A stretch of DNA of 62,521 bases, the filler included, from an uncultured bacterium (GTDB lineage: Bacteria > Hinthialibacterota > Hinthialibacteria > Hinthialibacterales > Hinthialibacteraceae): the NCBI GenBank assembly GCA_964449065.1. It is 6 parts of 6 records of this genome, joined end to end, with 100 filler letters (N's around TTAATTAATTAA, not from the genome) between each part and the next. Parts side by side here need not be neighbours in the genome. Positions count along the whole stretch, not along the records: positions 41,955 to 52,192 come from CAYVAZ010000183.1; 5 more parts are not named here. One strand, given 5' to 3'. Positions 1 to 62,521 of this stretch are shown piece after piece. The first letter of the stretch is position 1. The number at the start of each line of letters is the position of its first letter. The notes beneath the pieces were generated by a model that was given only the letters and a program-made list of their open reading frames with translations, did no database searches and was not told the DNA's origin. The position numbers and the translations under genes were made by a program.

Positions 1-423
1 GCGCAACCCTGGGAGGGCGAGGCTCCCGCCGAGCCAGCGGCACGCTTTCCTTCCCTGATAATCCGAAATAAAACCAGTATAAAACTCTATGAACAGAAAA
101 TACACCCGCTGTCATTCGCAATCATTCGCGTTCATTCGCGGTTGAAAAATGTAGTGCAGGCTTCCAGCCTGCAAAAGCCATTGTCTCCCCCAAAGCATTT
201 GGGGGAGATGTCCGACGCCAGGAAGACAGAGGGGGTGCGGCTACGTATCAAAATAAATGGGGTGCACCAGCTCCCAGCCGGTAAATGAATGCGCAACCCT
301 GGGAGGGCGAGGCTCCCGCCGAGCCAGCGGAACGCTTTCCTTCCCTGATAATCCGAAATAAAACCAGTATAAAACTCTATGAACAGAAAATACCCCCGCT
401 GCTATTCGCGTTCATTCGCGGTT
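1..423. repeat. Direct repeat of about 110-140 bp (copies start at 1 and 291), each beginning with a REP-like palindrome
   Basis: GCGCAACCCTGGGAGGGCGAGGCTCCCGCCGAGCC...GAACAGAAAATAC is near-identical at 1 and 291; both copies end in ATTCGCGTTCATTCGCGGTT. Confidence 0.9.
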
Positions 424-540
424 TAAATTTACGCTGCAGGCTTGGGATGGCAACACATATCTTCATACAGCAGATTCCACTCCAAATCGGCAATCCAATT
501 CGGAGAAATCCGGCCGGGTTGCCCGCTTCGCTGGGCAAAC

Positions 541-571
541 TAAAAAGGGAGAGCATGATTCACTCTCCCTT
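541..571 (-). terminator. Intrinsic terminator downstream of 600..1586
   Basis: Stem GGGAGAG (547-553)/CTCTCCC (563-569), followed on the minus strand by a T-run (542-546). Confidence 0.7.
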
Positions 572-599
572 CACTATATTTATAACCTTAGTGAAACAA

Positions 600-1586
600 T
601 CAATAGACTGCCCATTCCATAACCTGAGATCCCCCACCGTCGCCTCCAAGAGGGTCATCATCAGTAAAACGCATTTCGCGGAAGAATTCCACCTGCGATT
701 CATTGGCTTGGTTCCAGCGCATCAGGTGGAAGGTTGCGTCATCCCAATCAATCCAATTGATGCTGAAGCCGATCGGTTCATCCGGCTCTAAAGATGGAAA
801 TACACCCCACGGGAACACGATTTCCTGCACATACGAAGTATGTTGTTCGGGCGGAGCGTCATCCAACTGCACCGCACGGGGGATGCTGTCTAAAATCGCT
901 TTTTCGGCATCGTCATCCGTATTGAGTGCGGAACGGAAGATGGCAAACTCTAAAGGGAGGCCGTTATCCATGATGGGTTCCAAATCAAATTCTTCTTTGA
1001 TGAGAGGGGCATCGATGTTGAAAGCGGTTTGTAAATCGAACTCAGAGGACTGGTCATCGTTGATATTAAACGGTAAGCGGTCATTGTCGTTATCGAACCA
1101 GATTTCGATACCGTCGTTGGTGAATCCGGGGCGGTTACCGATATCACGGTCCGGGCTTTCACCATGAAACCAGCCGATTTGCGAATCGGTTGCCATATTC
1201 AAAAGATAAAAACCTTCGTCATTCCAGCCGATATACGTTGTAGCGGTAAAATCGTCTTCACCGTCGGCTTCGAAGTTTCCTTCCCCACTCACCAAAACTT
1301 TGTTGGGATCAAATTCAAAGTGATCACCGGTGGTTAAGGCATCTTCTTCAAACGCGTTATCGGATGGTTCACCGCCAAACTTCTGCTCTTCCGGGATATC
1401 GGCCATGGTGGCCGGGTCGCCAAAGGCATCAAGAGGCCAGTCCGATGGGTCGCCGTCGATGGTTATCGAAATTCCATCAGCGAATTTTCGGCAGTTGATA
1501 AAGCGGTCCTGAGCCATTGCTTCCATCGCTAAAGCACACAAAAACAGTAAAATCGATAGGAATGCCAAACCATTTTTTGTTTTCAT
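600..1586 (-). CDS. Secreted acidic protein with a CBM9/DOMON-like sugar-binding domain
   Basis: Signal peptide ending AMA-Q; motifs ITIDGDPSDW, TYIGWNDEGFYL, DGIEIWFD, EIVFPW, IGFSINWID resemble CBM9-like domains; ends SQVMEWAVY. Confidence 0.65.
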   Translation of the reverse strand: MKTKNGLAFLSILLFLCALAMEAMAQDRFINCRKFADGISITIDGDPSDWPLDAFGDPATMADIPEEQKFGGEPSDNAFEEDALTTGDHFEFDPNKVLVSGEGNFEADGEDDFTATTYIGWNDEGFYLLNMATDSQIGWFHGESPDRDIGNRPGFTNDGIEIWFDNDNDRLPFNINDDQSSEFDLQTAFNIDAPLIKEEFDLEPIMDNGLPLEFAIFRSALNTDDDAEKAILDSIPRAVQLDDAPPEQHTSYVQEIVFPWGVFPSLEPDEPIGFSINWIDWDDATFHLMRWNQANESQVEFFREMRFTDDDPLGGDGGGSQVMEWAVY

Positions 1587-1675
1587 TTTCTTTCCCCAAT
1601 AAAAAATTTATTTACAAAGAACTAACATAAGGTTTAAGATCAACAAAGTCAAGTATTTGTTTTAAAATTTCGATA

Positions 1676-2674
1676 TTATTTATAAAAAACTGATTTTAAA
1701 GAACTTGCGGCTTCCAAATGAGCTTCAGTCGCTTGTGACGTAACCGATGCCATCCCCCAAAATGGATGCAACATCCCGTTATACCGGGTGCATTGCACAT
1801 TCACGCCGGCATCATGAAGCTTTCTGGCGTAGAGTTCTCCTTCATCGCGGAGGGGGTCGAATTCCGCGGTGATGACCAAAGCGGGGGGTAAATGGCTTAG
1901 ATCACCAGCCAATAAGGGAGACGCCATTGTAGAATACGCGTCTTGGTCATCTTTCAGATACAATCCTTTAAACCACTCCATCATGGGTTTGGAGAGAAAG
2001 TAACCGGTTTCGTAATGGTTGTAGGATTGGTTATCCATATAGGATAGATCGGTCACCGGGTAGACGAGGAGTTGAAAGCAGATGGGGATACGGCCTTCGT
2101 CACGGTTGAGAATGGAAACAACGGCTGCCAGATTTCCCCCTGCACTGTCGCCGCCAACGGCGATACGGTTGCGGTCAATGTTTAAATTGCTGCATTGCGA
2201 GGCTACCCATTTGAGCGCGGTATTCGCGTCAATTACCGCGGTGGGGAATTTGTATTCCGGCGCATGACGGTAGTGAACGGAGACAACCACACACTCAGCT
2301 TCTTTGCAGAGTGTACGGCAGATGTTGTCGTGGGTATCCAAATCGCAGATAACCCAGCCGCCGCCGTGGTAGTAGACCAGCGCGGGGAGATTACCGCCCT
2401 CATTGGGGATGTAGACTCGCACGGGGATGGAGCCGCCGTCATCAAGATCAATTTTGGTGTCATAAATTTGATGGACAGTCTCTTTGGTGCCACTCAGTGT
2501 TTCGCTGCTTTCACGGGCTGCTTCACGGGCCTCGGCGATGCTGAGTTCTTCAAACGAAGGGACGTTGTTGGCTTTCATCTCTTCCAGCAGTGCTTTGATG
2601 TCAGGATCCAGGGTACCGCCGGGGAGGTGTTTTTCGGCTATTTGGAAAGGTGGCATTGATGTTTCCTTGTTCAA
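1676..2674 (-). CDS. HSL-family (Abhydrolase_3) esterase/lipase
   Basis: HGGGW oxyanion motif, GDSAGG nucleophile elbow, DPLRDEG Asp, C-terminal His (MLHPF). Confidence 0.92.
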   Translation of the reverse strand: MNKETSMPPFQIAEKHLPGGTLDPDIKALLEEMKANNVPSFEELSIAEAREAARESSETLSGTKETVHQIYDTKIDLDDGGSIPVRVYIPNEGGNLPALVYYHGGGWVICDLDTHDNICRTLCKEAECVVVSVHYRHAPEYKFPTAVIDANTALKWVASQCSNLNIDRNRIAVGGDSAGGNLAAVVSILNRDEGRIPICFQLLVYPVTDLSYMDNQSYNHYETGYFLSKPMMEWFKGLYLKDDQDAYSTMASPLLAGDLSHLPPALVITAEFDPLRDEGELYARKLHDAGVNVQCTRYNGMLHPFWGMASVTSQATEAHLEAASSLKSVFYK

Positions 2675-2677
2675 TAT

Positions 2678-3103
2678 TTAGGGATTCTTTGGATAAATGA
2701 GTAAACTGATTCCAGGGATTGTGAAATGCTGGTCAAACGCAAAAGCAGTAGAAATATCATATTTTTGGCATACTACAAAGCTAGTACAATCTGTAAAGGA
2801 TAAAGTGGCTGAATCGTATGTACGAAACATTTTTTCTGCGGCTTTGAAAACATCTTTGTTTATTGTAATGATGGTCAGTATATCTGAATTTGAAGCACGA
2901 TTGATATAATCTAAAAACTTTACTGCAATAGAATGGTTCAAATCATATCGTAATCTTGTAACCGTTTCATCCAGAACAAAATCCGTTGTGAATAACCCCT
3001 CTCTATTACTTTTAATCTGGTTATAAATCGAAACGGCTTTTTGATGATATTGGTCTTTCCGGTCATAGAGTGCTATCCAAACACCTGTATCAACAAAAAT
3101 CAT
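2678..3103 (-). CDS. vapC: VapC/PIN-domain toxin
   Basis: IFVDTGVWIA, VLDETVT, LSFTDCTSF, AFDQHF PIN motifs; overlaps the stop of the upstream gene. Confidence 0.88.
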   Translation of the reverse strand: MIFVDTGVWIALYDRKDQYHQKAVSIYNQIKSNREGLFTTDFVLDETVTRLRYDLNHSIAVKFLDYINRASNSDILTIITINKDVFKAAEKMFRTYDSATLSFTDCTSFVVCQKYDISTAFAFDQHFTIPGISLLIYPKNP

Positions 3104-3330
3104 AATTTTGTTTTCAGTTCATAAATGATTTCATCATGGTTAACAGAAGCATCACTTCGGTTGGATTCACAGAAACCGATCATTTCATCCAAAATGGCAT
3201 AGCCGTCTACTTCTGTTTTTTGTGCAGGGATTTCAACATCGATAATAATTTTATCTTCTTTTACTTTTTCTAATGTTTCATTGGATGGAATGAAAAATCC
3301 GTTTTCCACTCGAATGGCTTCCATCTTCAT
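3100..3330 (-). CDS. Putative antitoxin for the adjacent PIN toxin
   Basis: 76-aa ORF (start moved to ATG 3330, AGGAG RBS); C-terminal DASVNHDEIIY resembles VapC-partner antitoxins; 4-nt overlap with toxin. Confidence 0.7.
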   Translation of the reverse strand: MKMEAIRVENGFFIPSNETLEKVKEDKIIIDVEIPAQKTEVDGYAILDEMIGFCESNRSDASVNHDEIIYELKTKL

Positions 3331-3484
3331 GATTGTTCTCCTGTACTCGTTCTTACAGTAAATATAACCCCAATTCAAAGTTATGCCAGGAGTCAGAAAA
3401 TGAATCTCATGTGCTGTCTTATTGTTCATTTATACATGATAGAAATTATAGGATAAAATCGATTGAAATTTTATCGGTGTGAAC

Positions 3485-3569
3485 TGGGAGGGCGAACCTC
3501 CCAGTGAGCCGGATGAGTGGATTTATCTCTTCCCCCCTATCATGGCTCGGCGGGAGTCTCGCCCTCCCA
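3485..3569. repeat. Inverted REP pair (REPIN-like)
   Basis: TGGGAGGGCGAACCTCCCAGTGAGCC (3485-3510) and inverted GGCTCGGCGGGAGTCTCGCCCTCCCA (3544-3569); same family as the copies at 10-35, 300-325 and degenerate 30178-30203. Confidence 0.85.
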
Positions 3570-3654
3570 CGTCCCCATTCACACTTCACAAACGCGTTGA
3601 CATTTAGGGAAAGATTCTAAAAAATGAGGGAATTATGCTTTGTGAGGATGAACA

Positions 3655-5661
3655 ATGATGAGAACGATCTTGATTGTACTTTGTGCAATAATTTCACTAT
3701 CGGCGTGGACGCAGGCCCCGCCCCTGCCTTCGATAATGGATGTGACGACCGCGAACGGTTCGGCGGTTTTGATCCCGGCTGAGGCGGTGGCGGCAACCTA
3801 TGGAACATGGACGCTGACCTTTACCGTTGGGGAAGATGGTATTCAACAAGGAGGCGGTATCCGCGTGCAAATGCCGGATGAATGGCATGCGGGGCCGCGC
3901 AATTCCGCCAATAAGCTGCAAACACAAGACCCTGCGGACAACAATTACATCACCGCCCTGACCTCAAACGATATGACCAAGATTCGCTGTGTGGTTGAAT
4001 TTGAACGGGAGAATATCCTCATCAAACATGCCAAGCAGTCTCTGGATAGGCGCAATGAGCGTTATGTATTTGTGGTGCGGGTATTGGTTGAAGATGGCAA
4101 TTTGAGCGAAGGGGATACTGTATCGGTTGTGTATGGTAACCGTTCGGGCGGTTCGGCGGGATACCGGGCATCCACGGTTTCGACTCCACCCTTGCCGGTA
4201 CTCATCGGGGTTGATGAAAATGGTGACAACAAGTTTAAACTGCTTGAAGATAAGCCTACCTTAACAGTCCTCCCTGATTCAGCGGTGGATATGATGGTGC
4301 ATGTGCGTTCGCAGGCGGTAGTGGGTGAACCCATAGAGGCCGTCATCTCGCTGGTGGATAAAGAAGCGAATCCGGTGCATCACACCGCAACGATTGATCT
4401 CTTCAACCACACCGGTGAGTCCGAATTCCCCAAAACGGTAAAAGTGCCTTCGCAGCAAGGATTCGTAAGGGTTGAAGTGATGCCAACGCACGAAGGTGTT
4501 GTCCGGCTGCGTGCACGGACAAAGGATTTTGAGTTGGAGGCTATCTCGAATCCTATGTTGGTTTCGGAAGAAGAGCCGAAGCAAAAAATCTATTGGGGAG
4601 ACCTGCATTCGCATTCGCACTATAGCTGGGATGGTGTGGGTAGAAATAATTTTGAATATGCGCGGGATATTTCCGCCCTGGATTTCTATGCCATGACCGA
4701 TCATGCCATCTATCCCTCACACAGTGGTATCACTCGTGGTCTCGCCGGGCACAATTGGGAAGAATACACGGCCCTATCCAACCAATACAACGATCCCCAC
4801 AACTTTGTTGCGTTGGCGGCGTATGAATGTTCTTTTGGAAAACCGTACGGCCATCACAACGTCATTTTCCGCGGTGAACCGGGTGTGTTGGATTACCCCG
4901 ACCGGACAGAATTACCAAAATTATGGGAGCGCCTGCAGGACGGCAACGCGCTGACGATTCCCCACCACACCGGTAAGTTCCCTGGCGGGGTGGATTTAAC
5001 CATCCATGACGAGCGCTTTCAGCGCAATTTTGAGATGTATTCGGGGCATGGGTTGAGCGAGATGCGTGATCCTTCGCATCCGTTGGCGTTTGAGCAAAGT
5101 TTGTTTACCAGCGACGGCAGCAGTGTGGATGATCCCACATACTTACAAGACGCCTGGCGCATGGGCTTGGAGGTCTCAGCAATTGCGGCATCGGATGACC
5201 ACCGGGCGCAACCCGGCAAGCCGCAGTATGGCCTCGCCGCGGTATGGGCGCCGGAACTGACGCGGGATGGCATATTTAACGGGCTGCATAGACGGAATAC
5301 GTATGCAACAACCGGGGCAAAGATTATCTTAGAGTTTTCTGCCAATGAAAGTCAACAACACAAAATTCGTCTTGCTGAAGATTTGCCGGAACTTAATGTA
5401 AGAGCTATCGGTACGGATGTCATAGATTGGGTGGAGATTCTTCGATTGCAACCGGGAGCAACCGGGTTTGAAGTGGTAAAACGCTGGGAGCCGGATGCTT
5501 GGGAGTTTGAAGAGGTATTCCGCGATGTGAATGCCAAAGTGAATCCGGAATATTCGGTATATTATTGCCGAATGCAGCAAAAAAAGTGGGTGCGCGGACG
5601 CCCGGTTATGGCGTGGAGCTCGCCTGTGTTTGTGAAGATGGTAAATGTGAATATACGCTGA
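3655..5661 (+). CDS. Secreted PHP-like metallohydrolase (DUF3604/CehA-McbA-like)
   Basis: Signal peptide; YWGDLHSHSHYS, AMTDH, IPHHT, AASDDH, RRNTYATTG metal-binding motifs. Confidence 0.75.
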   Translation: MMRTILIVLCAIISLSAWTQAPPLPSIMDVTTANGSAVLIPAEAVAATYGTWTLTFTVGEDGIQQGGGIRVQMPDEWHAGPRNSANKLQTQDPADNNYITALTSNDMTKIRCVVEFERENILIKHAKQSLDRRNERYVFVVRVLVEDGNLSEGDTVSVVYGNRSGGSAGYRASTVSTPPLPVLIGVDENGDNKFKLLEDKPTLTVLPDSAVDMMVHVRSQAVVGEPIEAVISLVDKEANPVHHTATIDLFNHTGESEFPKTVKVPSQQGFVRVEVMPTHEGVVRLRARTKDFELEAISNPMLVSEEEPKQKIYWGDLHSHSHYSWDGVGRNNFEYARDISALDFYAMTDHAIYPSHSGITRGLAGHNWEEYTALSNQYNDPHNFVALAAYECSFGKPYGHHNVIFRGEPGVLDYPDRTELPKLWERLQDGNALTIPHHTGKFPGGVDLTIHDERFQRNFEMYSGHGLSEMRDPSHPLAFEQSLFTSDGSSVDDPTYLQDAWRMGLEVSAIAASDDHRAQPGKPQYGLAAVWAPELTRDGIFNGLHRRNTYATTGAKIILEFSANESQQHKIRLAEDLPELNVRAIGTDVIDWVEILRLQPGATGFEVVKRWEPDAWEFEEVFRDVNAKVNPEYSVYYCRMQQKKWVRGRPVMAWSSPVFVKMVNVNIR

Positions 5662-5812
5662 TTTGATAGAGAATCACGTTTAGGAAGATAAAATATTTCT
5701 TATCTGCTATTTTCCATCTATCGAAATAATTTTGTTATTTCGACTGGCCGGAAATTGACAAAAGCCGATGATTCTATACTCTATAAAGGTAGAAAAGAAA
5801 ATGGAATGTATC

Positions 5813-6085
5813 ATGGCCCAACTTAATATTAAAAACAAAGAAACCTGCCGTTTGGCGAAGGAACTCAGCCGCTTAACCGGTGAGAAAGTTACCCAGGCTG
5901 TTACTCAGGCCATTCGGGAGCGGCTTGATAAACTCAATATGTCCAAACAGAAAAGCAGGCAGCACCGGCTGAAAGAAATTCTATCCATTGCGGATAAATG
6001 CGCGGCCTTACCGGAAATAGATCCCCGCCGACCCGATGAAATCCTGTATGATGAACATGGATTGCCGAAAGATTCTATTCGATGA
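5813..6085 (+). CDS. vapB: VapB antitoxin (Rv0623-like)
   Basis: MAQLNIKNKETCRLAKEL...TGEKVTQAV...LYDEHGLP; ATGA overlap with vapC. Confidence 0.88.
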   Translation: MAQLNIKNKETCRLAKELSRLTGEKVTQAVTQAIRERLDKLNMSKQKSRQHRLKEILSIADKCAALPEIDPRRPDEILYDEHGLPKDSIR

Positions 6086-6459
6086 TTGCCATTGATACAT
6101 CGGCTCTGGTGGCGATCCTTTTAAAAGAGCCGGAAGCCGAAGAGTTTTCAAAGATTATTTTACAAGATGATCAACCGCTTATATCCGCAGCTTCGCTCAT
6201 TGAACTGAATCGCGTGATGAAAAGCAAAAGAGGGCTGAAATCCAAAGATCTTATCGATCAGATCATGAAGGGGTTTGAGATATCGGTTGTCTCTGTAAGT
6301 CCGGAACAAGCCGTTCTGGCGTGCCGGGCAACGTTTCAATTTCCCATCCTGAATTACGGCGATACGTTTTCCTATGCGCTGGCAAAAGACCGTAACGTTC
6401 CGCTTTTATACAAAGGGGATGATTTTTCCAAGACAGATGTTGAGGCTATTCGTATTTAA
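6082..6459 (+). CDS. vapC: VapC/PIN toxin
   Basis: IDTSALVAIL, LNYGDTFSYALA, LLYKGDDFSKTD. Confidence 0.9.
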   Translation: MIAIDTSALVAILLKEPEAEEFSKIILQDDQPLISAASLIELNRVMKSKRGLKSKDLIDQIMKGFEISVVSVSPEQAVLACRATFQFPILNYGDTFSYALAKDRNVPLLYKGDDFSKTDVEAIRI

Positions 6460-6567
6460 GAATCTCATTTTAAGCCGTATAGAAACGCATCACATTCCCG
6501 GTCAACCCTACTGACTGGAACCGCATGATTATGAACCGGATATTAAAATAACATTTTTCATTTCTCA

Positions 6568-6595
6568 TTGACACTTTGAGCGGGTAGAATAGAAT
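6568..6595 (+). promoter_or_regulatory. Sigma70-type promoter of tRNA-Cys
   Basis: TTGACA (6568-6573), 16 nt, TAGAAT (6590-6595), 12 nt before the tRNA. Confidence 0.7.
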
Positions 6596-6607
6596 TTGTA
6601 ATTCGTC

Positions 6608-6681
6608 GGCGGCGTGGCCAAGTGGTAAGGCAGGGGACTGCAAATCCCTTATCCCCGGTTCGAATCCGGGCGCCGCCTCCA
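6608..6681 (+). tRNA. tRNA-Cys (GCA)
   Basis: Acceptor stem GGCGGCG/CGCCGCC, anticodon GCA at 6640-6642, GGTTCGAATCC T-arm, U discriminator, encoded CCA. Confidence 0.97.
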
Positions 6682-6721
6682 AATTTCCCTCTAATCTATA
6701 ATTCCATCATATAAAATTTAT

Positions 6722-7249
6722 TCATATTTCCTGCCCCAACTGCTTTAGCATTGCCTTTATGTCCTTTATCAGTAAATACAAATGCCATTCATCCACGGGT
6801 GAGGGTATGAAATCAAAACGGTGATAAAAGGCTTTGGCTTTCTCATCTTTTGCATGTACCAAAACCGCTCTTAATCCGCCAATCTCGGAGGCTTGTACTG
6901 CTCTGGCTAGCGCATCTTTCAGCAATCCACCTCCAATGCCCATGCCTCCATAACGGTGATCAACCGCCAAACGGGCTAAAACCATCACCGGGACCGGATA
7001 TCTACCCATGCCTTTCTTTACACGGGGTGGAACTTGCTCTACCGAAACAGAACCAAAAGCAAGCGAATAATATCCAATCACTTTTTCTCCCAGGGTTGCT
7101 GCATAAGTACGTGCCCCACCAGCTTTATGATTTTGCAGAGCATAGTTTTGCAGATATTGATTGAGTTCTTGAGTACCACAATCAAAATCACCGGTTTGAT
7201 GGTGTTTTTCGATGGGGACAGGAGGTGAGGGCTTGGGGTTATTGCTCAT
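6722..7249 (-). CDS. GNAT acetyltransferase toxin (AtaT/TacT-like)
   Basis: FDCGTQELNQYL, VLARLAVD, GMGIGGGLL, AKAFYHRFDF; start moved to ATG 7249, which overlaps the antitoxin end. Confidence 0.88.
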   Translation of the reverse strand: MSNNPKPSPPVPIEKHHQTGDFDCGTQELNQYLQNYALQNHKAGGARTYAATLGEKVIGYYSLAFGSVSVEQVPPRVKKGMGRYPVPVMVLARLAVDHRYGGMGIGGGLLKDALARAVQASEIGGLRAVLVHAKDEKAKAFYHRFDFIPSPVDEWHLYLLIKDIKAMLKQLGQEI

Positions 7250-7520
7250 GGAATACGGAAGGCTTGCTAAATAGTTCACGCAATGCGGGGAGATCACGCG
7301 GAGGGGCATCTAACGCTTGGTAAAATTCGTCCCATTTTTCCTGAGATAAAATGAAATCCGTCTGCTCTAAAATTTGTGATGCCGATTGAACCGCTTGATT
7401 TAACACAAACTCATCAATACTCAAATTTTTATATGCCGCTGCCCGGCTAATGAAATCTCTTTGGGTTTCATTTATAGGAATATTCAACGCATTCATATTC
7501 GAAGATTCCGTATCCGGCAT
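7239..7520 (-). CDS. DUF1778 RHH antitoxin (AtaR/TacA-like)
   Basis: ISRAAAY...IDEFVL...LSQEKWDEFYQALDAPP...LRELF; directly upstream of the GNAT toxin. Confidence 0.85.
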   Translation of the reverse strand: MPDTESSNMNALNIPINETQRDFISRAAAYKNLSIDEFVLNQAVQSASQILEQTDFILSQEKWDEFYQALDAPPRDLPALRELFSKPSVFHEQ

Positions 7521-7698
7521 GATTCGCTCTCCTAAAACGCATATTTTCACTAATACTATACTGATTTATAGCATTCTTGCAACCATTTTACAAACACCAT
7601 TTTACAAACAATCGCGGGTTTCATATATCATTTTCTCCCTGCCTTCACCCATAGAGGGGGTGTGGATACAATGCATCACATTACCGGGACGTTAAGGA

Positions 7699-9012
7699 GT
7701 GAGAGTCATGAATTTACGGGCTGCATTGGTGGGGTTTGGAACGGTCGGTTCGGGCGCGGTGAAAACGCTGTTTCACAACCACCAACAAATCACATCACGC
7801 GCGGGATGCGCCATCGAATTGGTCGCCATCGCCGATACCGATTTGAAACGCGACCGCGGGGTGGATGTCTCGGGCATCAAGCAAACCACCGATGCATGGG
7901 AACTCATCAAAGACCCGGAGATCGATGTCATCATTGAGCTGGTGGGCGGTTACACCATCGCGAAAGAGTTTGTGATCGGCGCCCTGCAAAACGGCAAAGA
8001 TGTCGTCACCGCCAACAAAGCCCTGCTTGCTCTTCATGCCGATGAATTGTTTAAGATCGCGAATGAAAACAACCGGCACATTTATTTTGAAGGCGCGGTC
8101 GGCGGGGGAATCCCCCTGATTCAGTCATTCTATGGCGGATTGGCATCCGCGAAGATCGAAGAAATCCACGCCATCATCAACGGAACCTGCAACTACATCC
8201 TCACCGAAATGGATGAAAACGGCTCTCCCTTTCAGGATGTTCTCAAAGCCGCGCAAGATTTAGGCTACGCGGAATTGGACCCATCCTTTGATATTGGCGG
8301 GGTGGATGCCGCGCATAAGATCGCCCTGATGGCCTCCATCTGCTTTGGAACGGCGGTACCGTTTGACAAGGTGTATATCGAAGGCATTGAAGACATCACG
8401 GTTGATGATATCGAATTTGGAAGAGAACTTGGATACAAATTGAAACTATTGGCCATCGCGAAAGATTTGGGGGAAGATATCGAAGTTCGGGTGCATCCCA
8501 CCTTTATCCCGAAGGACCATCTGCTGGCATCGGTCAACGGGGTTTATAACGCCGTCAACACCTTTGCTCCAGGTATGGGAGAAACCATCTTGTACGGCCG
8601 CGGCGCCGGCGATATGCCCACCGGACACGCCGTGGTCAGCGATTTGATTCAATGCGCGCTTGACCGCGAGGCCAAACGGCATTGCGATTACTCAAACTAC
8701 TTCATGCCGCGCAAAAACATCAAACCGATGAGCGAGGTTTTGTCTGAATATTACCTGCGCTTTGAAGTGAAAGACCAGCCCGGTGTGCTGGCGGGAATCT
8801 CAGGCATATTGGGCGAACACAACATCAGCATCCTGTTCATGCTGCAAACCGAAAAAGCCGGGAACGGCCAAGCCTGCCCCATCGCGATCATGACGCATGA
8901 AGCACAAGAAGGCAATTTGATGCACGCTCTCGAACAAATCAAAGAGTTGGATTATATATTGGCTCCCGTGAAAGTGATTCGAATTGAGCAATTGGACCCG
9001 GACCGTTCTTAA
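7699..9012 (+). CDS. hom: Homoserine dehydrogenase with C-terminal ACT domain
   Basis: GFGTVG, VVTANKA, EGAVGGGIP, INGTCNYIL, GRGAG, DQPGVLA ACT. Confidence 0.97.
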   Translation: MRVMNLRAALVGFGTVGSGAVKTLFHNHQQITSRAGCAIELVAIADTDLKRDRGVDVSGIKQTTDAWELIKDPEIDVIIELVGGYTIAKEFVIGALQNGKDVVTANKALLALHADELFKIANENNRHIYFEGAVGGGIPLIQSFYGGLASAKIEEIHAIINGTCNYILTEMDENGSPFQDVLKAAQDLGYAELDPSFDIGGVDAAHKIALMASICFGTAVPFDKVYIEGIEDITVDDIEFGRELGYKLKLLAIAKDLGEDIEVRVHPTFIPKDHLLASVNGVYNAVNTFAPGMGETILYGRGAGDMPTGHAVVSDLIQCALDREAKRHCDYSNYFMPRKNIKPMSEVLSEYYLRFEVKDQPGVLAGISGILGEHNISILFMLQTEKAGNGQACPIAIMTHEAQEGNLMHALEQIKELDYILAPVKVIRIEQLDPDRS

Positions 9013-9017
9013 TCATC

Positions 9018-9035
9018 TCACCACAGAGACACAGA
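9018..9035. repeat. Dispersed intergenic motif TCACCACAG(A/T)GACACAG; second, inverted copy at about 14442-14459
   Basis: Same motif between hom and lysC and between the SDR and SIS genes. Confidence 0.55.
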
Positions 9036-9076
9036 ACACCAAGAAGAAAAATGGATTTGAAAACGGATAATGGATT

Positions 9077-10321
9077 ATGGGAATTATCGTACAAAAGTTC
9101 GGCGGGACATCGCTGGCGGATGTTGAGAAGATTTTAAACGCCGCCAAAAAAGCGGTGCACGAAAAAGAAAATGGGCATCAAGTGGTTGTCACCGTCTCGG
9201 CCATGTCGGGAGAGACCAACCGCTTGCTGGCCTTGGCGGATGAAATCAGCGAAGCCGGTTCCCCCCGCGAGCGTGATGTGCTTGCCTCCTCCGGTGAGCA
9301 GGCCTCCAGCGCGCTGATGGCACTCTCCATCGAAAAATTGGGACACGATTCCATTTCATTCAACGCGGCGCAAATTGACATGCGCACCGATTCTGCTTTT
9401 ACCAAAGCCAAACTGCAAAGCATCAATGCCGAGCGCATCCAAAAGGAATTGGACTCTGGTAAAATCGTTGTCATCACCGGGTTTCAAGGGATCACCAATA
9501 CCAACGAAATCACAACCCTGGGCCGGGGCGGTTCCGATACAACCGCTGTGGCGATTGCGGCGGTCCTGAAAGCCGAGCGCTGCGATATCTACACCGATGT
9601 TGACGGTGTCTATGCCGCCGACCCCCGCATCGTCCCCCGGGCGCGTAAAATTGAAAAAATCAGCTACGAAGAAATGCTGGAGATGGCATCAGCCGGTTCC
9701 AAAGTGCTGCATACCCGTTCGGTGCAGTTTGCCGCAACTTACAAAGTGCCGCTGCAAGTGCGGTCCAGTTTTGAAGATGTACCCGGTACCATGATTATGC
9801 AGGAGGTCGAATCCATGGAAAACGTCGTCGTCAGCGGAATTTCCCACAATGTCAAAGAAGCCAAAGTCACCCTCAGCCGCATTGCCGACCAGCCCGGCAC
9901 CGCCGCCAAGTTGTTTCAGTTTTTATCGGACAACAACATTAACGTTGATATGATTGTGCAAAACGCCGGTGAAGACGGCATGGCGGATATCTCATTTACC
10001 ATCGAAAAAACCGACCTGCCCTACATCAAACAAATCGCCGACAAAATGCGCGATACCCTGAACGCGGGCGATATTACCTTTTTGGAAAAAATCGCGAAGA
10101 TTTCCTGCATCGGTTTTGGAATGCGTACCCACGCGGGTGTTGCCGCCCGCATGTTTAAAGCGCTGTCCATCAAAGGGATCAACATCCTGATGATCAGCAC
10201 ATCCGAGATTAAAATCTCCTGCGTCATCGATGCCGATTACACCGAACTCGCCGTGCGCACCCTTTGCGAAGAATTTGATTTAGAAGAAAAGAGCGAAGAA
10301 GAGGGAGTGACGATTCATTAG
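9077..10321 (+). CDS. lysC: Aspartokinase (two ACT domains), probably alpha/beta type
   Basis: VQKFGGTS, TLGRGGSDTTA, TDVDGVY, ISTSEIKISC; internal AGGAGG + ATG at codon 247. Confidence 0.97.
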   Translation: MGIIVQKFGGTSLADVEKILNAAKKAVHEKENGHQVVVTVSAMSGETNRLLALADEISEAGSPRERDVLASSGEQASSALMALSIEKLGHDSISFNAAQIDMRTDSAFTKAKLQSINAERIQKELDSGKIVVITGFQGITNTNEITTLGRGGSDTTAVAIAAVLKAERCDIYTDVDGVYAADPRIVPRARKIEKISYEEMLEMASAGSKVLHTRSVQFAATYKVPLQVRSSFEDVPGTMIMQEVESMENVVVSGISHNVKEAKVTLSRIADQPGTAAKLFQFLSDNNINVDMIVQNAGEDGMADISFTIEKTDLPYIKQIADKMRDTLNAGDITFLEKIAKISCIGFGMRTHAGVAARMFKALSIKGINILMISTSEIKISCVIDADYTELAVRTLCEEFDLEEKSEEEGVTIH

Positions 10322-10470
10322 GTATAAAACGTTTGCTTAATATTGTAATCCCGAATATCCTTCTAGGATGAAGTTATTGTTGTTATTTTAAGGTACTGAC
10401 TGATGTTACGCAATTCATGATTGACGATTGCTTGAAAAATGGTTTTTGTTGTGAGCCAACTATTCTCAGT

Positions 10471-10570
10471 NNNNNNNNNNNNNNNNNNNNNNNNNNNNNN
10501 NNNNNNNNNNNNNNTTAATTAATTAANNNNNNNNNNNNNNNNNNNNNNNNNNNNNNNNNNNNNNNNNNNN
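10471..10570. other. Artificial contig spacer (also 20976-21075, 31455-31554, 41855-41954, 52193-52292)
   Basis: N44-TTAATTAATTAA-N44, a stop-codon linker; contig lengths decrease in order. Confidence 0.97.
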
Positions 10571-10771
10571 AGAATATTTTGATTGAATATCTTCAGGAAT
10601 ATGATAAGCGACTTCCCCAATTACAATAAAATTTCGTATAACCGCATCGATCATTAATGGATCCATATCAAATTCGTCAAACGATAAATCTTCAGTATAG
10701 TTTGATCTACGGTCAATACAGTTGATGATATCATCAATTCGCTCAAGCCAATGATCAGGCGGCACGAACAC
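10571..10771 (-). CDS. HEPN/DUF86 (HepT-like) protein, 3' end cut by contig edge
   Basis: RIDDII...DAVIRNFIVIGEVAYHIPEDIQ; overlaps the upstream MNT gene. Confidence 0.8.
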
Positions 10772-11051
10772 ACTCCTTAAGAACTCGATCTTTATATTTT
10801 GGCTTTAATGCGTCCGAAGTCACCAAATCGACATTTGCATTTAAAATTCCCGATAAATAGTTACGCACACGTAAAAAGCCAATCATGCCGGTTGGTTCAG
10901 AAAACTCCACCAAAAAGTCAATATCACTGTCCGGGTGGTGATCTCCGCGCGCCACCGAGCCGAACAGTGCCAGAGATTTCACCTGCAAGCGGTCTATCTC
11001 TTCTTTATGATTTGATAAAATCTGAACAATCTCATCTTTGGTTTTACCCAT
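10755..11051 (-). CDS. Minimal nucleotidyltransferase (MntA-like antitoxin)
   Basis: FGSVARGDHHPDSDIDFLVEF = GSx10DxD; VDLVT. Confidence 0.9.
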   Translation of the reverse strand: MGKTKDEIVQILSNHKEEIDRLQVKSLALFGSVARGDHHPDSDIDFLVEFSEPTGMIGFLRVRNYLSGILNANVDLVTSDALKPKYKDRVLKECVRAA

Positions 11052-11054
11052 GAG

Positions 11055-11399
11055 TCATTCCTTTGAATCATACTTTAACTGTTGAAGTTGTTTTTTAAGT
11101 TTTGGTATATGATTTTGAATAACTTGCCAAACAATTTCAGCATCTATTCCAAAATATTCATGCGTGATAATATTTCGAAAACTCCTAATTTTATGCCATG
11201 CAATATTGGGATAATTCTCTTTTGTAGCATCGGAAATTTTCCTGGATTCCTCACCTATTATTTGCAATTTCCACAATACAGCATCATACGTTTTGCTATC
11301 TTCTATAAATGATTCTTTGGTGAATCCGGATGTATATTCAATAACCGATTCACAGGATTTCAAAATATCTTCAATATAGAGCAGTTCATCCCGCGACAT
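11055..11399 (-). CDS. HEPN/DUF86 RNase toxin (HepT-like)
   Basis: DAVLWKLQIIGEE, IAWHKIRSFRNIITHEYFGID containing Rx4HxY. Confidence 0.9.
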   Translation of the reverse strand: MSRDELLYIEDILKSCESVIEYTSGFTKESFIEDSKTYDAVLWKLQIIGEESRKISDATKENYPNIAWHKIRSFRNIITHEYFGIDAEIVWQVIQNHIPKLKKQLQQLKYDSKE

Positions 11400-11682
11400 T
11401 TATTGACTCACTGTATATTCGTTCTTGTAATTCTGGTCTAACCCCTTTTTTGGTAACCAAATCAATATCTTCTTGAAAAACAGATTCCAAAAAATCTAAC
11501 AAATCGACATACTTGTCCAAAGTGCTCCCCCCCTCAAACTCCACCATAAAATCGATATCGCTACCGCTTTGATTCTCACCACGCGCCACCGAGCCGAAGA
11601 TCGAAAGTGATTTGACATGCAATCGCTCTAACTCTTCTTTATGCTGCGACAATATATGAATGATCTCATCTTTGGTTTTCAT
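11386..11682 (-). CDS. Minimal nucleotidyltransferase (MntA-like antitoxin)
   Basis: FGSVARGENQSGSDIDFMVEF; clear paralogue of 10755..11051. Confidence 0.9.
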   Translation of the reverse strand: MKTKDEIIHILSQHKEELERLHVKSLSIFGSVARGENQSGSDIDFMVEFEGGSTLDKYVDLLDFLESVFQEDIDLVTKKGVRPELQERIYSESINVAG

Positions 11683-11712
11683 GATATTCTTATTATATCA
11701 TCTTTATCAACA

Positions 11713-12585
11713 TCAATCTTGTAATTCCGAAGACGACGTAATCCGTTCGCCATTTTCCAATACCGCATAATACAAATCTTTCTCTATCGCGGCTTTTTCA
11801 AACGCATCCGGCGAAACGGTATTAAACTCAAACATATCAAAATGGCAGGGAATCACAAACGGTATCCCCGTATCCGCCGCCAACTGCACAGCCTCATGCC
11901 CCCACATATTCCCAGGGACCTTCCGCTCAGGCCGGCTGCCATTAATCGGCATAAATGCCATATGGATGTCAAACCGCTTCAACCTTTCGGCCAATCCCTC
12001 ATAGCGAACCGTATCCCCGCTATGATAAACAACATTGTTGCCATGTTTATCCGTACCGCCTAAATTCACAATATACCCTAAATACTTATGGTTTCCGTTC
12101 TCATCCATGTCCAACTCTTCATGCGCGGCTGGAATGGCATGAAACGTAAATCCGGCCACCTCTTTCTCATCCCCGTCATTCATCCCCACAAACCAATCCG
12201 GTTTGCATTGCAAACGGTCAGCGGCAAACTCAATATTCGCTGTGGGCAGAACCAGTTTCAAATTCGGATTCGCCTCTTTTAAAGGAAGCAAAGTCTCCGC
12301 ATCCAAATGATCCGTATGATTGTGGGTGGATGTCACCACATCAATAAAATCCAACCGCTCCGGCTCAATCACCCGCCCGGTCATCCGCGCATGCGGCTTT
12401 TCCGTATCGGCATATTTCTTGGTAAGCGAATCGGATAGATAAGGATCAAACAATAGATACTTCCCATTGTATTTAACCAAAAACCCGCTCTGCCCCAGCC
12501 ACCAAACATCAAACCGGTCTGGATCATTGGGTGTGGCATGAACCTCTTCTAAAAATGCGTCTCCTTGTCGTGCCGGTTTCTTCAT
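11713..12585 (-). CDS. Metallo-beta-lactamase-fold hydrolase (UlaG-like)
   Basis: WWLGQSGF, DPYLS, THNHTDHLD (HxHxDH), YHSGDT, PCHFDMF. Confidence 0.85.
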   Translation of the reverse strand: MKKPARQGDAFLEEVHATPNDPDRFDVWWLGQSGFLVKYNGKYLLFDPYLSDSLTKKYADTEKPHARMTGRVIEPERLDFIDVVTSTHNHTDHLDAETLLPLKEANPNLKLVLPTANIEFAADRLQCKPDWFVGMNDGDEKEVAGFTFHAIPAAHEELDMDENGNHKYLGYIVNLGGTDKHGNNVVYHSGDTVRYEGLAERLKRFDIHMAFMPINGSRPERKVPGNMWGHEAVQLAADTGIPFVIPCHFDMFEFNTVSPDAFEKAAIEKDLYYAVLENGERITSSSELQD

Positions 12586-13616
12586 ACTCCCTCGTCCTTT
12601 CGCGCCGCGTGAACGCCTTCCACCATGTTGTTCAATTTCCGTTTAGCCGCCCATCTCGCGGTTTGGCTTAACCCGCAATCCGGCGCGAATGCCAGTTTTT
12701 CTGCTGGAGCGTATTGCAAACATTTTTTCACACGCTCTTGAATATCTTCCACCGATTCAATGTAATAACTCTTCACATCCACAATCCCCACCGCGGCAAT
12801 CTTGCTTTTCACAATCTGCTCAATCACCTCAATCTCGGCAAACTCCCGGCTGGCCATCTCCACATGAATCTCATCCACATGCATATCCATAAAATCCGGG
12901 AACAACGGCGCGTACCGCCGATATCCCACCGCGTGCCCCTTAAAATTGCCAAAACATAAATGCGTGGATAAATGACACCTGCCAACCACCGGCTCAACCG
13001 TGCGGTTAAAGATATCCACAAACCGTTTGGTATCTTCTTTATAGCCATAGCAGCTCATTGAGGGTTCATCTACCGTCAATTCTGTACATCCCGCGTTGAC
13101 TAAATCCTCCAACTCTTGGCGAATAATCGGCAGCAGCGCTTCCGTCACCGCATAGCGGTCGGGATACTGATCGTTCGGGATCAACCGCCCGCTCATCGTA
13201 AACGGTCCCGGAACGCTAGCTTTTAGCGCAACACCGTCTGGCGCCAACCGCTTTAACCGCTCAAACTCTTCAACCGCACCCAATCCCTCCGGCGCCTGAA
13301 TCTCTCCTACGATCTTATGCTTCCCACGTTGGTCATGCGCGGGCGGACCAAACCGCCTGGGCGAGCTGCTCTCTAAATCAATCCCCTTTATATATCCATA
13401 AAAGGACAAATTAAAATCCAACCGTGTTTGCTCCCCATCGGTAATTACATCCAACCCGGCGGAAACCTGATCATGGATCGCGGCGGTTACAGCGTCTTCC
13501 TGCATTTCAGCAAGATCGGCGGTCCCGAATTGATCCAAGTTCAGCGAAGCAAACTCCAACCAGGCAGGGAAGGGATAACTTCCGATTACAGTGGTTCTCA
13601 AGGGCTGTATACTCAT
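12582..13616 (-). CDS. Single-domain cobalamin-independent methionine synthase-like zinc protein
   Basis: TVIGSYP, ITDGEQTR, VDEP, HLCFG (HxC), APDCGL; lacks the N-terminal MetE half. Confidence 0.85.
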   Translation of the reverse strand: MSIQPLRTTVIGSYPFPAWLEFASLNLDQFGTADLAEMQEDAVTAAIHDQVSAGLDVITDGEQTRLDFNLSFYGYIKGIDLESSSPRRFGPPAHDQRGKHKIVGEIQAPEGLGAVEEFERLKRLAPDGVALKASVPGPFTMSGRLIPNDQYPDRYAVTEALLPIIRQELEDLVNAGCTELTVDEPSMSCYGYKEDTKRFVDIFNRTVEPVVGRCHLSTHLCFGNFKGHAVGYRRYAPLFPDFMDMHVDEIHVEMASREFAEIEVIEQIVKSKIAAVGIVDVKSYYIESVEDIQERVKKCLQYAPAEKLAFAPDCGLSQTARWAAKRKLNNMVEGVHAARKDEGV

Positions 13617-14398
13617 GTTCTCTCTCCCACATTTTCATATAATTTCGCCAAGCGGTGCGCGTGTTCATCATAAGCCGATTCAAAAAGCGCTGTTGCTTTC
13701 ACTTTTCCAACAACACACCCTGCCGTTAATACCTTTGGAGGCTTACCTGCCTGTGTCAAGCGTTGGGCGGTCTCCGCTTTAATCGCATTGATGATCAAAC
13801 ATCCGCCAACCGTCGAGCCGGGTGATACCGGAGTATCTAAACCATCTATTTGCACCATAGCGTCTCCGGCAGGAGCGCCGGTATCTAAAACCAAATCGGC
13901 AAAATCATGCAGTTTTTTCCCGTCCGGATGGTTGCTGGATGACTTCTCTGAATGCTGCTTGGTGATGATCGCAACAACTTTGATTTTGCGTTTTTGAAAC
14001 TCATCAGCGATTTCAATCGGAACACGGTTGCAGCCGCTGGATGAAACCACCAACGCGCTATCTTTTTCCGATAAATCAAAGTTGCGTAGGATACGCTCCG
14101 CCAGCCCCCCAACATTCTCCAAAAACATCGCCTGCCGCTGCCCGTTTGCACCAACCACCAGATTATGAAAGGTTAGCGACAACTCCACAATCGGATTAAA
14201 TCCCGGAAACGAGCCATAACGCGGCCACATTTCCTCCACCATAATGCGGCTGTGCCCGGATGCAAACACATGCACCATCCGCCCCGCCAAGATGCTCTCC
14301 GAAAACCAATCCGCCGCTTGCTGTATCTCCGAATACTGCGCTTCCACCCTGTCAATAATCCCACGGCACTTGTTCAAATAATCCAACCCAACATTCAT
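13613..14398 (-). CDS. SIS-domain sugar-phosphate isomerase-like protein
   Basis: HVFASGHS, VSSSGCN, VLDTGAPAGDA, PGSTVGG. Confidence 0.85.
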   Translation of the reverse strand: MNVGLDYLNKCRGIIDRVEAQYSEIQQAADWFSESILAGRMVHVFASGHSRIMVEEMWPRYGSFPGFNPIVELSLTFHNLVVGANGQRQAMFLENVGGLAERILRNFDLSEKDSALVVSSSGCNRVPIEIADEFQKRKIKVVAIITKQHSEKSSSNHPDGKKLHDFADLVLDTGAPAGDAMVQIDGLDTPVSPGSTVGGCLIINAIKAETAQRLTQAGKPPKVLTAGCVVGKVKATALFESAYDEHAHRLAKLYENVGERT

Positions 14399-14462
14399 TT
14401 AGATCATCCTTAAATAAATTATGAAAAAATTCTCTGTGACCACTGTGTCACTGTGGTGAATC

Positions 14463-15257
14463 TTATTTGCCGTAATCAATCCCTTCGCTTACAGACCAAC
14501 CCCCATCAATCGCGATCACCTGCCCGGTCATAAACTTCGATTCATCCGAAAGCAAAAACACCACCGCGCCGTCAAAGTCGGATGATAGGCCAATCCGCCC
14601 GCTGTCCAGAGGCTGCTTATGGTGTACAAACTTCATGATCGTTTCATTCTCAGCAGCCCGTTTCGCCATCGGTGTCCGCACCAATCCCGGAGCCAACGCG
14701 TTTATACGGATATTATCTTTCGCGTAAAACGCCGCCGCGCTGGTTGTTAATCCATTAATAGCCGCTTTGGAAGCCGCGTAAGCGTGAGTATTAAAGTGCA
14801 GGGGAGATGGGGATACAGCCAATACCGATGATGTATTCAATATCACCCCGCCGCTCTCTTGCTGCAAAAACCGGTTGATCGCCGCCCGGTTTGAGAAAAA
14901 CACAGATGCCAGATTCAACCGTAATGTCGCGTCCCAGCCGTCATTGGTAATCTGATGCAGCGGCCCATCGCCATATTTTCGCCCGCTGCCGCCGGCCACA
15001 TGAAACAAACCGTCCAACTTCCCATACCGCTCCACAGCCCGGTTCACCGCAATCATCGCGGTATCCGGATGCGCCGCATTGTCAAAAAGCACATTCACAT
15101 CTTTCCCCAATTGCCGGATACCGTCATGTGTTTCTTCCGTATCCAACCCCACACAAACCAGCCGGGCTCCCTCCCGCTGGCACGCCAACGCCGACGAAAG
15201 CCCAATCCCGCTGGTACCTCCGATGATAACAATTGATTTTTCTTGTAAACGCATCAT
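14463..15257 (-). CDS. Short-chain dehydrogenase/reductase
   Basis: GGTSGIG, YAASK (YxxxK), INALAPG, IDGG. Confidence 0.92.
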   Translation of the reverse strand: MMRLQEKSIVIIGGTSGIGLSSALACQREGARLVCVGLDTEETHDGIRQLGKDVNVLFDNAAHPDTAMIAVNRAVERYGKLDGLFHVAGGSGRKYGDGPLHQITNDGWDATLRLNLASVFFSNRAAINRFLQQESGGVILNTSSVLAVSPSPLHFNTHAYAASKAAINGLTTSAAAFYAKDNIRINALAPGLVRTPMAKRAAENETIMKFVHHKQPLDSGRIGLSSDFDGAVVFLLSDESKFMTGQVIAIDGGWSVSEGIDYGK

Positions 15258-15334
15258 ATACTCTTTAAAATAATTGAATTTCTACTGAATTATGATTGAA
15301 TGGATTCCAATCGCCAAGCACTGAGAATATATAC

Positions 15335-15658
15335 ATGGATATTTCTAATATAATTGAAGCGATTCAGAATAGACGTGTTCGAATAACCGGTCATGCTGAT
15401 GAAGAAGCACAGAATGATGAATTGACCTTAGATGGAATATACTATTCTGTTGAACATGGAGAAGTTATTGAAGATTATCCAAAAGACAAACCTTATCCAA
15501 GTTGTTTGATCTATGGAAAATCGAAAAGCGAAGAACCTATACATAGCGTATGGGCATATAATGAAAGTAGTTTATGGGTAGTATTGATTACTGTATACAA
15601 ACCTGATCCAAAACGATGGATAAATTGGAAAGAGAGAAGATACCATGAAACCGTTTGA
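15335..15658 (+). CDS. DUF4258-like putative toxin
   Basis: ITGHA, GEVIEDYPKDKPYPSCLIYG, PIHSV, LITVYKPDPKRW; overlaps the zinc-finger gene. Confidence 0.8.
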   Translation: MDISNIIEAIQNRRVRITGHADEEAQNDELTLDGIYYSVEHGEVIEDYPKDKPYPSCLIYGKSKSEEPIHSVWAYNESSLWVVLITVYKPDPKRWINWKERRYHETV

Positions 15659-15923
15659 AAAATGCCCTGTTTGTGGAGGGCAACTGAAACAAAAACAAGT
15701 CGAAAAATTGCTGAACGGTGGAGGACATTCCATCGCGGTGAATGTTATAGCCGATGTATGTCTCCAATGTGGTGAACGAATTTATTCTGAAGATGTAATA
15801 CGGACTTTTGAAGAAATGAGAAACAAACTCAAGAAACAAGATTTCGATCATTTAATCAACACAGGACAATCATTTACGGTAGAAGAAAACTGGCCGAATG
15901 AGGCGGTTCAGCCTGTAAAATAA
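15645..15923 (+). CDS. YgiT/MqsA-type zinc-finger protein (putative antitoxin)
   Basis: KCPVCGG...ADVCLQCGERIYS; no C-terminal HTH evident. Confidence 0.82.
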   Translation: MKPFEKCPVCGGQLKQKQVEKLLNGGGHSIAVNVIADVCLQCGERIYSEDVIRTFEEMRNKLKKQDFDHLINTGQSFTVEENWPNEAVQPVK

Positions 15924-16047
15924 TAGAAATATGTATGAGTAGAAAACTTCATGTAATATCATAGGTGAGACGTTTGAAGAGAAATTTCCCCTCTCAAGCT
16001 TGGCAGGAGTTAGGGGAGTGTTGATTCGATTCTTTGAGAAAATGCCT

Positions 16048-16081
16048 TCCCCCCCTACCCTCCTTAATCAAGGGGGGCAAC
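16048..16081. repeat. REP-like hairpin family CCCCCCTT..AAGGGGGG (also 31568-31599, about 48939-49040, and an interrupted copy at 25487-25688)
   Basis: TCCCCCCCTACCCTCCTTAATCAAGGGGGGCAAC versus TCCCCCCTACCCCCCTTAATAAGGGGGGCAAC at 31568. Confidence 0.75.
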
Positions 16082-16245
16082 AAAGGCGAGGCTACCATCA
16101 ATTCATGCGTGACGCTGTACTAAAGCGAAACCCTCCCCAAATTGGGGAGATGCCCAAAGGGCAGACCCGTTACAAAGTTAACAATAATTGTTGGATAACA
16201 CTCTGATGTTACAGAAGTTGAAAATATTATTCAGGAGACACGCAA

Positions 16246-16479
16246 ATGTTCGAACGCTTTGATATTGATAAAATCAAAATTATCTTGGTTGGGATCTTAT
16301 TGCTCTTATTCGGTTTATTCCTCGGCATGAACTCCACCACCGTCGAAATCTGGATCTTCGGCTGGACCCCCAGCATATCGCTCATCGCCTTAATGCTGGG
16401 TGGTTTCCTCTTTGGCGGCCTATGCGGCTACGGGGCTGCTGTTTGGTTACGCAGGCGTCATGATGCAGATGAAATCTGA
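16246..16479 (+). CDS. Small two-TM membrane protein, LapA/DUF1049-like
   Basis: TM1-N-xxxV-x-IWIFGW-ISL-TM2-basic tail pattern; AGGAG RBS. Confidence 0.65.
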   Translation: MFERFDIDKIKIILVGILLLLFGLFLGMNSTTVEIWIFGWTPSISLIALMLGGFLFGGLCGYGAAVWLRRRHDADEI

Positions 16480-16546
16480 ATCGGATGACGGGTACGATTC
16501 ACTTTGTTAACATAAAGATACAATTGAGAATGATAAGAGAGAGTGA

Positions 16547-16922
16547 ATGAAATTTTCGTTTGCGTCGAAAGCGAGGGAGAATATTCAAGCAGCGGAATTG
16601 CTGCTTGAAAATAAATGGTATAATGCCAGTGTGAACCGTTCTTATTATGCCGCATTTAATGCCGCATTAGCGGTGTTAGCCAGTGTGGACGCATTAGAAG
16701 AAAAAATCACACGGAAATTTACAGGCGAAATTTAATAAAGAACTCATTCAAAAACGAAAAATATTCTCAGCAGCGTTCAAATCACATCTAAAAATCCTCC
16801 AAGAAGTGAGGGATATTGCAGATTATAGTGATCAATCTATCTCGAAAAAGAGAGCAGTTAGACAATATAAAAGAGCAGAGGAATTTGTAAAAACTCTCAT
16901 TCAGGAGATTAGCGATGATTAA
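16547..16922 (+). pseudogene. HEPN-domain gene with a +1 frameshift in an A6 run
   Basis: N-half SVNRSYYAAFNAA; removing one A at 16701-16706 continues SHGNLQAKFNKELI...EVRDIADY...to TAA 16920-16922 (124 aa), overlapping the next start. Confidence 0.8.
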
Positions 16923-17202
16923 CTTCATGCATTTGGAATTTTGTAAGAAAATATTTAACCAATTGAAAGAACGGTATCCGGAAATTGAGCTGATCGAGAT
17001 TGCCGAAAGTGTGGAAGACTCAGACACTTTGTGGGTCGAGATTGCCATGCCGGAAAATGAAGACCGCGAGATAGAAGCGCAAGAAATGGGAGCAGAACTA
17101 GCGACAGATGTTTTATTGGAACATGGGCATGATATTTCGGTTCATGTTTATCCAATTTCATTAGCAAGACATAATGGGCAGGAAAAGAAAATGCAATTAT
17201 AG
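16915..17202 (+). CDS. Hypothetical acidic HEPN partner protein
   Basis: 95-aa ORF with AGGAG RBS, coupled to the HEPN stop; no GSx10DxD motif. Confidence 0.65.
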   Translation: MINFMHLEFCKKIFNQLKERYPEIELIEIAESVEDSDTLWVEIAMPENEDREIEAQEMGAELATDVLLEHGHDISVHVYPISLARHNGQEKKMQL

Positions 17203-17300
17203 ATAATTCGGTGGGTCATTAACACTCTTGAAAGTGACATCCAACGGCTATGATACGTTCTTTAACGTAAGTTCCATATCGGCCGAAAGGAAGTCATACT

Positions 17301-19526
17301 TTGCTGCTGTTTTCGATTTTGATATTGGGTTGTGCGGTTGTTCTCTATTCCGTACTCTTTTTCGATGTTCCCATTCCTGCGTGGGTACGTAATATTCTAG
17401 GCGGTTTACGCCTCGTCTTTCTCATCTTCCTGCTCTATCTGCTGATCAATCCCAACGTTACCGAAACCGTCTCCACCCGTCTAACCCCAACTCTCTATGT
17501 CGCTCTGGATGATTCCCACAGCATGTCCTATCCGGTCTACCCCAATCTCGCCTCAGAAAACGAACCATCCCGCTATGACGTGATGATAAACACCCTGCAA
17601 AATGGTGATATCCTCAATCTCTGGAAAGACAAAGGCTTTCAACTCCGCTTTGCCAATCTTTCAAACATGACACAACAAGGCGCAAGTTGGAATTCATCTC
17701 TGCCAACAGTTTCAAAAGCCAACGCTCCCCAAACCAATCTCTCAGCGGCCATCAAGTCATTCGATACCAAATCTCAAAGCAATGACGCCGCCTACCTCAT
17801 GCTCTTCACCGACGGCCAATGGACCGAAGGCGGCTCACCCATAGCCGCGGTCGAAGCCATGATGCAAAAACGCCGGGGAGAAGGCCGCGCCCTGGATTAC
17901 CGCGTCTATTCCTTTGGAATCGGCACCACCGAAGAAATCTTCGATCTCCTCATCGAATCCTTCTACCTCCCCTCCGATATCCGCGCCGGAGACGCCATCA
18001 ACGCAGAAATCGAAATCTCTTACCGCGGCGAGCAGCCCACCGAACCGGTGCTATTACGCTTGCAGGGAATCAGAGATGACGAAACGGTTGTCTTCGATGA
18101 ATCCAACGTCGTAGCATTCGAAGAAGGGACTTCATCAACCCTGTCTTTCTCACTGCCTGAGATGGAAAAAGGCGAATACAAATTCACCGCCGATATCGGT
18201 GTTCAAGACGAGGAACTCTTCAGCGAAAACAACGTCTCCGTCCGTGGAGTTCGTGTCCGCGAATCCAAAGACCGCGTGTTAATCCTCACCTCCGCCCCAA
18301 CCTGGGATATCAAATTCCTAAAACGCGCGATGGAAGATCACCCTTCCATCGAAACCCAAGCCTATTTTATCCACGATGAAGGCCTGACTTTTTTGGGCGA
18401 TCCAGATAAAGCCGAAGAAGAAAATACTCCACCGGATGGCTTACCTGTCTTTGAAACTATCGAAACCTTAGAAAATTCTTTCCCGCAATGGAGCGTTATT
18501 GTCCTCTCTAACTTCTACTTCCGCCCCGATTTACAGGAACTAGCCCAGCGCTTGAATGTCTATCTGGAAGAAGGCGGTGGAGTCGTTGTCCTGCCCGGCC
18601 AATACAACAGCACCCAAACCGCGGCAAACATCGAAGCCATCCTTCCTGGCTTATTAACCCGCGCTTATGTACCGGTGCAGCAATCCGTCATCATTGCCCC
18701 CAACGACGCGGAAACTTCACCGCTACTATCGCAAATCAGCGATGAACAAAAACAAAACCTCATCCCCCTCACCAATTGGTACCGCCCGGTTAAAGCGGAT
18801 GAAACCATGACACCGGGCCAAGTTCTTTTGCGAGGAACGGTTGCCAATCGCAATGCCGTTCCCCTGGTCGAGCAATACCGACTCGGTTTGGGCAGAGTGA
18901 TCATTGCCTACACCGATTCTTTTTGGAAATGGGGAATGCAGTTGAAGGATGACATCCTTCCGGTATTTTGGGTATCTACCGTCTACCAAGCCCAGCCCCA
19001 ACTGCTTTCAACCGCGGGAGAAATCTACACTGGCCGCTTTACCTACAGCCCCTATCAACCAGTCGAAATCGAGTACACCATCCGCGAAACCATCCGCGAT
19101 GCCACCTCATCCAATCTTTCGCTTGTAGTGAAGCATGATGAAGAAGAAGAACGTATTTGGCTGGAATCCCAACCCGGAAAACCTAACACTTATCAGGGCC
19201 GATATACACCCACCGAATCCGGCGAATACACCCTCTCCACGATTAGTGGAGACGCACAGACTTCCTTCTCGGTTGAAGCCTCACTGGAAGAACTGCGCGA
19301 CCTGCGCCAAAACGTAAGCAGCCTGCGTGAAATCGCCAACGCCGGTGGAGGCGAATACGCCAACCAACCCGCCTGGAAAAGCATGGCGGAAAACGTCCCG
19401 CTCTCCACCCAAATTAAAGAAGAAACCACGCAACGCTTTTTAGGGGAAAAATGGTGGGTGATTACGCTTTTAATCACGCTGTTAGGCCTGGAATGGTTCA
19501 CCCGCTGGCGCCGGGGATTGCCTTAA
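17301..19526 (+). CDS. Membrane-anchored VWA-domain protein with Ig-like and GATase-like regions
   Basis: N-terminal TMs, LDDSHSM MIDAS, TNLSAAI, LFTDG, GLGRV...FWKW, C-terminal TM LEWFTRWRRGL. Confidence 0.75.
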   Translation: MLLFSILILGCAVVLYSVLFFDVPIPAWVRNILGGLRLVFLIFLLYLLINPNVTETVSTRLTPTLYVALDDSHSMSYPVYPNLASENEPSRYDVMINTLQNGDILNLWKDKGFQLRFANLSNMTQQGASWNSSLPTVSKANAPQTNLSAAIKSFDTKSQSNDAAYLMLFTDGQWTEGGSPIAAVEAMMQKRRGEGRALDYRVYSFGIGTTEEIFDLLIESFYLPSDIRAGDAINAEIEISYRGEQPTEPVLLRLQGIRDDETVVFDESNVVAFEEGTSSTLSFSLPEMEKGEYKFTADIGVQDEELFSENNVSVRGVRVRESKDRVLILTSAPTWDIKFLKRAMEDHPSIETQAYFIHDEGLTFLGDPDKAEEENTPPDGLPVFETIETLENSFPQWSVIVLSNFYFRPDLQELAQRLNVYLEEGGGVVVLPGQYNSTQTAANIEAILPGLLTRAYVPVQQSVIIAPNDAETSPLLSQISDEQKQNLIPLTNWYRPVKADETMTPGQVLLRGTVANRNAVPLVEQYRLGLGRVIIAYTDSFWKWGMQLKDDILPVFWVSTVYQAQPQLLSTAGEIYTGRFTYSPYQPVEIEYTIRETIRDATSSNLSLVVKHDEEEERIWLESQPGKPNTYQGRYTPTESGEYTLSTISGDAQTSFSVEASLEELRDLRQNVSSLREIANAGGGEYANQPAWKSMAENVPLSTQIKEETTQRFLGEKWWVITLLITLLGLEWFTRWRRGLP

Positions 19527-19748
19527 TTATAGGCTATTGGTGAATTGATCTACTGATAATCCAGACTTTTGGATTAAACTTCTTAAAGTTCCTTTTGCTA
19601 CAGTTTTATGTTTTGGAATTGATAATGTCATTGAATTATCTTTTTTGACCATAATAATATGGCTGCCTTTTTGTCTTACAATTTCCCAACCGTGTTGTTC
19701 GAATACTTTAACAACTTGTTGCGGTTTTAGAATCGGAACAGGAGGCAT
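19527..19748 (-). CDS. hicA: HicA toxin
   Basis: GWEIVRQKGSHIIM...IPKH...GTLRSLI. Confidence 0.92.
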   Translation of the reverse strand: MPPVPILKPQQVVKVFEQHGWEIVRQKGSHIIMVKKDNSMTLSIPKHKTVAKGTLRSLIQKSGLSVDQFTNSL

Positions 19749-19966
19749 TAAACTTCAACCTCTAGTTCGTGTGTATTGACGGCTAGCGGCATTCCTAATT
19801 CTTTTCTTACTTCTAAACACTGATGGATAGCATCTTGAATATTCAACAGAGCTTCCTCTTCTGTGTTCCCTTGACTTACGCATCCTGGAATTGATGGGCA
19901 CTCTACAATAAACATACCATCTTCATCTTGTGTAATAGAAACATGAAACTTCATATTTAACTCCAT
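19748..19966 (-). CDS. hicB: Short HicB antitoxin (hicBA order)
   Basis: DEDGMFIVECPSIPGCVSQGNTEEEALLNIQDAI. Confidence 0.92.
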   Translation of the reverse strand: MELNMKFHVSITQDEDGMFIVECPSIPGCVSQGNTEEEALLNIQDAIHQCLEVRKELGMPLAVNTHELEVEV

Positions 19967-19992
19967 ATAATTTGTCGCAAAAACCTTAAAAA

Positions 19993-20874
19993 CTATTTTG
20001 GATTGTTATTCCGTGCGTGCATAAAAATCGCCGAATGATCCTTGTTGAAATTCGTTTCATCCTGCGCCAATGGTTCCATAATTTCCCGCATCCGTTCGGC
20101 AAACTCCAATTTCGCTCCTACATCGCGCGCCGCGTTGGTCGCGATCTTTATATCCTTCGTGTGATGACCGAACTTAAAAAATGGTTTATCAAAATCTTCA
20201 GAGATCATTAATGGAGCCCGCTTCGGCATAATCCAAGACCCTGCCGCACCGCCTTGCACGGCTTCAATAACCTTTGCCGGATCCAGCCCGTTCTTTTGCG
20301 CGAAGATAATCCCTTCCGAGATTCCCATTAGGTTGATTGCCAGCACCATTTGGTTCACGCATTTGGTAATCTGCCCTGATCCGGGAGGGCCAACCAGCGT
20401 AATGGTTTTACCCACCGCTTCCAGCGCGGGCTTGGCTTTTTCAAACACGTCTTCTTCGCCGCCGATCATGATCGAGAGTTGACCGTTTTTCGCGCCTTCC
20501 GGCCCGCCGCTTACGGGGGCGTCCAATATCCCGATGCCTTTTTCTTTTAATTTTTGATACATCTCTTTCGCAAGTGTGGGCGAACTGGTGCTGCAATCCA
20601 CAATAATCCCGCCGGAAGCCATCTTTTGGCTCACACCGTTTTCTCCCATAATCACTTCTTCCACATCCGGTGTATCCGATACACAGGTAAAGACCAACTC
20701 ACTATTCGCACCCACATCGGCAGGCGTATCACACTGTGTCGCGCCTTCGCTAACCAGCGCGTTGCATTTTTCCGCCGTGCGGTTGTAAATAAACAGGGTA
20801 TAACCCGCCTTCATCAGGTTGCGGGCCATGTTTTCCCCCATAATACCGATTCCAACAAATCCTACATTCTTCAT
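19993..20874 (-). CDS. Beta-hydroxyacid dehydrogenase (GarR/MmsB family)
   Basis: GFVGIGIMG, YNRT, LDAPVSGG, GQITKCVNQ; start moved to ATG 20874. Confidence 0.9.
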   Translation of the reverse strand: MKNVGFVGIGIMGENMARNLMKAGYTLFIYNRTAEKCNALVSEGATQCDTPADVGANSELVFTCVSDTPDVEEVIMGENGVSQKMASGGIIVDCSTSSPTLAKEMYQKLKEKGIGILDAPVSGGPEGAKNGQLSIMIGGEEDVFEKAKPALEAVGKTITLVGPPGSGQITKCVNQMVLAINLMGISEGIIFAQKNGLDPAKVIEAVQGGAAGSWIMPKRAPLMISEDFDKPFFKFGHHTKDIKIATNAARDVGAKLEFAERMREIMEPLAQDETNFNKDHSAIFMHARNNNPK

Positions 20875-21075
20875 GGGTATTTCCTTTCCCTCTCTTGATT
20901 CAACATTATCTCGATAGATATTCATCATTATAAGCAAACAAGGCTTGATTTAAACCGTGCCAACCGGCCGATTCGNNNNNNNNNNNNNNNNNNNNNNNNN
21001 NNNNNNNNNNNNNNNNNNNTTAATTAATTAANNNNNNNNNNNNNNNNNNNNNNNNNNNNNNNNNNNNNNNNNNNN

Positions 21076-21678
21076 GCAGTGTTATTCGCTGGGTGCTCCT
21101 TGGTGTCCTTTTGGCTGTCTCCTCAATTGATGGGCATCGCTTATATCTATTTCGTGATCAACGTTCTCTATTCGTTTTATTGCAAGCGCATCGTGATATT
21201 GGATTGCATGATTATCGCCGCGGGTTTTGTCCTGCGCGCATTGGCGGGCGCGGTGGTCATTGGCGAAGAGTTTTCGGATTGGCTGTATATCTGCGCCACG
21301 TTTGTCTCGTTGTTTCTGGCCTTCTCCAAACGGCGGCATGAGATTTTATTGCTGGGGGACGATAAAGCGAAACAACACCGTGTGATCCTGGCCGAATACA
21401 GCGTCCCGCTGCTGGATCAAATCATCTCTATCGTCACCGCGGCAACCATTGTTTCTTACGCGTTGTATTGTATCGATTCCGAAGACGTCCTAACCGGACG
21501 TCTGCATACAAACATGAAATACACGCTCCCCTTTGTGATTTACGGTCTGTTCCGTTATTTGTATTTGGTGTACCGCAAAGACAAAGGCGGAAACCCCACC
21601 GAATTGCTGCTTTCCGATTCTCAACTGATCCTCAATGGGATTTTGTGGATAGGCGTGGTTTTTTGGGCGTTGAACTAA
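21076..21678 (+). CDS. UbiA-family decaprenyl-phosphate phosphoribosyltransferase-like protein, 5' end cut by contig edge
   Basis: YSFYCKRIVILD, GFVLRALAG, LAFSKRRHE, YTLPFVIYGLFRYLY, GGNPTE. Confidence 0.85.
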   Translation, partial: AVLFAGCSLVSFWLSPQLMGIAYIYFVINVLYSFYCKRIVILDCMIIAAGFVLRALAGAVVIGEEFSDWLYICATFVSLFLAFSKRRHEILLLGDDKAKQHRVILAEYSVPLLDQIISIVTAATIVSYALYCIDSEDVLTGRLHTNMKYTLPFVIYGLFRYLYLVYRKDKGGNPTELLLSDSQLILNGILWIGVVFWALN

Positions 21679-21810
21679 CCCAAAAACATGCCCCAAAAAA
21701 AAATGAAATCAGCTATTGACTTGCTTTCTCTTACTTGTAATTTACAGTTGAATCAAGAGAAATGGTACGTTGATCTCATTCTGTTCCTCTTGGTTTAAAC
21801 TACAAACTGT

Positions 21811-22251
21811 GTGATGAATGTTGAGGAGCATCTCATGAACAATCAGTGGAAACGGTTTGAGGGATTAGGTTGGGCGGGAAAAACTATAGTGATAGGCGAA
21901 AATGGAATCATGGCAAGAGTACAGATGAATCAATATCATGCCCCGTTGTGGTTTTGGGTCATTCCCTTTGACGAAGAAGAAACAATCCTGCAAGACAGGG
22001 AAGACGGGGATATCCATCCCTCTACCCTTCTAAACTGGGAAGAAGACGAAGAAAACGACTTGGAATATTATGGGGAGGATTTGGACGAGGAAGACGAAGA
22101 CGATCTCGAAGATATCGAGGATGAGTTCGATGAGGATATAGACGAGGATTTGGACGAAGAGATCGACGAAGACGAGGATGATTTCCTGGACGATGAGGAT
22201 GATTTAGATGATGACTTTGTTGATATTGACGAAGACGAAGAAATCATTTAA
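21811..22251 (+). CDS. Hypothetical protein with a long Asp/Glu tail (start uncertain)
   Basis: Open frame; the last ~70 residues are mostly D/E. Confidence 0.55.
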   Translation: MMNVEEHLMNNQWKRFEGLGWAGKTIVIGENGIMARVQMNQYHAPLWFWVIPFDEEETILQDREDGDIHPSTLLNWEEDEENDLEYYGEDLDEEDEDDLEDIEDEFDEDIDEDLDEEIDEDEDDFLDDEDDLDDDFVDIDEDEEII

Positions 22252-22295
22252 CTCGGAAATCTCTTAACACGCCGCCATACGCTTGTGTTGAATTT

Positions 22296-23624
22296 CTAAG
22301 CAGATAACCGGTCAAGTTCCCCAAGGGATTGCAGCAGTTCCTCGGCGATTTTGATGCTGTAATTCATGCCCCGGTCTTCCGGGTATATCTGCACCATCGT
22401 GCACAAATACAACCCCGGGATTGGCGTCTCAAATCCCGGTTTCTTTTTGGAATAATGCAGCCCGACCACCGGTTGAGTGTATTCCGCTTTCGACAGCGTG
22501 AAGCTGCTGACCCATTCCTCCTCAAATTCCGGAAACACGCGGTTTAATCCCGCCAAAAAGAGCGGTTTTAATTTGGCCGAACTCATGGTAAACATAGGAT
22601 GATCCGAACTTAAATAGCGCGATAAATAAATGGGGACAGATTCTCCATAATTGGGATCGTTCAGCAAATTTGTATGCTCAATCACTGCGACAAAGGGAGA
22701 ATCCGGCTGGGTAATGTTTAGCCAATAAAATGGAGAAAGGGACTGTTTCACGCCCATGGCAACGGTTATATTCGCCTGGTACGGGATTTGGCTGACCGTT
22801 TGGCGGTACTCTTCCGGTAAGGAGGGAACCATCTCTAAAAACGATGGGACACTGGGTGTGACGATCACCCGGTCAAAATCATATTCGCCTTTGCGGGATT
22901 TGATTCGAAGCGTTCCATTGGCATTCGGGCTGATTTCTTCGACGATCTCACGCAGATGAAAATTGCCTCCTTGCTGTTCGATCCGCTCTCCCATCCGTTC
23001 GTAAACTTGGCCCCAGCCGTCTTGCAAATAGCCCAGGCATTCCCCCGCACCGCTTTTGGACCGGGTGCCGCCGCGCAATTTCACTTTGCCCCAAAACCAT
23101 ACCGCCGAGACTTCACGATAGCGGTCGCCGAATTTAGAGCGCAGCAGCGGTTCCCACAAAATACGGTAAGAGGCTTCGCCCATTTCACGAATGATCCACT
23201 CCTCCGCGGTGATGCTTTCCAACTCCAAATAGGATTGGATGCGTTTTGCCCGCAGAACCGTTAAACCGGTTCGAATACGCGAGAAAAAGGGCAATGGTGA
23301 AAACCGAAGCAAATCAACCGGTGTGGTAAACGGATAGAGTTTGCCGTTGTGTTCAAACCCCACGGAAGAATCACACCATTTGAGTTTGTCTGACAAGCCG
23401 ACATGATCGATAAACGCTTGGATATGGGTATCGCTGGTGAAAATATGATGATAAAAGCGGTCCAGTTGGGTATGCCCAAAGGGAATGGAGGATGCCAGTC
23501 CGCCCAGACCCTCCCACTTTTCAAAGATATGAACGTCGTGCCCGTTTTGGGTGAGATGCCAGGCCAATGTGCAGCCTGCTGCGCCTGCTCCCACAATACC
23601 GTAAGACCGTTTTTTATCACGCAT
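22296..23624 (-). CDS. FAD-dependent oxidoreductase (amine oxidase/protoporphyrinogen oxidase-like)
   Basis: GAGAAG, EKWEGLGGLA, DRFYHHIF, YPEDRGMN. Confidence 0.85.
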   Translation of the reverse strand: MRDKKRSYGIVGAGAAGCTLAWHLTQNGHDVHIFEKWEGLGGLASSIPFGHTQLDRFYHHIFTSDTHIQAFIDHVGLSDKLKWCDSSVGFEHNGKLYPFTTPVDLLRFSPLPFFSRIRTGLTVLRAKRIQSYLELESITAEEWIIREMGEASYRILWEPLLRSKFGDRYREVSAVWFWGKVKLRGGTRSKSGAGECLGYLQDGWGQVYERMGERIEQQGGNFHLREIVEEISPNANGTLRIKSRKGEYDFDRVIVTPSVPSFLEMVPSLPEEYRQTVSQIPYQANITVAMGVKQSLSPFYWLNITQPDSPFVAVIEHTNLLNDPNYGESVPIYLSRYLSSDHPMFTMSSAKLKPLFLAGLNRVFPEFEEEWVSSFTLSKAEYTQPVVGLHYSKKKPGFETPIPGLYLCTMVQIYPEDRGMNYSIKIAEELLQSLGELDRLSA

Positions 23625-23635
23625 ACAAGACCTGC

Positions 23636-25204
23636 TTATTCGTCCAGTAACAGTTTGTAGTCGATGCTGTCAACCAAGGCTTCCCACGAAGCTTCGATGA
23701 TGTTTTCCGATACGCCGGTGGTGATCCATTCGCGCTCCCCATCCGTCGATTCAATCAACACGCGCGTTTTGGCGGCGGTGCCTTCCGCCCCGCTCAAGAT
23801 ACGGACTTTAAAATCATTCAACCGCACGGTTTTCAGTTGCGGATATTTAACCTCAAGGGCTTTGCGTAAAGCGTTATCCAGCGCGTTTACGGGACCATCG
23901 CCCTCGCCGACTTCAAAGAATGTATCCTCGCCGATTTTCAGCCTGACGGTTGCTTCCGTCCACAAATCACCGGAAGAATGCTGATCAACAAACACACGAT
24001 AGGTAATGAGCTCGAAAAATGAGCGGTGTAAGCCAAGTTCTTTTTTGATTAACAGTTCTAATGAAGCGGTGGCGGTTTCGAAAAAATAGCCTTCGTTTTC
24101 GAGATGTTTCACCTTCTGCAAAATGGATTTGGCTGCCGGGGTTGACGGATCTATAACAATGCCCATTTCACCGGCTAAATGAAATATATTGGATTGCCCG
24201 GATAATTCGGAAACCAACACGCGCTGCGTATTCCCAACCAGAGTTGGGTCGATATGCTCATACGTGCGGGAATCGCGGCGGACCGCGCTGACATGAATTC
24301 CCCCTTTATGGGCAAACGCGCTTTTGCCGACATACGGCTGTCTATCATCCGGCGGCAGATTGGCCAATTCGTAGATGTAGTGTGATAATGGGGTAAGGTA
24401 TTTTAGTTGTTCCGGATCAATGACATCATAACCCAACTTCAGCATCAATAATGGTATTAACAATGCCAGGTCTGAATTGCCGCAGCGTTCGCCAAAGCCG
24501 TTAAAGGTGCCCTGTACATGAGTGGCGCCGGCCATAACGCCCGCGATGGCGTTGGCTTCGCCACAGCCGCTGTCGTTGTGGGTATGAATCCCTACGCGGT
24601 TGGGTATCGTATCCACGATCGTTTTGGTTAACTCGCCGATTTCATGAGGAAGACAGCCGCCATTGGTATCGCATAGAGTGATTACATCGGCACCGGCTTT
24701 GGATGCGGCTTTGATGGTTTCCATTGCGTAGTCTTTGTTGTTTTTGTAGCCATCAAAAAAATGCTCGGCATCATAGACTACGGTACGGCCTTGGTCTTTG
24801 AGGTAGCGTACGGAATCTTCGATCATGGCGAGGTTATCGGAGAGTTCCACGCGCAAGGCGTTGGTGACATGCAAATCCCACGTTTTGCCAAAGATGGTGA
24901 CCACCTCGGTTTCCGACTCCAACAACGCGCGTAGATTGGGGTCGTCTTCGACTTTATACTTCGCGTGGCGCGTGCTGCCAAAGGCGGAGATTTTTGAATG
25001 CTGAAAATGAGTCTCTTTCGCGAGTTTGAAGAAAGAAATATCTTTTGGATTGGAGCCCGGCCATCCGCCTTCGATAATATCGATACCGAATTCATCCATA
25101 CGCTTTGCAATGCGTAGTTTGTCTTCCGCTAAAAAGGTTACATTTTCGCCCTGTGTGCCGTCCCGCAATGTGGTATCGAAGGTTTCGATTTTCTTTCCGG
25201 ACAT
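23636..25204 (-). CDS. cimA: Citramalate synthase (LeuA/CimA family)
   Basis: DTTLRDGTQGE, EGGWPGSNPKD, YDAEHFFDG, HTHNDSG, AFAHKGGIH, GDGPVNALD. Confidence 0.92.
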   Translation of the reverse strand: MSGKKIETFDTTLRDGTQGENVTFLAEDKLRIAKRMDEFGIDIIEGGWPGSNPKDISFFKLAKETHFQHSKISAFGSTRHAKYKVEDDPNLRALLESETEVVTIFGKTWDLHVTNALRVELSDNLAMIEDSVRYLKDQGRTVVYDAEHFFDGYKNNKDYAMETIKAASKAGADVITLCDTNGGCLPHEIGELTKTIVDTIPNRVGIHTHNDSGCGEANAIAGVMAGATHVQGTFNGFGERCGNSDLALLIPLLMLKLGYDVIDPEQLKYLTPLSHYIYELANLPPDDRQPYVGKSAFAHKGGIHVSAVRRDSRTYEHIDPTLVGNTQRVLVSELSGQSNIFHLAGEMGIVIDPSTPAAKSILQKVKHLENEGYFFETATASLELLIKKELGLHRSFFELITYRVFVDQHSSGDLWTEATVRLKIGEDTFFEVGEGDGPVNALDNALRKALEVKYPQLKTVRLNDFKVRILSGAEGTAAKTRVLIESTDGEREWITTGVSENIIEASWEALVDSIDYKLLLDE

Positions 25205-25509
25205 TGTCTTTCCTTTCCCAGTTTTTTACCGCCGTAATGTTAAACTCATAAGAGATAGATCGGCCATAACGTTCTTGCATTGAGGCTGTCACAACACTTA
25301 AAAACATTCACATCACAAAAGGTAAATTCGAAGAGTGATTTTAAGGGAAAGGATACTTGTTATGCCAAAGTGTGCAAACCCTATGCCGGAAGAAAACCTG
25401 ATTCAAGGGTAGATCACTACAATATTGAGCGTATCCGGCACTAAGAATTCGCAGTTGGACAAGCAAAAAATGACGGCTGGTCATCCGTTGCCCCCCCCTT
25501 TGATAAGGT

Positions 25510-25667
25510 CGATGCCATTGACTTTAGCCGTTTACCCCAACGGGGTTATAGATCATAGCCAGTGGCAGAGTGACCAAAGGGAACGCCGCCCCTGGGCAAT
25601 GTGAAAAATATACCCTGACCTTGAAAGGGTCAAAGACATGAGAAGGTTCTTTAAGTCAATGGCATTG
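25510..25667. mobile_element. 158-bp MITE with 17-bp terminal inverted repeats and a 10-bp target-site duplication
   Basis: Left CGATGCCATTGACTTTA, right TTAAGTCAATGGCATTG; TTGATAAGGT at both 25500-25509 and 25668-25677. Confidence 0.85.
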
Positions 25668-25688
25668 TTGATAAGGTAGGGTAGTGGG

Positions 25689-25833
25689 CAACGCCTTTGA
25701 CTTAAAAATATTCCAGAGGATTTGTGTAGTAAAAGAAGTGATTGCGTTCTTCACAACCCCCTCTGTGTCTGCCACAAATTTGGGGGAGACGATATTGCGT
25801 TTTCAAGTTTAATACCTTAAATCAATGACATTG
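25689..25833. mobile_element. Second MITE with the same TIR family and a different interior
   Basis: Left CAACGCCTTTGACTTAA, right TTAAATCAATGACATTG; no target duplication seen. Confidence 0.6.
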
Positions 25834-25924
25834 GCCACGGGGGGGCAATCCCTAAAATAGTCTGGCAATTTATCAATAACATTTTCAATGCATTCAATGC
25901 GACATGGTATTGATGCAGGATGCC

Positions 25925-26638
25925 TTAGGCAACGAGTTTTCCGTGTTCCAGCTGGATGATGCGGCTGGCGTGGTTGTTGGCGGCTTCGCCGTGGGTGACG
26001 AAGACGACCGTCCCCCCGTTTTGCTGATACTTTACCAGATAATCGATAACTACTTTGGCATTATCGGGGTCGAGATTGCCGGTCGGTTCATCCGCCAGAA
26101 TGAGTTTGGGGTTGTTGAGCATGGCGCGGGCGATGGCGGCGCGCTGTTTTTCACCGGCGCTAAGTTCGGAAGGTAAGTGATAGGCTCTATCGGCAAGGCT
26201 CAATTGATTCAGCAGTTCCATCACATGGTCATGGCTGCTGGATTGTCCGTCGGATTGGCCGTCGGATTGGCCATTGGTGTTGGCGAGCATGATGTTCTCA
26301 ATGGTATTTAAGTAAGGCACTAAATGGAACATCTGAAAGACAAACCCGATATTTTGGGCGCGGAATGCAGCGCGGTCTTTTGGGGATAATTTATAGATAT
26401 CTTGTGCGTTGATAATGATGGAGCCGTCTGTCGGGTGCAGCATTCCACCCAACGCGAGCAGCAGGGTGGTTTTGCCGCTGCCGCTTTGGCCGCGAATGAC
26501 GACAAATTCTCCCGCGTTGATTTGAAGTGATACACCATCCAATGCGGAAACGGTATCTTGTTTGCGGGGATATTGTTTGGATACGTGGTTGAGTTCGATC
26601 ATGGTAATTTTGGTATCACATTCATTGGATGTCATCAT
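25925..26638 (-). CDS. ABC transporter ATP-binding protein (LolD/MacB-like)
   Basis: [37 protein letters not shown]. Confidence 0.95.
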
Positions 26639-27046
26639 TTATGGTTCGAAAAATCTGTCGAATCCTTTTTGTTTCAGACTTTCTTTCAATTTGATGTCCC
26701 CTGTCCACAACAATCCATCCAACTCCAACGTTAACGCAACAAATGGGACATCGTTGATATCTACATCTTGGCAGAGATAAAAAGCTGAATCCCAGTTTTC
26801 AACCAAGACATTGTCTTCATTATGGAGTTCAATTCGTTTCAGAATTCCATAAAAGCCTTCTAAAATTTGATCTTCATTGAGTTGGGACAATTTAAAAATT
26901 TTGTTTTTGTATTTGAATATTTCTATAACAAGATATTTGCAAGTATGGAAATCCAAGGTTTTATTCAACAAGAGCTCATAGCGAAACACATTTTCCACTT
27001 TTAACAATGCAGAAAAAACAACATTTGAATCAACGATTACTTTCAA
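26639..27046 (-). CDS. PIN-domain protein (putative toxin)
   Basis: VIVDSNVVFSAL, DVDINDVPFVAL, LWTGD. Confidence 0.85.
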   Translation of the reverse strand: MKVIVDSNVVFSALLKVENVFRYELLLNKTLDFHTCKYLVIEIFKYKNKIFKLSQLNEDQILEGFYGILKRIELHNEDNVLVENWDSAFYLCQDVDINDVPFVALTLELDGLLWTGDIKLKESLKQKGFDRFFEP

Positions 27047-27272
27047 CCGGATTTTTTCTTACTTTTTCTAATATCCAATCTTGGTTATTTTTCCACCAGT
27101 TTCTTTTAATTTCTTCTGAAATTTCCCATGCTTCTTCTTCTGTCATTTGGCTGTCTTTGAGAATATTTTCTATTTTTACATAAGTCAGAAGTCTATTCAG
27201 GAAATCTTCAGACATATCTTCTTTAGTAAAAGTCAAAGTATATGTATCGCCATCTTTTTTTAAATCCAACAT
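27030..27272 (-). CDS. Putative antitoxin upstream of the PIN gene
   Basis: 80-aa ORF overlapping the PIN start; AGGA RBS; MTEEEAWEISEEIKRNWW. Confidence 0.65.
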   Translation of the reverse strand: MLDLKKDGDTYTLTFTKEDMSEDFLNRLLTYVKIENILKDSQMTEEEAWEISEEIKRNWWKNNQDWILEKVRKNPVESNR

Positions 27273-27357
27273 AATTTAATCCTAACAAGTGTTTATTTGA
27301 TTGATTCTATTAGAAAACCAGTTCAAATCAATAAAATTATAGTTAAATCTGTGAAAA

Positions 27358-28503
27358 CTACAAATCCCTTAAGGTTTCTGCCGGGTCTTGGGTTATGGCT
27401 GCCATTGCTGGGATGAAGCTGGATAACGCCGCGAAGACGGGAGCAAGGATCATCGACCAGAACAGCAGGGTGTATATGGGCTGGATTTTCTTCGCCGTGA
27501 TTTCAAAGATTTGCGGGCCGACTATGAGGGCTAATCCCGTGCCAATCGCGTATCCGAAAACTGCTCCAATCAACCCAAGAACAAGCGATTTGCCAATAAA
27601 TAACGCACCGATGTTTCCGGAAGAATACCCCAATGAGCGCAGGATGCCGATTTCCTGCCGGCGTTCGCGGGTGTTCATCATGGCAAGCGCGCCGATCCAT
27701 ACCGCGCAAACGATTGTGATTAAGGGGATAAGCAGCGCGAAGTAGTTTTCCAGCATCTGGCGTTGATCTTCACGTGCTTGGGCTATATTTCGAACATGAA
27801 TCATTTTCGCCTCGGGCATGATTTCTTCCAGCTGTTCACGCAAGTAAGCCACCGGGTCGATATCTTGAATCAAGCAGGCGCAATCCAATGCTTTCACTTC
27901 ATTGACCTGCCCCGGCATGTCTAAAACCTTTTGGGCATCACTTAGGAACATGTAAATGCGTACATCGTCTTCCGTTCCGGTTTCCTGCAAGGTTTGGTGG
28001 ACGGTAAATTTGTGTCCGTTGATTTCAATTTCATCACCGCGCTTGAGGTTTTGCTGTTTGACGATTTCGCTGCCGGCATAGACCGTTCCCGGTTTGATGG
28101 TAAAGATCATGGACGGCTTTTTGTGATCGGGCGGGGCGATTTCGGTGGAGATACCTTTCAACAGCACGGGCATACCGTTCCATTCGATACGCTGTTCCAG
28201 GGTTGCGAGGATGTGGGCGTAAGAATAGCCCTCGACTGCGCCGAAGCGGTTGGCGTATTCTTCCGGCATGGTGAGGTTTGAGTATCCGGCTGCCCAAAAG
28301 CTGGGCATATCGGTGTCATTAGGGATGATGCGGACGTTGTAGCCCATATCGCGCATGATACGGGCGGTTTCGCGTTTGGAGGCCTCTCCGGTGGTGAAGA
28401 AGCACACGAAAAAGCCGACCGCTGTTACCACAGCCAGAATACTGAGCCCCGCATTGATTTTGCGGTGCATGATTTCTTTGAAAATTAAGGGGATGATCTT
28501 CAT
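27358..28503 (-). CDS. ABC transporter permease (FtsX/MacB family)
   Basis: N-terminal TM, periplasmic loop, ERRQEIGILRSLG, three C-terminal TMs, DPAETLR. Confidence 0.92.
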   Translation of the reverse strand: MKIIPLIFKEIMHRKINAGLSILAVVTAVGFFVCFFTTGEASKRETARIMRDMGYNVRIIPNDTDMPSFWAAGYSNLTMPEEYANRFGAVEGYSYAHILATLEQRIEWNGMPVLLKGISTEIAPPDHKKPSMIFTIKPGTVYAGSEIVKQQNLKRGDEIEINGHKFTVHQTLQETGTEDDVRIYMFLSDAQKVLDMPGQVNEVKALDCACLIQDIDPVAYLREQLEEIMPEAKMIHVRNIAQAREDQRQMLENYFALLIPLITIVCAVWIGALAMMNTRERRQEIGILRSLGYSSGNIGALFIGKSLVLGLIGAVFGYAIGTGLALIVGPQIFEITAKKIQPIYTLLFWSMILAPVFAALSSFIPAMAAITQDPAETLRDL

Positions 28504-30148
28504 TGTTGTTTATTCCATGCAAGAAATAGGACGGCAGAACCGCAGAGAAGCGCTACTCCAACCAATACACCAAAGGTGATGAGTAAAGTGTTCATCACAT
28601 TGCTGTTTTCTGCCATTACCGGATATTCCGGGGCGCTGACTGAAGTTGAGGCGTATGGTTCGGCCTTTGGCGCTTCATCTGTTATTGCCAGCGCGATTTC
28701 ATTTTCACCAGTTTCTGTTTGCTGTTCCCTGTTGACTCTATCGCTCTGTATTTTTTGGGCTGAAGTTCCTATTTTGTCATCCGTATCCGAATTCATTTTT
28801 TCTGAACGCAATTTGCTTACGTTATCTTCATGAATTACGTTATCTTCATGNNNNNNNNNNNNNNNNNNNNNNNNNNNNNNNNNNNNNNNNNNNNNNNNNN
28901 NNNNNNNNNNNNNNNNNNNNNNNNNNNNNNNNNNNNNNNNNNNNNNNNNNTTACGTTATCTTCATGAATTACGTTATCTTCATGTATTTCGTTTACTTCA
29001 CGTTCGGGATCATCGCTTTTTAAGCCTTTTTCTAATGTCATTGCAATGGTTTCTTCCTCTTCTTGCTCGATAGAATCCTGCAAGTTGGCTTCGCGCATTT
29101 GGTAGGCATCTTCGTAGATTTGGGCATCGGCAAGGCTGATTTCAGCGTATCCTAATAGAGGATCGGGTGAGGAATAGCGAGAACCGTTACCGCTTTTTTG
29201 GGTTCCCGATCCTTTGGACATGATCTGGCTGATTTCGGTTTTGACCATCGGGCTTTCGGTATCAAAGCCGACGTTGTTCATCGCCATTTTACGGCGTTCA
29301 TCGTTCCACACCAGTGGGAACATCTGTCCCATCATCCAGGAACGGTCCAAGCCGCATTCACAGGAGAGACCAATGACGGAGAGCACGGTCAAAATGTTTT
29401 CCGTGGTAACTTCTTTGTCATCAAGAATCTTACCGATCTGACGGCCCCTGCCGTAAACGATTGCAACTTTCGGCTCTTTAACCTCTTCAGGACTGATTCC
29501 ATAGCTCCAAAGCAGGATGCTTTCATCATCAAAGTGATCACGGTTTAAGCGGGCGAAGACCGGAGGGTACTTGATTTCTTTTGGGAGGTCTTCCATGCCT
29601 TCGGTGATCTTGGCGATGGCCTGGCGGCATTGTTCTTCGGCAAAGTCATTGCGTGCATCGTCTTCGCCTTCAATCAGCAGGGTTACTCCATAAGAGCGAA
29701 TGCATTCATCCAAGATGGTTTTGCGGAATGGGGATTCGATGATGTAATCCATCGTGCTCCAAATGGATTCTTTGAATTCGGCTTCGGAATTTTTCCATTC
29801 CACGTGTCTCGGAACATCTTTGGGAGAGACAAGAATCATCGCTGGTATCTTAGGCTTTCCAACATCTTCATAAAACTGAATGGCGCGGTGATCTGCATCA
29901 TTGGTGATGTGGATCACTTCTGTTTCGATGTTGCTGTCCATCGTGGATGCGTAGGAAATTTGGCGAATGGCGGTCATGTCTTCTTCGGATACGGAATCAT
30001 CCACCATGCCGTAGATCTTGTAGGGGATGGAAGCAAAATCGACCATGCCTACATCGCGCACATTAAACCGGCAGGCGTGGGATGATAAAGTTGCGATGAG
30101 GAGTGCGGTCAGTATCGCGGAGAGTAGCGTTGTATAGCGCATGGTCAA
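28500..30148 (-). CDS. Hypothetical exported protein with IHEDNV repeats and a C-terminal TM anchor (one gene across the N gap)
   Basis: Signal peptide SHA-CRFNVRD, SCECG motif; HEDNV repeats lie on both sides of gap 28851-28950 and read in frame into ORF 28500..28811. Confidence 0.7.
28818..28983. repeat. 18-bp tandem repeat (AATTACGTTATCTTCATG), copy number unresolved
   Basis: Two copies visible on each side of the 100-N gap. Confidence 0.85.
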
Positions 30149-30268
30149 TCCTTTTATATGATTTCGAGCGTACTTCCAGTTCGGCGGAAGCCCCGCCCAC
30201 CCATTTGTATATAAACTATTTTGAAGTGAAATGATAATGATACAAGTGAAAATAAGATTAGTTTTCGG

Positions 30269-30676
30269 TTAGGGTGTGCCTTGTTGCCCGAACGGCAATG
30301 CTTGCATGATGAAACGCAAGGCAACGATCAACATTAAAATCCCAAATCCCATTTGCAGAGTCTTGTTGGACACTCTACCGACAATTTCCGCTCCTAAATT
30401 GGCCCCAATAATGACCGCAAAAGTTAGTATGGCGATCATGCGCCAATCGAGATGGATATCCGGATTCCAATGGTAACGCAGCGCTCCCATAAGGGCCATG
30501 GGGACCATGATAACCAATGCGGTGCCTTGCGCGTCTTTTTGCTGCATAGCCGCGAAGATGGTAAGGACGGGAACCACAATGATTCCCCCGCCGACGCCGA
30601 AGGTAGCGCTGAACATCCCGCTGAAGACTCCTAAAACGATGTAGAAAATGATAGTGGTAAATCCCATATCGGCCAT
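30269..30676 (-). CDS. Half-size TauE/SafE (TSUP) membrane protein
   Basis: GVFSGMFSATFGVGGGIIVVP, AQGTAL; start moved to ATG 30676 with AGGAGA RBS (135 aa). Confidence 0.85.
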   Translation of the reverse strand: MADMGFTTIIFYIVLGVFSGMFSATFGVGGGIIVVPVLTIFAAMQQKDAQGTALVIMVPMALMGALRYHWNPDIHLDWRMIAILTFAVIIGANLGAEIVGRVSNKTLQMGFGILMLIVALRFIMQALPFGQQGTP

Positions 30677-30702
30677 GATGTGTCTCCTGAGGGTAAATTT
30701 GA

Positions 30703-31454
30703 TTATGCTTGACCGCAAACAGGGCATTCTGGGTTGCGGCGGATTTTGAGTTTGCGGAACGACATATCGCGCAGATTGTATGACAATAAATGCCCGGCCA
30801 TAGAGGTACCGATGCCGGAAATGACTTTGATGACTTCCATCGCGGCCATGCAGCCCACACTGCCGGACACGGCGCCAAAGACGGGGAACCGGCGTTTCCA
30901 GTATGGCGGTTTTTCGGGATAGACACATGCCAGGCAGGGTGACTGGCCGGGGATGATGGTCATCAGTTGGGCTTCGAGTTCATACATGGCGCTTTCGATC
31001 ATGGGCTTGTTTTGGCGGACGGCTTCTTGGTTCATGGCGTAGCGCTCTTCAAACAAGGGGGCGCAATCGGCGACGACATCGGCTTTGCCGACAATTTCGG
31101 CAGCATTGGATTCGTTGATGTTTTCGGGGATGGTTTCGATTTCGAGTCTGGGATTGAGCTCCAAGAGGCGGCGTTTGGCGCTTTCGACACGGGGCTTATC
31201 CAACCAATCGTAGGTCATAAGCAGTTGGCGGTTGAGATCGCTAAATTTGACGTTGCCGCCGTGGGCGATCACTAACTTCCCTACCCCGGCCGCGGCGAGT
31301 TCATAGGCAACGACGCTGCCAAGACCGCCGCAGCGTGAGATTAAAACGGTAGCGGCTTTGAGTTTTTGTTGGCCTTCTTCGCCGAAATCCGGCACCCACA
31401 TTTGCCATTCATAGGTTTGGGCTTCTTCTTCTGTCAGTGGTTGAATTTGGCGCA
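30703..31454 (-). CDS. HesA/MoeB/ThiF-family E1-like adenylyltransferase, 5' end at contig edge
   Basis: GEEGQQKLKAATVL, GGLGS, SDLNRQLL, CLAC...CPVC zinc site; frame stays open to the gap. Confidence 0.9.
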
Positions 31455-31631
31455 NNNNNNNNNNNNNNNNNNNNNNNNNNNNNNNNNNNNNNNNNNNNTT
31501 AATTAATTAANNNNNNNNNNNNNNNNNNNNNNNNNNNNNNNNNNNNNNNNNNNNGTTGATTCTTGAATCCCCCCTACCCCCCTTAATAAGGGGGGCAACG
31601 ACAGATTCTGTCTATCCAACTCTGAAATTCA

Positions 31632-32978
31632 CTAATTGATTTGATATCCTTGGGACGCATAATGTTGGAGTTTGTAGGTGAGGGCTCTTCGGCTAATTCC
31701 TAACGCGCGTGCCGTTTCGGAACGGTTGTATCCGTGTTGCTGCAAAGCCAAAAGAATAGCGTCACGCTCAATGTCTTCCATTTTTTTATGGGCATGGTCT
31801 TGGGGGTGGTCAAAAGAAACCTGTTGAACCGATTCCTGAATTCTCTTGGGCAAATGTTCCAACAAGATCAAACTCCCCCTCGCCATTAACGTAGCTCGTT
31901 CCATGGCATTCCGCAGTTCCCGAACATTGCCGGGCCAGTTGTATTGTTGTAGACATTGTAGAACCGGCTGCGAGATGCGGGGCGTTCCTTGCAGAAACAA
32001 TTCCGCGAAATGATAAGCAAGGGGGACAATTTCTTCCCGCCGCTCGCGCAGCGGAGGGACAAAGATTTCCATCACGTTTAGACGGTAAAACAAGTCTTCC
32101 CGAAACGTTCCGTTTTTGACATCCTTTTCCAGGTTGCGGTTGGTGGCGGCAAAAAGTCTCGTATTGGTTTTACGTTCTTTATTGGACCCAAGCCTTTGAA
32201 AGGTGCCATCTTGAATCACCCGTAACAATTTCGCTTGCAATGCCGGTGACATTTCCGCGATTTCATCGAGTAAAATACTGCCCCCGTGCGCTTCTTCAAA
32301 CCGGCCGATCCGCATCTGCGTTGCTCCGGTAAAAGCTCCTTTTTCATGCCCGAACAGTTCGCTTTCCAAAAGTTCTTCCGGCAAAGCGGCACAATTCACC
32401 TTAAGCAACGGTTGATTATGCCGCCGACTCCACCGGTGCAGCAAGTCCGCGATCACCTCTTTGCCGACACCGCTTTCACCATGAATCAGCACCCGGCTTT
32501 CGGATTGGGCGATGATACTGATTTCCTGCAAGATGGTTTTCATCACCGCGCTTTGCGCCACCATATCCTGGGGAATCTCATGAAACTTGAGGGGGGAGGG
32601 TTGTGGAGTCGATTGAATTCCGGTTGCCGTTTTCACCGAGTGCAGCAGTTCATCCAGATCGATGGGTTTTTCCAAATAATTCACAGCACCGTCCTGCATG
32701 GCCGAAACGGCATCGCGAATATCCGCGTAGGCGGTTACCAGCAAAATAGGAATGTTGATTTTATGTTTTCGCGTTTGAGACAGTAAATCCAAACCGGAGA
32801 TTCCCGGCATCCGCACATCGGATATCATCATTTGGAAGCGGTGTTGCTGGAGCAATTCTAATGCCGCTTCACCGGACGAAGCAAATTGCACTTCAAAGCC
32901 GCAGCGTTTTAGATACGAGCCGATTAGGGTTCGTTGGCCTTCATCATCATCGACGACTAAAATCAGGATGTCTGACAT
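31632..32978 (-). CDS. Sigma-54-dependent response regulator (NtrC/AtoC family)
   Basis: REC domain (VDDD, SDVRMP), GESGVGKE, GAFTGA, FREDLFYRL, WPGNVREL, Fis-type HTH. Confidence 0.96.
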   Translation of the reverse strand: MSDILILVVDDDEGQRTLIGSYLKRCGFEVQFASSGEAALELLQQHRFQMMISDVRMPGISGLDLLSQTRKHKINIPILLVTAYADIRDAVSAMQDGAVNYLEKPIDLDELLHSVKTATGIQSTPQPSPLKFHEIPQDMVAQSAVMKTILQEISIIAQSESRVLIHGESGVGKEVIADLLHRWSRRHNQPLLKVNCAALPEELLESELFGHEKGAFTGATQMRIGRFEEAHGGSILLDEIAEMSPALQAKLLRVIQDGTFQRLGSNKERKTNTRLFAATNRNLEKDVKNGTFREDLFYRLNVMEIFVPPLRERREEIVPLAYHFAELFLQGTPRISQPVLQCLQQYNWPGNVRELRNAMERATLMARGSLILLEHLPKRIQESVQQVSFDHPQDHAHKKMEDIERDAILLALQQHGYNRSETARALGISRRALTYKLQHYASQGYQIN

Positions 32979-32981
32979 GGT

Positions 32982-34520
32982 TTATTTGTTTGGATCGTTT
33001 TGTGATACTTTCAGGATACCACGAATCCGAAAACAGGTACCGGATTGAACTGGAATGCATTCAATCTCCCATCCATGCGCCATTACGATTTGCTGCACGA
33101 CGGTTAACCCCAAACCGGTCCCGCATTCATTGGTCGTAAAATACGGTTGGAACACTTTTGTACGGATTTCCTCGGAAATACCGGGACCGTTATCGCGAAA
33201 CTCCATCCCCCATTCGGTTTTGCTTTTGCTGAAGAGAAGGACGGACATCGACCCGCCATCCGGAACGGCCTGAATGGAGTTCAACAGCAGATTAAAGATC
33301 ATTTGGCGCAACAGCGACTCATCCGCACCGGTGTAGGCTTCTTCGCCTTCCAGTGAGAATTGTATACGTTTATCTATGATATCGGTTTCCAATGTTTGTT
33401 CAACATCCCGGATAATCCGGTTTAAATGAACCGTCGATAGTTTGGGTTCGCGGGGTTTGGAGTAATTAATGAACTCATTTAATTGCGCGGTGACCCGGTC
33501 GACTTCTTCGGTGATTTTCGCGGATTGATTGCGCACATTGGGAGATGTGCCGCTGTCTTTGAAGATGAGTTGCGCCATTCCGCGAACCAAATTTAATGGA
33601 TTGCGGGTTTCGTGAGCCAGTCCGGCTGCCGCCACATTCATTTCACGCAAATGCGCGTTCATTTCTGAGGCACGAACAAGCCGCACCTGCAATTCGGAAT
33701 TTTTTTGCACGTTCCGCCAGATCAAAATACCACCCGCTACCGCGACCGTGGCAAACCCGATGATAAAAAACCGCAGCCATAAATCCCGGTTGCAGGTTTG
33801 GATATAGTTTTGGGTGGAAATTTCAATGATAAAACCATGCAGCCCTTGTTGTTCTAAAAAGGCTTCGAATTCTTCGCCGGTCATACCCCGTGGAGGCCTT
33901 GAAAAGCGATTGCCGCGGAAGTTCCCTTCCCGCCGGTCGTCTCTTTCGGGTTGATCATCCCGGTGTGTGATTTCATCCGTCGATGAGCGGTTCACGTCTT
34001 GATGTTCTTCCGGACGGGGAGGAGGTCGGCGTTCTCTGTCGCGTCCCCGGTCACGAAATTCTTGTGCTTCTTCTTCGGTAATTGGAATGACAACCATGGG
34101 GCGGTCTTCCGCCTGATCGTCATCGGGAAACACATTTAAATCCACCACATTCATAAACGCAACGGAATTCTCGGTCCAATATTCCCCGCGTTCTTTCAGT
34201 GTATTGTTGATCGGAATGGATTGGGAACCGGACTTGGCCACGATTTCGCTGGAAGAATTCAGCAAATAGATGGAATACAATTCTTCAGACTGTGTGAGTT
34301 CATTCAGCGCTGATTCCAAGCGGTATTGAATAATGGCACCGCCATAACGGCGCTGTGAACGCAAGATAACCGCCAACGAGTTGGAAATATCTTCCGCCCG
34401 GTGCTGCAACGCTTCTTGCGCGGACAAACGGATCCATCTGTGTTCTATGCCCTGCCAAGCAATGATAACAAACCAAACCGTGAGGGCGGCTATGTAGATT
34501 TGATTGCCGGATCGCTTCAT
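32982..34520 (-). CDS. Membrane sensor histidine kinase
   Basis: Two TMs, AHETRNPL H-box, NLLLNS, DNGPG, FQPYFTT, GTGLGL. Confidence 0.95.
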   Translation of the reverse strand: MKRSGNQIYIAALTVWFVIIAWQGIEHRWIRLSAQEALQHRAEDISNSLAVILRSQRRYGGAIIQYRLESALNELTQSEELYSIYLLNSSSEIVAKSGSQSIPINNTLKERGEYWTENSVAFMNVVDLNVFPDDDQAEDRPMVVIPITEEEAQEFRDRGRDRERRPPPRPEEHQDVNRSSTDEITHRDDQPERDDRREGNFRGNRFSRPPRGMTGEEFEAFLEQQGLHGFIIEISTQNYIQTCNRDLWLRFFIIGFATVAVAGGILIWRNVQKNSELQVRLVRASEMNAHLREMNVAAAGLAHETRNPLNLVRGMAQLIFKDSGTSPNVRNQSAKITEEVDRVTAQLNEFINYSKPREPKLSTVHLNRIIRDVEQTLETDIIDKRIQFSLEGEEAYTGADESLLRQMIFNLLLNSIQAVPDGGSMSVLLFSKSKTEWGMEFRDNGPGISEEIRTKVFQPYFTTNECGTGLGLTVVQQIVMAHGWEIECIPVQSGTCFRIRGILKVSQNDPNK

Positions 34521-34521
34521 T

Positions 34522-35772
34522 TCAATTAAACCGCATGGGTTTCACATCCCGTTTCGCGGATTCTTTTTCGTCTTCCTTTGATTGGAGAGGGGCATCCCGC
34601 TCTGGTTTTGCGTCTTCGTTGCGCTGCTGCATTGGTTGCTTCAGGGGCGGTTGCCGCGGAGCGGGCTGTGGATCATACTGCCGATCCCGGATATCAAACG
34701 GGACGTTGTTGCCCACATTATCCAGATACGTATCCATTTGATCGTTTGAAAAGATTTCCGGAATCAATTTGGTACGGTTGTTTTCATAATTGGTTAAATT
34801 TGGCAGCGAGCCGGGTGTACGAACCACTATCGGCGTCAAAAAAATCAACAGTTCGGTTTTGGTTTTCTCTTTTTGCTTTCTCTTAAACAAATGACCCAGC
34901 ACGGGAATGTCGCCAAGAAGGGGAATCTTGCGGTCTGTTTCGGTAACGCTGTCTTCCATTAACCCGCCGATGACAACGGTCTGGGCGTTTGGTGTGGTGA
35001 CCACCGTATCGGCGGAGCGGGTATCAAACACGGGGGCATCCACCTGTTCGGATATGGTAATCACTTCTTCACTGATGGAAGATATTTCCGGACGGATAAG
35101 CATTTCGACCAATCCATCCGGCGTAATAAACGGCGTTACCCGTAAGATGATACCAATCGGCCTGTAAATAATGGTCGTGTTGATTTGGCCACTGTCGGTT
35201 TGGGTGGACGTATCCACAAAGGGAACTTCTTGCCCGACGATTATTTGGGCCTCTTGGTTATTGCGGGTAAGGATGGAGGGACGGGACAACACTTCGAGAC
35301 GCCCGACTTCTTCTATCGCATTCACGGTCACTTGCAGGTCCCGTTCTAAAATGCGGTAAAATCCGCCGAACTGCTGCGCGTCCAGGCCGAACACCGACCC
35401 GGTTTGTTGGTCTCCTCCCTCATAATTCAAGTTGAACTCGGTTCCGATATCGCTGTCTAAGCGGTGCGTGACTTCCACAAAAACAACTTTGATTAGCACT
35501 TGCGGTACCGGCCGGTCCAGGTTTTGGATAATGGTTTTGATATGTTGATTGGTTTCTTCATCGGCCACCACAATGATGGAGCGGCTGTCGAAGTCTGACT
35601 CAATATAGGCTTCTCCCACCATGCCTTGGGGAAAATAATCCCGCTGACCGGCCGTGCCTTGGTTGGAAAAACTGGTTGTACCCGTCCCTTGGGCTTGCGC
35701 TTCGGCATCCGGAACGTGCCCTCCCATCAACGAGAGGGAAAGAATCGTAAACAGCCATTGCTTGTGGTTCAT
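34522..35772 (-). CDS. Secretin C-terminal chain (half of N3 plus secretin barrel) with its own signal peptide
   Basis: LDRPVPQVLIKV, VLSRPSILTRNNQEAQI, GIILRVTP, VIGGL, KIPLLGDIPVLGHLF, TELLIFLTP. Confidence 0.9.
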   Translation of the reverse strand: MNHKQWLFTILSLSLMGGHVPDAEAQAQGTGTTSFSNQGTAGQRDYFPQGMVGEAYIESDFDSRSIIVVADEETNQHIKTIIQNLDRPVPQVLIKVVFVEVTHRLDSDIGTEFNLNYEGGDQQTGSVFGLDAQQFGGFYRILERDLQVTVNAIEEVGRLEVLSRPSILTRNNQEAQIIVGQEVPFVDTSTQTDSGQINTTIIYRPIGIILRVTPFITPDGLVEMLIRPEISSISEEVITISEQVDAPVFDTRSADTVVTTPNAQTVVIGGLMEDSVTETDRKIPLLGDIPVLGHLFKRKQKEKTKTELLIFLTPIVVRTPGSLPNLTNYENNRTKLIPEIFSNDQMDTYLDNVGNNVPFDIRDRQYDPQPAPRQPPLKQPMQQRNEDAKPERDAPLQSKEDEKESAKRDVKPMRFN

Positions 35773-35789
35773 GGTTTATCCGCCAATCT

Positions 35790-37196
35790 TTAATTCGTAG
35801 TATTCTGGGTCGGTGAAAGTTGGGTCCCTTCATCGACGGTTCGGTTGCCCAAAGTATTTTGATTGGGATTGTTTTGATTGTTTTGCCGGTTGCCGGTGAC
35901 TTTATCTTCGAAAATACTTCGGAGAATATTGGCCACATTTTCGACATCCCCGTATTGCAGGTGATACACATACACATCCTGCTTTTTATCCGTCCCGCTA
36001 TCCAATTGTTCAACCATTCTTTCGATTTGCGCCATGGTGTCTTGCGCGGCCGTGACGACGATGGAGTTGGTACGGGCATCGGCAACACAAGTGACTGCCG
36101 TTTGCTTCAGTTGTCTTTGGGATTGCTCTTGATTGTTATTATTGTCTCTAGCGCCCCGGCCAAAGCGGCCGAAAAATCCTTGCCCTCCGAATTGCGGGGT
36201 TTGTGTTTCTTCGGAGTCGGTGAACAATTCGGTGATCAAATCCGATGTTTCCTGCGCGTCCGCGTATTGCAGTTGAAAGACGCGCAATTCCGTAATGTCC
36301 TCAATTGAAGTATCGATCTGACGAATCACTTGGGCTACGACATCCAACAGTTCGCTCGGCGCACTGACAATGAGAGAATTCGAGCGTTCATCCGCCACCG
36401 CGACAATTCGGGAAGCGGCCTTCATTGCCGTGCTATCGCCGCTTTGTTCTTCGTCATTTCCGCCCCGTTCCCACGGAGGTCTGCCCCTGCCCCCGCGGTT
36501 GTCTTCTTCATCATCGATCTTAAACAATTCTTCTATTTTATCGGCCAATTCAACCGCGTCCGAATACACCAGGGGAAAAACGCGCACGTCGGCTATTTCC
36601 GATATCGACGTATCCAACGCGCGAATGATTTGCACCATCTTGCGGATATTGGTTTGGGTATCGGTCAACACGATGGCGTTGCTGGTTTCGTTGGCGGTCA
36701 TGGTGGCATACTCCGGCAAGAGCGGCTGTAGATTTTCAATGAGTTGTACCGCTTCCGTGTAACGTACCGGTATAATCTGCGTCACCATTTCATCGGATTT
36801 GGGGATTTCCTGCGGCTCGTTGCCGGTTTTGACCGGCAAGTCTTTCAACTTCGCTTCGTCGCGGTTCACAATGGTAAGGGTTCTGCCGTTGCGGATGGCC
36901 GCGTACCCCTTAATATGCAAAAGGGTGTTGAGCAGTTCGTACGCTTCATCCTTGGTGAGCGGTTGGTGGCTACGGACATCCACGGTTCCGTTGTATTCGG
37001 TTTCCTTGATGATGATGAACCCGGCGGCCTCACTCAAATAATCCAAGACCGAATCCAATGTGGCATTGCGGAAGTTTAAGAGGATTTTCTCATTCCCGTC
37101 CGGGGCTTTTTCTTCCTCTTGGGCATACAACACGGTTGTACCCATCGCGGCAATCATGAATAATGCGAATCCAAACATACACCATTTTTTGTTCAT
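35790..37196 (-). CDS. Secretin N-terminal chain (N0 plus KH-like N repeats), no barrel domain
   Basis: Signal peptide; LNFRNATL (N0); repeats TQIIPVRYTEA, VRVFPLVYSDA, LRVFQLQYADA, VYVYHLQYGD. Confidence 0.85.
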   Translation of the reverse strand: MNKKWCMFGFALFMIAAMGTTVLYAQEEEKAPDGNEKILLNFRNATLDSVLDYLSEAAGFIIIKETEYNGTVDVRSHQPLTKDEAYELLNTLLHIKGYAAIRNGRTLTIVNRDEAKLKDLPVKTGNEPQEIPKSDEMVTQIIPVRYTEAVQLIENLQPLLPEYATMTANETSNAIVLTDTQTNIRKMVQIIRALDTSISEIADVRVFPLVYSDAVELADKIEELFKIDDEEDNRGGRGRPPWERGGNDEEQSGDSTAMKAASRIVAVADERSNSLIVSAPSELLDVVAQVIRQIDTSIEDITELRVFQLQYADAQETSDLITELFTDSEETQTPQFGGQGFFGRFGRGARDNNNNQEQSQRQLKQTAVTCVADARTNSIVVTAAQDTMAQIERMVEQLDSGTDKKQDVYVYHLQYGDVENVANILRSIFEDKVTGNRQNNQNNPNQNTLGNRTVDEGTQLSPTQNTTN

Positions 37197-37816
37197 TGTC
37201 CTACCTCCTGTTTGCGTTGCTCCATTAATCGTTTTAATACGTCATTTTGTACATCGCCACTCTCTGTGCTTTTTTCTTGCGCGCCCCCGTGATTATCCCG
37301 GTCTTCCCGTTCGTAAGCCAAGGACCGGTTGGATTTGGAGGGCGTGCTGATTTCCCACTCGCCATCCTCTTCTTTGATCAGAGCCATCCCCACCGGGAGT
37401 GTCATTGCAGCATTTTCTTTGGTCAATATCACTTTCGTTTTTTCTATTGCAGCAATCGTGAATCCCGCATATGTATTGCCCGTGGATACGACGGCGCGAA
37501 AATCAGAACGGCTGCCGTTGAAGAACGCGAACGCGTCATCTTCCGTAATCATTGTGCCTGTCAATATTGCTTCATCCGGGTCGCGGCGGGGTGGAATCTC
37601 GGGTTGTTCTTCACGTCGTGCCGGACGGCGGTTGGGATCAAAAATATTGCTTTGAAAAATGACCGCGAACGACTCATACGGGGGATACTCATATCCGCCG
37701 GTTTCAGAGCCGCTTTCTTCTTGCCCGAACAATACACCGGCGTTGTAGGCCATTCCCATCATGACCAACAGACCGATTGCGGTATAGAATGAAATACGAT
37801 GAATTGATGATTTCAT
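37193..37816 (-). CDS. GspC-like T2SS assembly protein
   Basis: N-terminal TM, NIFDPNR, LTGTMI...AFAFF; position just before the secretin genes. Confidence 0.55.
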   Translation of the reverse strand: MKSSIHRISFYTAIGLLVMMGMAYNAGVLFGQEESGSETGGYEYPPYESFAVIFQSNIFDPNRRPARREEQPEIPPRRDPDEAILTGTMITEDDAFAFFNGSRSDFRAVVSTGNTYAGFTIAAIEKTKVILTKENAAMTLPVGMALIKEEDGEWEISTPSKSNRSLAYEREDRDNHGGAQEKSTESGDVQNDVLKRLMEQRKQEVGQ

Positions 37817-38346
37817 GTTTGCTCTTCCCTTATCCGTATTCCGCTGAAGCGGATGTTTAAGCGCAGTTGGCTGCCGTCACCGGTGCTGTCGCTGAGTTCC
37901 ATGTTTTCAACGTGCAGCGAGAGTTCATCGGTTTCAAGTTCATACAAAAAGCGGCTGATTTCTTCTAAATTGCCCTGGGCGACGGCAAAGCATTCCAGTG
38001 TGATGAAATTCTCACCGCTTTCGTTCCATTGCGGCTTGAATGAAAGCAGTTCGATACGGCTGTCGTTGATCCAGGCGTCTACCGATTTCAGGACTTGGTT
38101 TTCGGCTGCCGAAACGCTTTCGGGCAGGTCGCTTTGCCGCATATCCCGCCAGGTATCACGGATCACTTGTTCGCGGCTTAATAAGATTTTTCCTTTTTGC
38201 AGGGATTGATCCAAGAATAAAATTTTTTCCGCAGTCTCTTGGTAATAGGTCATCAACGGCGTTAACACCAAACGGTCACCCGCCAGCAAGCCCAGCGTGA
38301 CAGCGGCCAATAGCAGCAATAGTTGTTCACGGTTTTTTCTGTTCAT
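37813..38346 (-). CDS. GspM/PilO-like protein
   Basis: REQLLL-TM, coiled coil, GNLEEISRFLYELE. Confidence 0.7.
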   Translation of the reverse strand: MNRKNREQLLLLLAAVTLGLLAGDRLVLTPLMTYYQETAEKILFLDQSLQKGKILLSREQVIRDTWRDMRQSDLPESVSAAENQVLKSVDAWINDSRIELLSFKPQWNESGENFITLECFAVAQGNLEEISRFLYELETDELSLHVENMELSDSTGDGSQLRLNIRFSGIRIREEQT

Positions 38347-38350
38347 GAAC

Positions 38351-39766
38351 TTATCCTTCTACCCATAAAAATTGCAGCGAATACTGCAAGGGCTCTTTTC
38401 CGGTCATTTGGCGAACCTGCAAGGCTTCGATGGCTTCGACTTCGTTCAGCGAATCAATGGTTTCCAGCAACATTTCATTTTGGTTGGCAAATCCGGAAAA
38501 GGTAATGAACGATTCGTTTTCGATCTGTACGGTTTTTACCCAAATGCTTCCATCATCGGGAAAGCGTTCGGTCAAAATTTTGAGCACCGACAAACTGGGG
38601 ATTTTGCGGTTAAACCAGGGGCGAAACTGTTTGACGTTATTTTGTATGGCTTCGACTTCAGTGACTTGTTCTTCGATTTTCGCCCACTGGGATGAAAGGT
38701 TGGAGTAGTTCCAGTGCTGATAGCCGAATACCATGAAAAACAATACGATGACGACAGCGGCCACTTCGCCAATGACCACATTCCGTTTGGATGACATCCG
38801 TTCGAACAAACGTTGAATGGGGCTGATATATGGCGGCAGAAATTCCAGCGCGGATTGTTTGTTGGTTAGATAAGCATACGCCGCCGAGGCGGACGCGCTG
38901 TAAAGGGCTTCCATACCGGGCGAGTTTGAGTCTTTAACATGCAAGGGGATTTTGCCGGTCACGATGTTCGCGTTACGGCACTGCGGCAGCGATTGAATTA
39001 TGCCGCGCAGCGAACCACACCATTGGTCATTGCCGTACACAGCAACACCGGTTAAGGCGTGGCGGATATCGGAAGGAATCTGCCCGAGCGTGATACGCAG
39101 ATCCCGTCTAATGTCTTCAAGGTGCATGCCGGGATCATCGGCGTATTCTGCGCTTTGTTGCTTAAAATGACGTGCCAGGATAATGGAAGAAGCCGATACG
39201 ACAAAGCAATCTATGCCTTGCTCACGCTTTTGCAGGATCAATTGGACCTCATCGCCGGCGGTGTCAAAAACAGCCGTTCCAAGGGTGAGACTGCACAGGT
39301 TAAGATTGGCCTGCTGCAAGACTTCTTTAATTTTTTCCACTTGGCGGATGGGCAAGGCGGAAACCAGCGTGTAGACCTGTTCTTGCGGACTGGTGTACCG
39401 CGAGACGGCGATGGATAGATCCTGCGCCGGATAAGGAAACTCGCGCTCAGCGTGAAGGGCTATATAACTGTGTTCATCTTCTTTCGAGAGATTGGGCATT
39501 TTTAACGGGTGGGATATCACCCATTGCAAGGGCACACAGAATACACAACGGGTTTCATGGATACCAGCCGCTTGCAGGTGATTGCGTATTTCCCTTGCGA
39601 CCAATTCCGTTTCGCCGGAGAGCAAATCCAACGCCATTTCGGCGTGGCCGTTTTTTTGCAAGCAGATACCATCGCCATTGGCCGTCAGGACAGAGAAGGT
39701 CAACACATTGCTGTCGAAGGCCATGCCCAATACGGATTTAGGAACGGATTGTTGAAATAAGTTCAT
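38351..39766 (-). CDS. GspL-like (PilM-like cytoplasmic domain, TM, PilN-like domain)
   Basis: Architecture and operon position; PilN-like IWVKTVQI...ITFSGFA. Confidence 0.7.
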   Translation of the reverse strand: MNLFQQSVPKSVLGMAFDSNVLTFSVLTANGDGICLQKNGHAEMALDLLSGETELVAREIRNHLQAAGIHETRCVFCVPLQWVISHPLKMPNLSKEDEHSYIALHAEREFPYPAQDLSIAVSRYTSPQEQVYTLVSALPIRQVEKIKEVLQQANLNLCSLTLGTAVFDTAGDEVQLILQKREQGIDCFVVSASSIILARHFKQQSAEYADDPGMHLEDIRRDLRITLGQIPSDIRHALTGVAVYGNDQWCGSLRGIIQSLPQCRNANIVTGKIPLHVKDSNSPGMEALYSASASAAYAYLTNKQSALEFLPPYISPIQRLFERMSSKRNVVIGEVAAVVIVLFFMVFGYQHWNYSNLSSQWAKIEEQVTEVEAIQNNVKQFRPWFNRKIPSLSVLKILTERFPDDGSIWVKTVQIENESFITFSGFANQNEMLLETIDSLNEVEAIEALQVRQMTGKEPLQYSLQFLWVEG

Positions 39767-41102
39767 TGCCGCTTTCCTTTAATCGTCTTTGCTCTTCGCG
39801 AATCACTTCACCCAATGCCCATCCCATCCGGGTCATGTCTTTGCGGTAGCGAATAACGGGTGTGCCGTCACTGATATCAATGATATATTTGACGCGGCGG
39901 TATCCTTTTCCGTCGTTGCCGACCGCGGTGATATCGGCGGTGTATTGATAGGCTTGGGCGGTGATGGTTTCTCCCAGTTGATTCATGGTGTCTTCATCCA
40001 GCACTTCAGCCACCCAGGCCACGGATGTGAGCGCATCGGGATTGGCATTGCGGTAATTCACGATCTGACGCGCTTTGTCTTCGTCCATACCGGGCAGGCA
40101 AACCAGCACTTCAAACCGCGCGGTGTTGATATTGACCAAGCCTTCAGTATACGGTTCATCGGATAGACTAATGGCTTGGTTGATTTGGGCGAATTCATCC
40201 GCGGTTAATCCGCTTTGATTGTAAAATTGCAACATGCTGGTGTATCCGGCCCCTCCGGCTGCGATGGAGAGTTCGGCGGCGCGTTCCGCCCCTAACGTTT
40301 CTTCTAACAATTGCGTCAATGCTTCGGAATTGTCTCCATTCACATTGATTTTTTGCTCACTGTTTTCATCCAAATTGGATTGCCGGCTGTAGACCGTGAC
40401 AAAATCCATGATTCCGGATTTCAACGTTCTATCCTGGTCATCAAACGGCAAAGATACTTCACCGTCTTGTTCGTTCGGATCTAAAAAACCGTTCAGGTTG
40501 GTGTCTTCTCCAAATAGATAGTCCCATTCGGCGTACTGAACCAGCAGCAATTCATCCACCGTATCGAACGGGGCGTTTTTGGCTTCATAGCCGGGTTGGC
40601 GTAATAAATAGGTTTCCGATTCGGCACCGTTTTCGGTTCGTTCATCGTCTTCATCGCGCCAATCGATGATGGCGGCAGCGAATTCCGGTGTCATATCCGG
40701 CAGTTTTTCCAGCATCTCTTGTGTAGCAGTGTTGAGATTCAGTTTGGATGCTTCATCGACAAGCCCAAACGCCGGATATTCGTACATATCAGTTCGTTCT
40801 TCTTCGCTTCTGCCGATCAGCCAAAAGCGGGCATCTCCAACAGTGACCAACTCGTCACGAAACGTTTCATCCGGATCAAACTCACCGTGATCGCTGTTGC
40901 GTAAGGCGTACTCGATATAACGCAGCGCGCCTTCAATGGCGTGTTCGGCTTGAATGCCTGATAGTGTGTTGTCTCCGGCACGGTATGACAGCATCATGGA
41001 TTGGCCGAATAACAACGCCACGGTTACCAATCCGGTACTGATCCATAAAACAATTATAAGAATGGCTCCGCGTTTTTGATTGCAGAGAGGTGAAAGAATC
41101 AT
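39738..41102 (-). CDS. gspK: Minor pseudopilin GspK
   Basis: KRGAILIIVLW prepilin site, DEASKLNLN, IIDWRD, KNAPFDTVDELLLV, VNINTA...LPG HhH. Confidence 0.9.
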   Translation of the reverse strand: MILSPLCNQKRGAILIIVLWISTGLVTVALLFGQSMMLSYRAGDNTLSGIQAEHAIEGALRYIEYALRNSDHGEFDPDETFRDELVTVGDARFWLIGRSEEERTDMYEYPAFGLVDEASKLNLNTATQEMLEKLPDMTPEFAAAIIDWRDEDDERTENGAESETYLLRQPGYEAKNAPFDTVDELLLVQYAEWDYLFGEDTNLNGFLDPNEQDGEVSLPFDDQDRTLKSGIMDFVTVYSRQSNLDENSEQKINVNGDNSEALTQLLEETLGAERAAELSIAAGGAGYTSMLQFYNQSGLTADEFAQINQAISLSDEPYTEGLVNINTARFEVLVCLPGMDEDKARQIVNYRNANPDALTSVAWVAEVLDEDTMNQLGETITAQAYQYTADITAVGNDGKGYRRVKYIIDISDGTPVIRYRKDMTRMGWALGEVIREEQRRLKESGNELISTIRS

Positions 41103-41854
41103 CGTCCACCTCCCCGGTTGCCGCCATTGTTTTGTGCGCCTGGCCCGCCACGGCCGCCACCACCGCGACCGCCTTGACCGCCTTGGTTACCGCCGCCGCC
41201 CGCGAACCCGCCGCCGGTGGACGCGGGTTGGGGTGAAGCGGATTCTTCCTCCCCGCCGGATGAAGCGGAATCTGTCTCTTCTTCGTCTTCTTCGAAACGC
41301 TCCGAACGGATGGGGACTAAGAATTCTAGAGATTCCACGTTTTCTTCCTGCGGATTCTCTTTATAGGCCAACTGAACTTTTATTGCTTCTGGCATGGGTG
41401 GATCTTGCGTGGTTGAGTCCCATTCGTTGTGCCAGGTTTCTCCGTCATAAAACTGAAACGCCAGGCTTTCGACCGAATCCATCAACCGGTTTTGCAGGGG
41501 ATCGTCTTCGTATTCGGTATAAATGTTCCGGTAGATGTGGCGTACCAATGATACCGAATCGGTTTGCGGGTCGTTCTCGTTGGGAACCAACGCATACACG
41601 ATCTTTTGCACATCGCTTTCATAAGCGCCCGGGCTTATGAAGCCGGTTGAGCTGAAGAACGCCAGCTGATCTTTACGCGCACCGCCTGATTCTTCGTATT
41701 GGCTGATCAACCAAATCGTGGCATCGCTGTTAGCCGGAATGGTATTGAGTAAATCACGCTTTAACACCGACTTTGCCTGCACGCGCGCAATCCGTTCGTT
41801 CGCCATTGCCTGCGCCTGGTCGCGCATGCGCATGGCGTTTTGCAGCAACATGCT
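41099..41854 (-). CDS. GspJ-like minor pseudopilin, 5' end cut by contig edge
   Basis: LKRDL, FQFYDGETWHNEW, PEAIKVQL; Gly/Arg-rich tail; upstream of gspK. Confidence 0.75.
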   Translation of the reverse strand, partial: SMLLQNAMRMRDQAQAMANERIARVQAKSVLKRDLLNTIPANSDATIWLISQYEESGGARKDQLAFFSSTGFISPGAYESDVQKIVYALVPNENDPQTDSVSLVRHIYRNIYTEYEDDPLQNRLMDSVESLAFQFYDGETWHNEWDSTTQDPPMPEAIKVQLAYKENPQEENVESLEFLVPIRSERFEEDEEETDSASSGGEEESASPQPASTGGGFAGGGGNQGGQGGRGGGGRGGPGAQNNGGNRGGGR

Positions 41855-42024
41855 NNNNNNNNNNNNNNNNNNNNNNNNNNNNNNNNNNNNNNNNNNNNTT
41901 AATTAATTAANNNNNNNNNNNNNNNNNNNNNNNNNNNNNNNNNNNNNNNNNNNNGATCGGTGTATTCCCCGGCAGTTTTAAACAGATGCAGTTTTAAACA
42001 GATAGTAAATACAGGTAGGCCGCT

Positions 42025-45000
42025 ATGGTCACAATGAACGCCATCCTCAATATTAACGCGCGCGGGCTGGAGGCCGCGAAAGCGGGGCTTGATGTCACCG
42101 GGCAAAACATCGCCAACGCCAATACCGATGGCTACTCCCGCCAACGGGTGGTACAGCGCGCCGCCGATGCCATCAACCTTCCGCAAGGAATCTTCGGCCA
42201 GGGCGTGGAACTCCTGACCGTCGAACGCATTCGCGACGCTTTTTTAGAGAGCCAAATTCGGGGAGTCAACAGCGACAAAGCCTTTAACGAAGAACTCGAC
42301 CGCCTCTTTTTGCGTATGGAAGCCGTGCTGAGCGACCCGCTCGCCCCGGTCGGCGTGGATGACGCCACCGATTTGGGCGGTATCAACAACCTGCTCTCCC
42401 GCTTTTTTCAATCGCTGAACGACTTATCCGCCACCCCCGACCGTCCGGAAACCCGGCAGGCCGTCATCGATAACGGTTTATCTCTCGCAACCACGTTCAA
42501 CTTCGCCGCGGAAGAACTTAACACCATCCAAAACGATCTCAACGAGCGCGTCATCTTACTTTCCGAAGACGTAAACCGCAAAGCCGAACAAATCGCCAAA
42601 CTCAACCAACGCATCGCGATCAACGAGGTGGGCGGAAAAAATTCGTCCAACGATCTGCGCGACCAGCGCGATCAACTCTTATCTGACCTATCCGAAATCA
42701 TCCCCATCCGCACCGCCGACGGCACCAACGGTATGATTGATGTCACGTTGGCAGGCCAACGCATTGTTGATGGAGTTGAATTTACACCACTACAGATCGA
42801 AATAAACGATCAACCCGATTCCACCCAATTGGCCAATATTCGAATCGGGCGGAGCGGATTGAATATCGAAGACGATATCATTCGGCAAGGCAAACTCGGC
42901 GCAACTCTGGAAGCGCGTGACCGCATTGTTCCCTTTATGGAAAATGAAATCAACACTCTGTCGCGCGCCATTATGTTTGAGATCAACAAAATTCACAGTG
43001 CCTCATCCGGATTGGAAGGCCAGGAACGTCTGCAAAGTTCCTTTCGGGCTCCCAACAAAGACAGTGACTCATTCGGAAATTTCACGCTGCAACAAATCTT
43101 TAATGACAATAGCGAACGCGCCAATATCGACTCCCGTTTGCGCCCTTTTCCCGTGCAGGACGGTAGTTTTAATATCCGTGTTTCCGACGATGAAAACAAT
43201 ACCCGCGATGTATTTGCCGTGGATGTTAACACCACCGATACCCTCAACGACATTGTGGACCGCATAAACCGGAGTGACGGTATCGTAAAAAAAGCCGAAT
43301 CCGCTCTTTCATTCGATCCGGTCTTCGTCCGCCGCGCGGCCGGCCAAACCGGTGCGGAAATCGAGGAACTTAACGGTCCAATCTCTCAGTTGGAAGCGCT
43401 GGAAAGCACGCCGCTAGCCGAAGCGCCCGGCCAGCAGCAATCATTTGAAATCATCGTGCGCAACGAAGGCGGCAGCCAAGTCGATATCGATCCCACCACT
43501 GCCGAAATTGACAATATCACCGTCAACTTTACCGGCGCCTTTACCATGCAGCAATTGGTAAGTGAAATTCAAACCCAAAGCAACGGGTTGGTACGGGCTT
43601 CCCTCGTGGAAAGCAAAACCGATCCCGATGTGTCCGTCCTGCAAATCGAAACCGTTAACGAAGAATTCACCTTTTCCATTCAAAACGATACCTCCGGCAT
43701 CATTCGCGGATTTGAAATGCCGATTACCGATCCCAACATCCCGCTGATTGGAGGCACCGCGACTCAGGTCGCCGCGGAATTCGCCATATCCGAAAACATC
43801 AGTTTCTTTGGAACCGGGAATCCTTCGTTCTCCCCAAACTTTCCGGGACCGCCGCCCAACGTCATCGAACCGGGACGTTTTGAGTTCGTAACTGTCGATA
43901 ACAACAACGTGCCGACTGTGACTACAATCGCGTTAAATCCGGGCGCCATTGATACCTTAAATGATTTGGAAGGGATATTGGAAAACGCCAATCCCAATAT
44001 TGATGTTGAAATAACCGACGACAACCGCTTCATCATTCGGGCGGAAAACAAGCGCTCATTTTTCTTTCAAAACGATACCACCGGCCTCATCAATGCGATG
44101 GGGTTTGATGAAATTAAAGGTTTCGGCCAAGTGGGCAAAGACAATTTCATAGACGGTTCCTTTGAAATCCTGGTCGCCAATCAAGAAGGTTCCGTGCAGA
44201 ATATTGTTGAAGTTCCCATTTCCGCCAACCCATCCCGTGTGGGCGGCATTGTTTCGCTTAACGATGTAATAGAAAGCATCAATTCCGCTGCCGGTACCGC
44301 TGCGGCTCCGGTCCGGGCATCTTTGGTGGAAGACCCGAACGATTCCTCCCGCTCTGTCATTCGGGTAGAAGCGGAAAGCGGATTCGAATTCACCTTCCGC
44401 AGCGATGATAGTTTTATCCTGTCCGCCCTGGGGTTTACCGAAGGGCCGGTGTTAACCATGAATTCCGATCCGCCCATTACCGGCGGCGCGTCGGTACAAG
44501 CGTTAGGCGACAGCATCGGCGGCATCGTCCGTGCCGAACTCACCAAAAATAACGATATCGAACTCCAAACCACTGCGCAAGAACGCCTCTCCTTCACCGG
44601 AGACACCAGCGATTTTCTCGCCGCGTCGGGGATCAACTCCCTCTTTCAAGGAACAGACGCGCTCACCATGAATGTGAACAAAGAGGTCTTAAATAATACC
44701 AACCTGCTGGCGGCTTCCAGCGACGGCAATCCCGGCAACAACGAAGCCGCGCAAGCGATGGCGGAACTCGAGGTAAAAGATACCATCAACGGACAAACCT
44801 TCAGCGAAAAATTCCGCTCGACCGTGGCAACCCTAGGGGTGGAAGGCAGCAGAGCCCGGCAGTTCTCCGAAACCAACAATGAAATTCTGCGCGAACTTCA
44901 ACTTCTGCAAGAGCAGCAATCCGGCGTATCGCTGGATGAAGAATCCATCAATCTCATCAAGTTTCAACAGGCGTTTCAAGCTTCCGCCAGAATGATCAAC

Positions 45001-45048
45001 ACCATCGATCAATTAATGGATACCATCATCAACCGGTTGGGAACCTAA
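42025..45048 (+). CDS. flgK: Flagellar hook-associated protein FlgK, enlarged
   Basis: VTGQNIANANTDGYSRQRV, NDLRDQRDQL, SGVSLDEESINLIKFQQAFQASARMI. Confidence 0.95.
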   Translation: MVTMNAILNINARGLEAAKAGLDVTGQNIANANTDGYSRQRVVQRAADAINLPQGIFGQGVELLTVERIRDAFLESQIRGVNSDKAFNEELDRLFLRMEAVLSDPLAPVGVDDATDLGGINNLLSRFFQSLNDLSATPDRPETRQAVIDNGLSLATTFNFAAEELNTIQNDLNERVILLSEDVNRKAEQIAKLNQRIAINEVGGKNSSNDLRDQRDQLLSDLSEIIPIRTADGTNGMIDVTLAGQRIVDGVEFTPLQIEINDQPDSTQLANIRIGRSGLNIEDDIIRQGKLGATLEARDRIVPFMENEINTLSRAIMFEINKIHSASSGLEGQERLQSSFRAPNKDSDSFGNFTLQQIFNDNSERANIDSRLRPFPVQDGSFNIRVSDDENNTRDVFAVDVNTTDTLNDIVDRINRSDGIVKKAESALSFDPVFVRRAAGQTGAEIEELNGPISQLEALESTPLAEAPGQQQSFEIIVRNEGGSQVDIDPTTAEIDNITVNFTGAFTMQQLVSEIQTQSNGLVRASLVESKTDPDVSVLQIETVNEEFTFSIQNDTSGIIRGFEMPITDPNIPLIGGTATQVAAEFAISENISFFGTGNPSFSPNFPGPPPNVIEPGRFEFVTVDNNNVPTVTTIALNPGAIDTLNDLEGILENANPNIDVEITDDNRFIIRAENKRSFFFQNDTTGLINAMGFDEIKGFGQVGKDNFIDGSFEILVANQEGSVQNIVEVPISANPSRVGGIVSLNDVIESINSAAGTAAAPVRASLVEDPNDSSRSVIRVEAESGFEFTFRSDDSFILSALGFTEGPVLTMNSDPPITGGASVQALGDSIGGIVRAELTKNNDIELQTTAQERLSFTGDTSDFLAASGINSLFQGTDALTMNVNKEVLNNTNLLAASSDGNPGNNEAAQAMAELEVKDTINGQTFSEKFRSTVATLGVEGSRARQFSETNNEILRELQLLQEQQSGVSLDEESINLIKFQQAFQASARMINTIDQLMDTIINRLGT

Positions 45049-45075
45049 AGATAAACAAACGTATGGGTAAATATT

Positions 45076-47814
45076 ATGGTACGAATCACACAATCTCTTT
45101 TAAGCGACCGTACACTCTTTAACCTGCAAAACAACATCAACCGGGTTGCCCGCTTGCAGGATCAACTGGCCACCGGCAGACGGGTCAACCGTCCGTCTGA
45201 TGACCCCATTGATTTCCCCTTAAGTTTAAGCCACCGCACCACCATCAACCTGGGGCAAAGCCATCTGCGCAACATTAACAACGCGCGCTCTAATCTTGAT
45301 CTGTCCGAAGCCAGCTTGAACTCACTGACCGAAGTTTTGCAAAACGTACGCCAATTGGCTGTACAAGGCGCCAACGAGACCAACGACGCCGAAGCACGAT
45401 TGGCCATTTCCGACCAGATCAAAGAACTCTTCGGCGAAGTCGTTAATCTCGCCAATTCCAACTTTAACGGGCGCTATATCTTTGGGGGCAGTTCCACTAC
45501 GAATCAGCCGTTTGTGGATAAAGACGGCGTGGTTTTATACAAAGGAGACGATTTTCAGCAGCAGGTTTCCATCAGTTTTGGGGCAACCATCACCTCCAAC
45601 ATTCACGGCCTTGAAACCTTTATGCATACCCCCAACAAAATCACCGCCTCGCTGGAAATCGAAGACACCAACGAACCGCTCGCGCAACAGTTGCGCAAAC
45701 TGCATCCCTCGTTTATGAATGCACCCCCCTTACCGGGAACGCAGCCGGGCTCCGATTTAGAAGCCTCACCCAATCCAAACAATTCACCCAGTCCCTTGCC
45801 CAACAACAACGCCGACTTTTTTATCCATGGGACAAAAGTCAAAGTCGATCTATCGGTCGATTCATTAGAAGATGTCAAAAACCGCATTAATAACACGGTG
45901 GAAGATGTAACCGCCTCCATCGATGAGCGCAACCGTTTGGTGATTACCTCGCAGCGCTCGGATCAATTGCAGTTGCAAGACGGCAGCACTGACACCACGT
46001 TCACCAAAGAGCCTCCGCAAGGCTCCAACCTCTTAACCGCGCTGGGATTAAACCGCCGCGTCGAAAGCAACCGCTCGTTAACCCAAGGGTTTCCCGCGAA
46101 TGACCCGCTCTTCGACGGCACCCAAACTCCCCCGCCGGAACGCTCGACCGTGCGCGTCCAGGGGAACTCTCAACTGTTCGTATCCGCCAATACGGGACCG
46201 TCTAATAATCAAGCGGTGCCGTTTCAAGACAACTTGGCTATTACCGATGTCGATGCCGACGGCAACGAATTGCTCGACGAAAACGAAAACCCCGTGTTCG
46301 TCAATGAGTTGGAAGCCATTCGCGTTACCATCGATGATGAAGTGATCGATATCGACCTGCGCGCCTTGACGGAAGGGCGCGATTTTAACGGCACAACCGG
46401 CGATAACGATGATCTGCCCGGTTCTGATTTGCAGGACCTGCTTAATCTCATTAACAACCATCCGCAGTTGAAAGGCAAAGCAACCGCTTTTATCAATGAT
46501 GACCAAACCGGGATCTCTATCTCAGCCACAGGAACCACCGAAACCGTGTCCGTCTCCAGCGTGCGTAAACTCTTTGGACGCGATATCACCACCCGTGTGG
46601 AAACCGATGCTAATGACGTACAAACCATCAGCCGCATGGAAAAGCTGGATTTCAGCACCAAACTTGCCAATATCCCCGGCGCGCTGGTAGATGCAGACAC
46701 AGGCAACAGCCTCGGTATCCGCAACGGCGAACCGCTTCCGGGTTCGGAAACACCGGCCACCAACGAAGGATTCATCTCCATCAATAACAATGGCGACATT
46801 CATTCCATTGATTTACGGGATGCGGAAACGATTGGTGATGTGATTCGCACCATCAATGAAAGCCCCGCACAAGTAACCGCTGCCATCAATGAAGCAGGTA
46901 CAGGTATCAACATTTCCCCGGAATTAGAGCACGACGGCGTGTTCAGTATTATGGATGTGCAAGACGGCACCATCGCCCGTGATTTGGGTCTGTTCGCTCC
47001 CCCGCCCCCGGCACAGATTCAAGATACCATCCAAACCATTTTCTCACGCACAACCCAAGCGTCCACCGTCGTGCCGGGGATGTCCGACGGCGATTTCAGT
47101 TTAGAAGTCCGCAATGGCGCCGGAGAAACCTTGGAAAACTTCACCATCCCCGTGAATACATTTGACACCATCGGGGATATCATCGACCGAATTGATGCCA
47201 TCGATGGAGAAGCAGGCCCGGGACAAGGATTGATCTCCGCCAACTTCACCAACGGCACCTTCAACATCGTCAGCAACTTTGACGGCCACACCATGCTGAT
47301 TGATGCCGCCAATGACACCACCGGCACCGATGATCTCAGCAAATTCACCCAACGCATGGGCATCGCGCAATACACCGGCGTGCGGTTTGACGGCGAGCCG
47401 GCGGAAATTTATTCCAGCAGCCAGCGCACCGCTGAAATCCTAGGCATTGCGGGAGAAGGAACACTCAATGAAGTGGAAGAAGCCAACATCTTCAAAACCA
47501 TGAAAAACCTGGAAACCGCCCTGCGCCAAAACGACACCGAAGGGATACAAGCATCACTCGATGCCATTGATGTGGATTTAGAAGAAATATTAACAACGCG
47601 TACATCCGGCGGAGCCAGGCTCAACCGGTTGGACAACACGCAAGCGCGCCTGGAAGAAGCCGAAGCGTTAATCCGCCAGCAGCTCTCATTTGTTGAAGAC
47701 GCCGATCTGGCAGAAATCATTACCGAACTCACCACCACCCAAAACGCCTTCAACGCCTCGCTGCAAGCCTCCGCCAGATCCATCCAACAAACTCTCCTGA
47801 ACTTTCTCAGATAA
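45076..47814 (+). CDS. flgL: Flagellar hook-associated protein FlgL, enlarged
   Basis: MVRITQ...LATGRRVNRPSDDP, NGRYIFGG, EDADLAE...TLLNFLR; follows flgK. Confidence 0.93.
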   Translation: MVRITQSLLSDRTLFNLQNNINRVARLQDQLATGRRVNRPSDDPIDFPLSLSHRTTINLGQSHLRNINNARSNLDLSEASLNSLTEVLQNVRQLAVQGANETNDAEARLAISDQIKELFGEVVNLANSNFNGRYIFGGSSTTNQPFVDKDGVVLYKGDDFQQQVSISFGATITSNIHGLETFMHTPNKITASLEIEDTNEPLAQQLRKLHPSFMNAPPLPGTQPGSDLEASPNPNNSPSPLPNNNADFFIHGTKVKVDLSVDSLEDVKNRINNTVEDVTASIDERNRLVITSQRSDQLQLQDGSTDTTFTKEPPQGSNLLTALGLNRRVESNRSLTQGFPANDPLFDGTQTPPPERSTVRVQGNSQLFVSANTGPSNNQAVPFQDNLAITDVDADGNELLDENENPVFVNELEAIRVTIDDEVIDIDLRALTEGRDFNGTTGDNDDLPGSDLQDLLNLINNHPQLKGKATAFINDDQTGISISATGTTETVSVSSVRKLFGRDITTRVETDANDVQTISRMEKLDFSTKLANIPGALVDADTGNSLGIRNGEPLPGSETPATNEGFISINNNGDIHSIDLRDAETIGDVIRTINESPAQVTAAINEAGTGINISPELEHDGVFSIMDVQDGTIARDLGLFAPPPPAQIQDTIQTIFSRTTQASTVVPGMSDGDFSLEVRNGAGETLENFTIPVNTFDTIGDIIDRIDAIDGEAGPGQGLISANFTNGTFNIVSNFDGHTMLIDAANDTTGTDDLSKFTQRMGIAQYTGVRFDGEPAEIYSSSQRTAEILGIAGEGTLNEVEEANIFKTMKNLETALRQNDTEGIQASLDAIDVDLEEILTTRTSGGARLNRLDNTQARLEEAEALIRQQLSFVEDADLAEIITELTTTQNAFNASLQASARSIQQTLLNFLR

Positions 47815-47985
47815 CAGGACCTACCGTTAAGAAGGGTCACACGGTTTACGCAAACGGTATATGTGAATAAAATATCCAAATAAGGATTACCAAGTTAGCA
47901 CAGCGGTAAGCCTAAGCGAAAGAAAGACTCAGCGAGTTTACTTCTCAAAAATCAAAAATACCATTGGTATAAAAGGAAAATACCT

Positions 47986-48489
47986 ATGAAAAACCTTCAC
48001 GTGATCTTTACTCTTTCCTTACTCGTAGCATGCACCCAACCACTTATTTCTACTGCCGAAGAAAAAATTGGATGGTCAATCGACAAGCCTGCCGAAACCA
48101 TTCCGGATGAAAACATCTATGGCTCCGTTTTTGGCTACAACATGTCAAACTGCGAAGTCTCGTTTTCTAAACATGGAATTGAATTTGAAACGAAGAATAA
48201 ATCCGGCTATCTGGCTAACGCTCGCTTGATCATTTTTGTCAACGAAGAAGACTATGACAAAGAAATCATCGTAACGCCACAAACAGAGGATTCGGTCCCC
48301 CACATCCACATGCATGTTAAGATCGAAGGCCGCGATCAACCCGGCATACTGATGTACACTCAGCTATACACAATGCGCTTAAAGATTAAACAGGTTTCAG
48401 AAAACAAACTCGAATGCGCCATTCACCTATCCTTGCCGGACTACAAGAAGAGTTATCTGGCCGGAAAATTCAACGCAATCCGCAACTAA
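47986..48489 (+). CDS. Hypothetical exported protein, possible lipoprotein
   Basis: AAGGA RBS, hydrophobic leader with LVAC lipobox-like motif. Confidence 0.6.
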   Translation: MKNLHVIFTLSLLVACTQPLISTAEEKIGWSIDKPAETIPDENIYGSVFGYNMSNCEVSFSKHGIEFETKNKSGYLANARLIIFVNEEDYDKEIIVTPQTEDSVPHIHMHVKIEGRDQPGILMYTQLYTMRLKIKQVSENKLECAIHLSLPDYKKSYLAGKFNAIRN

Positions 48490-48649
48490 AATGGATCGCA
48501 AACAATATAGGGCCGGCTCAATGCGCAGCGTAGCCCACCATTCGCGTTATGAAGCCTTTCTTCTTCAAAATTTCATTTTGTAAACTTATGCATAAAATTT
48601 ATCTAAAGAGGCAGATAATTGGTTGATTGATTTTTGTTCGATATTATCC

Positions 48650-48680
48650 TTTTATCCATTATAATTTGTTTAGGATAAAA
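48650..48680 (+). promoter_or_regulatory. Putative -10 box inside an inverted repeat (operator-like) upstream of the E3-like toxin
   Basis: TTTTATCC (48650-48657), TATAAT (48660-48665), GGATAAAA (48673-48680). Confidence 0.45.
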
Positions 48681-48682
48681 AG

Positions 48683-49148
48683 TTGACATACATCCCAATA
48701 CCTAAGCCATCGATATTAGACGGATTAGAATCATACATTCAAAACGGCGAAAAGAGATGGCGTAGTCACGATGGCAAACGAATTTATACTTGGGATGGTC
48801 TACATGGTGAAGTAGAAGTTTTCAACAAAAGAGGCAAACACCCAGTAGTTCATCAAGGCTGACTTGATGGGTTATAACTTAACCATCCACATGAAATGAC
48901 TAGGATCAGTCAACCACAAGCGTTAGCGCAGTGTTATACCCCCTTGCATAAGGGGGTGGAGCCGTAGGCTCCGGGGGATTTTGCGTAGTTGGAAGCGTGC
49001 TTCGATCCCCCCTAGCCCCCCTTAACAAGGGGGGGGACAACGGATAGCCAGCCGTCATTCTTTGATTGACAGACTACTAGGTGCCCTTGATCCTGTAAGT
49101 GGTCATAAAATTAAGAATGCTGTTAAAGGAAGATTCATCGATGTCTGA
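48683..49148 (+). pseudogene. Colicin E3-like cytotoxic RNase gene interrupted by a MITE
   Basis: TTG 48683: MTYIPIPKPS...KRWRSHDGKRIYTWDGLHGEVEVFNKRGKH; resumes at 49077: LGALDPVSGHKIKNAVKGRFIDV-stop 49148; 76 aa once joined. Confidence 0.85.
48846..49076. mobile_element. 231-bp MITE inserted at a CTAG site
   Basis: Ends TAGTTCATCAA / TTGACAGACTA (8 of 11 inverted match), flanked by CCAG (48842-45) and CTAG (49077-80); removal restores the toxin frame. Confidence 0.8.
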
Positions 49149-49362
49149 AACAATTTCAAATACCTTCATAAACAAATGCATTTTAGGTGAAGAAAACCCT
49201 GAAAATATCGAAGACTATGTGGATATGTGGCATGAGTCTGAATCAACACTAGAACTACATGAATACATAGGTTTGACAGAAGATGAATACGAAACGTGGC
49301 TGCGATACCCCGAAAAACTTCCCCAAATCATCTCGAACCATAAAAAGGGAACAACCATGTAG
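49141..49362 (+). CDS. Small acidic protein, putative antitoxin/immunity partner (copy 1)
   Basis: ATG 49141 overlaps the toxin stop (ATGTCTGA); AAGGA RBS; 73 aa. Confidence 0.7.
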   Translation: MSETISNTFINKCILGEENPENIEDYVDMWHESESTLELHEYIGLTEDEYETWLRYPEKLPQIISNHKKGTTM

Positions 49363-49392
49363 GATGGGTTGAGGCTGTTCGCGAAACCCATC
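49359..49392 (+). repeat. GTAG-type REP palindrome between the paralogues
   Basis: GTAG-GATGGGTT...AACCCATC; other GTAG-type hairpins at 151-173 and 49682-49706. Confidence 0.6.
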
Positions 49393-49424
49393 ATGACCAA
49401 AATATAAATATATAAGGACTAACG

Positions 49425-49640
49425 ATGTCTAAACCATCCACAACATTTATCGGTAAATGCCTGAGTGGTGATGCGCTCTATGAAGATATAGATGACTATA
49501 TCGACCTCTGGCACAATTCCGATTCAGAAGAGAAACTGCACGAATTTTTAGGAATGACTCACGATGAATACATCGAGTGGGTCAAACATCCGGATATTCT
49601 ACCCAGCATCATTGCCAACCATAACAAGGTCTCGATTTAA
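49425..49640 (+). CDS. Paralogue of 49141..49362 (copy 2)
   Basis: Shared pattern TFIxKCxxG...IxDYxDxWHxSxS...LHExxGxTxDEYxxW...LPxIIxNHxK; AAGGA RBS. Confidence 0.75.
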   Translation: MSKPSTTFIGKCLSGDALYEDIDDYIDLWHNSDSEEKLHEFLGMTHDEYIEWVKHPDILPSIIANHNKVSI

Positions 49641-49801
49641 ATTGCTCGAAGAATCTTGCTTCGATTCAGACATTCATTAAAGTAGGGGCTTGTAGTTTTG
49701 CCCTACCTTTACAGTTATAGAACTTTCGCATTCTAATAATCCAATATAAACCAACGCCGTTATTCACGTCCATTCGCGGTGAAAAAGTCATACACAACCA
49801 C

Positions 49802-52192
49802 CTACGATTTCGCGCCAACACCCGTGTCCGCCTTACTTGAATCATACGCCAAATTCGGTGCCAGCCAGCGTTCCACATCCGCGATGGTCATATCCTTGCG
49901 CCGCGCGTAGTCTTCCACTTGATCCTTCTCAATCTTACCGACGCGGAAATATTTTGCATCTGGATGATTAAAGTAAAAGCCGGAAACCGAACTGGGCGGG
50001 TTCATCGCGTAGTTTTCGGTCAACTCCATGCCAGTGGTTTCATCCACATTCAGCAGTTTCCACAGCGTACCTTTTTCGGTATGATCCGGGCACGCAGGGT
50101 ATCCCGGGGCCGGACGAATGCCGCGGTACTTTTCTTTGATCAACTCTTCATTCGTCAATTTTTCATCCTTGCCGAACCCGCAGCAATCCCGTACATGCTT
50201 GTGCAGATATTCCGCGCACGCTTCCGCGAACCGGTCACCCAGCGCTTGAATCAGAATCGCGGTATAATCGTCATTCTTCGATTTATACGAATTCGAAAAT
50301 TCATCCACTTCTTTCCCCGCGGTCACGGCAAACGCGCCCACATAATCCGTTCTACCCGAATCCTTCGGGGCCACATAATCCGCTAAACATGGATAGGTGC
50401 CATCCTTCTTCTCCATCTGATGACGCAAGAAATGAAAGCGGTGCAGAATCTCACTGCGCGATTCATCGCTATAAAACTCCACATCATCATCCACGCTGTT
50501 GGCCGGCCAAAAACCGTACACCGCGCGGCAGCGGAATTTTTTCTCTTTGATAATCTCTTCCATCAGTTTCTGCGCGTCATCAAACAACTCGCGCGCTTGC
50601 GGACCAACCTTTTTATCATCCAAGATGTTCGGATACCGACCCCGCATTTCCCACGTGAGGAAGAACGGCGTCCAATCGATGTACTTCGCAATTTCATCCA
50701 GTGGAATTTCATCCCACACCTGCAATCCGGTCTTCTCCGGTTGGGCTATCTCTACAGCATCCCAATCGCTCTGAATCCGGTTCGCCCGCGCGGTGTTGAT
50801 ATCCACATACTTCGCCGTCTTCCCGCTGTTGGAGGCATACTGTACGCGCAGGCGTTCCTGATCATCAAACAATTCCTTGAGGAAATCATCCTTCAATTTC
50901 GGATTGCGCAACTGGTTGCAGATACCGACAACAAGCGAAGCATCCGTCACATGAACAACCGGCGCGTTATAGTGCGGGGCGATCTTGATCGCCGTGTGCG
51001 CCTTGCTGGTTGTCGCCCCGCCAATCAACAATGGAGTGGTCATTTCCCGCCGCTCCATCTCTTTTGCGTTGTTGATCATCTCATCCAGCGACGGCGTAAT
51101 CAGTCCGCTCATGCCGATGATATCCGCGTTGTGTTCGTTGGCGGCATCCAGAATCGCCTCGCAAGACTGCATCACACCCAGGTCAATCACCTCATAGTTG
51201 TTGCACGAAAGCACCACCGAAACGATGTTCTTCCCGATATCATGCACATCGCCTTTCACCGTCGCAATCACAAAGGTGCCTTCGTTGCTGGCGCTCTTGC
51301 TCTTTTTCTTTTCTTCTTCCATATAGGGCAGCAAATACGCAACCGCCTTTTTCATCACGCGCGCGCTTTTGACAACCTGCGGCAAAAACATCTTCCCGGC
51401 GCCAAACAATTCGCCGACCACCTTCATGCCGTCCATCAGCGGACCTTCAATCACATCCAACGGACGCTCATGTTTCTGCCGCGCTTCTTCGGTGTCATCT
51501 TCCACGTATGTCGTAATTCCCTTTACCAGCGCGTGGCTTAAGCGTTCTTCCACGGTGCCTTCGCGCCATTCTTCACTGGTTTTCTCTTTTTCTTTGCCGG
51601 TGTGTTTGATCTCTTCCGCGTAGTCAATCAGGCGCTCGGTTGCGTCATCCCTGCGGTTCAAGAGCACATCTTCCACCATCTCTTTCAGTTTAGGATCGAT
51701 GTCTTCATACACTTCCAGCATTCCAGCATTCACGATACCCATATCCAGCCCGGCTTCAATCGCGTGATACAAAAAGATCGAATGCATCGCTTCCCGCACC
51801 ACATTGTTCCCCCGGAACGAGAACGAGATGTTGCTCACCCCGCCGCTGGTGCGGCAGCCCGGGCACACTTTCTTCACTTCGCGCACGCCTTCGATAAAGT
51901 CAACCGCGTAGTTGTTATGCTCATCCATCCCCGTCGCAACGGTTAGAATGTTTAAGTCAAAAATTATATCCTGCGGGATAAACCCGGCTTCTTCGGTCAG
52001 CAGTTTAAAGGCCCGTTTGGCAATCCGCACTTTTTCATCTTTGGTCGCTGCCTGCCCGTTTTCATCAAAGGCCATCACAATCACAGCCGCGCCATACCGC
52101 TGACACAATCTTGCCTGCCGCAAGAACTCTTCTTCGCCTTCTTTTAAACTGATCGAATTCACTATGCACTTGCCCTGCACACATTTCAGCCC
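49802..52192 (-). CDS. metH: B12-dependent methionine synthase, 5' end cut by contig edge
   Basis: [61 protein letters not shown]. Confidence 0.97.
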
Positions 52193-52292
52193 NNNNNNNN
52201 NNNNNNNNNNNNNNNNNNNNNNNNNNNNNNNNNNNNTTAATTAATTAANNNNNNNNNNNNNNNNNNNNNNNNNNNNNNNNNNNNNNNNNNNN

Positions 52293-54609
52293 CTTCATAC
52301 CATAATGCCGAATCGGTGCTTGTATCTATAGATTGTTTAGATTCCACCTCGAATGTAAAGGAGAGCACATGCCGGGAATGTTCGCGCAGGTCGATTTTTT
52401 GGATGAATTTCTCTCCGCGTTTTGCCGCGGTGACTTGATCTTCAAAGAGGATGTATGGCTTTCCCAAGGCCATATCTCGCATGAGTAAACGGAAGGTGAT
52501 GGGGGGATTGTTTTCGCCATAATCAGGATGAATGCCATAGGTTACATCCAGTTGTTGGTGGTAACCCACACGAATGTGCGGGACTTGCAGGCTGTCAATA
52601 TTCACTCCAGGCCGTTGGGAAACCGCGAAACGATTGCCTTCATTGTTGGGTATGGCGATGGTTTCTTGGTAGTGGTTGGGTCGGGTTTTGCGGCGGATTT
52701 CGCCGGCGAGCAGACGGGTTAAATTGTTGGTGTAGTTTGTTTCCGAGACCAGGCGCAGATCTCCAAAAATGATTTTGTTTCCCTTCCAGGATGCAAGCAA
52801 TTGATGCGGACGGTATCCGATATAGGCGGCAAAGGGCTGCCAGCGAAACGGTGGTTCTTGCGGTTGAACTTCAAAAGACCCCAACGGCACTCCCCGTTCG
52901 GATTGCAGGGTTACTTCGATTGGTTTGACCGAGTTGCCGGGAGGGGCAAAGGCCCACCCGGTTAACCATCGGCGTCCGGATATCCAGACATCTTCCAAGT
53001 TTATATTCATGGCAGGGGTGCCGGGCATGATGTGCGCGGCTATATGGATTTGTTCGCGATCGTCAATGAATTGTGTTTCGGCTTTGCTTCCATCCGGGAG
53101 CTTCATCAAACCCATGAGATTAACCATTGGCGACCAATTGGATTCCCACAGTTGGGTGCTGAATTCTTCATGCACCAGCGTATAGGATTTTTGTAGGCGT
53201 TCATACAGCGCGCTGCGGTCTTCGTCGCGCATGACCACTGCGGTTTTTGAGCCTAAGCCGGATAAGGCTACAAATTCCGGGCGGAAGCGGATCAGGAAAT
53301 TATCGGGCACGGCCGCGCCAATTGACATATAAAAATAGGCGGTATCCAAATCGGCATAATACGCCAAGGGGTCAACGCGGTTGGTGTACAGGATGGGGGC
53401 TTTTAAGCGGTTCATGTTTTCACCGTAGACGCGGTTCACGCCCGAGGAAATGGTGCGGCCGAATTGGGTTTCGGTTTGATTGGGCGCCATTGTACGTAAA
53501 TCATAATTAATCGGAAAGGAGAAGCCTAGTAACGCGATAACCGGGATGAAGCGAAAATGCTTGGGCATCCACTCCAACACGCTTCCAAGCATCAACACGA
53601 AGAAGGGCATGAAGTAAAACAGACACCAAAAATGCTGGTTGGATGCGCGCGAGAAGATGATGATGTAGGCAATGGAAAATACAAATAAAGTTGTGATCCA
53701 AAACGGGAGTCCTTCGCGCCAGTTCCATTGATAAACAGCCCATCCAATCCAAGCGAACATGCTGAGGAATAAAACCGGGGTGCTGTTCCAAAACAGGCGG
53801 TATCCGATGGACCACCACCAGTTCCCGGTGAGAAAAAGCGGAGGTTTCCAATCGGATGCTTGGTACATTCCGGATTGAACCTTGACGTGATGAAACACGT
53901 TTTCGAACGCGCCGATGCCAAACATGAGGAAGGCGTAGACAAGCAACATTCCAAATGAAACGCACCAGAGTTGCGTTAACCGAATTTTCAGTTCGGGTTT
54001 TGAAGAGTGTTTCAGCCAAAACAAGAGGCAGACGCAGGTCAAGAAGAGAAGATAAACCCAATCGATTAATGTTCCGGTAATGATAAGCAATGATAATAGG
54101 AAGTACCGTTTTTGGTTTTTTTCCTCGATATCTTGCAGCCATTTTACGGTCCATAAAATACAGGCCACGACCGGGGGTTCGAAATTGACCACACGTCCCA
54201 GATAAAAAGAAAGTGGGGCGAATGCGAAAGCGGAAATGACGCCAATGCGGCTTGATGTGGATAGATGGGATTGGGTGATTTTCCACAAACCGATGAGACA
54301 CAACAGGTAAGAGATAAAGGGAACCAACCGTGCGGAGGATTCTTCATCACCCAAAAGATGGAACAAAGCAGCCAAAATCCATTGCAATCCCGGCGGATGA
54401 GTAGGGTGAAAGGTAGGGGATTCGGTAATGGTGTTGATGGTTGAAATGCCGTAGGTATGAGTGAAACCCGGATCCATGTGGCGGCGGGCAATTTGTTCTT
54501 GGAAGCCGGTTTCGTAATTGAGGACAAATGGCGCGTCAAAATTCCACAATTGCAGACCAATTGCAGACGCGGTTATGAGAATCAATAAAATACGTTGAAT
54601 CAATGACAT
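52293..54609 (-). CDS. GT-C (ArnT/PMT-like) membrane glycosyltransferase with a large C-terminal extracytoplasmic region, 3' end cut
   Basis: HPTHPPG...LGDEESSARL motif, about 11 TM segments. Confidence 0.7.
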
Positions 54610-54777
54610 AGTTCACTTTTTATTGGATTGAAAGACAAATTGACGAAATCTAATTATTATTTTCCTTGCGAAAAGACATACCTGATGGTAATTTATATAG
54701 TGAAACGATCCTGTAAAAAAGGGATAAGTCGAATCCAAGCTATTCAGACTCAATCTGAATTCAAGATAAGGGAAATC

Positions 54778-55347
54778 ATGACAGCTGTTACCAACGATAG
54801 TAGTTATTGGCGTGCGTTTGAAGAAAACGAATTGACTCACTCTGTTGCGCATTACTTGATGGCGATTGATCAGTTGCGCAAAGAATTCGGGTATGCGCGT
54901 GTCACCGATGTGGCCGGGAAGTTAAACATTTCGCGCGGGGCGGCATCCTTGGCGATTTCGCAATTAAAAGAGCGTAAGTTGGTATCTGAAGATCCCAACC
55001 GCTTTTTATTATTGACCAGTAAAGGAGAAATGCTGGCGCACACGGTTGAACACAACTTTGCTTTGTTAACCCGTTTTTTTGAAGAGGTATTGGGCGTGGA
55101 CCGGGATATTGCCAGGGCGGATGCTTGCAAGATGGAACACCTTATCAGTCCGGAATCGTCCTTGGCGTTAACCCGTTTTTTGCAGGTGTTGATTTCTGAT
55201 CCCAAACGGGTGGAGAAAATCAATAAAGAAATTCAAAACTCTACCTGCACGAAATCTTCGGAAGAAGCCTTGTGTGATTTGTGCGAACCCATCGGCGAAT
55301 GTTTAATGCCGCAGGATTTGGCGGAAAAAGCCAAAGACGGTCAATAA
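54778..55347 (+). CDS. DtxR/MntR-family metalloregulator with a Cys-rich C-terminal extension
   Basis: HYLMAI, ARVTDVA...[26 protein letters not shown]; tail C-x8-C-x2-C-x5-C. Confidence 0.85.
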
Positions 55348-55454
55348 CCCTTTTCGTAAATTCAAACCTTCGTACCATTTTAAACTACAGCCAGTTTATT
55401 TTGGAGAAATCGCTCTGGATATCTCCCGATACTTTGACGATAAGGAATATCACA

Positions 55455-57725
55455 ATGGTTTTTGATCTTGGTCTCATTAAAACGGTCTATCAAAATTGGG
55501 AAAGCAATCTGAAAAAAGTCCGCAGTATTGTCAACAAGCCTTTAACCTTCCCCGAAAAAATTCTTTATAACCATTTGTATGATTTGAACGGACTGAATCA
55601 GCCGTATGTGCGCGGCGAGAGTTATGTTGATTTTAGCCCTGACCGGGTTGCGATGCAGGATGCCACCGCGCAAATGGCTCTCTTGCAGTTTATGCAGGCC
55701 GGCAAAGACCAAACCGCTGTTCCCGCAACCGTCCATTGTGATCACTTAATTCAAGCCAAGATTGGCGCGAAGACCGACTTAAACACCGCCATCGATCAAA
55801 ACAAAGAAGTCTATGATTTTTTGTCTTCTGTATCCAACAAATACGGGATTGGCTTTTGGAAACCCGGTGCGGGGATTATTCACCAGGTTGTGTTGGAGAA
55901 CTACGCGTTCCCGGGCGGGATGATGATCGGGACCGATTCGCATACGCCAAACGCGGGCGGATTGGGAATGATCGCGATCGGTGTTGGCGGTGCCGATGCG
56001 GTGGATGTTTTAACCGGTATGCCTTGGGAATTGAAGTTTCCCAAATTCATTGGCGTGAAACTTACCGGAAAAATGAATGGATGGACTGCCGCCAAAGATG
56101 TCATTCTAAAAGTGGCCGGTATTTTAACCGTGAAGGGCGGTACCGGATATATCGTAGAGTATTTTGGTGATGGGGCGGAATCGATTTCGTGCACGGGAAA
56201 AGGGACGATCTGCAATATGGGCGCTGAGATCGGAGCCACGACATCCATTTTCGCGTATGATGAAAAGATGGATGCGTTCTTGCGCGCGACCGAACGGGCG
56301 GACGTGGCGGATGAGGCAAATAAAATTAAAGCCGAACTGCGCAGCGACCCGGATGTGTATGAAAACCCGGAACACTATTACGATCAGGTCATTGAAATTA
56401 ATTTGTCGGAACTGGAACCGCATGTGAACGGGCCTTTCTCACCGGATCGTGCCTGGCCGATTTCGGAACTGAAAAAAGCGGTAGAAGAAAACGACTATCC
56501 GCCCAAGTTGGAAGTGGGGTTGATCGGTTCGTGCACCAATTCATCGTATGAAGATATTGACCGCGCGGCTTCGGTAGCCAAGCAGGCGTTTGATAAAAAA
56601 TTGAAAGTGAAATCGGAATTTACCATTACGCCCGGGTCCGAGCAAATCCGCTTTACGGTGGAACGCGACGGACAGTTGAAGTTGTTTGAAGACATTGGCG
56701 GAGTGGTGCTTGCCAACGCATGTGGGCCGTGTATTGGGCAATGGGCGCGGCACAATGCGGATAAAGGCGAAAAGAATACCATATTAACTTCATTTAACCG
56801 AAACTTTTCCAAGCGGAACGACGGCAACCCGAATACCCATGCCTTTGTTGCTTCTCCTGAAATTGTAACAGCACTCACGATAGCCGGGGACATGCGTTTT
56901 AACCCGCTGACCGATACGCTTACGAATGAAAATGGAGAGCCGGTTCGTTTGGATGAACCCAAGGGTGAAGAACTGCCGACGAAAGGATTCGCGGTGGAAG
57001 ACGCGGGGTACCAAGCCCCTGCTGATGACCCAAGCAAAGTGGATGTGGTTGTTAAACCCGATTCGGAACGCCTGCAACTTCTGGAGCCGTTTCAACCTTG
57101 GGAGGGAGACGATATTAAGGGATTGCGCTTGCTGTTAAAGGCCAAGGGCAAATGCACGACCGACCATATTTCAATGGCCGGGCCGTGGCTTCGGTTCCGT
57201 GGGCATTTGGACAATATTTCCAATAACTGCTTTATTGGAGCCATCAACGAATTCAACGACACCGCCAATAAAGTGAAGAACCAACTGACGGGTGAATATG
57301 GAGAAGTCCCTGCAGTGGCCCGTGCCTACAAGGCGAAAGGCATCGGTACCGTGGTTGTGGGGGATGAAAACTATGGCGAAGGGTCATCCCGTGAACACGC
57401 CGCCATGGAGCCGCGCTTTTTGGGTGTGCGCGCGGTGATTGTCCGCTCATTCGCGCGGATTCATGAGACCAATTTAAAAAAGCAGGGAATGCTGGCGTTG
57501 ACCTTTGCCGACCCCGCCGATTACGGCAAGGTGCGGGAAGACGATGTATTCGATATTTTGGGGTTGCAAGAGTTCGCGCCCGGCAAGCCGCTGCAGGTAA
57601 AGATTACGCATGGCGACGGTTCAACCGATGCGTTTGAGGTGAATCACACGTACAGCGAACGGCAGATTGACTGGTTTAAACACGGCAGCGCGCTGAATAT
57701 GATTCGCGCGAAGGAAACAGCTTAA
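55455..57725 (+). CDS. Aconitate hydratase, mitochondrial-type
   Basis: [61 protein letters not shown]; start moved to ATG 55455 (AAGGA RBS). Confidence 0.96.
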
Positions 57726-57773
57726 CGAAGAAATTATCAATCATCTGTTTTTTTTACAAAAGGATATGGAACC

Positions 57774-58043
57774 ATGCCGGAAACAGTGAGAATTCAAATT
57801 CCAGATGCAATTACTGAGAATTACGATTCGTTGGAAAATCTCCAGCAGGGTTTGTATGAAGATATTGTTATTAGTGAATTTCAACGGGGCAATCTCTCCA
57901 TTCGTGAATGTGCAGATATTCTTCAATTAACGTATGAAGGTTTTTTGGAATTTCTTGGAGAGAGAAATTTATCGTTTATAACCGCATCGAAAACAGATCT
58001 CGAAAAGAGTTATGAAAAATACAAGCATTCGTATTCAAACTAA
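57774..58043 (+). CDS. UPF0175-family putative antitoxin
   Basis: FQRGNLSIRECADILQLTYEGFLEFL HTH-like motif. Confidence 0.8.
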   Translation: MPETVRIQIPDAITENYDSLENLQQGLYEDIVISEFQRGNLSIRECADILQLTYEGFLEFLGERNLSFITASKTDLEKSYEKYKHSYSN

Positions 58044-58052
58044 ACGTACATT

Positions 58053-58502
58053 ATGATTGTTGCGGATTCGAGTCCACTTATCGTGTTAGGCAGATTAGAC
58101 CGCTTGGATATTTTGGAATCATTATTTGGTAAAATCATAATACCTTATGCTGTGTTTCAGGAAACTGTAACACAAAGCAAAAATGAAAATCAAAAGAAAT
58201 CGATCCAACATTATATTTCAAAAGAAGTAATCCGTGTTGTTCAACTCACAGATACATATCCCTTCACTCATAAATTGCACAAAGGTGAAAAAGAAGTACT
58301 GAGTTTGGCTGTTAAAACAAAATCAACGGGAATTATTTTGGACGAAAAAAGAGCAAGAAAAGAAGCAATACGCATTGGATTATCAACGAATTTACTCTAC
58401 ACAACAGATATATTGAGAGAAGCAGAAGCACGAGAATTGATTCCGTCTTACTCTGAAATAATACATTTATTAAAACCGATGCGTTTATATTTACCCGAAT
58501 AA
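58053..58502 (+). CDS. DUF3368-type PIN-domain protein
   Basis: IVADSSPLI, IIPYAVFQE, LHKGEKEVLSLA, ILDEKRARK. Confidence 0.85.
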   Translation: MIVADSSPLIVLGRLDRLDILESLFGKIIIPYAVFQETVTQSKNENQKKSIQHYISKEVIRVVQLTDTYPFTHKLHKGEKEVLSLAVKTKSTGIILDEKRARKEAIRIGLSTNLLYTTDILREAEARELIPSYSEIIHLLKPMRLYLPE

Positions 58503-58552
58503 AAAACCATCGATTCTTTTAATGTTTTTATAGGTGATTTTGTCGTGTTACT

Positions 58553-61355
58553 TTAATACTTCACCCAATCCTGTATGGTTGTCGGTGACTTTGAGATATA
58601 CACCCAAATCGTATTATCGACTTCGCTGATGGCTAAAAAGTCTTGGATACCGTCGCCGTTTATATCACCGGTGTGAAGCAAATGAGCCATAACCGGGGCG
58701 GGGAACGAGACGGGGGAATCCTGATTGTGCAGCCGGAAGGCGATTGCATCGCGGCTGCCCGAAACGGTAATGAGTTCATCTACCCCGTCGCGGTTCATGT
58801 CGCGGGTTTGTATTTCGGTGATCCCATTCGCGATTGGAGTGAGAGGCTCTCTTGCATAGCGGGCAGGACTCTCGGCAAGAAAGAGAGAGGCTTCTCCAGT
58901 GATTTGGTTATAGGCAATAAAATCGGCCAGGGTGTCATCATTCAAGAAGCCGCTGATTAAGCGGTTGAAACTTTGTGGTATTGCAATTGTTGATTGGGGA
59001 AATAAAGAGCCGTTTTCCAAAATCGTTTGGAGCGCGATCAGGTTGGAATTTTCGGTGCTGGATATCAGTTGATGGCGGATAGTTCCCCGGTGCTCTAACA
59101 CCGCGGCTTGGATGGTGTTGTTGGCCAACGACGTGCGCCGCGGGGAGCGGAAAATGCCGTTTTCCAATGCTTCCATCACGAATAGGGCGTTTCGGCTTTC
59201 TCCGGCCAAAATAACATCCATTCTGCCATCATCGTTGTAGTCGGCGGTGAAGGCTTCTTCCGGCGGATCATCCAATACTACCGATTCCGTTTGTGTTAAT
59301 GCTTGCTCCGATTTTATATCCATAAGATGAATTTCGCTGAATTGTCTTGAACCCGCAATAAGGATGGGATTGCCTTCTTCTTGATAAGCCAATAGAAACG
59401 ACAACGGATTCACGCGAATGGGTTGAATAGTTATTTCAAACGAATTGGCAGAAGAAATATCAATTTGGGTCAACTCGCTGATGGATTTCGCCAAGAGATA
59501 GAGTTCATCGTTGCCGTCGCCATTCAGATCAACCAACGCGGCGTCGCGAATGCCTTCGGCGGTGCTGGGAATTTCCAACCGGGTGTATAAGTCTGTTGTG
59601 AACGGTACCGCTCCAACCGGAGTGGGGGGTATGGTGGCGGCCGGCGGCACGGTTGGGGTAGCGGTGTGCGTAAAACTAGGTGTTGGTGTAAAGGTTGGCG
59701 TTGGTGTGAAGGTTGGCGTTGCGGTTGCCGTGGGTGTATTGGTCACTGTTGGCGTGTGAGTCGGGGTGGCCGTTGGGGTGGGTGTGGGCATGGATGTGTT
59801 GGTTGCCGTTGAAGTTGGCGTGGATGTTGATGTTGGTGAAGCCGTCGCCGTCGGGGTGGCGGTGGCTGTTGGTGTATTGGTCGCTGTTGGTGTTGCTGTG
59901 GCGGTTGGGGTAGGGGTATTGGTGAACGTTGGTGTGGCTGTGTTTGTCGCCGTAAATGTTGCNNNNNNNNNNTGTTTGCGTGGGGGTTGGGGTTTCTGTT
60001 GGGGTGGGGGTGAATGTAGCCGTTGGCGTCGCGGTAGGGGTGGGTGTAATGAACATGGGGATTTGAGACAATATGGCTACATCCGACACCCCACCGGTAT
60101 TAAAAGAGAAGCCCATGGCCAGTAAATCGACAAATGTGCTTTGATTGACATCCGCCAAAAACAGGCTGCCGCTGATCATTGTATTGAGAGATATGCGGTT
60201 GCGGGGAGATGGTAACGGAATGAGCCGATTGCCGATGATCTCAAAAACAGTTACAAACCCTCTATCATTTCCTTGCTCGAAATTGATGGTTCCAAAGGTT
60301 GTGTAGACTTCTTCAATTCCGTCTTTGTCAGCGTCTACCACTTGCATATTGTGTGAATTGGCCCCGATGGTTTCGGTTTGTTCTAAGACAAATTCAAAAG
60401 GAGAGGGTTGGGAAAACAAATGAATTTTTCCCTCCGAACCAAACCCTAAAGGCTTGGAATCATGTACAAGAAGAGAGGGTAAGCCGCCCTGCGGCTGTAG
60501 AACTTCCAGATTGATGGCCGCCAGATTGGGAATTGTGTTTCTGAGTTGAAATCCCCCTTCTGGTATTCCTTCGTAAATACGGGTTTCTTGGGATGGGTCG
60601 CTTTGAAATGGCAGCATAATTACGTCTAATACATCATCTAAGTTTATGTCATGCAAGATCATTTTATCGGACCGGAAGGTGTCTATGCCAACACCTTCAG
60701 CAGGCTCAAAGGTTCCGTCTCCATTGTTTTTGATTAAAAAGACATTGGTGCCGATTTCTTGCAGGGGGGATGACAAGTTGACTAAAATGTCGGGGATGTC
60801 GTCGTTGTCTAAATCTTCCACTTCAATCACGGGGGCGAATGAGGTTGGATTGTTGCGGGCGAAAATCAGCGGTTCATCTTCCGAAAAGGTTAAGGGCGTT
60901 TCGGTTTGCGGCAGCCAGCGAATGATGAGGGTTTTGTCAAAACTTCCTGTCACAGTGGTAAAGTGTGAGATCACCAAATCGGTTCGGCCGTCTTGGTTTA
61001 AGTCGCTGGCTACGACTTGCTTTGGAGAAGAAATCGGGAAACTGATATCCGGGTTGTTTAAGGAAGGATTCGATATAAGGTCAAAATCGGAATACATATC
61101 GATGCGGTCTGAAAGACTGCTGTGAATGAGAATTTCCGGTATGTTATTATCATTTAAATCAATGGCTTGAATGTCGTCCGGGAATGATAAAGGGACGTTT
61201 CTAATGTCGAGGAATTGGTTGAAGAACGGGCCTTCCGGGTCGGGAATGAGAACGGGAACAGGGTTTTGGGTATGAGATAGGGAAGGACAAAACCATCCTA
61301 TAACAAGAAAATAAAAGAAAAATTGAAATAACCCCTTCATTCGCAGTGAGCCCAT
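58553..61355 (-). CDS. Large secreted FG-GAP/VCBS-repeat protein: two repeat regions joined by a Pro/Thr linker (one gene across the 10-N gap)
   Basis: Signal peptide; repeated DLNxDGxxD motifs in both ORF halves; (TP)n on both sides of gap 59963-59972; ends TTIQDWVKY. Confidence 0.8.
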
Positions 61356-61423
61356 CTCCCTTGTTCATTCCACTGGATAGTATATCAAAATATTGTCAAA
61401 CCATCTATGAAATTCTATGATTT

Positions 61424-62455
61424 TTATGACTCATCATGTTTGACATGTGGAAGAAAGGCGGTTAACAAATCCCGGTTGATAAGAATTCCTTCTGGCGTTT
61501 TAACCAGCAATTGCATCTCGATTAATTTATCAATGTCTCTTTCTAAAGTCCTCTGTTTTTTTGTTGCGTAAAGCAATTGAATGGAAGAGTCTTTCCAAAT
61601 GGATTTTATTGGCATAGGGGTAAATATATCGGTAAGATAAAGAACAAGTTGCTTTTTTCTTATATCAGTACTTTTCAGTGAACCGCCGAATGTATCTTCC
61701 ACTAAATTAAGCCAGGAAATGCGCCATTGAATACCCCGGATGGTTTTCAATTGTTCCTTTAATCCATCCACGAACCCTTGTAACCCATATAAGAGGAACG
61801 GAAAAACATTTCCACCGGATTGACTTGCATACTCCAATTGCCTGTAATATTCGTTTCGTGTCTGGTTGTAGTGGTTACTTAAAAGATGAGCTGCTGGAGA
61901 AGGTATGCCGGAAGACAATAATAACTGAAACTCTACTAAACGGGCAGTCCGTCCATTTCCATCCCCAAAAGGGTGAATCCAAGCGAGATATAAATGGGAC
62001 AATAACGCTTTCAAGATGCCGATACTGATACGGTCCAAACCGGGATGAGCGACGCCTTTGTTAATAAAATGGCATAGTTTCTCTAACAAGAATTCACAAT
62101 CCTCCGCAGGTGCACCTTTGTACCTTCCGACTCCAACTGAATGGGTTCGAACTTGTCCAGGTATGACTCCTTCTTCTACGGACAAATTCTGGAGAATTAC
62201 CCGGTTATAATTCTTTATATCATTGACGGATAACTGCCCCAGGTTATCAATACGGTTCAAAATCGAATTGCATGCTTCCAAGACATTATCAACTTCTTTT
62301 TGAAGGTATTCTTTTGAAGAAGGAAGAGTAAGTTTTCCTTCGATGCGCTGTCTCACTTCCTCTTCAGTTAACGTATTGCCTTCTATTGCTGTAGTGGCTG
62401 CAATTCCTTTCGCCAAATAGATGCGATGTAATTCTTGATCCACATTGGGCATCAA
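61424..62455 (-). CDS. Fic-domain protein
   Basis: TTAIEGN and canonical HPFGDGNGRTAR motif; C-terminal HTH-like region. Confidence 0.9.
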   Translation of the reverse strand: MMPNVDQELHRIYLAKGIAATTAIEGNTLTEEEVRQRIEGKLTLPSSKEYLQKEVDNVLEACNSILNRIDNLGQLSVNDIKNYNRVILQNLSVEEGVIPGQVRTHSVGVGRYKGAPAEDCEFLLEKLCHFINKGVAHPGLDRISIGILKALLSHLYLAWIHPFGDGNGRTARLVEFQLLLSSGIPSPAAHLLSNHYNQTRNEYYRQLEYASQSGGNVFPFLLYGLQGFVDGLKEQLKTIRGIQWRISWLNLVEDTFGGSLKSTDIRKKQLVLYLTDIFTPMPIKSIWKDSSIQLLYATKKQRTLERDIDKLIEMQLLVKTPEGILINRDLLTAFLPHVKHDES

Positions 62456-62521
62456 AGGTATAAAAGTAACTCACGTTACGCACTACATTATGATATGCCC
62501 GTTTTTCTCATCGTTCGCTGA

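What the first reader, a model, noticed from the sequence alone, without database searches (positions are those of the whole stretch)
48650..49640. Hidden stand-alone colicin E3-like RNase, split by a MITE and coupled to a duplicated unknown partner protein
Seen: a 59-codon ORF below the track cutoff (TTG 48683, AGGA RBS) encodes KRWRSHDGKRIYTWDGLHGEVEVFNKRGKH. Removing 235 nt (48842-49076) joins it in frame to LGALDPVSGHKIKNAVKGRFIDV, giving 76 aa. Its stop overlaps the ATG of a 73-aa acidic gene, followed by a paralogue with roughly half the residues identical by eye. An inverted repeat straddles a TATAAT upstream. Known: the colicin E3 16S rRNase domain has WDSQHGELE with catalytic D/H/E plus a downstream Arg; here WDGLHGEVE and KGR. 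Inference: with no signal peptide or delivery domain, this looks like an intracellular toxin-first TA or abortive-infection module. I do not recognise the partner as colicin E3 immunity protein, so it may be an uncharacterised antitoxin family. Retention of two partner copies after toxin loss suggests orphan immunity.
Basis: partly seen in the sequence, partly recalled or inferred. Interest (0 to 1): 0.82.

Follow-up and report, generated by a model that had tools for sequence, protein, structure and literature searches.

The report
Protease-triggered colicin-like ribosome toxin switch
This is a broken copy of a rare but widely scattered bacterial gene set in which a small colicin-E3-like RNA-cutting protein sits beside an unnamed partner that likely neutralises it and, in most intact copies, a protease predicted to cut that partner after DNA damage, while many phages carry the partner alone, possibly as an antidote.

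Summary
A stand-alone colicin-E3-type RNase gene (PF09000) is split by a multicopy 239-nt element with CTAG ends and overlaps the first of two paralogous partner genes. The partner follows the toxin in 159 of 162 related loci, and a co-fold of an intact pair supports binding (0.82 against 0.25 for the best control). It matches no Pfam, NCBIfam, PADLOC or PDB entry.

In 80 of 132 distinct loci an overlapping CapP/IrrE-type zinc peptidase follows. All 80 of those partners keep a C-terminal [AVI]-A-R motif, against 8 of 52 without the peptidase; this resembles the X|R cut sites of CapH and DdrO. The association was not significant after a phylogenetic control (6 pairs, p 0.125).

Likely mechanism (inferred): ssDNA activates the peptidase, it cuts the antitoxin, and the RNase is freed. 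The window's copy lacks the peptidase and the motif. Partner-only genes occur in 106 of 110 phage records (highly redundant) and 31 of 36 IMG/VR loci, which suggests counter-defence. Orphan immunity in this genome is not shown, and the upstream inverted repeat is at chance level. I found nothing in print (nine searches) or in this scan's earlier notes. No bench data exist.

The parts
48638..48665 (+). Sigma-70-like promoter candidate (TCGATA-16-TATAAT); function not shown
   Evidence: 10 of 12 matches; 4 sites found against 3.9 expected in shuffles
48650..48680 (.). 8-bp inverted repeat around the -10 box, its right arm overlapping the AGGA ribosome-binding site (48672-48675); chance level
48683..48841 (+). 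5' part (53 codons) of the stand-alone colicin-E3-type RNase gene; carries D38, H41, E45, H53, equivalent to E3 D510, H513, E517, H526
48842..49080 (.). 239-nt non-coding multicopy element (MITE-like) with CTAG-type ends (the left end reads CCAG here) and GC-rich internal hairpins; it supplies the premature stop at 48860-48862
49077..49148 (+). 3' part (23 codons plus stop) of the RNase gene; carries R72, equivalent to E3 R545
49141..49362 (+). Partner 1, 73 aa, acidic, predicted all-helical; likely antitoxin; short form without the AAR tail; overlaps the toxin stop by 8 nt
49425..49640 (+). Partner 2, 71-aa paralogue; its start keeps the GATGTCTAA junction seen at toxin/partner overlaps

Best explanation
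The locus is a MITE-split, peptidase-less copy of a gene set that is likely a toxin-antitoxin module: a stand-alone colicin-E3-type RNase predicted to cut ribosomal RNA inside its own cell, an all-helical partner predicted to bind and block it, and, in most intact relatives, a CapP/IrrE-type zinc peptidase that would release the toxin by cutting the partner after DNA damage. Shown by calls: gene order, the overlap, the E3 domain, the insertion, the third gene and the co-occurrence of motif and peptidase. Predicted by a model: the partner core (residues 24-58, including D24, D27, W30, H31) docks on a toxin face that includes R49, the invariant H52 and R71 (L072 numbering). Inferred (about 0.65): the peptidase cuts the long partner before the Arg of its [MLI]-A-A-R motif. 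Inferred (about 0.5): ssDNA from DNA damage or phage replication is the trigger, as for CapP and IrrE. Inferred (about 0.35): the cut leaves a toxin-binding fragment ending in -Ala-Ala, like the ssrA/LexA ClpXP degron (recalled), so the antitoxin is degraded. That step is needed because the cut site lies outside the predicted interface. Inferred (about 0.5): the role is anti-phage, and phage-borne solo partners are antidotes. In this genome the RNase is likely dead, because the truncated product loses its last 23 residues including R72.
For: Partner directly downstream in 159 of 162 toxin loci, 152 of 157 with the same 8-nt overlap as here. All 4 partner loci from random genome samples have the toxin upstream. 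The WD..H..E.E motif is in 162 of 162 toxins. 47 homologues are 75-86 aa, and 127 of 162 have an in-frame stop within 30 codons upstream, so there is no delivery domain. Co-fold of the intact L072 pair: ipSAE 0.82, best of 3 controls 0.25, contacts agree at least 97%, partner pLDDT at least 83; this mark was reached by 116 of 157 solved complexes and 2 of 215 mismatched pairs. Third gene: PF06114, best PADLOC hit capP (E 1e-24 to 1e-32 in 7 of 7 tested), best PDB matches CapP 7T5T and IrrE/PprI by sequence and by fold over 278 columns, HExxH in 78 of 80. Motif [AVI]AR[SADTP] in 80 of 80 partners with the peptidase against 8 of 52 without, and 0 of 20 short partners have the peptidase. Known cut sites are CapH F82|R83 (10.1101/2022.04.27.489752) and DdrO L106|R107 (PMC12828697). 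Phage records: 110 hold the partner, 4 the toxin. In three Gordonia phages the pair is present, in Phabuloso directly behind the immunity repressor.
Against: There is no bench test of toxicity, rescue, cleavage or phage defence. The motif was defined after seeing the data, and the loci are related: with a phylogenetic control only 6 supported pairs remain (3.6 same direction, 0 opposite, p 0.125). 52 of 132 loci have an apparently intact toxin and partner without the peptidase, so the peptidase is dispensable. The predicted interface does not include the tail that would be cut. Defence neighbourhood is weak: 11 of 214 neighbouring ORFs hit PADLOC at E<=1e-15, several of them generic domains, with no control set. 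The phage orphans form one long-branched group, and some are fused to unrelated domains such as NUDIX, so they may have another role. The co-fold used a relative's pair, not the window's proteins.
Confidence: 0.6

Rival explanations
1. Toxin and partner form a plain type II addiction or stress module. The peptidase cuts the partner only to lift transcriptional repression, as CapP does with CapH, and there is no anti-phage role.
For: CapH and DdrO are repressors cut in a C-terminal dimerisation region, and the partner's AAR also lies just before a C-terminal amphipathic segment. Defence neighbours are few, and the two-gene form is common.
Against: No HTH family hit in 137 partners and no HTH fold match (inconclusive). 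No conserved upstream inverted repeat. Solo partners recur in phages.
Confidence: 0.2
2. The pair is an orphan polymorphic-toxin cassette (toxin tip plus immunity gene) awaiting recombination onto a secreted carrier, and the solo partners give immunity to competitors' E3-type effectors.
For: Tox-ColE3 is a known polymorphic-toxin tip with downstream immunity genes, and stand-alone cassettes are part of such systems (PMC3482391). Solo partners occur in 2 of 19 family genomes, and a third has at most a toxin remnant.
Against: The toxins have their own conserved start (130 of 132 have ATG, GTG or TTG at 74-80 codons). No Rhs, CdiA or T6SS family appeared among the 136 flanking ORFs scanned in Pfam. 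A long E3-tipped ORF in G039 has no partner match in its genome. Coupling to a cytoplasmic peptidase does not fit this model.
Confidence: 0.08
3. The partner domain is a general phage or bacterial helical module, and it was recruited as antitoxin in only one lineage. The phage copies have a function unrelated to counter-defence.
For: The family is large (3,911 clusters at E<=1e-3), spans four PHROGs of unknown function, includes tandem-domain and fused forms, and the 17 phage orphans group apart (SH-aLRT 83).
Against: The orphans shown keep the acidic D-x-x-D/E-x-W-H helix that forms the predicted interface and lack the AAR tail in the stretches printed, as a cleavage-proof antidote would.
Confidence: 0.3

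Closest known systems
Colicin E3 / cloacin DF13 / pyocin S6 rRNase domain (PF09000; PDB 1E44, 1JCH) with Im3 (Imm-Cloacin) or Imm45
   Same: Catalytic domain homologous over E3 residues 494-548 (E 2e-12), with D510, H513, E517, H526 and R545 equivalents kept; toxin-then-partner order.
   Different: No receptor, translocation or Rhs/CdiA region; 75-79 aa. The partner is predicted all-alpha, whereas Imm-Cloacin and Imm45 are alpha+beta (PMC3482391), and 0 of 137 partners hit those families.
CapP+CapH (10.1101/2022.04.27.489752; 10.64898/2026.05.16.725639) and IrrE+DdrO (PMC12828697)
   Same: The third gene of intact relatives matches CapP/IrrE by sequence and full-length fold; the candidate cut site has Arg at P1', followed by a C-terminal helix.
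   Different: The presumed substrate has no detectable HTH and is predicted to bind a toxin; residue P1 would be Ala rather than Phe or Leu. CapP/IrrE regulate transcription of other genes.
VapKSC (PMC13373217)
   Same: Three-gene toxin-antitoxin operon in which an enzyme proposed to sense ssDNA modifies the antitoxin to free an RNase; anti-phage activity was shown there.
   Different: Kinase, STAS antitoxin and PIN toxin there; peptidase, unnamed helical antitoxin and E3 RNase here.
Predicted PIN-HTH-DUF955 three-component systems (PMC5499597), PD-lambda-2 (PMC9519451), RosmerTA (PMC10440598)
   Same: An ImmA/IrrE-family peptidase encoded with a toxin.
   Different: In those systems the peptidase is usually fused to or paired with an Xre HTH, and in RosmerTA it is the antitoxin itself. 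None of the passages read mentions an E3 RNase or this partner.
AdfN orphan antitoxins of T4-like phages against DarTG1 (PMC11825919)
   Same: Phages carry a solo antitoxin homologue (abstract read).
   Different: AdfN is an enzyme with shown counter-defence; here the orphan is a predicted binding protein and is untested.

Membership tests
E3 rRNase family (PF09000) | Profile match above the curated cut-off | tested here: met
   32 bits against 22 on the 53-aa piece; profile to colicin E3 E 2e-12
E3 rRNase family (PF09000) | Conserved D, H, E, second H and R | tested here: met
   R72 lies beyond the insertion in the window copy
E3 rRNase family (PF09000) | Cleaves 16S rRNA at the decoding site | not testable with these tools
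   needs primer extension or RNA-seq
Colicin or polymorphic toxin | N-terminal receptor, translocation or secretion region | tested here: not met
   the longer upstream frames inspected were not delivery domains, and longer homologues were not searched with 'lengths longer'
Im3 (Imm-Cloacin) / Imm45 immunity proteins | Sequence match or alpha+beta fold | tested here: not met
   no hit in 137 members; five helices, no strands
Type II toxin-antitoxin system | Conserved adjacent, coupled two-gene operon | tested here: met
   159 of 162; 4 of 4
Type II toxin-antitoxin system | Direct protein-protein binding | tested here: inconclusive
   the model supports binding (0.82 against 0.25) but does not show it
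Type II toxin-antitoxin system | Toxicity and rescue in cells | not testable with these tools
   bench test needed
Type II toxin-antitoxin system | Autoregulation through a DNA-binding antitoxin domain and operator | tested here: inconclusive
   no HTH hit; inverted repeat at chance level
CapP/IrrE peptidases (third gene of relatives) | HExxH peptidase followed by HTH and GAF-like domains | tested here: met
   (7T5T, E 1.6e-9, 278 columns, TM about 0.5)
CapP/IrrE peptidases (third gene of relatives) | ssDNA-stimulated cleavage of an HTH repressor | not testable with these tools
   the presumed substrate has no detected HTH; activity untested
MITE | Short, non-coding, multicopy, defined inverted ends, target duplication | tested here: met
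   CTAG at both ends, left copy here reads CCAG
MITE | Cognate autonomous transposase in the genome | tested here: inconclusive
   none found between paired ends; the assembly is 87% complete in 515 contigs
Anti-phage defence system | Enrichment beside defence genes | tested here: inconclusive
   11 of 214 neighbours, no control

The most novel reading that the evidence does not exclude
An undescribed three-part anti-phage system: an ssDNA-sensing CapP-type protease cuts a new antitoxin at A|R and unmasks an ssrA-like -Ala-Ala degron, so that ClpXP frees an intracellular colicin-E3-type ribosome nuclease. Phages from actinophages to very large phages counter it with tail-less, cleavage-proof orphan antitoxins, which would give a function to four PHROGs of unknown function.
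Probability: 0.3. Interest if true: 0.92.

Novelty: new variant of a known kind. Interest (0 to 1): 0.8.

Why it matters
In the reviews consulted, E3-type rRNases appear only as weapons delivered to other cells. This family would place one inside a self-regulated toxin-antitoxin circuit with an antitoxin of no named family (3,911 clusters at 50% identity). It would also give CapP/IrrE peptidases, known so far to cut transcriptional repressors, a direct toxin-release role with a predicted cut site, parallel to the kinase-based VapKSC. The solo copies in more than a hundred phage records are ready-made counter-defence candidates. Each step can be tested with three small genes in E. coli. The window's own copy is a decayed member and serves mainly as the pointer.

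Tried and rejected
Naming the partner failed. It had no credible Pfam, NCBIfam, PADLOC, PDB sequence, Foldseek PDB or VIA match (best Z 2.9). ESM Atlas returned only hypothetical clusters. An absent fold match does not show a new fold.

The operator reading of the inverted repeat was rejected. A recent tandem duplication of the partner was rejected (dS about 1.7, dN about 0.40). Whether the two copies are sisters could not be told (AU p 0.5).

No empty-site allele was seen in three runs of one study. Their contigs do not cover 48732-48839, so this is uninformative; the right junction is bridged by an 810-nt contig without differences. No RNA holder was listed. No transposase was found for the element (119).

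No full-length cognate peptidase was found in this genome. The best hit (C73, 184 aa, N-terminal domain only) is an ImmA-type gene in another context. The upstream 167-aa gene had no match in 19 family genomes, so synteny could not be tested. Plasmids gave 5 partner records and no full-length stand-alone toxin at E<=1e-8. The HicA/HicB labels on the Phabuloso genes were not confirmed by Pfam. RelS-RelI (PMC13284704) is a different fold. The wide VIA search of the peptidase model was not run.

Nine literature searches listed no description of this gene set. The library lacks most subscription papers, and I opened no supplements, where tables of TA or defence candidates could list it. Six look-ups in earlier scan notes gave nothing relevant.

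Full report
Setting. The window is a concatenation of contigs. The locus lies on contig C183 of a 5.2-Mb, 87% complete assembly, between flgL plus a 167-aa gene and a convergent large gene that looks like metH by eye. Two runs of one study that hold part of the stretch are labelled microbial mat metagenome and may be the source sample.

Observation. The 59-codon ORF at 48683 exists, and its first 53 residues match PF09000 above the cut-off. A protein search returned 47 homologues of 75-86 aa, 56-78% identical, all with PF09000 (only lengths 29-93 were searched). The piece at 49077-49148 supplies the family's C-terminus, and reading through gives 76 aa at E 1e-42 to the family profile. The profile aligns to colicin E3 residues 494-548, so D38, H41, E45, H53 and R72 correspond to D510, H513, E517, H526 and R545. 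The D/H/E site and the conserved second His are discussed in PMC3482391 (passages); the role of R545 is recalled. The insert, 48842-49080, has 248 BLAST pieces on 171 of 515 contigs and six other full-length copies. CTAG stands at both ends in most copies (38-42 of 46 per base on the left, 101-107 of 118 on the right), with random flanks. It folds strongly (z -5.7), and no transposase was found for it. The truncated product lacks 23 residues including R72 and is likely inactive (inference). The upstream inverted repeat is at chance level.

Coupling. Toxin-based scans kept the best 80 of 187 genome stretches, the best 80 of 347 metagenome stretches and 4 viral loci. Of these 164 loci, 162 had a callable toxin ORF and 159 of those had a partner directly downstream. 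The three misses had 5, 131 and 280 nt of room. 152 of 157 partners with an assignable start show the same 8-nt overlap as the window. The genome loci span at least eleven phyla. Reciprocally, random samples gave partner hits in 4 of 1,799 genomes, seeds excluded (a floor, since most searches scored at most 11 candidates per genome), and all 4 have the toxin upstream. In the window's own family the partner is in 4 of 19 genomes: one intact two-gene pair, one with at most a weak 14-residue toxin remnant, and two solo. The module is therefore rare and scattered, and it is often lost toxin-first (inference).

The partner. It has invariant W30, H31, G44 and E49 over 137 rows, a five-helix model (pLDDT 81) and 3,911 clusters at E<=1e-3. 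It has no named family or solved relative. It is not Imm-Cloacin or Imm45, the alpha+beta immunity families listed for Tox-ColE3. Co-folding the intact pair of L072, whose 73-aa partner scores highest against both window partners, gave 0.82 in three runs against 0.25 for the best of three controls. Contacts agreed at least 97% and partner pLDDT was at least 83. The mark was reached by 116 of 157 solved complexes and 2 of 215 mismatched pairs, and these counts hold only roughly with my alignments. The acidic helix around D24-H31 meets toxin residues that include R49, H52 and R71. This supports binding near conserved residues but does not show it.

The third gene. Scanning neighbours showed a recurring 320-370-aa gene that overlaps the partner's end. 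It is a PF06114 peptidase whose best PADLOC model is capP (7 of 7 tested). Its best PDB relatives are CapP 7T5T and IrrE/PprI, by profile and by fold of a pLDDT-94 model over 278 columns. Of 142 distinct partners, 10 were dropped for lack of downstream sequence; 80 of the remaining 132 have the peptidase, 78 with HExxH. In those 80, one Ala-Arg pair in the partner's tail is invariant (80 of 80), preceded by Ala in 76 and by M/L/I in 73. Without the peptidase the motif is found in 8 of 52 partners (6 of 32 long ones), while the core WH is kept in all. None of 20 short partners has the peptidase. The motif was defined after the fact and the rows are related. On a tree built without the tail, peptidase presence changes 19 times, but only 6 well-supported independent pairs exist (3.6 same direction, 0 opposite, p 0.125). 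CapP cuts CapH at F82|R83 on ssDNA stimulation (10.1101/2022.04.27.489752, passages; 10.64898/2026.05.16.725639, parts 1-2 of 3), and IrrE cuts DdrO at L106|R107 (PMC12828697, passages). I infer that A|R is the cut site. Since it lies beyond the predicted toxin interface, cutting alone may not free the toxin. It would, however, leave a fragment ending in hydrophobic-Ala-Ala, like the ssrA tag and cleaved LexA recognised by ClpXP (recalled, no call), which would explain the conserved alanines. The window's partners are short forms, and no full-length cognate peptidase was found in the assembly.

Phages. A partner query hit 110 phage records (50 Streptomyces, 33 Mycobacterium or Mycolicibacterium, 25 Gordonia, 2 other; highly redundant, a handful of groups). 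A toxin query hit 4, all among those 110. Of five regions inspected, four are solo. In Gordonia phage Phabuloso an E3-containing gene and a partner-containing gene follow the immunity repressor and precede a small ImmA-like protease; the depositors labelled them HicA-like and HicB-like. In IMG/VR, 5 of 36 partner loci have the toxin and 31 do not, several on contigs of 270-530 kb. The domain falls in PHROGs 14299, 12828, 12685 and 10992. Solo antitoxins as counter-defence have a precedent (PMC11825919, abstract). Against this reading, the 17 orphans put in a tree group apart on long branches and some are fused to other domains. Support from defence islands is weak: 11 of 214 neighbours, including PD-Lambda-4_B, Drt8, DpdJ, SoFic and AbiLii, with no control.

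The two copies here. They share 132 of 213 nt, with dN 0.40 and dS about 1.7. That shows purifying selection over a long time, but not selection after toxin loss, since the split toxin is still about 70% identical to intact homologues. Orphan immunity in this genome remains possible but is not shown.

Comparison and verdict. The toxin domain is a member of PF09000 but is not a colicin or polymorphic toxin. The module works like VapKSC (PMC13373217, section 13 read) and like the predicted PIN-HTH-DUF955 systems (PMC5499597, passages), but shares neither toxin nor antitoxin with them, nor with PD-lambda-2 (PMC9519451, passages) or RosmerTA (PMC10440598, passages). A review lists PF09000 members only as bacteriocins and CDI effectors (PMC9990079, passages), and a 2026 BECR survey does not mention E3 (10.64898/2026.08.28.747851, term search). 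Nine searches found no description; supplements were not opened. My odds: TA pair about 0.85, peptidase cuts partner about 0.65, ssDNA trigger about 0.5, anti-phage role about 0.5, degron step about 0.35. Rated a new variant of a known kind, interest 0.8.

Noticed in passing
window 42025-47814: flgK (1007 aa) and flgL (912 aa) are unusually long, with large central regions that Pfam leaves mostly unannotated.
   Followed up: no
window 47986-48489: 167-aa gene with a lipoprotein-like signal (by eye); no Pfam hit and no match in 19 family genomes.
   Followed up: partly
window 48508-48546 and 49358-49410: Two short repeats of other multicopy families flank the toxin gene and separate the two partner genes.
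   Followed up: no
G000, genome-wide: The CTAG-ended element is modular: its right about 79 nt occur about 120 times against 46 left ends, with other end types and 29 paired elements of 100-149 nt; many contigs end in it.
   Followed up: partly
G000:C73:6269-7208: 184-aa ImmA-type peptidase overlapping a 135-aa gene with two hydrophobic stretches, a layout that recalls RosmerTA-like pairs (resemblance from memory).
   Followed up: no
L211:2481-3834 (Gordonia phage Phabuloso genes 52 and 51; also Kamaru, LitninMcQueen): The gene annotated HicA-like carries a C-terminal PF09000 domain, and the HicB-like gene starts with the partner domain: possibly a double toxin and double antitoxin fusion.
   Followed up: partly
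L042, L055, L071, L073 (Acetobacteraceae records): The peptidase-less pair lies before hisS in L055, L071 and L073 and after ispG in L042; L052 and L073 hold a second, partly degraded copy upstream.
   Followed up: no
P0062, P0068, P0072, P0147, P0107, L195, L065: The partner domain occurs as tandem repeats and fused to MucR, NUDIX or a further domain of about 270 aa.
   Followed up: partly
L001-L164 toxin starts: 85 of 130 toxin genes start with GTG or TTG, which suggests deliberately weak translation.
   Followed up: no
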